Assembly: GCA_020891255.1 (NCBI GenBank)
Contig: BQFW01000013.1
Coordinates: forward strand, 372,001 to 436,000
Length of the DNA: 64,000 nucleotides
Direction of reading: 5' to 3'
Origin: Entomortierella parvispora E1425
Lineage: Eukaryota; Fungi; Mortierellomycota
Part shown: in pieces, positions 1-64,000 of the stretch
How the letters are laid out: each line of letters begins with the position of its first letter
How positions within the stretch are numbered: position 1 is the first letter of the stretch
Notes under the pieces: model-generated
Seen by the model: the letters and a program-made list of their open reading frames with translations, nothing else
The model's database searches: none
What the model was told of the DNA's origin: nothing
Made by a program: the position numbers and the translations under genes

Positions 1-2258
1 GATTCGAAAAAGAGGACAAGCCTCGAGTTGGCTTCCCCCAAGGATGAAGAGATCAAAACCTTATTGAAGGCTTCGCTGGAGCAGGCCGAGTTGAAGGCCA
101 AGGAGCGCTCAAAAAAGAGGCTTTCTCAAGTTTTGGATTGTAAGTGGACCCCAACTGCACCAACAACCTTTGACCTGCATAACTTAAAACAAGGGAGAAT
201 ATATGGTCTGACAACTGTTTGTTTATTTCTTTTGTCATGATTGTAGCTCGCGACTCTGGAAAGCACAAGGAGCGCAAGATGAACCGTCGCAGCGATAGTG
301 ATAGCGATGAACCCATTCGACCGAAATCCAAGGACCGTGAAAGGAAGGAAGGTGAGGAACGCAAAAAGCACTCCAGGACTAGTTCAAGCACAGGCATGAA
401 AAAGTCGGCGTCTCTTCCTTCAATAAGCACCACGCAGTCAGGGACAACCAAAAGCACGTCTCTTACGCCTACAACGGCCACTGCGTCTTCAAGTCGACCT
501 TGGGGTAGTAACGGCGATGGAGCCGATACGACATCCACCAAACAAAAGGGGCAGGTAAGGAGAATGTCCTCATCCTCGACTTCTGCGCTTCCAGGCCTCG
601 AGGATGGAGATTCAAAAATCTCGGGATCCAGCAAGAAGCGCAGGGAAGGAGATCGATCCTCTGATGGCTACAGTGGCAAAGTCAAGATCAAGAAAGAGCG
701 GGAAGATGAGGGCCCATCCTTTAGGAGTTTGTCAAAGGCGGACGAGCTCCGTCGGGTGGCTTCGACGCCGTCTTTGTCCAAGGATGGAAAAGCGGGTCGG
801 CATGGATCCAAATCCTCGCTTTCCTCAAGGACGAGCTCTGCACACCTGGGAGCAGGATCTTCGATTGCGACCATCTCACCACCTCTGACAGAGACGTCCT
901 CATCGCCTCCACCACCATCGTCACAGTCGTCTGCTGCGCAAGATTTGGAAAAAAGCCGGAAACGAAGCAGTCAAACATTTGCCTCCCCCAGTGGTTACCT
1001 CAAGTTTGCGGATGATCTCAAACTCGGAAGCACGGCTCAACATAGCCGACAGCGCAGCACGGCTTCAGTTCAATCTTCGCGTCCCGTAGCAGCGGATTCG
1101 ATGGCCCAAGCACCTGTGGAGCCAGATTCGTCAAGAAAGAAGGCAAAGACTTCTCAAGGAGAGTCTAACGCAGAGTCAGGTACCGGTCCTGTCAAGCCCA
1201 CCTCAAAGGCTAGCAGTCAGGTTCACCCCAAGAAGCGATCTGAAAACGGATCCATTCATTTGGCGACTGCCTCTGCTGCAAAGGTATCCTCGGCGAGCGC
1301 TCCTTCAGCGGCCACAGTCGTCAAGACAGAGTCGGGCGAGAAGACCCAAGGCCGGAAGGTCGAGATCAAAAAGGAGGAAACGACCGTAGCAGTGGACGTC
1401 AAGCCCTCGGAACGTTCAGTGCAGGATGCTCAACGGTATCTGCCCCTGTATACTGTGCAACTCTCTGGAGACAGTGGAGAATCAGCCAACGGTGGATCAA
1501 CAGCCTCGACCACGCACTCTACAGGATCGCCAGGACAGTACTTTTGTGTGGTGGACAAGCAAGTGCAGCTTTTGCTTGGATTGGCGCCCGGAAGTCTGTT
1601 TACGCGGTACCCACATTTGCTCCGACGACTGGTCACAAAGCGGGAAAAGGTCCGATTGTGGTCCCCTCTTTCATCCATGGTCTCGGACCGATGTGCGGCT
1701 GCGGTCAAGTTGAATTATGAGGTGTTACCGGCGGAATGTCAGTTCTCGTCCTGGACGAATGCGACGCATGCGATGAGTCGACTGAAGGAACACGAGAAGC
1801 AAAAATTCCTTGGGTGCGATGTGTTCTTTGTTCGTCTGGAGGAGGTAATTGAGGTCATCAAACGGGATTACGCTCAGCTGAACGAGAGCATGATGACGAT
1901 CATGCTTGATATTGGGTATGATGAGGCCGAGATGGAAATTGACCCCGAGGAAGAAGCAGAGGAAGAAAAGCCTCAGGTGAAGGTCAAGGAGGAAGAAATG
2001 GATTGGTCCTCCAAACCTGCAGCTCATTCGTCATCCTTGACCAAGAGTCCTCCTACCTCCTCATTTTCGTCTTCCTCGGAGCCTGTCCAATCAACTACTT
2101 CTCCTCTGAGCTCACCCACCACGCCAACATCTGCCGTCCCCTCGGGCCCTCTTGGATTGGTCCACAAGCTTCGGCGGGTCCCTGCAAAGATGGCGACCAA
2201 GGCCATGTTCAAAGAGATGCAACAGCAACAGCTCCAGCAGTTTCATCCCCAGTCTTGA
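1..2258 (+). CDS. 3' part of a probable ankyrin-repeat chromatin protein (Hos4/Set3C-like) with a long S/K-rich disordered region and a C-terminal winged-helix-like domain; 5'-truncated by the window edge
   Basis: Exon <1-139 (DSKKRTSLELASPKDEEIKTLLKAS, like the end of an ankyrin repeat) joins in frame through GTAAGT..TAG intron 140-246 to the 219-2258 ORF. The C-terminal globular part contains QVQLLLG..GSLFTRYPHLLRRLVT. The family call is tentative. Confidence 0.6.
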
Positions 2259-2662
2259 GAATCCGATCCATCTTTTCCTGCTCCCTGAAGGAGACACCCA
2301 CGAAAAGAAAAAATAAAAATAAACTTAAAAAAAAATAAAAAAAAAAACTTGAAAATTTGTAAAACGCAATTGAACCAAGTTTCGGGTTGAAAGAGTACTT
2401 TTTTTTATTCATGCTGATGGTACAAGTAAAAGATGTCATGGTGCCCTCAAGAGCGGAATTCTTCCGGAAGGTCTCTTATTTTTGTTGTTCAAAGGAGGAG
2501 GTCTCATGGTTTAAATCCGATAAAAAAAAATAAAAAAAAATAAAAAAAAAAGGGAGTGAAAAAAAAAAAGAAAATGAAAAAAATACAGAAACTTCTCAGA
2601 GAAAGAGAGAGAAGGGTGTGGTTTATCTTTGCATCTTGTGAGAACGGGAAAGGCAGGCAGGC

Positions 2663-4586
2663 TTATTCCAGAACCTCGACAATCTTTGGGCGCTTCCTCC
2701 GGTTGCCGACACCAGCGTTGCCCATGGCACCCTCAAGGGTCAGGCCTAGGCCCATGTTTCCGAGTCCGTCGCCAAAGTCACCAGCGTGGCTGGTGGCGAG
2801 GAGAAATCCAGTTGCGCCATTGAGGTTGTTGTTATTGTTGTTTCCATTGAGGGGACCATTGCCGTTCATCAACGGCCCACCCCCCTCTGACTTGATTGAC
2901 AACAAGGTCATGGTCGCGCCTGGATGATGAAACAAGGGCTGGTGAGCGGGAGGGTGAAATGCCTGGTGCTGTTGCTGTTGCTGCTGATGTTGTTGTTGTT
3001 GCTGTTGTTGTTGCTGCTGTTGCTGCTGTTGCTGCTGTTGCTGCTGCTGCTGATGTTGATGCTGTTGCTGTTGCTGCTGCTGTTGCTGTTGGAGTTGCTG
3101 AGGATGTTGAGGCGCAAACGAGTAGGACATCATGGAAGGGCCGGCAGAAGCGGATGAGTAAGGAGGTCCAATGGGAGACATGATCCCAGTCGTTGACACT
3201 GATGAGGAACCAGGCATGGACATGGGCATTGAGGAATGAATACCGGAGGAGGACAACGTGGACGACAGATTACTACGATGATGTGAGTTCATCATAGCAT
3301 GATGTTGCTCCTGCAACGCTTGGGCTTGTTGCTGTTGTTGTTGCTGTTGCTGTTGCTGTTGCATCTGACCGTTGAAATCTGACTGCAAACTACTCTCGTC
3401 AGAGCCCAAGTCAAGTCCATGCTTGTTCGACTGGCCTCCATTAAACAAATGCCCACCATCTGACGCACCGGAGTTCATCAATTGTCCGTCCAATCCGTTC
3501 AAGATCAACATTCCTCCGAGTTGAAGCCCCAACCCCATAGAACCGTTGGCATTATTCCGCAGATCCTCTGGACTGCCGCTGCCGCTGTTTCCATTACCGG
3601 TGCCATTGCCACTACTGCTGTTATTGTTGCCGCTGTTATTGCTGCCGTTGTTATTGACGTTGGTGCCGTTGGTGCCGTTGGTGCCGTTATTGTTTCCGTT
3701 TCCGTTTCCGTTCACGTTTCCATTGTCGTTATGTACAAGTTGCAGGCTCGAGGGTCCTGCTTGGGGGTCATGGAAATCCGTGAGCGAAAGCTGCATTACA
3801 TTGTGAGGGCCACCTGTAGCGATGATGGCCCCGCCATCTGATGCACCACCGTTGACAAGACCGCCAGCGCCGCCAGCACCTGCAGAACCATTTGAACGGT
3901 AAAGCAGTTGTAACCGGGCTTCATCCTGGCCCGAGCCCAACTTGATATACCGCAAATGCTGACAGTGCTTCTCCAACATATTAAGCAGTCCAGCCTTGGA
4001 GAACGGCTTTGGTAGGATATCGTTCATTCCGTTGGCGAAATAGGTCATGATATCGTTCGACGTTGTGTTTGAAGTCATACTGATGATGGGTGTCATTGCG
4101 TCAAACTGTCGAATCTGTGTCGTGGCCGAAACACCGTCCAACTTTGGCATCATGATATCCTAGAAATAATAAGGTTAATCGGTCGAGGTGAGTGACAAGG
4201 CTGGGGGTTTTGTCATGGTTGCAAAGATGGTTTTTTTTTTTGTCATAATGGGTCTTACCATCAACACAATGTCGTATTTTTGATGCGTCATCTTGCCCAC
4301 AGCTGCCACACCGTCCTCTGCGACATCAAATGGACATCCAAAGATCTGCAATAACCGAGAGCTGAGTTGCCGGCAAGTATCGTCATCCTCCACCAGCAAA
4401 ACCTTGGGCGCCATAGCCCAGCTGGGGATACCCAGGCCACTCCGTTGAATCGTCATGGCCGATTCATTGGGGTTTGCCTCGGTAGCGTATTGTTGCTGCT
4501 GCTGTTGCATCAAGTGCTGCTGCTGCTGCATTTGCATCTGCTGCTGTTGATGTTGCATCTGCTGCTGTTGCTGCTGTTGTTGCTGT

Positions 4587-4618
<32 letters not shown>

Positions 4619-6861
4619 TTCTTGTCGTAGACGTTGCTGCTGCTTAAGTGTCAACGTCCTTTGCTTTTGCGTGGGCTTGGGACTTGGTTTGCTAACACTG
4701 TCCGCGTTCTTCTTGGAGGTGAGATGACTGAGGGTCAAGGAAGGGATGCCCAGGCTAGGGTCTTGACACATCAGGGGGTGGTGAAAGACGTTTTCGCCAT
4801 AGGATGCAGAGGATGACCGAGCCGTGAAATGCATGGCGGAAGAAGTGGAGGGTGCCGATGAAGTCTGAGAGGCAAGAGGTATCGTTGAGGCAGTCTCGGA
4901 GGGTCCAGGGGGGCCAGTCATCTGTTGCGAGATATGGACTTCTGGTGGAGACGCCGAAGACTGTTGTTGTTGAGGAGGTGAGTTGAAGGATGCCTGTTGG
5001 ACTTTTTCCGACTGTTGCTGTTGTGACAAAGCAACATGCTGCTGATGTGGTTGCGTCAGCAGCCTTCCATTCTTGCGCTGTTGGGGACTTGTGCTTGTGG
5101 GTGTGACTGACTTTGATTTGACTGCACCCTTGATGGCACTGTCGGTGAGCTCCATGGACTCGTTCTTCACCAATGAACCATCGGCTAGGGAAAGAAAAAC
5201 AAGAGTTGTCAGCAAAGGGAAGACAACACGAATAAAAAATAAAATATACCTTTTTCAGGATATACAGACAGCGCCACCAAAAAGAAAAAGTAAGATTTCC
5301 CGCTTACCAGTGCAAGTGTATCCAAGCTCCTGCAACAGCCTCTGGATCAATTGGTCCTGCGCCTTGATCTTGGCATCGCACTTTGTCAGCTCCGCTTGCA
5401 TCTTTGCTTGCGTTTTGGCCATCTGGTCAAACTGGGCTTGATATTCTTCCGATATGGATGCAGCATGGTCCGGTGAGGAACCCAACATGGCGTTAGGCAA
5501 CTTTTTGTTGCTGGGCGTCTTGCGCTAATGAGAGAGAGGAAGAGAGACAGAGATGCAGCGAGGAGAAGGGGGAGATAATAAAAAAAGAAAAAAAAAAAAA
5601 GAAAAAAAAAAGAGTTTAGATGGCTATTTCCTGATTTTTAAAAATCAGGAGATGGCGGAGGGGGATTGATTGTCTAAGAATGAAATGGTTCCCGCCAAGG
5701 TGACGCCAACGGCTATTTCTGTTTCGAAGGTTAGCAAAAGGCGTAGAGGTGTGGTTCATCCATTACCTTGATGTTCTCTAGGAGGTCCTTCTTGTCCACT
5801 TGGAACTTTGGATGTTGAAACTCCCAAGCCTATGTGGTAGGTCACAAGATCGAGTCAGAATGCTGTACAACCTGACAGTGCAGCCACGTTTCTTTCTTTT
5901 TCTATCCTCTTCTCTCCTCGTGGAGAGCGTGCTCTCTTTTCTCATGTTTGCTTTGTTACCTGATCTCCATAGGGTTTCGCAGAGTCTTCTGTTGTTTTGA
6001 TCTTGTGAAAGTCATACTTGTTCAACTGGCGGACAAAACTTGCGAAGTTGTTGTGCTTGAAATGCTTGGGCAGGATGACCTTTGCAAACTCGTTAGGCTC
6101 CTTGACCACAAAGGTCTCGCCAGTCTTGCCCCACGAGACAATCAGGTCATGCTCTTTCTCCTCCAGCATCCTAAAGAGTTTTGAAAGATTGTGCGGCAAC
6201 AAACAAAAGGTCGGAAGGGAACCTGGTTAGCTTTCCTGCAATAGACAAGGAACATATGATATGAAGCACACTCGAAACACGATCTCTGCCCTCTGCGGCA
6301 AACGCAGGGATGGGCTCTCTTGTTCTGCAAGAGAATAAGATATGTAAACAATAAAAAAAAACTCCTTCCCTCCCTCCTCTTCCGATGAATGGTTGACAAA
6401 GAACAGGATGGTGGATGTCCGAGTGGGTGGTTTCTGAAGGCGCAAGCGCCTGCAAGCTTCACTCGATCGTCGTGGCTTGTGCGAAGTGCATTATCCGTCA
6501 TTGCAAATGAGCAAAATCTACACGATCTGTCCAACGGATTAAACCTGCTCCTGCCCTCAGTTTTCTTTTCCTCTTTTCCAGTCTTAGCACTGACGCGCAC
6601 TCTCGAGCTAAGAGTGCGTCAAAATGGCGCTAACGAAAAAAAGAAACTCTCTTTTTCTTTCTTTTTTTTTTTTTTTTTTTTTTTTGTCAACTGGTGGGTA
6701 ACTTGCCTGTAGAGCTTCTTGACAAAGTCAGGGACGCCACTGCCAGAGCCGGCGGCAGCAGCGTCGGGAAGATCCTCGGCCAGCGAAGGGTCTGTAGAGT
6801 CCAAGGGGAAAGCGGAGGACATGAGGATATCCTGCTGTTGGAGCAATGTTGTGGCAGCCAT
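2663..6861 (-). CDS. SKN7: HSF-domain response regulator transcription factor (Skn7/Prr1 family)
   Basis: Exons 6861-6707, 6170-5960, 5829-5767, 5524-5308, 5184-4259 and 4159-2663 join in frame. HSF DBD: FVKKLYRMLEE..WGKTGETFVV..LPKHFKHNNFASFVRQLNKYDFHK..WEFQHPKF. A coiled coil follows. Receiver domain: KVLLVEDDDTCR..YDIVLM|DIMMPKLDG..PIISMTS..KPF. Confidence 0.95.
2950..3110 (-). repeat. CAG/CAA trinucleotide tract encoding polyQ in SKN7 (further tracts near 3320-3362 and 4490-4640)
   Basis: (tgc/tgt)n runs on the + strand translate to long Q/H runs in the SKN7 frame. Confidence 0.9.
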
Positions 6862-7686
6862 TTGAGAGTCTGAAGAGTTTGCCTCGTCACGCTCGGCTAA
6901 AGGACGCTTCTTGGCCCTCTTTCTGTCGTGGGTCGTCAGGGTGAGGGTGAGGGTGGGAGACAAGAAAAGGAGTGGATCCGCGGAAACAGAGAAAGAGAGA
7001 AAACGCGGGCGGGAGGGTGTGAGTGTGGTACGGGATGATGGGACCACGAAGGGATAGAATAGATAACGAAGGCAAAGGGGAAAATAGAGAGAGAACGAGA
7101 GGAGAGAGAAGTGCAGGGATGACGATGTGGTTGTCCTGCTTGCTAGTTCTCTCTGTCGCTGTGTTTGCTAGCTGAATAGATAGCAAAGAGTCGGAGAGCG
7201 AGGGAGACAGGGACGAAATAACGGCTTTGGGCTCTAAAGGAGGGAGACAGAGAGCGAATGAGAAGGAAGAGAAGGAAGAGAAGGAAGAAAGAAAGAAAGA
7301 ATGGATGTGAGAATCAGCGATCGATCAGAGTGGAGACGGAGGAGGGGTGTTGCGGTAGCGGTTGCGGTTGCAAATCAAACGGGCGACTGCGACATGCACT
7401 GGACTCGACTGTGCCACCACTCGGCGCATTGCGCTTTGCTTAAGGCAAGCTAACCATGCAAACGCAAACACAAACACACAGGGAGAGAGCCAAGGAGAGG
7501 AGAGAGGGAGGGCGGGAGAGCAACATGCGTGGGACAGGAGCCAAGGAGAGTGGGAGGAGGTGCCAACAGAGTGATTCTGTCTCATTGGGGGGGGCAGAAA
7601 GGGTACCTGTGTTGTCTAAGGGGAGGTGGGTGCGTCTGTGCTTGTGAGGGAGTGAGATTGAGCGAGTGAGTGGATGACGACAGCAA

Positions 7687-7750
7687 GGATGCGGATGAGG
7701 ATGAGGATGAGGATGCGGATGAGGATGAGAGGATGAGGATGAGAGGATGA
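7687..7750. repeat. (GGATGA)n hexanucleotide microsatellite
   Basis: Imperfect tandem ggatga/ggatgc units are directly visible. Confidence 0.85.
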
Positions 7751-10700
7751 AAAGAGCGGGGATGAAAGAGAGGGAGATGCAGACCAACAGACACACAGAG
7801 AGAGAAAGAGAAAAAGAGAACAAGACAAAAAGAGGAAAGAGAAAAAAAAAGGAGGGGGAACCCGATTGAATCTCCCCGACAGACACAGACAGACAGACGA
7901 GAGCCAAGCAGACCGACTGAGTGGACCTGCGTCGAGTCAGTCCCGTCGCAAGGTTCAGTCCAGCCGCTGCGAGTGGACGAAGGGCAGGCTGGTGGGGGGG
8001 GTGAGGGGGTGCTCAACCTATTCGAGCTCAGGAAAACGTGCGCACCCTGCCTGCAATTGTCCGACAGGTCAACACTGGCTCCCTGCCCCGACCACATCGG
8101 TCCAACTCATCACTGCCACCCACTCGCGCGCAGGCCATTCAAATCAACCCAACCAACCAACCCAACCAACCAGTCCCAAGGATATTTCTTCTCGACCACC
8201 CACACGGGCAGACCAGTCAAAGAGCGATCCTCTGTCTCTCCCGTCCTTTCCCCCCTCTCTCCGCGTCTCCTCCCTCTTTTTTCTACTCGGTGACCTTTCT
8301 TTGAATATGCTTATTTTTACCCGCACGAGCATCAATACGTCGTCTATCGCGCACGCAGCATGCATGCATGCAGCAGAGCTGCAGATAGAATTGAGCAAAA
8401 GGCAGCGCAAAAAGACAAAGTGCGAGAATAGGATCGGACAGGATAGGGGGGGACCCTTCATTTCATTCAACGATACACCCTGTCCGTGTGTTTTAGTGTC
8501 TATCCATCTCTCCATCTCTCTCACGCACATTGACCCCACCCTTCACCACACATCTTTTCCCCCGTCTTTTTTTTTTCCTATTTCTCACTCACTCCCTCTC
8601 CTTCCCTCCCACAGTTTCCACCCTCTCAACAAAGAATGAAAAAAAAAAAAAAAATGATGAAATGAAAAAAAGAAAACGAAAAATGAACCGAAATAAGATT
8701 CTGTCTCTGTGATTGGTCCGTGGCCATCTGCTCGCCATGTCCTGGTGAGAACCGACAAAAAAGAGCGATGTTTGGTCGGTCTGAGTGAATGTCCAGTGGG
8801 GATCCCTCGTCTTTGACTTTATCGCTCTCGTGCAAGCCAAGGGTCAAATTTGGTCCCGGGTCACTCTCTCACTCAATCACTCGCCCACTCTGTGTCCGCC
8901 TGTGCTGCTGCTGCTGCTCTCTCCGCTCTCTCTCCTTTTGCCGCCAAGATGATGGTCTATCCTCCCCCGGGGCACACCATCTCTTCTTTTTTTTTCGCCT
9001 GTGCTCCACGAACTAGCAAAGGGAGAACCCTGCTCTTGTCATCCCTTTCATTGTCTCTATCTCTCCACCTTTTTCCGTATTCCGTCCTGCACTCTTTTTG
9101 ATTGCAATCATCCGCTTCTGTGCCACCGTCTTTGGTCCAGTGGCGACAAGAAAAAAATAATAATAATAAAAATCTACATGGCATGCTAGAGAGCAACGGA
9201 CTCATCCATCTACTTCTTTTCTCCTTTTCTCGGCTGGAGAGGAAAATCCCCCCATGCCCCCCTGTCTCTCTTTCCCTTGGAAAAACTTCAGGGATCCTCT
9301 TCCTTCTGCTCTAATCCCCAGCCCAGTTACTGCAAATCCTCTCCCCCTCTTTCGAAATAAAGAAGTACCCTGGTTCCTGAAAGATAAAATTCCGCGCTCA
9401 AATTAGAGTTGATTGCGAGATGGACTCAAATGGGAAAAGCGTGTCGGGAGGGGGATGTCTTTTACTTTTCCCCCGCTCAATCTCCTCCCCTCTCTGTTGT
9501 CTGATCTCTCCTATTCCTCCTTGGCTCTCACGCCCTTGATCAATTACCAGCAGATTTTTCAATTGCTCGCGATTGAAGGATCCATCAACTCAAAAAACAA
9601 AAACAACGTTCAGGTTGAGACCCAGGGTATTCTTCTCTTACAGTTCAGTACCGTACCTACCTTTTTTTTTGTGTGTGTTTTTTGGGGGAGTCCTTTACCA
9701 GCGAGAGTACATCGATAATGGCGGGCTTGAAAGGTGTACAGTATAGAATATAAAAAGGCGTGTGCGTTTTTCTGCAGAGTGGTAGCTTATCAGGAATGTC
9801 CGGTGCAGGACCGTTGGAGTCACTGCAGGGGGGGAGAGAAAAAGAGAGAGAGAGAAGAGGGGAGAGAGAGGAAGGTGAGACAAGTCGCGAAGAATACAAA
9901 CAAACACTGCAAGGTGAGAGAGGGAGGATCAAGAAGGTGAAGAGCGGAAAAGGGAAGAAAAAAAAAACGGTCGCAACCAATGAAGAATGAGAATGCGAAT
10001 GAAAAAAGACAAAACTATGAGCGTCGAGCCGCGAAATGCCAAAGACAGGGAATCTGAATCCGTGGGTTACCCATGTTCATGAGATTTTGCCGAGAAACAA
10101 CCTTGACCCGCATTTGGGTTGTTGTCACCATCTGATTTCAAATGCTCTCCACTCAAGATTGCAGTTCCCACTGGAAGGCGCGCGCGCATCCGTCTCTGTG
10201 GCACCCCAGACAAGAAGGCTCTTGGTGCCAAATCAAAACATGGGGGAGAGACGTGAGGCAAGAGGCGTTTTTTTTTGTGTCTATTCATCCCAAGCTGTCC
10301 CACGCTGCACCTCGCGACGCTCTTCGCAATGGTCATCTCCTCGCTTTGCTGCATTCTGCCGCCTGCAGCTCCTGGCGTGCACTGCCACGCAAGTAATCTC
10401 TGCTCAAAGGTCAATTGGGGTTAGTTTCCTTTTCCTAGCTCCACGGCGCCACTAGGTGAGTGGGAGATCTTTTTGAGATGGGCCTCCTCCATTTGAAAGT
10501 TTGTTTTCTGGAGACCACTCTACTTGTTGAAAAAAAAAGGATCCATGTCGACACAACGGACAGTAGAAAATGTCAGCCGTTATGGACTGACAGGTCTGAA
10601 CAAGCACGCACGTCTCCTCTATTGAGAGCGCGTGAGAGATGAGAGCAGCAGCAGAAAACATGACGAAAAAACCATCATTGGCACGCAACGAAAGTGAGAA

Positions 10701-12952
10701 AGACTCCATAAAATATAACGACTGAGGAAAGGAGCTGGGACTTCCAAGATAGAACCATTGGAGCTCGGGTGTGCGTGTTCAGGCTGGCCAGTACGAGACG
10801 CGAGAGCCTAAAGAGCATATGGCGAAGGAATACAGAGGTGAGCAATCAGTGCAGACTGCACATGTCGTTCATATCGGCAGGGACCTGACTTCCATTGAGC
10901 ATGTCCAGGCACACGCGCGTACGCAGAGATTCAGGCATCGCGGTACCCTGACCAAATAACACGTACGCTCATTCTAACTTCTACCAGGGCGGCAGAAGAA
11001 GGAGAGTCAGCAACTGCACCTTTGCCACTCGGAAGAACAGAGCGTAGAAGCAACCTCATTCATTATTGTCACGACGGTCGCACCACTTAAGAGACCTGTG
11101 CAATCCCCCCGAGTTGGCAGATGGCGCTTTTTTTGTAGTGCATTATATAATCTTTCTGTCTTCAACTGTTTCTCGGTGAATTGTTTTTGGCAACAACAAA
11201 AGAGACAAGCAATTGTCGTCTGTAAATAACATCTTTGAGGCCATCGGTCCAACGACTTCCGAGACACTCTATGAAGCCCAATGATGACATGGCATGCTGC
11301 GACTGTTGTTGTCCGTCTACGAGCCACAGTCCGAGACCATTGCTCTCGTTTGGTTTCCTTTCGACTCTTCCGTTCATGCACCTTCCACCCTAATGTTTAA
11401 TTTGTTGTCGCACTGACTTGCTGCTGACTACAGCCATGACTGCTGCTGCCGGTGCTCTTGTTTTTTTATTTCTTTTGGTGTTCATGCAATGGCGAGGTTC
11501 ATTATTCCTGCTTCAACCTGGAGGGCAAAGTTCAGCTTTTTTTTTTTTTTTGAGTGAGATGGATGACTTTGCATGGTCCCACACCCGCCCACTTGTCTGT
11601 GCGACCATGGTGCTGCACGCACGAAGGGCAGAAACATCACAGATGAAGAAAAAAAAGTCAGATGAACACCATCGCAGAAATGTTGCCAAGACTCATACTT
11701 TTACATATTAGATATATTAGAGGATTGAGAAGGGTCTTTTCTATTCATTTTCCTCATCCAGAGTCGTCTTTCTAGATATCAGTCAATAACACCTTAGACA
11801 TTGGGGGAAAAGGTCAAGAAAAAAAATGCTCTCAGCCGAGGGGGGAGGGGAACAAATCTTTATTCTCTTAGTCTCCTAGATGGTTGTGGGGGAATCGAGG
11901 CGGGCAAGGGTGGATGCTGTCATGTGGGACAGTGGGAAAAGTGGAGGGAAAGAGAGTTGACATTTCCCTTTGCCAAACCAAGGAGGAATGGTCCAGGTCA
12001 AGAACAGACCATAAATATTGGTGGCAAAATACAATTTTGTCGCGAAAAATGTCGACGCGTTTCATGTTGAAAGTGTCTTCCGAGTCGACGACTTGTCTTT
12101 GCAAGGCCATAGTACAAAAATGGGTGAATAGAAGCGGAAACTGAAGTGGGGCTTGAAGCGGGACGACAGACAATGCACTGGCACTTTTGCCTGACCCGCG
12201 CGATTCCTGCAAGATTGTGTCTGTGCACGCATTGGAAAAAATGAGAATGGGACCAGTCCACCCACTGCCATCCAGCCGTTCATTCTTGCTCTGGCAGCGA
12301 TATCCATTCAGGGACGAATTGTTCGCTTTGGTCGCTTCCTGTTCTCCACAACAACCGCAACATACGGTGCGTTGGGGGGTGTATTGGTCACAGTTTCATG
12401 GTCGCACAAGACCAAACAAGGACCTAAAGGAAACAAACAACAAACCTTGATGATGCCACAAGAACAAGCATTCGTCAAGACGCAGCTGAAGAGAGGAGAG
12501 TAGGTAGAGCAAAGCAAAGGAAAAAGAACCGTTGGACTCAAAACTGTCGCTCGGTTGGACTCCAACTTTAACGAAGATCCACCTGGAGGTTGTCCCCCCA
12601 CCCTCGGAGGTGGAGGATGCCGTTTCGTCCTGTGCCTGTCCTGCTGACACATGATCGCATCGGTCATCCGCAGCTTTCTTTGGCTTTCAGTTTTTTTTTT
12701 GTTCGCTGCATATTGCATACGCAGAGGCACGGCTGTCATGTTGTCTCTCTCTCTTTCTCTTCCAACCGCCAACCCTTCAACACAAAAAAAAACGAGGAGT
12801 ATCCTTTCGAGATTTTTTCTTTCCTACTTTCTCTTTCTTTCCCTCCTTTTCTTTTTCAATCACCTGCTCTCCATCTTGCCCTCGAATAATTCAAACCAGG
12901 CCAAGCCAATAGTCAAAACCACAACAACAACAAACAACCTCCCATTTCGCGA

Positions 12953-14297
12953 ATGGCAGCCTCCGTTCATTCATCATCCGACCACTGTGCCGACATGGAC
13001 CAAGCCATGGAGGCGGAATGCAATGTCAACAGCAACAACTATGACCTTCTACTCTCTACCCTTTCTGCTTCTTCCTCGTGCTCGAACCTGTCCGAATACC
13101 AAGATTCTCCACAGTTGTCGCGCCGGAGAAAGACAGCGTACATGACCACGACCATCATCACGACCACAACCACGACCACAACCACCACATCCGCACCTTC
13201 GTCACCTGTCACCTCTAGTAACGCGCAAGGTCACCGCGGAAGCATCAGCAGCAACTATAGCAGCGACAGTACCAGCGACCACGGACCCACTCCTAGAAGT
13301 CCGGGCGGCAGCAGGCAGGGCGGAGACCCAATCTTTCAAGCACATGCATCGCAACACCAAGAGCAGCGGCACCAGGACGATGTTTCGCTCTTGCCAGGAT
13401 TGCGCCTGGTCTCAGAGGGCCCGTACCTGTTTCTCTTTGATGTCACGATCTCGCTCTACTATCCGATCCGGGCTTTGATTCTGTTTGTCCTCGGCTTTGC
13501 ATTCTCACTCGTCATTGACCACCTGCAAACCCAACATCATCTCATCGAATACCCCAGCAATATCCCTCAGCTTTGGGACACCGCCTCGTGGCTGCCCCCA
13601 ACCTGCGGCGCCTCTGCCGTCTTGATCGGGACCATCTACCCACTTGGAGACTATCTTTGGTGGGGGAAACGCATTGACAGGAACGGTAACGACTGGTCTA
13701 GTGTGATGCGGTAAGTTCGGCCCGACGTCCATCGGACTGGTGGCACACACATACAGTCCAAAGGGATTGTTTGGTCAAACAGCTTTCTCCACAGACACTA
13801 ACCCATTTTATACCATCATTCTATGAACACAGGTGCTTGGGAGGATTTATCGGTGTCAATTACGCAGCATCCAAGTTGCCATGGACAAGTAGTCTTCAAG
13901 TCTCTTGTACATTGGCCTTGATTTCGGTTGGTCTTTGGTTCTGGTTCGACAGGACTGTCCATGGCTTTGTGATTTCACTCTTGGTGGCATCCATGGGCAC
14001 ATTAGTGGCCTACTTTCTTGTCCTAAACGGATGGTATAGGTGAGTTGAAATGATGGGTTTCTTTCTCTCTTGTAACAGACTCGGCGCCTGAGTTTCATCC
14101 CACTGCCGTTGCTGACTTTAATACCGTTTTCCTTCCATAGCTTCACCCGGGCAGACTTTTTTGGAGTAGGATCTTGGATCCCCTGTATCCTGTACTCATC
14201 GTCAGTGTGCTTTGGTAGCATTGGCAGACAGTTGGATGTTGTGCCAGAGGCTTGGTACCAACAGGACACGACCCAAATGCACCTGAAGACTGAGTAA
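12953..14297 (+). CDS. INSIG: INSIG-family ER membrane protein (Insig/Nsg1-like)
   Basis: Exons 12953-13710, 13833-14039 and 14141-14297 with GT-AG introns. Motifs WSSVMRCLGGFIGVNYAASKL and GLWFWFDRT match the INSIG family. Multiple TM segments follow a S/T-rich N-terminus. Confidence 0.9.
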
Positions 14298-14519
14298 AAC
14301 CTCATTCTTGGCACAGGCGCCAACTATATAATATACCCAGCCCATTTTATCCTTGATAATTACCCCGGTTATAATAAACTACATAATTTACAAATTATTC
14401 TGAAAAACTCATACCAAGTCACTTCACGTTTTTTTTTGTAGTCTTCGCTCCGCCCTGCCCTGCTCATCACTTCCCTTCATCATTACCCAAAAAAGGAGGA
14501 CTCTGACCCGAACATTGTC

Positions 14520-17500
14520 ATGGCAGTCAACGACATACGCGCCACAGGAAAAGTCGTGGATGCGGATGAGCTCTTCATGCGGCTCAGTGTGCCCGAGCTC
14601 AATGTCTACGAGCGGAGGACCAGGTACCGAGCAAAACGACCACTCTGCATGCAGGAAACACGTCAAGAAAAAGACGTGGACCTGAAAAGAATGCAGGCCA
14701 TGGGACAAAAGTCATGACTGACATCTGCTTGTCCTCGCTTTATTTGTGGCCTCTACTGAAACTAGGACGGACATTGAGAACAAGAAGCAGGAACTTCGGA
14801 TGATGGTCGGGTAAGAAACTGGAAGAATGAGGTTCATCTACCAGCAGGAATGACAAACAACAAATGCATGAACATCATTGAGGCGTCCTGACAATACCCT
14901 TTCTATTCTTCGTTCTAGTGAGAGATACCGGGACCTCATTGGAGCAGCTGATTGTATCGTCAGGATGAAGGAAACAGCACTTTCAGTACAAGGCAACATT
15001 TCAAAGATGCGGAACTCTTGCGATATCCATGCCTTGAAGCGATCCGTGGCGACAAAGACCATGAAGGAACAGACAGGCGCCGTGGGTAAGGAGGGGAGGA
15101 TAGGCAAGAAATGGAGGATGCCCACTTCGTTCATAGAAGGCGAGGGAACCGAGCAATCGACAATGATTTAATGCGATTCTGGACGCCATTATCTCCACTT
15201 TAGATGATATGAAAAAGTCGCTTTACACGTCGGCGGCACAAATCAAACTTCTTGCGGACGCGCCTGAGCAGGTAGGACTTCTTGGATGCTGCCGCACGTA
15301 TGGACAAAAAACCCCAGTGGGGCAACATTTCTTTTTTGTATCTAACCAAGAGGCTATGCGGATAGATCTGGCGAAACATGGAGAGCAACCACTTTTTGAC
15401 TGCAAGTAGAGTTTACCTTCTCAGCAAAGCCATTTACAAAAACTTGGATGCCGATGCAAACGAGGAGACCAAGAGGTCTGTCAAGGTTATGGTAAGAACT
15501 CGCGGATTTTTTCGTTTTCCCAAACCGGACCGGTTTCGTAACTGCAGCATCATCCACAGTATATTAATTTACGATTGCCTGTCTATAGGAAACATTCCCT
15601 GTTGTTGCGAGACAATGGGATGCTGTTAGTCACTTCAAAGCTCAGATCCTTCAAAAGAGCACACGACATCTCAAGCTGACAAAAGGATCAAACTCGGTTA
15701 GTTGTCAAATGAGAAAGCTATGCAGAGGAATGTGGCTCTCGACTTTTCAATTTCAGCCGACTGACTATCGTCTGTCAATGAATGCTATAGGATGTTGTCG
15801 AGACCATGTGCGCCATCATGTTGCTGGACGACGTGACGATCAAGGATATGTTCCGACTTCTTTTGACTCAAAGACAATCTGCTATCAAGGAGGCTCTTGA
15901 ATCCAGGGATGGCAACAGTGGCGATCATATCCTGTACGCTATGGAAGTCCTTCAATCGACCTTGTTCCATGTAGCTGGTGTGTTTTTGGAACCGGAGCAG
16001 GATCAGGTCTCTCCTTTTGAACGTCATCTCAAGAGCTTGAAGCATACCTTCACGAGCCCTTCCCCCATCAGGACCGGATCTCCTTCTGCTTCCTCTTTCA
16101 AGGACGAATTCTCGTCCGCCATCCTCCAGTCGTCGGCTCCCGTGAGCCTTTCAGCCTCTGTCATTCCGAAATTATACCCGACCACACCCAATGTCCACTT
16201 GTTGGTTCGCTACCTGCCAGAGTCTATTCAGAATTTTACGCCGACTCTTCAGCTGGAGGGGAGCAGAGCCCAGTTTTCACAAAAGGAGGTCTTTGATGGT
16301 ATTCGTCTCTGGATGGAGGATATTCGCGTCATGTTCAGTGGTGCCCTGGAGCTACTACTTCAGCAGGTGGAGACAAGTGCAGAGATGGTTCAGATTCGTG
16401 CCCGCGTTTGGGCCGCTTTACAACAGGATGAGTATGCGCTGACCTCTAAATCAACCAAAAGCCCTTGGAACGACGTTTGCCGGCTGTTACTCGGAAAGAC
16501 TGTCAGTCTCTGGAACGAAATCTTGCGCGCAGGGTTCAGTAGAGCAATTCAGGATATTATTGTCTTTTCACTCGAGGAACTTTCACAGCAACCCGAGAAG
16601 GTATTACGGCAACGACTTGGAGAGCTGGATGATGAGGACGATCCCAACCACGATCTGGGCCGATTCGTGTGGCATGACTCTGCAGTCACCAAGGGTGCTT
16701 CCTTGCCCAGCGCTACTGAGCCTCTGATTCAGCGGATTCGAGAATATGTTGGGGGCAAGACCGATTTGGTGGCGCAGGCTACAAAAGTCTTTGAGGAGAA
16801 ATTGGCAGCGATCCGGTCTGATGCCGAACGGGCACTGGTCTATAACAAGGAGATAGCCTTTGGAAAGGTCCAAGACGCGGATGAGGACGATCATGACCGC
16901 GAGGAATCTCTGGACCTCTTTGGGGCAAGGACGGACATCTCGCAGATTACAGAATTCTATCAGGGTCAGTTCGTGGAGTGCATCAAAGCTTACACTTTTG
17001 GATTGGAGCGACTGGTCCAGGACGCTGTGCGTAAACCCGAGAAAGCCCGTCTCACTATCTCAGCCATGGATCGTGCCATGACTATTGGCCGGATCGCCTC
17101 CAGTATTGGGTCCATGGGCGATGCCCTCCAACGAGCTATGGTGCCGCCAAGGGATCGATCTTCCGCTTCTACTTTTGCCCGGACTCGTGCCCAAAAGGCG
17201 AACGTGGAGAGTCAAGTTCAGGGACTTGTTCTGGGACTCCAAAAGGTCTACCTGTTGTCTCATGAGTCGTGGATCTCGAGTGTCGAATGGACTTTTACAC
17301 GCGGTATTCGACACTATCTCCAATATTCCTCTTGGACGGATCTTGCGACTCTCTCATGGGAACCTATTCCCAGCGCCAACGCCGTACCTTCGCCAAAGTC
17401 TTCTAGCATGTCTAAAGAGTCTTCCAGACCCTCTTCAACCTCGTCTAGCACTGCAGGAGAGGAATCCAAGACACTGCTGCCTTTCCATGGCTCGACCCTG

Positions 17501-18250
17501 CTGATGACTGCGTTGCACCAGGTTGTACAGGAGATGCACAGAGTCGGCACTGGCTTTATGAGGCCCGAGTTGGTGCGAGTTCTGTCCGCAAAGTTGGCAC
17601 GAGTGACCTTCACGACGGTGGAGCAGTTCTTGAAGGAGGTTGTGGTGGTTTCAGAAGAGGCCCAGGAGCAGCCTTCAACAGCAAACGCGACAAGGACTCT
17701 TTTGTCTGAAAAAGGAGCTTTGCAGCTGTTGTTTGACGTCAAGTTTTTGAACATTGTATTCCAGCCCAGTCAGGATAAAGAGGAGGTGGATCAGGGACTG
17801 AAGAAGCTTGTCCTGTCCGTCATGAATACCATCAAGGGACATGTAACGTGAAGCAGGCAATCTTTACGTGTCATGGTCTGTTTTGGGAATGTCAAAACTA
17901 ATGTTTCTTTTCTGATGTGTATTTTGTAGATCGATCCTATCAACGTTGCTGTTTTTGACAAACCTTTGGATATTAATGCCGATCGCCAGTATAGCCGGGT
18001 GGCTGTGCTCTTGGGATTGCTGGTCCAATTGAATCCTGTGGAAAGGTAAAGTTCGAAACGTCGACTTTGCTGTTGAGAGTTTTTTTTTTTTATCAACTCC
18101 TAACAAACATCTTTGCTCGTCTGACCCTATAATAGCAAGCGAAAGGTCAATGTTGTAGAAAAGTCCCCACATGTGTTTGCTATGCCGCCTTTGACGGCCC
18201 GATTCACGCTGCTGCCGATTGGACAGAAAATGACGGGCAGAGTCCTTTAG
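14520..18250 (+). CDS. COG1: Conserved oligomeric Golgi complex subunit 1 (Vps51/Cog1 family), multi-exon
   Basis: N-terminal DADELF..RTDIENKKQELRMMVGERYRDLIGAADCI; IKLLADAPEQIW; large exon inside ORF 15806-17851 with GALQLLFDVKFL; IDPIN..; last exon ARFTLLPI..RVL* ending at 18250. Confidence 0.87.
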
Positions 18251-18673
18251 AGAGGCAGTCAAGGAATCACAAAAATAATAAATCAAGCGAGCGACTGATG
18301 ATACAGAGGCGACCAGCTGGGGCCATGCGGACAAAAATATTGGAGGGCTAGGGTAGCTCGAGTGGAAGAAAAGACAGGGAGAAGGGAAACGAGAAGAACA
18401 ATTGCAATCGCGTGGTCTGTGTTGCGAGGCAGAGCAGGCTAGGGCAGTCCAGGGAAGACTACGGCAGACAGGGGTCTTTCTGCCCGTATGATTGGCTGGA
18501 ACATCGGCCCCTTCCCTGTGACACAGGCGCACAGATCCGAGACTGTGACTAAGGTGACTTTCATGTGCAGAGATAACAACGTTTCTCGTTCTTTACATCG
18601 TGGACCATCGCTCTTCATTGCTGCTCATGACTCATCCCCATCTCCACATTCACATCACCCTATACAGTCCAGC

Positions 18674-20689
18674 ATGAGCGTCTCCATCTCCTCTCCCCCG
18701 ACCACAGCACTCAAACCCGTACCTACGCTTCCCCCTAGCGAAAACAAGGCCAACCAGAAAAAGTTTCATGGGTTCGTCGCTGGAGTTACTTCGGGCGTCA
18801 CCAAACTGGTGGTCGGCCATCCCTTCGGTAAGTGGACGGATGTTAAAGACAAAAGGGCTCTTTGCACCCATGTCTCCTGTCCTGTCAGTGACAAGCCATT
18901 CGCTGTTCCTGCTCCCCCTTCCCCCGTATCTGTCCCCGCCCTCAATGGCGACTTTTTCACTATTGAGCCCTGACGGTTGGATTCTGATTGTCCATTGTTT
19001 GTTACAATATTTCCTTAGATACAATCAAAGTCCGTATGCAGGTAACCCAAACAACAATCATCGCCTCCTTTCCTTTTTTCTCTCACTCTCCTCTCACTCT
19101 CCCTCATCTTGCCCTTATCGAACCTCCAGCTCAGTTTTTCTCACTATCCTACTCTTTCCGTGGGGACAATCTGTCAACCATTCCAATTAGACCTCAGGAG
19201 CAGATCGATTCAGAGGACCATGGCATTGCCTTACAGAAACGATCCGAAAGGAAGGTCCTCGTGCTCTCTACAAGGGTAAAGTTAGTTCCAAGGGAAACAG
19301 GAATTGTTGATGCGTTTTGCTCCTGGCTTCCATACGTCCTATCCGCACGCGTTCTGTCACCTTCTCTAACTTGATGGAACCCATTTCAACCCTCTTCCTG
19401 ATGATGCTCCAAAAAAAATACTAGGTGCCACACCTCCCTTGATTGGATGGGCGTTCATGGATAGTGTCATGTATGCAGTGACTCAGATGACTGTTTTGTT
19501 GTGACCCTGATCTCCTGCATCGTGTCCATGTTCTGAGCAAAAACCACTCTTTACTCATCACAAAGTGTACAAATTGTATCTTTTTATTATTCCTTTTCGA
19601 CATTGCACATGTACTAGGTTGGGATCTTTGTCGTATTACCGCTTGATCCTGCAAGGAGGTGATCCCAATGTCCGACTGACGCCTTTCTGGAGTGGAGTAG
19701 CCGGCATTGGCGCTGGAGTCACTGTGTCATTCATTGCTGCACCCATTGAACATATCAAAGCGCGTCTTCAGATTCAATACGATGCAAAGACAAAGCTCTA
19801 TGCTGGTCCAATTGATTGTGCACGGCAATTGGTAAAGACGCGACTCATGATTTCCTGTCTGGATGATGCTCGAGAGGAACTCCTAGAAACAGTCTTCTTA
19901 CTCCACCTTCGCCCTTTTTTGTTTTTTTTTTTCATTTTCGATATCTAGGTACGGAACAATGGAGTTACAGGACTGTGGAAAGGCTTGTCAGCAACCCTGT
20001 GGTTCCGGAGTTGGTTCTTCATGTGGTGGTGCAGTTATGAGGTAACCCCCCCCCCCCCTCTTCCTGCCCTGATCTTTGCAAAGGATGTCTGTGGATGCCA
20101 TGGTGAAGTTTTATTATTATTCACCGCTGGATGTTTTTTTTACCTTTTGGGTGAACTTTTAGATCTATGCCACGCAGATGAGAAAATATACCAACATGTC
20201 GGAAGCAGCCGTCAATTTCTGGGCGGGTGGATTAGGAGCCAACACGTTTTGGGTGTTTGCTTTCCCTTGTGGTAAGAAGACGTTTGAGCAATGTTCAGAA
20301 GAGGCGGATGAGAAGAGGAGATCACGACAAAAAAGAGAACAGAAGTTAAAAGAATCATGTTTTCTATGTCATTTAGATGTGGTCAAGAACAAGATCATGA
20401 CGCAACCCGATGTCAAAAACCCGCCCTTCCCTTCCATGGTCAGTTGCTTCAAACACATTTACAGGACGGATGGACTCAAAGGATTCTACAGAGGTAAGAC
20501 ACACCCACTCTGGTTTTTGTTTTTTGCAAGGACAGAACTCGCCAAAAAAAATGAAGATAAAAGACATATTAATGGCGTATTGTTCATGTAGGTTTCTTGC
20601 CATGCTTGCTTCGTGCTTTCCCAACGAATGCCTGTGCCCTTACATCCTTCGAATTGACGATGCGTTGGCTCCGGAAGATTGATGAATAA
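18674..20689 (+). CDS. Mitochondrial carrier family protein (SLC25; Ymc1/Crc1/Ort1-like amino-acid or carnitine carrier)
   Basis: Three PX[D/E]XX[K/R] signatures after splicing: HPF|DTIKVRMQ, APIEHIKARLQ and FPC|DVVKNKIM. Also YKG|ATPPL and FYR|GFLPCLLRAFPTNA. The start ATG at 18674 is inferred; upstream in-frame ATGs exist. Confidence 0.88.
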
Positions 20690-21106
20690 GATTGTCCTCT
20701 TGATTGACCCTCTTACCTCCAGCACCAAACCCCATTTGCCTCGTTATCTGCCCAATAAGGGTTGCGCCAGGGACCCATGCTTCTGACCAAAGAAGTGTCT
20801 ATAGACTCAAGACCTAGAAGCACTCAATACCCCCCTTCTCCCATCTCTCCACTCCACTTATAAACATTAAACAATTTTTTCTCAGAAAAAGCGAGATGGG
20901 AAGAGATTTGAGAACGAATTTTTATTATTTTTTTGCATGTCGTTTACCGTGCTTCTGGAGATAAGATTAGAAAGAAGAAAAATAGCAAACACGAAAGGAA
21001 TAGACAAAAAATTAGCTTTGCCTTTAGATGATCAAGTTTTTTTTGGTGGTGGTGGTGGTGGTTGTTTTGTTTTGAAGGGGAGCGAGCACAATGGATATAG
21101 CCAGTA

Positions 21107-24100
21107 TTAGCGTCTGGCCGCGTACATCTGTTGATGGGGGTGAGCGGGATATGGGTCATTAGGTAGGTACCCAAACGCTTGAGAGGGTCCCATGTAGTAT
21201 CCTTGCTGTGGTTGCATGGACTGTTGCTGCTTTTCGATGAAAGCGTGCGACTGAGGCGGGCTCATCATCTGCTGTTGCTGCATGGCGTAGTTCTGTTGAG
21301 ATTGCTGTTGCAGAAAGTTCCCTCCATTGTACTCTACAGCCGGCTGATATCCTCCATTCGGCATGCGGACATAATCCATGGATGCTCGACTCCGGGCCGC
21401 CGCTTGTTGCTGTTGTTGCTGTTGTTGTTGCAGTTGCAGTTGTTGCTGCTGGTTAGGTGGTTGATTTTGTGGCTGGGGTTGTTGCTGCAGCTGTTGTTGT
21501 GCCTGACGAGGCGAGTCCATCCGGATGGGTGTCTTTTGAGATTGATGCCGAACACGCATCGACTGAGCTCGTCGTGGTCCCGGATGCAGCAGTGTCGTTG
21601 GTGGAATAGGGTATGGCGATGGAACCGGGGATCCATTGGCGGTGTTGTTGATGTTACCATTGACGTTCCCTTGCTTTGGTCCAGCTGACTGAACATATCC
21701 TCCGTTAGGTACCACAACGGCGCGACGAACCATCATTGGCCCCCCTCCACCCATGCCTCCCGAGCCAGGTCCCCCTGATACTGGCATCACGCGCTCGATG
21801 GAATAACTGTGTTGATGACCCAGAGCAGTCGACACAACAGGCGGGGCAGGGAACTGGTAACTCATTGGAATAGGGCCACCATAAGGAGATTGCTGCTGCT
21901 GTTGCTGCTGCTGTGGGGTATAAGCCATGTGCGAGGGGATGTTGGTGGGCCCCTGTATTGGCTGATACATACCATGGGCAAGATAAGACACATTGCTGAT
22001 GGGTGTGATCATGGCATCCTCTGGGTACTCAACTCCATTCGACGAGATAAATGTGTTGAGCTTGGGAGGCAGGATTTGTCCTCGGGCGCTACCTCTCCGA
22101 CTGAGGATAATGGGTTGATCATCATCATCTGAAGACTCTTCATCGTTTTCGTTGCTGCCTTGCGCACTGAGCGCTACGGATGAAGTAGAAGGCACGCTGG
22201 AGTCCTTGGTGTCGGTCGAGGAATCCAACAGAGTCGTCTCTTGATCCTCTGTAGTAGAGCCGGGAGACGACAGGTTGCAATTTTCCGCGTCTTCAGCTTG
22301 ATTAACAGCAAGCACTTCGACAACCTTGGAAGGATCGTCCGATTTTGTGCTGGATTTGGCACAATCTGACACTTGAGACTGAAGATCTTCATGTGAGTCG
22401 TCAAAGGGGAGATCACAAGTGCTTTCGCCAGTGCCACCATACCCACTATCACTCAGCAAGGTCTTTTGGGTCGACATGCTCGATAAGTGGTAGTGTTCGG
22501 TGCCCCAGGAGTCCTCTGAGATGCGTGCAGTTGAGCTAGTCGTGCTTTGCTGTCGAGAGCTGCGGCGTGGCGACGCATTCTGGTCGATATGACCCATTGA
22601 AGGACCGGAAACCTCGGAGCTCGCTGAGCTACCTAGGTCACGCGAATGCCCGTGGATATGGGACATTGGTCCCATCAGGCCAGGGTAGGCTCCACCATGC
22701 ACCATGGGATAACCGGGGCCAATTGGAACGGCTGTGGGCAGGTTGTACATATAACTAGACATGCTGTTCATGCCCTGGTGTCCATACTGCATGACACCGC
22801 CCATAGTATGAGAGGGAATGCCCTGGTTGTAATACATCTGCTGAGACTGAAGACGATAGTCATCCATGGCGTACATCATGTTGGGGTCCATTCCATACTG
22901 CATGTTGTAGGCAAGGGGGACTGGTTGTTGCATTTGTTGTTGCTGTTGATGCAAGCGTCCATACTCGTCCATGTAGTCCTCGTAATAGTCATCCATAGCC
23001 GCAGCCTGTGCGCCTGCCAGGACCGCACGGTGCCTATCCTTCATCCGATCAATGACTGCCTCATGGTTCACCTCCACAGACTTTGGTGGCCAATTGGAGT
23101 CACTACCCCGATGGCTCTTGGTGATCATGGGGTCAACCCCTTTGCCCTCAGGGTCAAGAAGCTGCTGCTCTTCCAATTGTTGTTGAAGGGCGGCCTGCTG
23201 CTGTTGCTGCAGGAGTCTCTGCTGCAGTTGTCGCTGTTTCCGGGGCGAAAGCTCCTCGTCGTCTGAATTCTCGGCTTCGGAAGAATCGCTGCCTTCGTCA
23301 TCGCTCGGCAGCTGGGCATTCGCCTTCTTAGAAACTTCTCGGAGTTTAGCAGCAGCTTCGGCCTTTTCTTCAGCCTCCTTGGACAGGATGCTGCCCCGCA
23401 GAAGTGACGACGTCGTGGTATTCTTGTTGTTATTGGACGAGTCTTTTGTGGATGTTGTTGCTGTAGACTTTTGCTGCGGCTGCTGTTGTTTCTGTTGTTG
23501 CTGCTGCTGTTGTTGTTGTTGTTGTTGTTGTGATTTCAAGAATGCATTATCCTTGAAGGCACTGTTCTGGCCCAGCTTGCCCACGGATTTGATTTGGCCG
23601 TTGCTGGGTGGAGGGGTCGAGCTTAAATTAGTGTTGTTGGGGGCATCTCCCAGGGATGATGGTTTTGCAGATGCTGAGGGAGCGTCTGCATTCTCGGGGG
23701 GCCCCAGATCCAGTTGCCGAGAGAGGTCAAAAGAAAGTCCCAGGTCTGGAATGCGGAGGAGCACATGGCAGGCGCGGAACCAAAAAGGAGGTGGGGAACC
23801 AGAGATGGGGGAAATGGAAGAATGAGGAGGGACGGGGAGGACACCGGGCGAGAGAGGAGAGATAGACAGAATGAAATCAAGGGTTGGAGTCAGACCTTTT
23901 CGCGTTTCTCTGCTTCTGTGCAACCATGCATATTCAGGCAAGCCTGTTCTTTGGTGAGAAAGAGATCTTACCGGTGAAGTCCTTGGGAAGACGCTGCTTT
24001 GGCTGGGGAGTATCAGGCGTCGTCCCTGCAAGCTCGTCCATGATGTCATCCATCAATGACAGCGACAAAGGAGCAGTTGAGGGTGCAGCCAGATTGTGGC

Positions 24101-24266
24101 TGTCTGTCCTGATGTTGAGCGACAGTGGAAGCGCATCTACAGACGCACCAGAGACTGAGGAAGAACAGGCCCTGTTGCTCTGCATGCCACTGGACAGGGA
24201 CGAGATGTTGTCGCCCCTTGACTTTTTCTTCTTAAGTAGACTCGTGAGTTTTCCCATGGTGCTCAT
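21107..24266 (-). CDS. Uncharacterised ~1000-aa low-complexity protein (Q/M/Y/P/S-rich)
   Basis: Exon 1 (24266 or 24257 to 23972) joins through GTAAG..CAG intron 23971-23746 in frame to the long ORF ending at 21107. No domain recognised. Confidence 0.75.
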
Positions 24267-24925
24267 GGAATGGGGATAGAGTCAAAGGAAGGGGAGAGGG
24301 AGGGTTCTGGTAGTCGCAATGGACGTAAGGAGAGGGGTGTGGACTCGGGACAGGGCACGGTGGGGTGGAATATAAACGAATCGCGCGATCTACGTGGTTT
24401 TCAGGGAATACGTGCGCGGGAGGGCAGCAGGGCTATTTGGTCTAGAGAGCTACGTGGACATGGATCCGAACAAGAGTGAAAAGATGGGGAAATAAGAGGG
24501 AAAGAGAAGAGGGAAAGAGAGGATAAATATAAAGTGTTCGGGTCAGATTGAGAGCACACGCGTCTGTGTTCCTGGAGTGGTTGTTAAACAGTATAGTAGA
24601 GACAGAGAAAGGACGACGAGGCAGGAGATGAAAAAGAGCACCATGTACTTCCCCCCAGGGAAGACCAGGCTCGTGGGACAAAGTGGTTTTCTGTTTTGTC
24701 CTTGGCACGTTGGAGAGCGACCGAGAGAGCGATGAGCAACGAGAGGGTGGGAAGAGGTGTAATGAATGAGGGAGAAGGTGGGGGGAATGAGCGAATGAGG
24801 ACAATGAGGGACGGCAACGCAGGAGAACGAGGAGACAGCACTGACAGAGACGGATGGACAGAGGCAGAGAAGCAGACAGAGAAGCAGACAAAGAAACAGA
24901 CAGACGGGAGACAAGGAGGGGGGAG

Positions 24926-24968
24926 CACACAAAGCAGGAGATGGAGAGGGAGGGAAGGAGGGACAAAT

Positions 24969-24999
<31 letters not shown>

Positions 25000-25040
25000 G
25001 ACACACAGACAGACAGACAGAAGACAGACAGAAAGAGAGC
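24926..25040. repeat. (GA)n and (GACA)n microsatellite block
   Basis: agagagag.. run at ~24968-24993 with adjacent cagacagacaga units. Confidence 0.8.
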
Positions 25041-28000
25041 CAACCAACCCAACCAAACCAACCAACAGCAACAGGAGACAGAGGGAGACGACAGGGAAAT
25101 GACGAGAGGTGAAGGGGAGGGGCGTGTTGTTATTGTCGTTGTTGAGGAGGAGGAAGAATGAGACCAATGAGCGAATGAATTGAAGGAGAAGAAGGAAAGA
25201 GAGAACAGAGGAGGGATTCACCCACTGATGCGCGATGGAATGGACGACATGTCAGCATGCATGCATGCTGATCCACATGAGCATACCCAGAAGAACACTG
25301 ACAAAAAGACAAACCAGAGAGACGCGTTTTGTCGGACCCTGCGCGTTGCGCGATAATTGGATAATTGGCGGGAGTGGGAAGTAGGTGTGCAAAAAGGGGA
25401 AAGTGACTGGAGACCAAAGAATCAGTTTGGATGAGCTAAAAAGAGACTCTTCGCACACAGACCACATCCCCATCTGCCTCCGCTTGTTCTGCTTCGCACA
25501 CACATACCACAGACCGGACCACAATCCAAAGCACCGAACGAATCAATCTGAACGTACAGCACATGTACAGTACAAGCGCACCCATGCACGAACGCACGAT
25601 CGATCATTTGAAGATGAACGAATGAATCAGTGGATGTATGAACGATGGATAGATGAAAGGGGGAGAGCAAAGGGGGATCGAAAACCTTGCCTGGTCAAAC
25701 GCCGCTTGCTTGCTTGCTTGCTTGTGTATGTGTGTTTGTGGGTTCAGAAATAGATCGACCCTCTCCCTCTCTCTCTCTCCCTTCACTCGCACCTTTACCA
25801 ACAAACAAAGACCAGACACTCTTCCTTCCTTCTCTCCCTATGACTCCACTCCCATTCCCGTCTGTTCATCGCCATGCGGTGCAGCAACAGAGCGTCACAT
25901 GGACCCAGGAAGCGGTAAGGAACAGGGGCGTTGTCTCTACTCTCGCTTGCTCTTTCCTTTCTTTTTTCTCCTGAACCATAACTGCCTCTCCTTTACAACG
26001 CCTCCACCACCATTGGACTTGGAAGGTGTTGTATTGTCCCTGTAACTGACTCGGACAAAAGGGCTCTCACAGGGGCGAATGGGAGGGAGGGCCCCCGTGG
26101 TTGTGGTGGTATGGGTGACTAGGATGGAGGCTCTTTCCTCTCTGTGACTTTCACTCTCTGGCTCTCTATCACGTTAATTGCCTCGCTGTCTTCATTTCTC
26201 TGCCTTTTCCTCTCTGCCTCCCCCTCCCCCTTCTCCTCCTTCTAGGGGAACTAGGTTACTGCCGGTCTCGGATGGACACTGTATCCAAAAGTTGGGGTTT
26301 GATGCTCCCCCCAAAAATGATCCCCGGGATTGTCGTCTCTCTTCCCCCTATCCAGATCTAAAACTGGATTCTTTCCTGACTCCCTCTTCTCCCATCTCTC
26401 TATCTCTTTCTTTGATCCAAACAATAATCCCAAAATTGATCTCGGATGCTGTGCTGTTCGCACCTCCCCATGCGAACCCTCGGCGCCTTTCCTTTGCTGC
26501 ACGCATGCATCATTTCGCCCAATAATGAACCAGCGCCTCACCTCCTCCTCCTTTCTGCTGTCGCGCTTTCTCCTCCCCCTCGGAAAGAGGAAGAGCAATA
26601 CTGAAAACAACAAGAAGAAAAAAAGAAAAGCAAAGCTTAAACTTACCAGGGTCACCAAAACAAGAGAAAAGATCAAGAATCAAGACTCGGTTCTCTGGAT
26701 CTTTGGCTTGATGTGTCTTTTTTGATTATTTTTTTTCAAGCGTTCCCGGCCAATTCAACTCTGGCTTCTTTGGATCTTTGGTAAGAATCTTCGCTTTGTC
26801 GGCCTTGTGGTTTTCTTTCTTTTTTCTGGGTATCCGGTCAAGATATGGCTTCTTTTACGCGTCTTTGGGGTGAGTCCAATTTGGAAGGTAGCTGGTTTTT
26901 GTATAGGAAGAAAACGGTGAGATGCTTGGTGAGTAGGTTGTGATGAGTGGGATCAGCGACAAAGATGGAGAGAAAAAGGAGAGAAAGAAGGCGAAGGAGA
27001 AAGGAAACGCGATAGAAAAAGGCAAGTTTCTCTATGTTTTTGTAATCGCAGAAACCGGGCGAAAATGTAGATTCTCCAAGGGGAAAACAGCATGCAAAAA
27101 GAGTAGACGATCGGCAATAGTGTGATATAGAAAGAAAGAAAAAGATCTAAAGAGGAAGGAAGAAAGTTCCTCAAAGGGAGGAAAGACGGAGGGGGTAAAG
27201 AAGGGGACGAAAAGGCGGGTAGAGAAGGAGACAATCCCAATGAAAGAAATAAACTGCAAGTTGAAAGGAAAACTAGATCTTCAGATCAGAAGCGGGCCTT
27301 TTTTGTGTGTGTGTGTGTGTGTTTTGTTGACACGAAGGGGACGTAGGTTCGTAGAGGTAGGAAAATAAATAAAGGACTAACGCGACTTGTACTTTGGGCG
27401 AATGCTACGATTGGTCGAGGAAGCTTGTTTTTGTTATTGTTGTTGTGAGTATGGAGTATGGAAAAGGGGAGGAGGAAGGAAGGGATGGAGAGGAAGAAAA
27501 GAGAACGATGACCGAAGAAAGACGGTAATATCAGGATCAGAGCTAAAATTTCGGGACGATCAATTGCCAGGAGAGGAGATGCAAAGAATGTTGAAGGGAG
27601 CAGCCGAGGAATTGGAAACAAAGGGTAGCGAAGATAAGATGCAGAAGAGAAGAGTGTGCACTTGAGATGAAGAAGTAGAGAAAGAAAAATGAAAAAAGAA
27701 GCGGATATGACGACAAATGGAACAACCAAAAAAAAAGAGTGAAGTGCAAAGAAAATGATGAGAGTGGAGGAATGGACCACCCTATGAAGGTACTGGGCGG
27801 GATGATAAGAGGGAGAGCGGCGACGTGCGCACAAAAAAAAGGTCTACATTGGTGTGGTATCCCTTGGCGGGCGAACGGGATTGCATTGGACGAAACAACG
27901 TTCTCGCTTTTCAACATCAAACCAGATTCCTTGCCTACGTACTTTTTTTGTCAATCTTCTTACTGGAAAGAGAAGGGAAAGGGCGCAAAAGATAGCGGTT

Positions 28001-29507
28001 GAGAGAGAAGATGAGGGGGAAGATAAAGAGAGCAGAACACTCGGTGAGTTCAAGGTCGAGGACAAGAGAGGATTGCGGGAAGAAGAGCTTTTGCTTTTGC
28101 TTATGAAGATGGTGGTGTTTGTGGGGCCAACAGAAACGGGGCCACGGGCCAGGATCTCGCAGTTAGTCAAATGAGCAGCAAAACGGACAAAACAATGAAA
28201 GAAGAGAAAAAAGATACGATGGACTGTCAGAGCTGAATATGAGATTGCCGCGTTTACATTGTTTGTTGTTTTGGATTGGGTGATGAGCAGTTGTTCTTTC
28301 ATGTTCACCCATGCATACTGGCAGCGAGGCCTGACGTGAGTCTGTTCTCGATCATACCTTTGATAGATAGAATGCATAGAGGGGGTGACCTTTTTTTTAT
28401 GAGAGCCGGCAGGCATTCAAGGTGAACAAACAAAACTCACGGAGGCAAAAACAGTAAGACCGGTATCTTCTAACATGAGAAGGATATCCAATATGGCAAG
28501 CCCGCCGCTCTCGCGCGTACCGTGCTCTCCTTCCTCTTGCACTCTGCCTCCCTCCTCCTCCTCCTTCCCTCCTTCCCTCCTTCCCTTCTTCCCTCCCTCA
28601 TTGTCATCGCGTTTTTATATATATATATATATTTTTTTATTCATGCATCGATCCGCGTCGCCTTTTTTTTTTTTGTCGCAAGCTATCACGCCTTTCACAT
28701 TGATCTAGGACATTTCGGCTGGTTCTGGTCCATGTGTGCTGCAGATAATGTGCAGGCATTGAGTAGGCAAGAAAAGTCTCCGCATTCAGAACCCGTCAAT
28801 TTCGATATTTCATCCTTCAAGGCCGGCCCTCTGTACAAATCATTCTTACGCCTTGTAAGGCTGCTTTTCAATTACATGCCTCGGCCAGCCTTTCTCTGTC
28901 TCCCTCTCTAGTCCTGTCCGCTGTTGATTTGTTTGCCTGCCTCTTTCTGTCTCTCGCTCACCCTGATCGATGCGGAGGACCCACCCTGGTCCCTTTTTTT
29001 GCTCTGGATGGCACTCTGGATGGCAAGGCACCGACTGTTGGGAACAAGGGTTGTAACGGTCAGACAACTGCAGCATGCATCATGTACCTGTGTCAAAGAT
29101 ACAAACCTACCCACTCGTGCTGATTGCGACAAAAGACAGGCAACCCTTTCTCGTTACGATCGTGGATTTTGAACCACGAGGAAACCAAGAAACGATCGAC
29201 ACGATCGCTGTGCACAAGGCATGCTTCTGTGCGGCTGTGTAATAGCACAGCGTCCTTGTCCATCCTGTGTTTCGTGCTTTGTGCTTGGATGGTCCCCGCG
29301 TACTCCCCTTTTTGTTCGCACGCGTGCCTTTTTCAGTCATATGCAATCTACGCGCATCCATTGTGCAGCAGACACGCGTATACTCCCACTATCTCTCTCA
29401 TATCTGAAAAACACACCTTCAAGCTCAACGAAAGATCATCACCGTCGTTACCAAAAAAAAAGCAATCTTTCTTCGTGTTCCTTTTCCCTCTATTGCAAGC
29501 TATCGAT

Positions 29508-32351
29508 CTAGTTTCCTGCAAAGGCACCAACAGCCAGACACAGGTTCCGCTTCGTGAACTGCACCTTATAGATAGGAGTCCTCTTGGTGGGGAACGTTGC
29601 CAGGTGGTCCTCTGATTCGGCAGGGCCTGCATGGGCTGCGGCCGCTGCGGCCTTCTTGTTCAACCGATCCATAGCCTGTGCATGGCTCTGATGGACAGTT
29701 GGAGACGAGGCTACCGTACCGTTTGCGCCAGAAGCATCGTGAACAATGCGGTGAGAGGCAGGCTGGTCCGAATTGATCTCCTTCTTGACATCCCACGCTC
29801 TAACTGTGCAATCAGCACTGCCCGACATCAGGATACTGCCGTCTTGACTGAAATCCAGAGAGTAAACCACGCCTTGATGACCCGTCATCTTCTTCACCCT
29901 CCGTCCAGAACCAAGATCCCAAAGCAAAATCGACTTGTCCTCGCCCGCAGAAGCCATTGTCCGACCATCTGGAGAGACTGCAATCGCATTGATAGCCCCC
30001 ACATGCTCCGTGAAAACACGGACACAGGTTCCTCGCTGTACATCCCACAGTCTTGCTGTCTTGTCGCTCGATCCTGTCACCAGGTACTTTGAATTAGGGT
30101 GGAATTTGACCACCTAAAAGAAAGAAAGACACCAGTTGTTTAGTCCAGTAGTTCTAAATATCCACAATTCAATGATTCCAGCTTCGAGCAAGCTCTCTGC
30201 AGCGAACTTCAGACAACCAACTTACATCAACGTCTGACATATGGCCGGCAAAGATGCGCAGAGGATAAATTTGGTCGCAGCTCCACAGCCTTGCTGTCCG
30301 ATCATGGGAGGCCGTAGCAAAATAGAATCCTTGAGGTCCAAAGTCCACATCCCAGACTGGGTAGTTATGACCCTTGTAACACACCACATTCGTCAAAGTG
30401 TTGGTGCTCCAAAGGCGGGCTATGATAATGAAGGAGGGAAAAATCCATCAAAAAATAATGTTAGTGTCGAATTCTATCCTGTGTTGGGTGGTATGGCGAT
30501 GGTCTCTCGTCGTGTTCTTACCTGTCTTATCTTCTGAGCAGGTAATAAGGTACTTGTTGTCGGGACTGAAGCTCGCACCAAAGACTGGTCCTGCGTGTCC
30601 AATAAGCTTCCTTGAATCTGTACCATTCTTTTCGCGAACACGGTCGAGGTCATTTGCTATATTTTGTCGAAGTAAATTCATGTCAGCCAAGCGTTTGATG
30701 AAGTAGCTACCAACAATGAACCCAAAGTCAAGAAAAAGAATGCGACGTACAATCACTGATGCGTGCTGGGTTGAAGTTGCTCCTGAATCCTCGAAGCTTT
30801 TCGCCCTTCAAACTCCAGATTCGCACATAGGACTCTGAGAATCCCGCTGCCATCAAGGTCGCATCCTCAGAAACTGCCACACAGTTAATGTTCTTGTGGG
30901 CGTTGTGGAATGTGTAGGCGCATATTGATGGCAAGCTAGATGGTCCAAGTGCAACTCGTTTCCGTGAATCCCGCAGCGCCTCAATCTCTGCTTGAATATC
31001 GCTTCCTTTACTATAACATTGACAATGCAACGAAAGCAAAGTATGTTAATAAGCCACAGATCACCATTAATTGTTAGATCTACCGCCGTGCCTAACTTTG
31101 CGACACTTACAAAGGGGGCATGGGCACATCATCCCGTGATGGGGTATCCGCCTCTGCCTCTGTCTTCACCTTCTTGTATTCCTCCATAAGTGAGACAGTC
31201 GCTGGTGGCTCTCCTCCGTTGATGGTCGAGTCATGGGCCGCTTGAGCCTCTTCCTCTTTCAGGGTCTGCTCCACTTGCTCTCGAAGGGCTGCATCTGGAG
31301 GCATCTGTCCCAGAGTCACTTTTTGCTTGTTGAATGTCGTCAGTTGATGGGTTCCATGTCCAGCAATTCCAATGATCTCATCCTCCTTTGAACTGGCAGG
31401 TCCGACCTGGATATTAAGATGTTGGTTCACAATGCGGAGCAAGACAATAAACTTGTTGTCCTGCAAAAATGCAATCAAGAGCTCCAACGAGACTGGGGAC
31501 ATGCGGAGGTGGTATTTGTTGTTTTTGTACATTTGCGCCAGTTCATTTTCCTTGACATGTTGAACCTCGATCACGGTTGCCAGTCGAATTATGTCCGGTG
31601 AATGCAGTTCAATGTGATCCGATCTGTATGTGTCCATGAAATGCTTGGCTAAAAGGAGAACAGAAAAGCAAGATCATGATTTCAGGTAAGAAATCTGTCT
31701 CAAGGTAGCTCAAAATGTGGTGATTTCCAAAATCCTTCAATACCTTGAGTCTTCAATCCACGATCAACAAGGTGCAGATAGCTGTGAACAAACAGGGGGT
31801 ACAACACAGAGATGAGCTCTGGCTAAGAGGGGTCGAGTAGAAGGTAATAATCCAGTCAGAATGAACCCTGAAACAGTCATCAGCCCTGAACTTCGTCGAA
31901 TTTGTTGCATATCGTCTACCTTGTACAGGTCCAGTGAGTTCTCAACCCAAAGTCGGAGTGATGAATACGCCTGGTCATAAGCATCTGGGTTTGCCATTTC
32001 GGCTTTGCTGTTCAGCATGCCATTACCAAACCGAGATGGGATCAACCCATCAATCTCGGAGGACAGTGCATCGTTGTATGAGGCCTCCAGTTCTTCCAGG
32101 CTCAACAGGTTTGCTTCCCGCTTGAGAACATACTCTGCTTTCTTGTAGCCCTTCTGGTTCAAGTAGTTGAGAACAATCCGGTCGACCTCCTGCGGTGTGT
32201 GGGGGGTTGCAGCAGCGGGTGCAGCGGCTGGTGTAGCAGCGGGAGGTTGCGATGGAGGCTGGGGAGCAGGTTGGATGCCAGCAGAGGGAGGATTGGACGA
32301 GGACGAGGCGGCGGCATTAGAGCCGTGGCCTGGATCAGAAGGGTCGGCCAT
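29508..32351 (-). CDS. TAF5: TFIID/SAGA subunit 5 (LisH, NTD2, WD40)
   Basis: [19 protein letters not shown] (LisH); [20 protein letters not shown]|[16 protein letters not shown] (NTD2); WD repeats [32 protein letters not shown] and [23 protein letters not shown]. Confidence 0.95.
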
Positions 32352-32499
32352 GATGATGAAACAGAGGAGAGAGGGATCCTGAGAAGAGTCGTCGTCAACG
32401 TGTGGTCGGTCCCGTTAGGTTCAGTCAAATGTCAGGTCAACAAGGTCAAGAAGAGATGCATGCTGCGATTGTCCACCGCGCTTGTGTGCTAGATGAGCG

Positions 32500-32533
32500 C
32501 ACGTGACCAATCGAGGGAAGGTCACGTGGTGAC
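32500..32533. promoter_or_regulatory. Two CACGTG E-boxes flanking a CCAAT box in the TAF5/SIW14 divergent promoter
   Basis: CACGTGAC at 32500-32507, CCAAT at 32507-32511 and GTCACGTG at 32521-32528. The motifs are visible; function is inferred. Confidence 0.5.
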
Positions 32534-32936
32534 AAGCCACCGTTTTTCCTCTCTGGCTCCATTCCCGTGTCGCACAGCGCAAACGCGCCTGTTTCAAGGT
32601 GCATCGCATCTCTTCATCACCCGCTCGACTTGTGCATCCTGCCAGCGACTTGACCTCAAGGAAATCGACCCTGGACCAGTCCACCTGCATGAACTATCGC
32701 CACCTGGAGGAAATTGACATCTCTACCTTCGAATTTGTTGCACAAGAAAGAGACAGCAACTCAGTCTAGCGAACTTTTTTTCAACTTTTCAGAGTTGCCC
32801 GGTACAACCCTCCAAAGGGACATATCACACCATTTTGCCAAGGCAACATTGAATACCTTCCCAAGTTCTAGTAGAACGGCTCTTTTCCTCCCTGAAAACA
32901 CGGCTGATCCGGAAAAGGGAAAACGACAAACGAAAG

Positions 32937-34769
<1,833 letters not shown>

Positions 34770-35305
34770 GATAGATCTACAATCACTCTCTCTCCACTCT
34801 CGCCTGCCTGTTATGCTCAGCACTCAACAGTCCTGGCATTTGTAAAGTAAATAAACATCGCCCCCTCCACACCTTACAAACCCCGCCTCAAGCTCATAAC
34901 CATGTAATCTGGGTCTTTCTTCGGGTATCGGATGGTATTTTTAATGAAAAGCAAAACTATGTGTTTTTGGGGGGGTTTTTTTCGGCTACGCACTTCAATT
35001 GTGCATGCTATGTTGTTTCTTCCGGTTTTTTTTCTTTGTTGATATTGCTGATATGTATTTTGTTTGTTGTTGTTTTTGTTTCTGGTCCTCCGTACTCGTG
35101 TTTTTTGGATCTTTTCTGGGGGGTTTTGTGTTCGGGAAGGGCCAATACTCCAAGGACGAAAGGAGAACAGCGGCAGAGAAAAAAAAGAGGGTAGGATATC
35201 CGGGTCAAACCCACCACGTCTCTATTTCCTTTTTTTTTTTTTTTGTTGCTTGCCACTGTCAGCTTTTCTCAGTCTCAGAGCCAAAAAATGGAGGAGCTCG
35301 AAGCT

Positions 35306-38121
35306 CTAGTCCATAGGTTCCTCTTTGATGTAAATCTCCATAGGTTCCTCCTTGATGGCAGCCAGAGGGGAGCCCCCTGGGTTGGAAGACCGAGACGCGG
35401 CATGTGCCACCTTGAAGAAGGTATCCTTGTTGTCATAAATCCGTCGGGTCTTGACCACACCGCCCTTGGGACCCACTCTGCTGTTGCTACCAGAAGAAGC
35501 CGTCGCAGCTGCCGCAGCCGCCGAGGCAGCAGAGGCAACACGGGCCTGATGGGCACGTCGTCGGATATAAGCCGGGACCGGGGTCGAGCTGGCCTTGGCC
35601 ACCGACGGCACCAAGCTGGTGGCCGCCTCCTCTGTTGAATTCTTCAAGCCCTGGTCGGTTGTTGCCGTCGAGTTGTCAAACATGCCCACGGGGATGATGG
35701 GGAATCGAATCACTTGCTCATGGTCGCCCAAACCCTTGCCGCTGACCACACGCGAAGAAGTGACTTCGACATCCAGTCTCAGGTACCGTTGCTCAGTCGA
35801 GCTACCGTCTGCAGAAGCCTTGCCGCCGTGGTTGGGCATCCAAGGTGGGTATTGACTCTTTTCCGATCCGGCCGTGTTCGATCCAAGGACACCATCCAGT
35901 GGTGAAAGAAGCGAGAGTCGGGGTCGACGGATTTCACCATTGGTAGCCTGGGCTGATCCAGCAGCCTTGGACACACTAGCCGATCGGAGCGAGTACAACA
36001 AGTTGGAGCAATACAGCCATGCATCCCGGTCGGGCTCGATCATGTCTTCGGATCCAATATCGGGACGGGCCGCCCAGTGCAATTGCTCGGGTGATTGAGC
36101 TACAAACCCAACGCTCTTCACGGTCTCGGTCTCAGTCTCCATTGCAGATGTCTCTGGTGTCTTGACGGCCGTGGCGGGGATATCCACTGGGGGTTGTGCT
36201 GATGCTGCCGTGCTCGTAACAGGGGTCTTGGCCTGAGCGGCGTGCACGGTCACCGGCTGATGTCCCAACCAGGTTTGAAGTGCTCTGTTATCCGAAAAGA
36301 CAATGAGGTCCGTCATGTTGTTGTTGCCACTGGGGTCGCGTACTTGTCCAGAGATCGTAGGGTTCTTTGAGTAAGAATTGAGGGCACGTCCAACAATGCT
36401 AAAAGAAAGGATAATGAGGGTTAGCAAAGCCCCCCTTTTTTCCAAAAAAAAAAAAAAAACAATCACATTCTCTAACAGTCGTCAGATTCACCACATACCT
36501 AGAGCCAATTCTTGGACGATCGACAGATCTACCACCGACCATGAGCGTCTCCAGCTTGCCACCGGGCAGGTTGAAAAGAGCAAATGAGAAAAGGATAATC
36601 TAAACAGACGAAAACACGGAGAAAAGAGAGATACAAAATGGAAAGGTTAGTATTGCACCCAAATCGATCAATGCCTCCCCCCTATTGATGAGAATCAAGC
36701 CATTGGGAATGCGCGGTTCGAAACGGATATGGACAACTCACCATGAAGACGACTCCTGTTGCCTTGGAGTTCAATCCTCGCTCCGTGTCCATGCCTCGGG
36801 CATTGCGCTCGATATCCATGTCCACACGAAGAGAGTCCGAGTGGGGGCGGTGAGAGAGAATGATGATCTGGCGCTGAAGACGTTCACATTCCTGCAAAGC
36901 CGAGTCGCGCTCCTCTGTCAGGACCTTGACGTTCTCCTCCAGCTCCGTGACACGCTCCTTCAGCTCCTGGTTATCCATCTTGAGCAGGTCTGTGTGACTC
37001 TCCAGCAGATTGATATGCTCCCGCTTGCGCTTGCGTGAGAGTAGTGCCGCCGCCCTGTTCTTAATTAAGCGCTCCTGTCGTTTGGCATGCGCCGTCATCA
37101 CTGCCTCAGACTGCGGCTTTTCGTCGGGGATCAGAGTCGATTTCACTAGGACGGGGTTCGAACGAGCCAAACTGGGCGTCAGAGCAGGCACAATCGATGG
37201 CCGACGAGCGGCAGCAGCGCCCGCCTGGGCTTGACCCAGAGGAGTCTGAGATGACGACGTTGATGCTGACACCGCGGTTGCTGGAGCTGGCAGGAGAGCA
37301 GGCGAGAGTGGCGGTGATTGTTTCGTAAACGCATCATGGACCGAGACGGGTGGCGAAGGCGGCACGGGTGCCCGGCTGGCAATGGCTTGCGGTTGCGGTG
37401 CTAGTGACACTAGAGGTTTCAAGGGGGCCAGCGCAGGCAGCGTCGTGGGCTGCGAAGGTGCAGCAGCCAGCTTCTTGGCCTTTTTGGACCGACGCTCGCT
37501 CTTGACTGAGGCAACTGGCGAAGGAGGCGCTTGACCGGCAGGCTTGGTCAAAGGCGCCCTTGAGGTAGGCGTATTACTGCTGTTGTTGGTGTTGTTGAGA
37601 GGGGTGGTGTTGCTATTCTTGGTATTACTATCAAAAAGACCAGGTCCTGACAGGGGCTGCATCAACGCGCCATCGACATTGGGAAAGAGAGGCCATGATC
37701 CCGATTGTTGCTGTTGTTGCTGGAGAAGGAGCTGCTGTTGCGGAGTGAGATCGCCACCCAGAAGAGGAAAGGTCGAGGAAGGCGGGTGGGTGAGATCAGA
37801 ATAGACGTATTGCCAGTACTCGAGTGGGCTGCTGTCCATGGCCACGTCGGATCCAGATCCTTCATCGCACGAGTCTGATGCGCTGTTGTGGGGTGATCCT
37901 GACGACTCGGAATAGGTGCCGACAGAGGTCGGGGGCGAGGGCGGGTGGAGGAGACTCTGGTACTTCAGGTCGCTGTCGGCGGGCAGGGGGTCAAAAAAGT
38001 GGGACGAGTCAAAGGGACTCGGGTTGGCTGTGGTCTGGGACTCGAGAAAGTCTGTGGTGAGAAAGGACAGGATCGAGTCGTCCTCGATCATGTTGGAGTT
38101 GTCGCTCGAAGATGGGTCCAT
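35306..38121 (-). CDS. Membrane-tethered bZIP transcription factor with ATF6-like architecture
   Basis: Exons 38121-36742, 36599-36499 and 36398-35306 join in frame. bZIP KRQERLIKNRAAALLSRKRKREH plus zipper; TM GVVFM|IILFSFALFNLP; C-terminal domain with RPRLSLLSP and LRLDVEVTSSRVV. Confidence 0.85.
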
Positions 38122-38650
38122 GGTTCAGATGCCGGTCGTATTGGGGGAAAGTGTGGTTACAAGGGTAAGGAAAGCAAAGAGAGAGAGGGAATCGCGTCCC
38201 TTGGGCAGGCCCGTTTTAGTGCTGTTTCCAGGAGTGAGGGAGGAGGGTTGGAACGGTGAACTGTGAACTGTGAACTGTGAAGAAAGGGAGGGAAGGGAAG
38301 GGAAGGGAAGGGGTGGGTGGGGTGGATGAGAAGGGAGGGGGGATGGTGCCAGGGGGGAAAGCAATGGATGGATGTGCCAAATATGTGCAAGAGAGACAAG
38401 GGGGTGTGAGAGTACAGTAGTATGTGAAGAAGGGAGAGGACGAGAAGGGTCCGGGCGCAATAGGAATGATCTCGAGAAGAATGAAAGAGTGAAGAGTGAA
38501 GAGAGAAGATAGATTGAAGGAAAGAAAGAGACAAGAGAGAATGAACGAATGAATGAATGAACGAACGAACGAACGAACGAATGACATCACCATCCGCACA
38601 GACAGAGTCAAAGGCAGAGCGGAGCCAAGCGAAGGAAATAGACCCACCCT

Positions 38651-38688
38651 CACTCACTCACTCACTCACTCACTCACTCACTCACTCA
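38651..38688. repeat. (CACT)n tetranucleotide microsatellite; nearby (GAAT/GAAC)n at ~38541-38582 and (ACTGTGA)n at ~38257-38280
   Basis: Tandem units are directly visible upstream of the bZIP gene. Confidence 0.85.
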
Positions 38689-39825
38689 TTCAGACGAGAC
38701 GGGAATGAGTGCGCGGTGATGCCACGTTGGCGTGTTTTGTGTGTGTGCTATTTTATGATTTTTCATTTGATTTGATCATTTCTTTTCTGACAGCGCTCTC
38801 TTTCTCCGTTCTTGTTTCTCGCTCGCTGTGTGCCATGTCTCTCTTCTCTGTGTATCTATCTGTGTGTGTGTGTCTCCCTTCCTCTCTCGCTCGGTCTGTG
38901 TCCCTGAGAATGGAACTTACCAGAATGCTTGTTTGTCTGTCGGTCTGTCGGTCTGTCGGTCTGTCTCTCTCTCTGTTGTCAGCTTGTTTGCTCGCTCGTC
39001 TTCTAGGTGGTGGAGCCATCCCTGTCTATCGCTTGCTCCCTCTGTCTTCTTGACTCTTTGACTCTTGACATCTTGACCTACGAAAACAAAAATGATCGAA
39101 TGGTCCGGACCAAGCCTGGGAGCTTTCTCTCTCTTTCTCTTTCTCTCTCCTTCTCGTTCTCTCTCGTGTCAAGAGCCATAAGCAAAAAACAAACAAACAA
39201 GTGTGCCACCCTAATTATGTGATGACAATCAGGATCAGGGCCGCATCAAAAAGAAGGAGCCCTCTCTCTCTCCCTCTCTCTCTCTCTTTCCGCCTCTTCT
39301 GGGTCTGTCCTTGGAGGCTTGGATCTGCCATTGGGATTGGGACAGGGGCACTGAACAAGGAACTGGGAACTTGGGGCTGGAAAAAGGGTATCCTCCCTCC
39401 TTCCTTTCCAGTGGTGCAGCCATCCCGTTCCCCCCACTGCGCCCTCCAACTATTTTTTTTTTTTTTGGCTTTTCCTTCCATTCTTTCTCAAGCTGGCTCT
39501 CATCCCAGAAGTCTCCCCCTGTGGGAAACCTTTCTGGTCGCTGTATCCAAACACTTTCTACCACTCGAATGGCTCCACTTATGGATCGCTGTCCCGTGCT
39601 TGTGTGTTTGTGTCATTCATTCTTCAATGTCAGCAAAGATCCTGTTCTTCTCAATATCTCAATTCTTCTCTCATTTTTTTATTGACATTTGGAGACCTGA
39701 ACTGTCTGTACAAAGAAGGGCAAACCCGAGAGGCCAGAAAAAATAAAAGGTCGGCATCTCTGCCTCCCTTGTCTCTCTCTCTGTCTCCCGTGTTGACTTT
39801 TTTTTTCTTTCTTGTTCTCGCTTCT

Positions 39826-42800
39826 TTACAGGCGATCCATGAAGCGATCCAATGTTGGGAGCTCCTCCTTGAGACCCTTGCGCTTGCGAATCTGCAAGAT
39901 CTTTTCCTGCAACTTGAGATCATCCGTTGCCACTCCGTTCATCAGCTCCCAGTGATCAAACACGGACTGAGGGAAGGCTTGACCTCCAGTGGCCTGACGA
40001 AGATCCGACGTGAATCCAAACGATTCCGCAACGGGCAAATGGGCCTTGACAATGTACAAGGGCGTACCAGGGCGCTGCTCCTCACCAATCGTGTGACCGC
40101 GACGCTTGTTCAACACACCATAGATGCCTCCCATGGCCTGCTCGGGACACGTAATCTCGACCAAGTAGATGGGCTCCATCAGACCGGGCTCGGCGACCAT
40201 GTGGGCTGCGTACATGGCACTACGAGCTGCTGGGATAATCTGTCCACCACCACGATGGATAGCATCAGCATGAAGGACAACATCCATAATGTTGAAACGA
40301 ACACCACGCATGTTCTCATCCGCGAAGGGTCCCTCACGTGTGGCCCAGTTGAAGGCGGCCACGCACGAATCCTTGATTTCACTCAAGTAAGCAACTCCCT
40401 TGGTCATGTCCACGAGAACGTTGGGACCGTTCGAATCAGGTCCGAAAGCCCAGATCTTACGAGCCTCCTGGTTGTCCCACTCATACTCTTCTTGCAACAC
40501 ACGGGCACGAGCCTTGAACTCATCACGGGGTCCAACGATACCCTTCTCAATAGCGTCCGCCAAGTTCTCGCCAATGGGCATGGCTCGGACAAAGAGACGG
40601 TTGTGCTTGTTGGGCGACTTGGCCAGGGCGGTGACCGAGGACTCGGCCTTGACAGTCTCCTTGTACTGAACCACAGGGTCCGACTTGCGCAATGGAATCT
40701 GAGCGTGATCTTCCTCGAGATCCTTCAAGCAAATCTCAAGATGAAGTTCTCCAGAACCAGCAACAATGTGCTCTCCAGTGGGGGAAGTGAAGCAGAGAAC
40801 GCAAGGATCCGACTTTGAGAGACGCTTGAGACCTTCGACCAACTTCGGGAGATCGGCGGCGTTCTTGCACTCGACAGCAACTTGCACGACGGGCGAGACA
40901 GAGAACTTCATGACCTTCAAGTTGTGGGCAGTTTCTGAGGTGGTGATGGTACCAGACTTGAGCAGGAACTGATCTACACCCACCAAACCGACAATGTTAC
41001 CGGCAGGGCAGTCCTCGATGGGCTCGACATAGCGTCCCATCATCAGCACAATACGCTGCACAGACTTGACAAAGAGATCGGACTTGGAGCCGGGGGTATA
41101 GTTGGGTCCCTGAATGCGGACCTTGAGACCAGCACGGACAGTACCAGAGAAGACACGACCGAAAGCGTAGAAACGACCCTTATCGGTGGTGGGCACCATC
41201 TTGGAGATGTACAGCATGAGGGGACCGTCGGGATCACAGCCACGGATACCATTGGCACACTCGTCGTCAAGGGGACCTTCGTACAAGTTCTCGACACGGT
41301 ACTTCTGGGCCGTCACGGGAGAGGGCAAGTGGATAACTAACATCTCCATGAGAGCCTCACCAGCAGGCAAGAAGCGCTGCATGATGAGCTTGAGCAGGGG
41401 CTTGCCTTCCATATCCTTCTCATCCTGCTTCAATGAAATGTTGAGCTTCTCGAGCATGACGAAGGCGGTTTCCTTCTTTCCATTCATGACGGTATCAAAG
41501 ATCTTGAAGATGGGGTCCAAAACAAACTGGGAGAAAGCGCGCTCCAAAGGTTTGCCGTCGCCATCCGTGTTCTTGTTGGTCCACTTCTTGGTCGTGGGGT
41601 TGAAGTAGTTCTCGCCCCAGAGCTTCTCCATCATCTTTTGGCGATCAACACCAAACTTCTTGGAGTAACGCTGAGCAAACTGACGGATGGTGAAGGCCCA
41701 ACCGTGAAGACCGGAAGCAAAGGCCACAGTTCCCTTCTCGGGGTAGACCATGACATCGCCGAGGACCTTGTCGTGGTAGGTGGCGATGATGACGTTCACG
41801 GACTCGATGGTACGCTGGAAGGATTGGTAAAGATCCTCCTTGGTGACCTGCAGTTCGAGAAGGGCACGATCGACCTTGTTGATGACAACAACGGGCTTAA
41901 TACGCTCACCCAGAGCTTGACGCAAGACAGTCTCGGTCTGGACACAGACACCGTCAACGCAGTCGACGACGACCAAGGCACCATCAGTGACACGGAGGGC
42001 GGCCGTGACCTCGGACGAGAAGTCAACGTGTCCAGGGGAATCAATCAAGTTGATCAAGAATGCGGTACCTGGAATGAGACATTAAGACGTTACAAATGAG
42101 TTACAATTCTTCTTCTGAAATAGCATTGATTCAGAGAATCCACGGCTGCGACACAATAGCTTACCCTCGGTCTTTTGAGAGATATCCTTGATATCATCCT
42201 CAGTCATCTCGAAGTACAGGGAGATGGCAGTTGACTTGATGGTGATGCCACGCTCCTGCTCATCAGCACGGGTATCCGTAAAACGGGCATCACCAGCTCG
42301 CGCAGCGGAAATGATTCCGGCCTTGGAGACCAGTGAATCGGTCAAAGTGGACTTTCCGTGATCGACGTGGGCAATAACAGACATGTTACGGACGTTCGTC
42401 ACCTTGTCCATCTATAACAAGGCAGCACATGTAGAGAAGATCAGGATAGTCATTAGTTGTCAACGGCATTGGTATATTGTTTAGATGGATCGAGTAGGCG
42501 GGAAGCAAAAGTGGGTAGGTGCATGCATTCAGGTCCATAACCATGACGACTCTCCAAAAGGACGACGTCACCCCCTACAACACCAGATTCACGCTGCCGA
42601 TGAGGGCAACAGGGATAGAGTCGAGCGTGGGAATGATACAGCAACGAGTATACACATCACACGTTCCCTTTCCTCACTCTCATGTCCTTGCAGAGGAGAC
42701 ATGAAGTGAAAAAAAAGAAAAGAAAAAAAAAAGAAGAGGAAAAAAAAGCCTCGTGTGGTTCCCACGCCTGGCACAAAAGCCGTGCTAGGAGTATTCAAAA

Positions 42801-44010
42801 AAAAAATGTCCCAAAAAGAAGTATGAAATCTAATCAAGAAAAGGGTAGAAACTCATATAGCCCATGCACCCCTACTCAATTCGCATACGCAAGCAACTGA
42901 CCAAGCAGTCTGCACCAAAGAGAAGACGCCAGTCCCCGCTCACGGACCCCTTTGTTCTCCTCGCCATATCTTTATACCCCCCCCCCCCCCATCATCCTGA
43001 CCAGACGGGTCTCGTGTGCTCTCCCGTTGTTTGGATTGTGTCCAGCCAGTCATCTCTCCCTTCCCTTCTTCTTTACCCCAAGGCAACCCGTCAATCTAAC
43101 CTCGACCCGGCTAGTTGCACACAGAAACGAATATGCAAACACAACACCATCGCCCATCCCACACTTTTTTTTGTTTTGAACTCTCTTTTCAATCGATTGG
43201 ACGATGGATGACCATGACTTACGCTCTCTCTCTCCCCGCCACTCCACCCCACATCAGACGAGAGAAAGTCGTCGTATTTGCTTTGCGCCTCGGCCCATTT
43301 GACCACCTGTTGCTCTCTCATCTCGTGTTCTCTCCACCTTTTTTGACTTTGGTGCCGTACTCAATTGGCATGAATAAAATAGAATCTCCTCCAGGGGATT
43401 GAATTGACCATCAGAAATGAAACGAACGGTCCAAAAAAAACTCACACGCGTGAGCAACTCTCAGGAAACACTATTGCCCATCCTTCTCCCACTCAGCCGT
43501 CATTTCTACTTCTGAACGGGCCACCTGATTCCTTCTCCGCTCGCTCCACTCATGTCTCGCGTTGCCCTTCTCTTGAACGACGCGTCTTTCTCAGCCGGTA
43601 CGGCTTGGCTTTAATGGGATCCCGTGCCATGTTTGTGCTCCCTCATTTATGCCATGTTTTACTGTCCGTAGGTGGTGGGGCACAGGTCAAGTGAGGGCAA
43701 TAAAGAAAATGAAAGGCAAGAGTTTGCATGGGGTTGTTGAGCAAGAATGATCCGTTGAATTCAAGCCTGAATGGGCAATGGGATTCTTCGCGATCGATCA
43801 TTCCACCACCACCACAGGCACCAAAGTAGAAACCACCCATTCCAGCACTCTCTTTCGATGCCTCCCTTGCTTTCCCACTCACCACACACTTCAGCATTCA
43901 AAAGGTATAGAGGAGAAGGGATAGACCTCAAGTCAAAGGAAAAAGAAAAGAAAAGAAAGGGAGAGGTAGCTTACCAAGAGACGGATTTGGTCGATAGTAA
44001 AGTTAACCAT
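39826..44010 (-). CDS. EFT1: Translation elongation factor 2 (eEF2)
   Basis: Exon 1 44010-43975 ([12 protein letters not shown]), 1563-nt intron, exon 2 42411-42165 ([21 protein letters not shown]), exon 3 42068-39826 ([22 protein letters not shown]). The diphthamide loop [12 protein letters not shown] is present. Confidence 0.97.
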
Positions 44011-44819
44011 GTTCGTTCAACTTGCAGGGCAGAAGGAAGTAGGGCAGTGGGGGAGGGGAACAAAAGGATACAGAGTATACAACGGGAGGAAGGGGAAGAG
44101 GAAGTGGCTGATGAAGAAAAAGAAGAAAAGAAAAGAGAAAAAAGAAGCAAAGCGCGCGGATGCCTTCGTTTTTTATGCCGAAGGCCTCTGCGGGGACAGA
44201 TAGAGAGTCTGACTGCGTAACAGCAGCAGGGGACCATCACCAGTGGAAAAAAAAACCTCTCTCTCCCCATCAACAGCAATGGTAAACAATAACAAGCGCA
44301 AGCCCTTTTTTTTTCGTCCCCTTCTCCACCATCGAGCGCACGGCCGTTTTCGCCCCTCGCTCGACGAGAGAGCCGTCCAGAGAGACACTGCAGCATCAAA
44401 AAAAAAACTGGCAGACTGCGTCCCGACACGGCACGAGAGATCTCGCAGTCGAGCTGATTCCTTTTTTGGTGGTCCATGAGGCGCAACATCCATTGGAGCC
44501 AGAATGCGCTGAATGAGCAGAAGAGACCGAAACCTAGCCAGGGTGGCAGGCTTTTCTTTCTTCCAAAGTAGGAAAGTCCAGGGGCCATCTGCATTACCCC
44601 TACTGCTGTCCGTCTTCCTTTGTTCCAACCGTCCCCGCGCGTGTGAACTCTCGGGGGTCACGTTCATTTCCAGAAACGACGAAATTAGTGGCGTCCAGGC
44701 TCGGTTGCAGCAGCCCTTAATTGGCCATTCAAGGACCTTCTGCGGACGAAGATCTTCAGTGCCTTCTTTCTTGCTCGCCCTGCATCTCCTCGCCGTCTGT
44801 TTTCGTAACCAACGCGACC

Positions 44820-47345
44820 ATGGACTCTCCTCCAAACAGCAAAGCAACCTCACCATTGGTGTTTTCTACCTACACGCCACTCTTTTGCCGCTCTGGTGCA
44901 CCTTCCCCGTGGCAATCTTGCTACTCTCCTTTCAGTCAAATATGCTCTGCTCCAGCTCCCAAGTTTCGCCTGACAAGCTTTTCACCACCAACCCCGACTT
45001 TCAACCGATCTCAAGGATTGCTTAGTCCTACGACCATATTGAGCACCTCGTCATATTCGTCCTCAAGAGAACCACCTCCAGAAATATTGCCCACGATGGG
45101 CTTGGGTTCTTTCGCGATATCAACCGAGGATGGAGAGGGAAGAGTCGGTTTGAGAACGCACGAGTTGACCCAGAACGCAACCATAGCCTCTCCGACTATC
45201 AAATCGGAGGGCAAAGACGAACCGTCTCAAACAGAGGTCGACAGACTGCTTGATATGCTGACCAACATCCGGGATATGGCAATTTCTCCGAGTGCATTTG
45301 GAGACGTTCCCAACAGTCCAGTGCGTTGGATGTCTTCAGTGGCCAGTGCAGGACCCTGTTGGACAGCAGACACAAATGCTGCCACCATGTTTCTTCACCA
45401 CGACAAGTCTGTACTGCCGCCAGTACTACCCTCGACTTTTACTGCTACTCCACCTTCCAAATTGTTTAGTCCCCTACTTTCGAAGCCGAGGTCAGCATCT
45501 GTCCCAATCATGAAGCTTTCGCAGGATACATTTCTCCACTCGACATTGCCCATCTCTGCATCTCAGTCTGGCTTACAAGTCAGCCCATACTCTGACACGA
45601 GTGGGAGCTCAAGCCCAATGTATGGTCTCGAAACTTTGGATCTCAGAAGCCCATCTCCCAAAAGACAAAGGACCAGCAAGTATCAGCAGAGGATCTCGTC
45701 GCGGAAAGCAACAAAAGCCACAGAACCGTCCTACCAGTCCGGCCTTGTTTCTGATCAAGAACACGACTCCTTTGATGAACTTCTCTCGAGTTCAGACACT
45801 GACTCCACCGCCTCGACTGCCTGTTCAACTCATGCCCACCAAGAGACTTGTTCATCGGCACAGCATGAAAACTTTTCGGATGGCAGACGCTGGGTGATTG
45901 GAAGAGGCGCGATGAACGAAGGCATGGAACTGGATGAGTTCAACAATATGGAGAGTCAAAGATGCAAACGACCGCTCTTCACTTCCAGCTGGGCAGGCTC
46001 AAACCATGGTCTGGACTTAAGACGCACTTTTAGCACTTTGAAGAGAGACAACCCTCAGGATCCTGATTGTTTTCGGAATCAGACACCATACTCTGACCCC
46101 ATGGTTGCTGTTAACAAGTGCGTGGAATCTTCTCCGAGTCTTACCGGACCAGACAACAACATCTCCGTTGCTTCTCTGGATGCTGGGAGGGATATACAAC
46201 CAGACTCACAGCCCTTTATGACATTTTATTATTCGCTTGAAAGACGGCAGTGCTGTGACAACAGCGCTCACAGCCACAACACGTCGACTTCTTCGGAACG
46301 CGTTTTAAAAGACAGGGAAGCAGCCCCTTCTACTTTTAGAATGCGCCTCAGAAGCGGACGGCAGGTACTTTCAGGTGGCAGGAACAAGCCCACATTGTCT
46401 ATTGGGTTTCATGTTGCCAACGACTCTTCCTTCATCGATGAATCAACCTTACAGCACGACAAGGAGCTGTCGGCATCTCATCTGCATCCTCAGATCAAGG
46501 TCAAGGATGAAGACTGCGCAGCCCCAGACCGAAGGCGCAAAAAAGGAGCTCGCCACATTTCAAGCGCCGACCCAGACAAGAACAACGATAGTCCTCTTGC
46601 TGGTCTTACCCCGAGGCAGCTTCGCAACATCGACCTGCGGCATCTTTACCCTCGTTTCTTTGCATTGCGAATTGCCTGTGATACTTCTCCTCATTGCCTC
46701 AGTAAGCGAGGGACATCGTCGTCGTCGTCCCGAACATCACAGGCCGTTTTCAACCCACCCCGTTCAGACGACGATTTGTATACTCCTCGGTGGACCAAAG
46801 GCACGGGTCGAGAGAAAGTAGGTCTTTGCCCAATCTGCATGCCTGAACGCGAGTTTTGGCAAAAGATGAAATGCTCTGCCTATTGGTACCATCTTCACTA
46901 TCATCATGGTATATCCGCGCAAACTGGGGCTGCGTATCCAGCCCCTGAGCTGATCGAGTTCAAGGACTTTGGTTTCTTGACGGCGATGCAAAACAAATCG
47001 ACAAAATCAAGACGGTTGTTGTCCATCTTACCTACTGCGGGACAATACGACGCTGACTTTCAGGCAACCTCTTCGGCCGACGACGATTCCCACATCTTAA
47101 CTCGGCTGGAAGTCAAAGAGATGATCTCAGAGCCGGATTCGTCTGCTTGTCAGGAGCTCTTCGAGGAGGCTTTGACGCGTCTGAGTATGATCCCTGCGGG
47201 TTTGTGCGGCAATTGTTCAAAGTGGGTTCCACTTGATAGCTTGCTTCGGGAGTCGGGAGGAATCCAGGAGATTCCATGGTGGAAACACACGCAGCAATGC
47301 TTGAAAGCCTCTCTTGGTGCCTCTCGGATCAAACCAAGAAGATAA
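44820..47345 (+). CDS. Rua1 C-terminal (DUF4451-like) putative zinc-binding transcription regulator
   Basis: Single long ORF with first in-frame ATG at 44820. C-terminal DLYTPRWTKGTGREKVGLCPIC..SAYWYHLHYHHGISAQTG and GLCGNCSKWVPL..WWKHTQQC match my recollection of the Rua1/Mug43 domain. Confidence 0.75.
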   Translation: MDSPPNSKATSPLVFSTYTPLFCRSGAPSPWQSCYSPFSQICSAPAPKFRLTSFSPPTPTFNRSQGLLSPTTILSTSSYSSSREPPPEILPTMGLGSFAISTEDGEGRVGLRTHELTQNATIASPTIKSEGKDEPSQTEVDRLLDMLTNIRDMAISPSAFGDVPNSPVRWMSSVASAGPCWTADTNAATMFLHHDKSVLPPVLPSTFTATPPSKLFSPLLSKPRSASVPIMKLSQDTFLHSTLPISASQSGLQVSPYSDTSGSSSPMYGLETLDLRSPSPKRQRTSKYQQRISSRKATKATEPSYQSGLVSDQEHDSFDELLSSSDTDSTASTACSTHAHQETCSSAQHENFSDGRRWVIGRGAMNEGMELDEFNNMESQRCKRPLFTSSWAGSNHGLDLRRTFSTLKRDNPQDPDCFRNQTPYSDPMVAVNKCVESSPSLTGPDNNISVASLDAGRDIQPDSQPFMTFYYSLERRQCCDNSAHSHNTSTSSERVLKDREAAPSTFRMRLRSGRQVLSGGRNKPTLSIGFHVANDSSFIDESTLQHDKELSASHLHPQIKVKDEDCAAPDRRRKKGARHISSADPDKNNDSPLAGLTPRQLRNIDLRHLYPRFFALRIACDTSPHCLSKRGTSSSSSRTSQAVFNPPRSDDDLYTPRWTKGTGREKVGLCPICMPEREFWQKMKCSAYWYHLHYHHGISAQTGAAYPAPELIEFKDFGFLTAMQNKSTKSRRLLSILPTAGQYDADFQATSSADDDSHILTRLEVKEMISEPDSSACQELFEEALTRLSMIPAGLCGNCSKWVPLDSLLRESGGIQEIPWWKHTQQCLKASLGASRIKPRR

Positions 47346-47543
47346 GAGGGATCCTCTGCCCCTCGGCGAAATAAACATTTTGCCACCAGCGAGAAAATGT
47401 GACTTCAACAAAGAAATGGTGGCAAACGAAAGGACGCAAAAAGCAACGACGAACCTGCTTGCATTGAAGAGGGCGTCTTCCTCTCCTCCACCTTCTTTCT
47501 TTCCCATCCATCCATCCATTCGTCACCACCCGCATCGCATGCC

Positions 47544-49539
47544 ATGAAGGCTGTCATTCCCTCTGTCTCCATCAAAGGTACACATTCCATCATCAGCAAA
47601 GCCAAGGACCGCATTCATGGACGAAATCCATGAGCCCTCATTCTGTTCATTCCGGTGCTCATGCTGACCATGTTGGGAGGTCTCTCCACCTTTACTATTT
47701 CTTTTTTACTTATACTTTCTCAGGCTTCCAGGCTGTGCTAGCCTGTCTCTCTAAACTTGGAGACGATGTAATCATCGAGGCTAGACCGGATCGACTCTTA
47801 TTCTCGACCATGAACATCACACGATCGGCCCATGCCTGCTTTACGTTCACGCGTAGCTTTTTCGAATCGTACCATGTGGACGTGACGGCACCCGCGATTC
47901 AACAGGATACAAAGGGACCATTTTTAAGATGCAAAGTGCTGGCGAGGGCATTGGTCTCGGCCTGCAAGATTCGGGGTAACATTTCGGAAAAGACAGACAA
48001 ACTGAACCTGGTGTTGGATGCTGCCGAAGGCGTGGGAGAGAATTGTAGGCTGGCGATCGACATTGTGTTTAAACATGGTAAGGAAGAGATCCCCGGGTTG
48101 GATCTCGTATGGGAACATCAAAGAAGCTTTCCTGACAAGATCCTCCTTTTTCCTTTGTAGGATTTATCAAGATTCACAAACTACTGTACGAAGCCTGTCC
48201 TGAAAACGTGGGCATTGTCAGTTCAAAGGAAACTAGCCGAAACTATTGGCGTTTACCGGCAGCAGCGTTGAACGGCCTACCCGAAAACTTCCCTTCCAAG
48301 ATTGAAGAGATTACGATTCGCTGTCTACAGGTTGGACTGGAGTTTAGAACCAATACTGCAACAATTGAGAGCGACTCAGGTACTGAACTTCCCCTTATTT
48401 CTGTCAATATCTCTGGGCAATAATCGAGTCTATCATCGGAGGCACAGCCTGTCGGATCAAAATCTTGGTGTTAATCCTCGCCTGTACTATTCATACTTCA
48501 ATGTTGCATTGAAGCAGCCATACCGACGAAAGTAGGAAGGACATGCGTACCACTTCACAGGAGTGGCATGGAGATTTACAATCTACAAGAAGAAACCGAC
48601 ATCACAATCGCCATGAAAGAGTTCAAGGTTAGTGGACTGCAAAAGGAGCTCGCAGGGTTGAAGGCTCAGTCGTCAGTGGGACTATAACTCATGATCCACT
48701 ATGTTTCATCTCTTACTTCCCAGGCAATCATTGCTTTCGCAGTTACTCTTCGGTTACCTCTGGATTGCTTTTTTGACTCGAACAATCGGTAAGGGAATTT
48801 GTACCTTTTCGACAACTTTTTAAAATTATTCAAAACAGTACTTTCTGACTTTCGTTTGAACTCGACCGCCACTGAATTAGATCCATTGCACTGACTGTTG
48901 TGTCGGACAACATTTTGACGGGGGTAAAGCTCGCGCTTGCAGAAACAGTCTCACAATTGCATTTTGTCATGATTTACTCAACTTTTTTTTTTGATCGTTT
49001 GTTCCAACCGTAGACTTTTGAAATGGCTTCGATTGCCGAAAAGGAGGATATCCCTGAATCTCAAATGTCTGCTGGACATGCTGCACCCTCATCGTCATCA
49101 ACTGGGATGTTTGCGCCTCAGTTCGTACCGCCTAGCACCGAGGGGCTGGATTTGACACAACCAGAGAATGCTCTCTTCCTGGACAATGAAGAGGACTGGG
49201 GGAACGCGTTGGATGAATTCGACATGGAGGAACAGGCTCTCCAGGACAATCGGACATATCGGAATCCACAACAAACACAACCAGAGCAACAAACGCAGTC
49301 TGACCAACAATCGCAACAACAACAAAAAACCCAGAACGATGTCGAGATGGAAGAAGCAACCTTTGAGATTGAGGAACGAGATTTCTTGCCTCCAGATAAA
49401 CCGGTAAGATTGCACGAGCAACTTTTGATATCCAATCATGCGAGACTGAAAATGGATGGACTAATAGATGGACTTGCTTTCTTGATCACCAATGGCCACT
49501 TTGTAGTCAAAACGGAGGCGATTCATCTTTGATGAATAG
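47544..49539 (+). CDS. RAD9: 9-1-1 checkpoint clamp subunit Rad9/Ddc1
   Basis: MKAVIPSVSIK|GFQAVLACLSKLGDDVIIEA..LLFSTMNITRSAHACFTF..FF; KH|GFIKIHKL; DITIAMKEFK|AIIAFA; acidic tail ending PSKRRRFIFDE*. All joins use GT-AG introns; some internal boundaries are inferred. Confidence 0.88.
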
Positions 49540-50484
49540 AGTGTATAATATTTTCTATAAACTTTTAAACCTTTTGGGTATACCATTTTCCCCTACTGTA
49601 CGTCCATTGAACCAATTGGAACTTTGATCTCGAAAGTTTGCGTTTGTGGGATTGCCAACACGCGCCGCGCGCAGCCTTTGTAACGTCCACTCCAATGCAG
49701 TCCCAACTGCGGCCCTTCTCTGACCCATTGTCCTACAACCCGGGTTTTTACGCCATTGTTCAACATGGTCGACTGCAACCCCCCAGCTGTTGTCTGTCTC
49801 ACAACCGTTGTGACACACCAACGTTTCCCGAAGAAGACAACAGTACATTTTCCCGAGGGCAAAGGGACAGCCGGGGTTGGTTGCAGCTTCATTTCTGCGT
49901 CTTTCTTGTTTTGTTTTGTTCAGTTCAAGAAGACCCCCCTTATTTTCCCTCCTTCTACTTTGTGGTGTCAAACTGCGAGCCCTCCAGCAAAAGAAACGAA
50001 CCGTCGTTCTTCCGGGATTCAAAAAAAGCAGAAACAGAGTTATGAAGTTTCCTTGGGGAGAGGTTTTTTTATTAACTTATTAGCTGCAGGAAAGGCAGGG
50101 GAGGGGAGGTGTTGTTACAAGAGGTATAGCAGGGGAGATACATATAGATTGGGTTGATGTTTTTTTTTTCTGTGGGGGAAGAAACTTGGTTTTCCTTCTC
50201 CCCCCGAGCGTTTTTGAATTTTTTTTTTTGTTTCTTTGGTCCCTGAACGAAAAAAAAAAAAAAAAAAATGGCGGTCGACAAGTTTACCCGTTTTAGGTTG
50301 CTCTCTGCATGGGATGCTCACAGTCGCAGGATCCGATCAACTTCGGCCTTTTCGCTGGTCACTCAAGGAAATAACCAGTTGGACAAAAAAGTCCTAGTGA
50401 GAAAACCCGCCCATGGGCTGAGGGGGATCAACGAGAGCCAGCCGCCATCTTTCTTTTTTTTTTTTTTGTCATCGTTCGTTTCCT

Positions 50485-51458
50485 TTACTGGCGATCCAAG
50501 GGACCGACAGGGAGCTTGACAAAGGTGTGCTTGGGGACGTAGAGACCGGCGGCAGCGTTGTACCAGGCCAAGAGAGCGGTGATAATACCCAAGGCGCCTC
50601 CAATCTTGGTGGGGTAGTTGCCAGCGGCCATGTGAGCCAAGTGACCCGAGGCCAAGAACAAGAAGGTCAAAGTCAAGGTGAAGAACATGGACGACAAGGC
50701 AATGGAGGAGCGGAGGGTAGCAATCCAGAGAATGAAGGTGAAGATGCCCCAGGAGATCAAGAAGATTCCGAGCGCGTTGTCGAGAGCATGGGGGTCGACA
50801 CCCTCAGCGGTGTATCCGGGAACAACAGCGAATCCTGGGATCAAGATGGCGGCATAGGACAACCAGAAAGCACCATAGGAACTAGAAAGAATGAAAGGGA
50901 CCAAACAATGATAAGTGTTTTGGCCAACCCCCTGTCAACCCCTTTTGTTACTGATATCCAGCCAAACACACACACACAAAACACGCGTGTCCAAGAAAGA
51001 ATATGTCCTTACGTGAAAGCAGTGGCTCCAAAGTTGTTGCCGACCTTGAACTCCCACATACCAGCGAGCATCTGAGTCAGACCTCCATAAAAGACGGCCA
51101 GACCAGTAACCACACCGACGGGACCACCAGAGGGGACACCAGCACCGACGTTGAAGAGAGAGAGGACGACTAATGTAGTGCCATCACAGTAACAAAAAAT
51201 AGAAAAAAATTACGCCGATGTTAGTTCATTTCTCATGCGTACCACCCTCAGAAATACACAAAAGGAGTGTGGGGTCCGGCGCTAATGAACTCTCTGGCTT
51301 GAGAGACATTGAGCAAGGGATGAAAAGGCATTCTTACAGGTGGTCATCGCAAAGGCAGAGAGACCGAGAGGGCCGGGGTTGGCCACGGGTGCGGGAACAG
51401 ACACATAGGTCTCGCCACCCTGGTACTTGGGGTCCTTGTATTCAATTTGGTCAGACAT
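50485..51458 (-). CDS. GPR1/FUN34/YaaH (AceTr) family acetate transporter, Ady2/Ato-like
   Basis: ANPGPLGLSAFAMTT|FVLSLFN; FYGGLTQMLAGMWEFKVGNNFGATAFT|SYGAFWLS; two GT-AG introns. Confidence 0.92.
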
Positions 51459-54400
51459 GGTAGGTGTTGAGGAGTGGACTGGGGAGAGGAAGGTGGATAG
51501 GGGCAAAAAGAAAAGACAGGTGGAAATGGGATGAAGGCTAGAAGAGCGGTGAGGAAAAGAAGAAAGAAAAAAAAAGAGAAAATATGTTGCCGTTGAAGAG
51601 ACTTTTTATAGGGGGGGATGGATGGATTTTTTGTTCAAAGGTGGTCCAACAGAGGGGTACCAAGTGCACGTCCGTGGGCAGTGATCGACCGAATGTGGGC
51701 CGATGATGTGGGTGGTTGAATTGAATGGGACATGTTGTTGTTGTTACTGTTGTCAGGACAGGGGGATTAGGAGCAAAGAAAGTTGGACACGAGAAGCATC
51801 CGTCGCTCTGCTGCTGCTCCCACCTCCTGTCCATCCTGTCTGTCCTGTCCGTCCTGTCCGCCCACCCCTTTGTCGAAAAGTTGTTTTTCACCCGGATCAA
51901 ATAAAATGCTTATTGATGAGCGTTTACATTTGCGAACTGTAACGATATCCTGCGTAACCTATTTGTCAAAGGCAAATCAACAACATCTGCACTAGCAGGA
52001 AAGTAAAAGGAGACTTTCAAGTTTGAGCAATTTCGATGCTGCAGTGAAATCGAACATCCACAGTGGTCCACTTGTACCTTTTGAGCATCTCACTACCAGG
52101 GGGTAGCAATTGAAGGTCAGACAGATGCTAAGATGTATGTGCGTGTGTGTCAAAGATACGCATGTGAAGCAAACCGCCGAGGGATTCTCCCTCCAAAGGA
52201 CATCCCTTTTGGCTGGGTTGGCACTTTAGTTTTTTTTTTTTTTTTGTGGATGATGTGCAGCGACCTCGACTCAACCAACTTTCTTCCCAAATGCAGCTGC
52301 AGTATGCTCGTTGGCACAAAAATAGCCCTGCTATGGGCAAGGACCCTCTCCCCTCTTCTCCACGACAACAATGCAAAGCCCGGTGTTTGTGAAGGCCATT
52401 GTGACCACAAGGAGTCCCAAGGCTCCAGCCTTTGTTTAGTTCGGGACTTTTTTCTCCATCATCAGTGCCACAGAGTGGGTAAACTCATTCTCATTTGTTG
52501 GACAAAGTGGCAATGCCTCAAAGACGAACAAACACAAGAAGACTTGCCCCGCCTCCCTGTTCTTGCAAAGCCCTTGACTCGATAGAATCCTCCTTGTCGC
52601 CAATGGCCCGGGGACTGTTGAGCAATTGCAAACCAGAGGTCATGAGAAGCTCATGGACCCTGTGATGGCTTTCATTTCGTTGTCCTTCCAAACAAGAGGA
52701 AGGGGAAGACGCACCACCTCAAACAAAGGAGCCGTTAGGCGCCTGGTTAGCTGAATCGGAGGGTTGAAAGGCTGAATTGACCGCAAAAGTGTCCAACAAG
52801 CCAAAAAACACCTCTTTTTATTTTTGGGACTCCATTTGGAAGATGAACTTGTCCCTCTGGACACACACCATTGGTGAACTTGCAACTTGCAACGTTGCAC
52901 ACAAGAGCACCGCCGCCGGGCGTCCGTGTGTGCTCATAGACTATCTGACATTTTTTTTTTCGGTCCTTTCTGCGGCTCACCAAACAAACACAAAATACAA
53001 GTTTCATTCCCCTCTCCCGCAGGAGATGAAAGATGTGTCCGCGCGCGCGACAACAGACAGGGAGGATCCGTGGTTCATGTTCTTTCGAGCGAGGCTACCG
53101 TCTAGTCCCATTGCCACCTGCAGGGCCAGGCTGGGGAGATTACGGAAGACAGCGGGAAGGTTGAGTCTAGGCACCGCCTGCGCTCCTCCCGCGCCCTTCC
53201 CTCCTTTTCTCTTTTTTTCTTTTTCCTTCTGCGTCATGAAGCAGGCAAAGAAGTTCGAGATCTACCATCAGCCCCTCTTTCGCTGCCTAGACATCCCCCC
53301 CTTTGGGGTTCTATTCTTGGTAAAAAGGAAGTAAGGAGTGTCTAAGGGGAACCCTGCTATCTCAGAGGAGAAGGAAGGTGAAGTCTCCTTTTTACCTCTG
53401 TTTTCTCGCCCTCTCGCTCTCTTGCCCTCTCTTTCTTTCTTTCCTTTCTCTCTCTCTCTCTCCCTCTCCCTCTCTCTCTCTCCATCTCCCTCTCTCTCTC
53501 TCTCTGACCCCTCTCATGATGAGAACAAGTGTTAGATGGATGCATGCACTTGTAGGATAAACTCATTTGCCTTCATCAGTCTACTGGTATTTGACAAGAG
53601 TTGATCTTGTCGATGAACTCCCCACACAGACAGGCCCCCTGTTGCTGGACATGACCACTGCACCCAGAGGATCGGACACCCAACTCACCCACCGCCAGGA
53701 CGGAGAGGCTTCATCTTCTGCTGTTTTCCGTGGGTAGATAAGCGAACAACAGAACGTCCAGCGCGGAGTGCAAATAGCGCAAAGGGACCGATCAAACTCT
53801 CTGTCGATCAAGCTCTCTATTTTTGATGGGAGTCCTGCTTACCTGCACAGTCCCTGTCGACAGCTGAGTTTCGTTGTCGCTGCCCCTGCCTGCGTCTGCC
53901 GCTGTAATTGCGCCTTGCCGGAGTTCAAACTGGCTGAGAACAAAGATGTAGAGCGCACTCTACACGCATTCAGTACAGTACATGTACATGTATTAAATAA
54001 GGTGGACGCGACTCTTTGGCACGCCAGGCGCCGTTCGCTTTGGATAAGCAGATTGAGATTGCGAATGCCTTTGGCCCCATCGTTGCGATTCGCATCTTTT
54101 CCTTCTTTCGCATCTCTTAGTCCTCTCTCCGCCTCTTTGAGTCTCCTCTCTGCATGTAATCTTTTCATTCGGCTTCCCGCGTCTTTTCTCCAGGACACGC
54201 GCGTTACCACTAACTGAATAGGACAACACAGGGGTTATTAAGATATGCCAATTGTACCAATAGAAAATGCCCTCATTTCCCCCCTCGAACAACGACTTCC
54301 CCTTCCCAGTCAGCGAGCCTCTCAAAAAGGACTGCGCCCAGGGTTCTGCATTGGTGAACGCTTTGATTTGCTGCAAATTGAGGCCAAGTCCTTGGCGCGT

Positions 54401-54898
54401 GTTCCTAGGGGAATGCAGACTCTCCGGATGGTCCAGCCAGTTGACATTGCAGTTGTAACTCCCGGCCTCCAGTCCCTCAGTTTCACCGGCGCATCCGCTC
54501 TGTCTGTCCCCTTGCTGGCCCCATCCGGTGCCCATTTCACCCCTCGTTCTTGATCAATCACTGCTTTTGGTTCTTGCGCAACCACTCTGTTAATTGCCTG
54601 TGGCATATAAAGGATTCCTGCCATTTGGGAACGCCAAACCAAGCACATGGGATCTTGGGAGACCTGGTTTTGCACTCTTGCAGACAGATACAATAAAAAA
54701 AATGAAGAAGGCACCATCTGCCACTCCGTCCTTTTATTTCCATTTTTTTGATCTCCTTTCTTTTCTCCCCTCTTTTCTGGCTGACCACCACTTCTCTCCA
54801 TTCTTGACTCTTGTTTTGTTCATTCCGCAACTTTTCTTGACCCTCCCCTCTTACTATCTATACCACCATCTTTTTAATTGCAAAAAAACAACAAAAAG

Positions 54899-56645
54899 AT
54901 GAATTCCATTAGTACAACCCGTCTAATCAGCGATCACAAAGATGGGGAGATGGATCGGTCGTTCACTTTCGACCTTCAGCACACCGAAAAATCAGAGACA
55001 GAGAAGGACCTTGAGCGAAGGGCAGAGGCTGCCGTCATTTCTCCTTCATCTGTCGAGAACCCAAACTCCATACGACTAGATCCTGCGACCATCACACAAT
55101 TGACTCGCAAGATCGATCGACGTCTGGTGCCGCTGGTCTCTGTCCTCTACTTGTTGAGTTTTTTGGACCGTGTTAACAGTTGAGTTGAAAGACAAAGAAC
55201 GCATTGCAGATCCTTGTTCATTGACAACGGGGCAAAGGATCTGTTGTCCCCCTTGTTACTGGTCAGTTTTGCCCATCTAACCAGGGACTCTTTTTTTCTT
55301 TTTTTTTTTTTTTTTTGCTTTTGAACCATCCCTCCCACCTTCTCCGCACAAAAACACAAAAATAGTTGGCAATGCCAAGGTCGCAGGATTGGAAGGAGAT
55401 TTGCATCTCACACCTATCGAATACAACTTTGCGCTTTCCATCTTCTTTGTTGGGTAAAAAGAACAAGAGAGACGAATGGACGCGTTCTGATCCAAACGCG
55501 CTCGGACCTGATCTGGTGTTTCCTAACCTCCACTTCCTCCTCTTACTACTTTTCTTTTCTCTTCGAAAAACAACAGATATGTCTTGTTTGAGGTCCCTTC
55601 AAACATGTGCCTCAAGAGAGTGGGACCCAGGACATGGTTAGCATTGGTCATGGTCTCTTGGGGAGTGATCATGATGGCGATGGCAGCGGTCAAATCTGCA
55701 ACGGGACTCTTTGTTGCGCGATTCTTCCTAGGCGTTGCAGAATGTGGGCTCTTTCCAGGCGTGGTCTACCTGTTTTCGTTATGGTACACCAAAGATGAAC
55801 AGGCCGTGAGGAACGGCATCTTTTTTAGTACGGCCACCGTCGCTGGTGCATTTGGTGGATTGTTAGCCTGGGCGATCGCTCAGATGGAGGGTGTGCGGGG
55901 TCTTCATGGTAGGTCTTTCTGTTCTAGTCTCTCTGTCCTTTTTACTTCCTTGGTCCTTCTTTTGTGGACTAGGTGTCATCTTGCTGGGAACTGACGACAG
56001 GATTCCATGACAGTTTCAACCAAGTCCATCAGGACCATTCCATGACAACAAAAAAAATAATAATGACAACCAACGACCACAACAAAACAACACAGCCTCC
56101 CCCCGGAATGTGCACGACCTAGAACCCCACTAGTCTGACACGTGTAAGCTAACCGTCCTTTTCCCCTTTACATTTTTTTAGGATGGCAGTGGATCTTTCT
56201 CCTAGAGGGTTTACCAACTGTTCTCCTCACTGTGGTCGTTTATTGGTTCTTGCCAGACTTTCCAGATACGGCAAAGTTCTTGAACAAGGAAGAGCGTGAA
56301 TTGGCTGTGCTACGACTCAAGATTGATGCTGGACCTGCAACAAAGACTGACTTTTCTTGGAAACAGTTCAGGATGGCGTTCAAGGACTGGAAGGTCTATC
56401 TGCACATGCTGACTTATATCTGTGCCACGACTCCAATGTACTCCATTGCCTTGTTCTTGCCCAGTATCATCAACGAATTCAATCTGGAGTAAGTTTTCCG
56501 TGTATGTTTATGTATGGATAGAAGAGGTGCTAGAACCCAACTGACAAACTGCTTTGCTCCTTCTCTCGCGTCTTTTGCTGTTGCCAAATAGTCCCATCAC
56601 AACTCAAAGTAAGACAATGACGGATTGGCGTAGAACCCAACAATG

Positions 56646-56702
<57 letters not shown>

Positions 56703-57406
56703 GCAAAAAGACGGATAGCCAAGATACTCACCATTCTTGATCTTTATTCCTTCATCATTTCCAGTTGCCACTACGCCTGCCTATGTCGTCGGTGGAATCT
56801 GCACACTTTACGTGGCCTTCAGTTCGGATCGTTACAAGGAGCGTGGTCTTCATTTTGCGATACCGACCATGCTTGCCTGTCTCGGTTACTTACTCCTAAT
56901 TATCACTCGGGAAAGCTCCACGATTCTCCGTTACATGTGTTTGACCGTTGCTGTCTGTGGAAACTTTTCGGCTGTTCCCCCCATGGTAAAAAAAAAAAAA
57001 GGATGCTCAAGGGAGCAGTCGAAGAAAGAACATGTTTTTGCGTTGGGACCCGTCTAACTGGTGTGCACATTTTACTTGTGATTAGGTGAGTTGGTTCACT
57101 TCCAATATTGGCGGTCATACCAAACGTGGCGTCGCGACGGCCGCCATCATCTCCTTTGGTAATATCGGAGGCGCAGTTGGTGGACAGATTTACCGTGCTT
57201 CGGATGCCCCTAACGGCTACGTGCTAGGCCATGCCATTTGTGCCAGCGTCCTGGCATTTAGCAGTGTTATCATTCTGCTGATGAAGTATCTCCTGATCCG
57301 TGAAAACAAACGACGTGATAATCTGACGGCTGAAGAGTTTGCGCGGGAGGCCGAAGGAGGCGAAGATTTGTGCGACTGGCATCCTGCTTGGCGATACTGG
57401 ACTTGA
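54899..57406 (+). CDS. MFS anion:cation symporter family transporter (Dal5/Tna1-like)
   Basis: RKIDRRLVPLVSVLYLLSFLDRVN|IGNAK; YVLFEVPSN; RFFLGVAECGLFPG..WYTKDEQAVR; GWQWIFLLEG; FLPDFPDTAKFL; W..SNIGGHTKR; multi-exon. Confidence 0.92.
56647..56701. repeat. (AAC)n microsatellite of about 18 units inside an MFS-gene intron
   Basis: Perfect aacaacaac run is directly visible. Confidence 0.9.
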
Positions 57407-57559
57407 GAAAACATACACATTGACCATCAATTCCAGAAAAAACCCCACATTAATTATTAAAAAAAATTCATTTAAAAAAATTTTATTTGAAAATTTTGGA
57501 CAAATTGACCCTTCACAAGGCAATTTTGGGTGTTGGAAGCAAACTCAGGGAGAGCAAAT

Positions 57560-58942
57560 TTACTTCTTGGCACCGGCCTTGGCAGCAGACTTGGTAACCT
57601 TGCCACCCTTGCCATCGGTCTTCTCGACGGACTTGATGACACCGACGGCGACGGTCTGACGCATATCACGGACAGCGAAACGTCCGAGAGGGGGGTACTC
57701 CTGGAAGGACTCAACGCAGAGGGGCTTGGAGGGGATCATCTTGACGATGGCGGCATCGCCGGACTTGATGAACTTGGGGAACTCCTCCATGGCCTTACCG
57801 GTACGACGATCGATCTTCTCGAGGATCTCACCGAACTTGCAGGCAATGTGAGCGGTGTGGCAATCGAGGACGGGAGCGTATCCGTTGGAGATCTGACCAG
57901 GGTGGTTCAAGACAATAACCTGGGCGTTGAAGGAAGCAGCCTCCTTGGCGGGGTCGTTCTTGGAGTCAGAGCAGACGTTACCACGGCGAATATCCTTGAC
58001 GGAGACGTTCTTGACGTTGAATCCGACGTTGTCACCGGGAATACCCTCAGTGAGGACTTCGTGATGCATCTCGACGGACTTGACCTCAGTGGTGACACCA
58101 GCGGGGGCGAAGGTGACGACCATACCGGCCTTGATGATACCGGTCTCGACACGACCGACGGGAACTGTTCCGATACCACCGATCTTGTAGACATCCTGGA
58201 GGGGAAGACGAAGGGGCTTCTCGGTGGGACGCGATGGGGGCTCGATGGCATCGATGGCCTCCAAAAGGGTCTTACCCTTGAAGGAACCAGTCTTGGTCTC
58301 CTTGGTCCATCCCTTGAACCAGGGCATGTTGGTGGACTCCTCCAACATGTTGTCTCCGTGCCATCCGGAGATGGGGACGAAAGCAACGGACTTGGGGTTG
58401 TAACCGACCTTCTTGACGAAGGTGGAGACCTCCTTGATGATCTCCTCGAAACGGTCCTGGGACCACTTGGTGGTGTCCATCTTGTTGACGGCGACGATCA
58501 ACTGCTTGACACCGAGGGTGAAAGCGAGAAGAGCGTGCTCACGGGTCTGACCATCCTTGGAGATACCAGCCTCGAACTCACCAGTACCACCGGCAATAAT
58601 GAGAATGGCGCAATCGGCCTGGGAGGTACCAGTGATCATGTTCTTGATGAAATCACGATGTCCGGGGGCATCAATAACGGTGACGTAGTACTTGGGGGTC
58701 TCGAACTTCCAGAGAGCGATATCGATGGTGATACCACGCTCACGCTCGGCCTTGAGCTTGTCAAGAACCCAGGCGTACTTGAAGGAACCCTTTCCGAGCT
58801 CAGCGGCCTCCTTCTCGAACTTCTCAATGGTACGCTTATCGATACCACCGCACTTGTAGATCAAGTGACCAGTGGTGGTGGACTTGCCGGAATCGACGTG
58901 TCCGATAACGACGACGTTAACGTGAAGCTTCTCTTTTCCCAT
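57560..58942 (-). CDS. TEF1: Translation elongation factor 1-alpha, intronless CDS
   Basis: [37 protein letters not shown]..; full 460-aa ORF with strong codon bias. Confidence 0.99.
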
Positions 58943-58943
58943 T

Positions 58944-59345
58944 CTAGAAGTGGCAGAGAGGCGCTTGTTAGGAGGGTGTTCTTAGTTCCTTGGGTGTCTT
59001 CAATCTGAAGTCTACGGGAGGGAGGCGAAAGGGGCAGAGGAAAGCTGGACGTAACAACAACAAAGGCTGGACACGCAGTAAAAAGAATTTCTCCAGTCGA
59101 TTCTTCCATGCCGAAGCCATCCTGCAGGAGTGCATCGTAGGAGCTCATTCCGCTGCGCTGCCTTGTTGTTGTGTGGTCCTTGAGATGGATGGGTACGACT
59201 CCTTTGTGGATTGATGAAGCAGATGGATGGATGGATGGAACCGGATTCAGATAGATTGCAAAATTCTTCGGCGACTTACTTGTTTAAAAGTTTCGAGTGA
59301 AAGGGTGAAAAACAGGTCTCAAGTCCAGAGGAGAAATATATACCC
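58944..59345 (-). promoter_or_regulatory. TEF1 TATA-like element and 5'-UTR intron
   Basis: Minus strand: TATATA at ~59342-59337, GTAAGT donor at 59279, CTAAC-type branch point, TAG acceptor at 58944, one base before the ATG. Confidence 0.6.
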
Positions 59346-59602
59346 CAGAGCGAGATCCACACCCCTTAATTTCTTTTTCTGTTTTCGTTCAGGGGAGCGA
59401 CGATACGCCTCCAACCCCGCGAGCTGGTTGAGAGTCTCAGCCCCCTTCTCCGCTTTCCCAACAGCGTTCTTTCCGAAGGTATGGTCAACTTACTTCTCTG
59501 ATATCTGGAAATGGCTTTTTTTTATTTGAAAGAATGATATATACGAAAGCTTCCAGTCTCGCTTAACTCGCGAACTTGTTTGTCGCCTGCTAAAGAGTCA
59601 AC

Positions 59603-60688
59603 TTATACGATGGTGGAGACGCCAGTACCTCCGGTGATGGTGCTGGAGGCTGGGGTCTGGTGACGGAGAGCGGCAATGCCATAGGAGGCAACTGCAGCAG
59701 TGAGGAACAAAGCTGGAAGGAATCGCCAAGTGTGGCCACGGCCAACGGCGACCCACATCAAGATCGCAAAGCTAAACAGAGGGGCAACAACGGGGGATCT
59801 GTTAACCGATATCCCGCGGTATGACGTACTCCTTGGATCAGGTTGCAGGTACATTGAAAGTCAGAACTTACACCAAGTATGCCACTGCGCGGAAGTATGA
59901 GTTTTGGAACTTGATCAAGAAGTTGTCGCTGTTCATGGGAGGAAAAAGAAAAGAGCTCTCGTTAGATCACCAACATCATGATCACTAACATCCATGCATT
60001 GTCCGCAACAGAGTGCTGTTTCTTACAACTTTGCGCTAGTTGGGCAGCACTAACACATAGAAATATCAAAATAAACACATAAGAAAGAATTAGCGTCATG
60101 TTCAGCCAGCTCAAACAGATGTCAAGCAGAGTCGTCCCGATGGTCCTACCTTCAAGCAGAGAGGGATCTCGATAAAGACCAAAAGGAAGGCAATGACCCT
60201 GTTCACATGTTGGAGTTTGGTATTAGTTAATAGTCCTGAAAAGCTTCTCTTTCTTCCTTTTAGCGCACGCGGGAGGTCGAGTTGTTACCATCCGATAATG
60301 GACCAGAGAGGAGTGAAGCCGAAGATGCCAAAGATGATCAGGACTACGAGTTTCGATAAACGTCAAGGAGAGTCAAGTCAGTAAAGCGCACACATAGGTC
60401 GGCTGTTTCGATCAGAAGGTCAAGCAAAGTGCATCGCCTTGCGTCGACATCATCCACTATCCAGCTACGTACGAACGATCGAAATCAGGCCACACCTACA
60501 GGGGACAATGATGGTTGAGTCGTGGAGGGTTAGTTAAGAGTTTCTTTTCCATGGGTAGCAAGAAGGTCTGGACCACGTTTCCGATGGAGCAGACACGCGA
60601 CGCGACACTGGCATCTCCATGCAAGAAATACTTGCCATTGGCCATAGAGTGAGAAGTTTCCGGATCTGAATTCGTCGATGATTGACAT
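59603..60688 (-). CDS. TVP18: Golgi membrane protein Tvp18 family (absent as a unit from the ORF track because it is split into small exons)
   Basis: Hand-spliced: MSIIDEFRSGNFSLYGQW|CGLISIV|LLIIFGIFGFTPLWSIIGW|VIAFLLVFIEIPLCLK|CCPTSAKF|DNFLIKFQNSYFRAVAYLV|FAILMWVAV..YGIAALRHQ..STIV*. NFSLYGQW, FIEIP and CPTS are Tvp18 hallmarks. Confidence 0.88.
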
Positions 60689-61554
60689 GGTTATAGTTGG
60701 TAGTGTGGGAGGGAGAAAGGAAGGGTGAGGTGGATGAAGGGAAGATTGTACGGGATGATGAGAGACAAACAGAAAGAGAAAAACGGGCGCTTGGCGGTGT
60801 CGCTTGCTTTTTTTTACCTCTTCTCTTTCTGTGTTCTCGTGCGACCACCGCAGCTGGGCTGGGCAGGGCAGTTAGAGACGTTCCCCCTGACGTGTGTGAG
60901 CGGGTGCGTGTGGCCGGGGTGCACCACCGTCCCGTCTCTCATTTACTCTGCTCTCTCACTCCACTCGAGACCGCCCCCACCGCCCATCTTCGTCGTTGTC
61001 CTTGAAGGTGGGCTGTTGTGGTTTACTGCAATTGAGTGATATCATGACCTTCCCGTTTTAGGTGCCAAGAAGTAGAGAAAGAGGCGAAGCTGCAGCTCCA
61101 CCTTGGGACAGGAATAACATGCCTCCACTTGACGCAGGCACAGACACACCTTGCCCACTGAAGGGATGATGTCCCAAGCAACTGCCCTGTGTCTGTGCCC
61201 TGTTGCTGCGTGTTTTTGACTTTTGGACCTCCATCCCAAAGATGGCACAATGGAGAAAGGTTAGACCCTTAATCGTATCGGTCGCCCCTGAATCTCATTG
61301 CAGTCACAAAGTAAACACACATGCCTTTTCTCTCTTGGAGAGAGAGAGCCTTTGACCTGCCTTGACTTGACCCACTCATTACTCCTTCGGCATTTCTCCT
61401 CTCTTCATTCTCAGACTCATTAATCCTTCGTAACTTCCCTCCCTCCTTCCTCCCATTGTCTCCTTCATCGCTCATCTACTTCAGCGGCCTCAGCACCCTT
61501 TCCTGTTCCTCTTGTATCTACCACGGTCTTCAACCTTAACAAGCACATCTCACC

Positions 61555-63824
<2,270 letters not shown>

Positions 63825-64000
63825 AACCAACACCCTGCGATACACCGTGGTCGCTTTTTGCATCATCATCATCATCATCACCTCAAATAAATCCGTGCTT
63901 CGCCCAATCCGGAGGGCCATGACTGCTCAAAAAGGCACCCAAAAAAAAATTATTCATCTTTTTTAAAAAAAATTGTCAGCACGAATTGATCTGACCCCAA

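What the first reader, a model, noticed from the sequence alone, without database searches (positions are those of the whole stretch)
35306..38121. Apparent full-length ATF6 orthologue in an early-diverging fungus
Seen: the spliced gene gives an acidic/S-P-rich N-terminus, a bZIP (KRQERLIKNRAAALLSRKRKREH), a single TM (GVVFMIILFSFALFNLP), a candidate site-1 motif about 25 aa later (GRALN) and a C-terminal domain. That domain has RALQTWL, RPRLSLLSP and YLRLDVEVTSSRVV. Knowledge, recalled from human ATF6-alpha: [23 protein letters not shown], TM ending LNYGP (S2P signal), RRHLL (S1P), HELRGWV, RPKMSIVLP and MMQIDCQVMDTRIL, in the same order. The fungal UPR is generally described as Ire1-Hac1 only. 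Inference: this lineage retains an ATF6-type regulated-intramembrane-proteolysis branch of the UPR.
Basis: partly seen in the sequence, partly recalled or inferred. Interest (0 to 1): 0.85.

Follow-up and report, generated by a model that had tools for sequence, protein, structure and literature searches.

The report
ATF6-like membrane-bound bZIP factor in fungus
A Mortierella-family soil fungus has an expressed gene for a membrane-anchored transcription factor built like animal ATF6, and the gene occurs across early-diverging fungi, so the fungal ER stress response may not be Ire1-Hac1 only, though no function has been tested.

Summary
A spliced contig from a related strain removes both introns exactly.

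The gene belongs to a conserved family. All named members come from non-Dikarya fungi, and databases call them only "hypothetical" or "bZIP domain-containing".

Evidence for ATF6 kinship:
- The basic region is closest to annotated ATF6 (18/28 identical; Hac1 14, OASIS 12, XBP1 11).
- The luminal profile aligns with unnamed ATF6-like proteins at hhalign 96%, E 3e-9 (shuffled controls score 14 or less, against 68).
- Those proteins share the Tyr motif published for human ATF6 residues 560-575.
- Foldseek of a compact family member ranks ATF6 alpha/beta first among 550,129 entries, but without significance.

Evidence against or missing:
- The fungal profile hit no named metazoan ATF6 directly.
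- The luminal part is predicted mostly disordered, so fold comparison is weak.
- The reported ATF6 luminal cysteines are absent.
- The GRALN site is non-canonical.
- S1P/S2P presence and any cleavage are untested.

Verdict: probable ATF6-family homologue; a role in the UPR is inferred only.

The parts
36742..38121 (-). Exon 1: start codon, acidic/S-P-rich N-terminus (residues 1-335), bZIP, linker and the first 6 residues of the TM helix (residues 1-460)
   Evidence: translation, GTGAGT donor at 36741; the spliced contig joins 36742 to 36599
36916..37089 (-). bZIP domain, residues 345-402 (basic region KRQERLIKNRAAALLSRKRKREH)
   Evidence: Pfam bZIP_1 E 1.5e-9 and bZIP_2 E 3.3e-5; 18/28 identical to annotated ATF6 basic regions
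36600..36741 (-). Intron 1 (142 nt, GT..AG), which interrupts the TM helix; if retained, the frame stops after 19 codons
   Evidence: removed exactly in the X20 contig
36499..36599 (-). Exon 2 (101 nt): the rest of the TM helix (IILFSFALFNLP) and the juxtamembrane stretch GGKLETLMVGGRSVDRPRIGS
   Evidence: the TM sequence is identical in orthologues
36564..36759 (-). TM helix TGVVFMIILFSFALFNLP (residues 455-472), split by intron 1; the N-L-P at its luminal end resembles the N..P signal of S2P substrates
   Evidence: Hydropathy 2.25, the only peak; near-identical TM from Mortierellaceae to Mucorales and Endogone; ATF6 NYGP requirement quoted from PMC7981912
36399..36498 (-). Intron 2 (100 nt, GTATGT..TAG)
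   Evidence: removed in the X20 contig
35306..36398 (-). Exon 3: luminal tail, residues 494-857, plus the stop codon
   Evidence: no Pfam family and no PDB match; conserved motifs
36377..36391 (-). GRALN, residues 497-501: candidate luminal site-1-type cleavage motif (R-x-hydrophobic-x)
   Evidence: An R-x-hydrophobic-x motif sits 24-31 residues after the TM in Mortierellaceae, Kickxellales (RLLL) and the ATF6-like bridge proteins (RTLL, RSLQ, RVLK), but not in Mucorales
36266..36286 (-). RALQTWL, residues 532-538: conserved amphipathic helix, preceded by the sequon NMT
   Evidence: Helix in both AF2 models; W nearly invariant; falls inside the hhalign-aligned block
36008..36031 (-). DRDAWLYC, residues 617-624: strand with the near-invariant Tyr, aligned with RR.D..Y.FC of the bridge proteins
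   Evidence: human ATF6 560-RRRGDTFYVVSFRRDH-575 with Y567 needed for Golgi trafficking
35900..35926 (-). RPRLSLLSP, residues 652-660: conserved beta strand (family consensus P.LSL.SP)
   Evidence: P invariant in A2; strand in the AF2 models; aligned by hhalign
35744..35785 (-). YLRLDVEVTSSRVV, residues 699-712: conserved beta strand (family consensus YLQIDV.V..SR.V; QVDCEV in the bridge proteins)
   Evidence: L and D invariant; strand in the AF2 models; aligned by hhalign

Best explanation
The gene encodes a type II, ER-membrane-tethered bZIP transcription factor of the ATF6 family. This lineage is conserved in non-Dikarya fungi (chytrids, Zoopagomycota, Mucoromycota, Mortierellomycota).

Shown:
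- The spliced mRNA exists.
- The layout is an N-terminal acidic region, an ATF6-like basic region and zipper, one extremely conserved TM helix ending in N-L-P, and a luminal tail.
- The tail's few conserved elements (GR.L.S, TDL..LQ.W, the Tyr strand, P.LSL.SP, YLQIDV.V) are collinear and profile-homologous with ATF6-like proteins.

Inferred mechanism:
- The precursor sits in the ER with its bZIP facing the cytosol.
- On a luminal or membrane signal (most likely protein-folding stress) it leaves the ER.
- It is clipped in the luminal juxtamembrane region (candidate site R498-A-L-N501) and then inside the TM by a site-2-type intramembrane protease that needs the helix-breaking N/P.
- This frees the 450-aa bZIP half to enter the nucleus, alongside the separate Ire1-Hac1 branch.
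For: Gene model and splicing.

bZIP:
- Pfam bZIP_1 hit.
- Basic region 18/28 and 17/28 identical to annotated ATF6, against 13-14 for Hac1, 12 for OASIS and 11 for XBP1.

Family:
- One search gave 149 hits. TM-bearing members in Mortierellaceae, Mucorales, Endogone and Calcarisporiella share an almost invariant TM.
- The TM+luminal profile, with the bZIP left out, finds 95 proteins among 1.84 billion. Those I inspected are bZIP-TM proteins with the same motifs or fragments of them, and all named ones are non-Dikarya fungi.
- The same search finds unnamed ATF6-like proteins P0182, P0198 and P0199 at E 3e-7 to 5e-4.

Luminal homology:
- Luminal-only hhalign, fungal versus bridge profiles: 96.1%, E 2.9e-9, score 68.
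- Controls: 30 column shuffles scored 14.4 or less, and the reversed profile 20.8.
- The bridge proteins have ATF6-like basic regions (17-20/28), RTLL-type sites and RR.D..Y.FC, which matches human ATF6 560-575.

Other support:
- Foldseek of the P0063 TM+luminal model against AFDB Swiss-Prot puts ATF6 alpha (rat, mouse, human) and ATF6 beta (human, mouse) at ranks 1, 2, 5, 6 and 11 of 550,129, aligned from the TM to the luminal end. No CREB3-family protein or plant bZIP17/28 is in the top 30.
- Luminal-only language-model features of both P0063 and P0182 point to the same animal and bZIP-bearing clusters.
- Conservation pattern within Mortierellaceae.
- A separate HAC1 gene is reported in this genome (unchecked).
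Against: - No named metazoan ATF6 was reached directly by the fungal profile at E <= 1e-3. The link goes through unnamed intermediates whose organisms I could not determine.
- Foldseek E-values are 0.08-0.8 and TM-scores about 0.16.
- The window's own luminal model finds no ATF6, and a shape-only search gives noise.
- Both AF2 models are low-confidence and mostly disordered.
- The fungal strand reads LDVEV, where the bridge proteins (and, from recall, human ATF6) have DC.V. The window's luminal tail has a single Cys, so ATF6-style disulfide control is unlikely.
- GRALN has Asn at P1, orthologues have Asp or Gly there, and Mucorales lack the motif.
- The Asn of N-L-P is Thr or Ser in most other lineages.
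- S1P and S2P genes were not looked for in this genome.
- No ERSE or ATF6-site enrichment near the gene.
Confidence: 0.6

Rival explanations
1. A membrane-tethered bZIP of the ATF6/Hac1 bZIP class that is not activated by S1P/S2P. Release could instead use machinery known for fungal SREBPs (Dsc E3 ligase with rhomboid, or signal peptide peptidase). It could also bypass proteolysis: retaining intron 1 would give a 479-aa soluble bZIP without a complete TM. The signal need not be protein misfolding. The near-invariant TM would fit lipid or membrane sensing.
For: - The S1P-like motif is non-canonical here and absent in Mucorales, and the TM Asn is not conserved outside Mortierellaceae.
- The TM is far more conserved (0.96) than anchoring alone requires.
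- Intron 1 lies inside the TM, and the frame stays open for only 19 codons if it is retained.
- Contigs with and without the introns occur in runs of one sample.
- Established knowledge: ascomycete SREBP cleavage uses Dsc/rhomboid/SppA rather than S1P/S2P. Basidiomycetes use the S2P homologue Stp1.
Against: - An R-x-hydrophobic-x motif at a fixed distance from the TM recurs in several distant lineages and in the ATF6-like bridge proteins.
- The Pro at the luminal end of the TM is nearly invariant.
- The intron-containing contigs may simply be genomic DNA. No evidence of regulated intron retention was obtained.
Confidence: 0.25
2. A fungus-specific TM-bZIP family whose luminal tail is unrelated to ATF6. 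The shared short motifs would be convergent or chance similarities among mostly disordered sequences, and only the bZIP would be related, as part of the broad ATF6/Hac1 class.
For: - No direct significant hit to named ATF6.
- Foldseek matches are not significant, and the window's own model finds nothing.
- The luminal tail is largely disordered.
- Jindrich and Degnan 2016 detected no ATF6-specific domain in fungal bZIPs, although their data set held the Mucor member.
Against: - hhalign scores 68 against 14.4 or less for shuffles, over four collinear motifs.
- The family hypothesised in advance came out at rank 1 of 550,129 in Foldseek, with five ATF6 entries in the top 11.
- The bridge proteins join an ATF6-like bZIP, a TM, an RTLL site and the published ATF6 Tyr motif.
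Confidence: 0.15
3. A CREB3/OASIS-type membrane-bound bZIP, or a counterpart of plant bZIP17/28, rather than an ATF6-type protein.
For: It has the same general architecture (bZIP, TM, short conserved luminal elements, RxxL-like site), which all three groups share.
Against: - Basic region only 12/28 identical to OASIS, against 18/28 to ATF6.
- No CREB3-family protein or bZIP17/28 in the Foldseek top 30, while five ATF6 entries are there.
- The luminal tail (385 aa) is long, like that of ATF6.
Confidence: 0.05

Closest known systems
Metazoan ATF6 alpha/beta (ER-stress-regulated, S1P/S2P-cleaved type II membrane bZIP)
   Same: - Order of parts: acidic N-terminus, bZIP, TM directly after the zipper, long luminal tail.
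- Basic region 17-18/28 identical.
- TM ends in N-x-P, compared with NYGP in ATF6.
- R-x-L-x motif about 25 residues into the lumen.
- Luminal Tyr motif comparable to human 560-575.
- Top Foldseek matches.
   Different: - The Cys in the ..DC.V strand, present in the bridge proteins, is replaced by Val. That human ATF6 has a Cys at this position is my recollection and was not checked against a sequence here.
- P1 of the candidate site-1 motif is Asn/Asp.
- Long lineage-specific low-complexity inserts in the tail, and an acidic duplicated C-terminal motif.
- No direct significant HMM hit.
- Processing, BiP binding and target genes are unknown.
Fungal Hac1 / metazoan XBP1 (Ire1-spliced soluble bZIP)
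   Same: A related bZIP class (13-14/28 in the basic region), grouped as 'ATF6-HAC1' by Jindrich and Degnan. Both are expected to act in ER homeostasis.
   Different: Hac1 has no TM or luminal domain and is controlled by unconventional splicing. This genome is reported to carry a separate HAC1 gene with an IRE1-type intron.
Plant bZIP28/bZIP17 and metazoan CREB3/OASIS family
   Same: Type II membrane-tethered bZIPs released by S1P/S2P, with a luminal RxxL site.
   Different: The basic region is more distant (OASIS 12/28). They are not among the Foldseek top 30. No member appeared among the inspected hits of the luminal-profile search.
Unnamed ATF6-like proteins P0182, P0199, P0206, P0198, P0207 and P0208 (Logan/JGI assemblies)
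   Same: TM plus luminal motifs homologous to the fungal family. GR.L.S site at the same distance from the TM as GRALN.
   Different: They keep the two luminal Cys (Y.FC and DC.V) and a KNRESA-type basic region that is 17-20/28 identical to ATF6. Their source organisms are unknown.

Membership tests
ATF6 (metazoan ATF6 alpha/beta type) | Cytosolic N-terminal half with a bZIP whose basic region is of the ATF6 type | tested here: met
   Pfam bZIP_1 E 1.5e-9. 18/28 and 17/28 identities to annotated Capitella and Daphnia ATF6, against Hac1 13-14, OASIS 12 and XBP1 11. This is a 28-residue comparison, not a phylogeny.
ATF6 (metazoan ATF6 alpha/beta type) | Single type II TM helix just after the zipper, carrying helix-breaking Asn/Pro needed for S2P (NYGP in ATF6) | tested here: met
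   One hydrophobic peak at 455-472 ending in F-N-L-P. The NYGP requirement is quoted in PMC7981912. Use of the motif by a protease was not tested.
ATF6 (metazoan ATF6 alpha/beta type) | Luminal S1P site (R-x-x-L / R-x-L-x) about 20 residues beyond the TM | tested here: inconclusive
   R498-A-L-N501 lies at +25. The position is conserved as RAL[NDG] in Mortierellaceae, RLLL in Kickxellales and RTLL/RSLQ/RVLK in the bridge proteins, but is missing in Mucorales. P1 as Asn/Asp is not canonical.
ATF6 (metazoan ATF6 alpha/beta type) | Luminal domain homologous to the ATF6 luminal domain | tested here: inconclusive
   No named ATF6 at E <= 1e-3. Homology to ATF6-like intermediates is strong. The Tyr motif matches published human residues 560-575. 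ATF6 entries take ranks 1, 2, 5, 6 and 11 in Foldseek, but with E 0.08-0.8. The window's own model finds nothing.
ATF6 (metazoan ATF6 alpha/beta type) | Conserved luminal cysteines used for disulfide/redox control | tested here: not met
   The window's luminal tail has one Cys (C624), and the strand reads LDVEV where the bridge proteins have DC.V. The human residue numbers are recalled, not checked.
ATF6 (metazoan ATF6 alpha/beta type) | ER-stress-induced ER-to-Golgi transport, BiP release, and cleavage by S1P then S2P; S1P and S2P genes present in the genome | not testable with these tools
The biochemistry needs experiments.
Hac1/XBP1 | Soluble bZIP whose mRNA carries an Ire1-cut unconventional intron; no TM | tested here: not met
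   The protein has a TM and a 385-aa luminal tail. Both introns are conventional GT..AG. A separate HAC1 gene is reported elsewhere in the genome (unchecked).
CREB3/OASIS | OASIS-type basic region | tested here: not met
   Basic region 12/28 identical. No CREB3-family entry in the Foldseek top 30. The conserved block N-terminal of the OASIS bZIP was not compared.

The most novel reading that the evidence does not exclude
Non-Dikarya fungi keep a working second, ATF6-type branch of ER-stress (or membrane-stress) signalling, inherited from the opisthokont ancestor or earlier and lost on the way to Dikarya. The textbook rule that the fungal UPR is Ire1-Hac1 only would then be a Dikarya peculiarity. 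The almost invariant TM sequence (VVFMIILFSFALF.LP across several phyla) would be the recognition element for an intramembrane protease or for a lipid signal.
Probability: 0.4. Interest if true: 0.8.

Novelty: new member of a known kind. Interest (0 to 1): 0.66.

Why it matters
Reviews and genome surveys describe the fungal unfolded protein response as Ire1-Hac1 only, with ATF6 and PERK as metazoan additions. The one broad bZIP survey I found that included a Mucor member of this family reported no ATF6-specific domains in fungi.

A conserved, expressed, ATF6-like membrane-tethered bZIP across chytrids, Zoopagomycota, Mucoromycota and Mortierellomycota has three consequences:
- It would move the origin of the ATF6 lineage to at least the opisthokont ancestor.
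- It would imply loss of the lineage in Dikarya.
- It gives a directly testable candidate for a second ER-stress branch in fungi that include oleaginous production strains (Mortierella) and mucormycosis agents (Mucor, Rhizopus), some of which can be manipulated genetically.

It also offers a natural comparison for which ATF6 luminal and TM features are essential, because the fungal proteins keep the Tyr strand and the TM Pro but lack the cysteines.

Tried and rejected
- Pfam and PDB sequence searches of the luminal exon found nothing.
- A language-model atlas search of the window's exon 3 gave only low-scoring, unrelated clusters.
- Three attempts to pull named ATF6 sequences into the session failed. 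The exon-1 search gave only fungal bZIPs. The P0199 luminal region gave 3 hits. The bridge profile A4 gave 6 hits and was limited by the word index. No direct profile-profile test against a real ATF6 alignment could therefore be run.
Only GDTFYVV was found.
- AF2 models of the window's luminal exon (pLDDT 49) and of the compact homologue P0063 (pLDDT 59) were too disordered for a fold argument. The window model against AFDB Swiss-Prot returned only disordered proteins, and the shape search of the ESM Atlas returned noise.
- The Mucor atf1/atf2 virulence regulators were considered as possible members and rejected, because they have no TM.
- ERSE and ATF6-site scans of the window were at or below chance, with none near the gene.
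- No RNA run was listed for the locus. Splicing evidence came instead from a contig of a related strain.
- Findings-index searches for S1P, S2P and intramembrane protease in this genome returned nothing useful.
Full report
**1. What is in the sequence**

Reading the minus strand of 35000-38500 and listing ORFs shows two large ORFs: 38121..36682 (479 aa) and 36466..35306 (386 aa). They are joined by a short exon.

With canonical splice sites the gene is:
- exon 1: 38121..36742
- intron 1: 36741..36600 (GTGAGT..TAG)
- exon 2: 36599..36499
- intron 2: 36498..36399 (GTATGT..TAG)
- exon 3: 36398..35306, stop included

The product is 857 aa.
- bZIP basic region, residues 347-369
- TM, 456-472
- GRALN, 497-501
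- RALQTWL, 532-538
- RPRLSLLSP, 652-660
- YLRLDVEVTSSRVV, 699-712

The TM helix exists only in the spliced product, because intron 1 cuts it after GVVFM.

No RNA run was listed for the locus. Laying the contigs of four runs carrying the same species label gave one contig in run X20 (about 87% identical, so a related strain). It joins 36742 to 36599, and joins exon 2 to exon 3 at the predicted positions, with one substitution at the junction. The spliced message with an intact TM therefore exists.

**2. It is a real, conserved gene family**

Pfam finds bZIP_1 (E 1.5e-9) in exon 1 and nothing in exon 3. PDB sequences give nothing for exon 3.

A search with exon 1 finds full-length orthologues of 710-837 aa in every sampled genus of Mortierellaceae, at about 60% identity and all named "hypothetical". 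It also finds bZIP proteins of Calcarisporiella, Endogone, Umbelopsis, many Mucorales and Coemansia.

In these, the TM is almost letter-for-letter the same (TGVVFMIILFSFALF[NTS]LP). Coemansia has a recognisable variant.

Aligning the region from the TM to the C-terminus shows a largely variable tail with a few conserved blocks:
- LTVGG after the TM
- TDL(V)....LQ.W(I/L)
- a Tyr block (YLYS or LYC)
- P.LSL.SP
- YLQIDV.V..SR.V

Within Mortierellaceae, mean identity to the window by region is:
- bZIP: 0.87
- TM: 0.96
- NMTDL..LQTWL block: 0.92
- RPRLSLLSP block: 0.83
- YLRLDVEV block: 0.77
- linkers: 0.24-0.46

**3. How far the family reaches**

I built a profile of the TM plus luminal part only, leaving the bZIP out, and scored it against 1.84 billion representative proteins. 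It gave 95 hits at E <= 1e-3.

Those I inspected are bZIP-TM proteins with the same motifs, or fragments of such proteins. The bZIP was not in the query, so finding it in the hits is independent confirmation.

Named members:
- Chytrids: Geranomyces, Powellomyces, Thoreauomyces
- Basidiobolus, Neoconidiobolus, Entomophthora
- Thamnocephalis, Syncephalis
- Mycoemilia, Martensiomyces, Coemansia
- Phycomyces, Backusella, Spinellus, Circinella, Mycotypha, Fennellomyces
- Actinomortierella

No named member is from Dikarya, and no hit carries an ATF6 name.

Three weak hits are different in kind: P0182 (3e-7), P0198 and P0199 (3-5e-4). They come from unnamed Logan/JGI assemblies and show:
- a KNRESA-type basic region
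- a TM
- a G-R-x-L-x-S motif 21-31 residues after the TM (RTLL, RSLQ, RVLK)
- RR.D..Y.FC
- K.LSL..P
- LQ(I/V)DCEV

I call these, together with their relatives P0205-P0208, the bridge proteins.

**4. Tests of the ATF6 link**

(a) bZIP. The supplement of Jindrich and Degnan 2016 gives family-labelled bZIP sequences. Over the 28-residue basic region, identity to the window is:
- ATF6: 18 and 17
- Hac1: 14 and 13
- OASIS: 12
- XBP1: 11

The bridge proteins are 17-20/28 identical to ATF6.

The same supplement lists two Mucor bZIPs with the window's exact basic region. So the family was in that study, which nevertheless reported that no ATF6-specific domain was detected in fungi.

(b) Luminal domain. 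Profile-profile comparison of luminal-only alignments, fungal A6 against bridge A5, gives 96.1% probability, E 2.9e-9 and score 68.3 over the LQ.W, Tyr, P.LSL.SP and YLQIDV blocks. Thirty column-shuffled controls scored 14.4 or less, and the reversed profile 20.8.

(c) A published human ATF6 fragment, 560-RRRGDTFYVVSFRRDH-575, matches the bridge RR.D..Y.FC block. That block is aligned with the fungal near-invariant Tyr (DAWLYC here). In the human fragment, Y567 is the achromatopsia residue needed for ER-to-Golgi trafficking.

(d) Structure.
- AF2 on the window's luminal exon (53-sequence alignment) gave pLDDT 49, with one helix (ALQTWLG) and three short strands at LYC, PRLSLLS and YLRLDVE.
- AF2 on the compact homologue P0063, TM to end, with 90 sequences, gave pLDDT 59.
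- Foldseek of the P0063 model against 550,129 Swiss-Prot AlphaFold entries put ATF6 alpha (rat) and ATF6 beta (human) first and second. ATF6 beta (mouse), ATF6 alpha (mouse) and ATF6 alpha (human) came at ranks 5, 6 and 11.
- Each was aligned from the TM to near the luminal end. No CREB3-family entry or plant bZIP17/28 was in the top 30.
- The E-values (0.08-0.8) and TM-scores (about 0.16) are not significant in themselves. The weight lies only in the fact that the family named in advance came out on top.
- The window's own, longer and more disordered model returned only disordered proteins. A shape-only atlas search returned noise.

(e) Language-model features of the luminal part alone, for both P0182 and fungal P0063, point to the same clusters: nematode and flatworm hypothetical proteins, and bZIP-bearing clusters including a 625-aa nematode one. 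The scores are 0.80-0.85, which counts as a lead only.

I could not bring a named ATF6 sequence into the session. The decisive profile-profile test against real ATF6 therefore remains to be done.

**5. Features bearing on mechanism**

The TM ends in F-N-L-P. ATF6 needs the N and P of its NYGP for S2P cleavage (PMC7981912). The Pro is nearly invariant in the fungal family, but the Asn is Thr or Ser outside Mortierellaceae.

An R-x-hydrophobic-x motif sits 24-31 residues after the TM in:
- Mortierellaceae: RAL[N/D/G]
- Calcarisporiella: RMFL
- Kickxellales: RLLL
- Syncephalis: RPVF
- the bridge proteins

Mucorales lack it. Asn or Asp at P1 is not a canonical S1P choice.

The luminal tail has three N-glycosylation sequons. 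One of them (NMT) directly precedes the conserved TDL block, which fits a luminal location.

The tail has a single Cys. The position that is Cys in the bridge DC.V strand is Val here, so ATF6-like disulfide control is unlikely.

This gene would then be an extra factor, not the Hac1 orthologue.

S2P homologues are known in basidiomycetes as Stp1. Whether this genome has S1P or S2P could not be tested.

**6. Reading**

The best-supported account is an ATF6-family, ER-membrane-tethered bZIP precursor, conserved in non-Dikarya fungi and released by juxtamembrane plus intramembrane proteolysis. Homology of the architecture, bZIP and luminal motifs is reasonably supported. Everything about signal, trafficking, proteases and targets is inference from the metazoan and plant systems.

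The main rival keeps the homology but changes the mechanism, to another protease system, lipid sensing through the invariant TM, or intron-1 retention giving a soluble 479-aa form.

A fully convergent origin of the luminal motifs is now unlikely but not excluded.

**7. Novelty**

In the searchable literature I found no description of ATF6-like proteins in Mucoromycota, Mortierellomycota, Zoopagomycota or chytrids. Reviews state that ATF6 is a metazoan branch. The proteins sit in databases as hypothetical or "bZIP domain-containing".

I rate this a new member of a known kind, of clear interest to UPR and fungal-evolution specialists. Its importance depends on experiments that are feasible in Mucor or Mortierella.

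Noticed in passing
window 36600-36741 (intron 1) with ORF 36682..38121: If intron 1 is retained, the frame runs 19 more codons and stops, giving a 479-aa bZIP without a complete TM. Several database models of orthologues (P0007, P0015, P0008, P0020; 465-491 aa) end at this point. Runs X16 and X17 hold intron-containing contigs and X20 a spliced one, all from one sample. This could be genomic DNA, mis-annotation or a real soluble isoform.
   Followed up: partly
proteins P0046, P0069, P0072 (Absidia, Chlamydoabsidia) and the P0082/P0068/P0113 type (Mucor): Mucorales carry further TM-bZIP relatives. The Mucor ones share this basic region (S2JBT0). All have short luminal tails lacking the conserved luminal motifs.
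   Followed up: no
window 35309-35360 (C-terminus, residues 841-857): The luminal C-terminus ends in a duplicated acidic motif, IKEEPMEIYIKEEPMD, conserved in Mortierellaceae. Mucorales instead end in a basic KK..RR.SRV tail. No explanation found.
   Followed up: no
proteins P0182, P0199, P0205-P0208, P0198; loci L001, L002: These are unnamed ATF6-like bZIP-TM proteins from Logan/JGI assemblies of unknown organisms. Their bZIP profile hits PDB 6iak_A ('uncharacterized protein') at E 1e-24. Their taxonomic origin would sharpen the evolutionary picture.
   Followed up: partly
window 39826-42057 (-), 29500-32351 (-), 32937-33719 (+), 44721-47345 (+): The neighbours are ordinary housekeeping or regulatory genes: an EF-2/EF-G-type GTPase, a TAF5-like gene (LisH, TFIID_NTD2, WD40), a Y_phosphatase2 protein and a Rua1_C transcription regulator.
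   Followed up: partly
window 38240-38330: Short tandem repeats (GTGAACT x3, GGGAAG x4) lie just upstream of the start codon, in the 5' flank of the gene.
   Followed up: no
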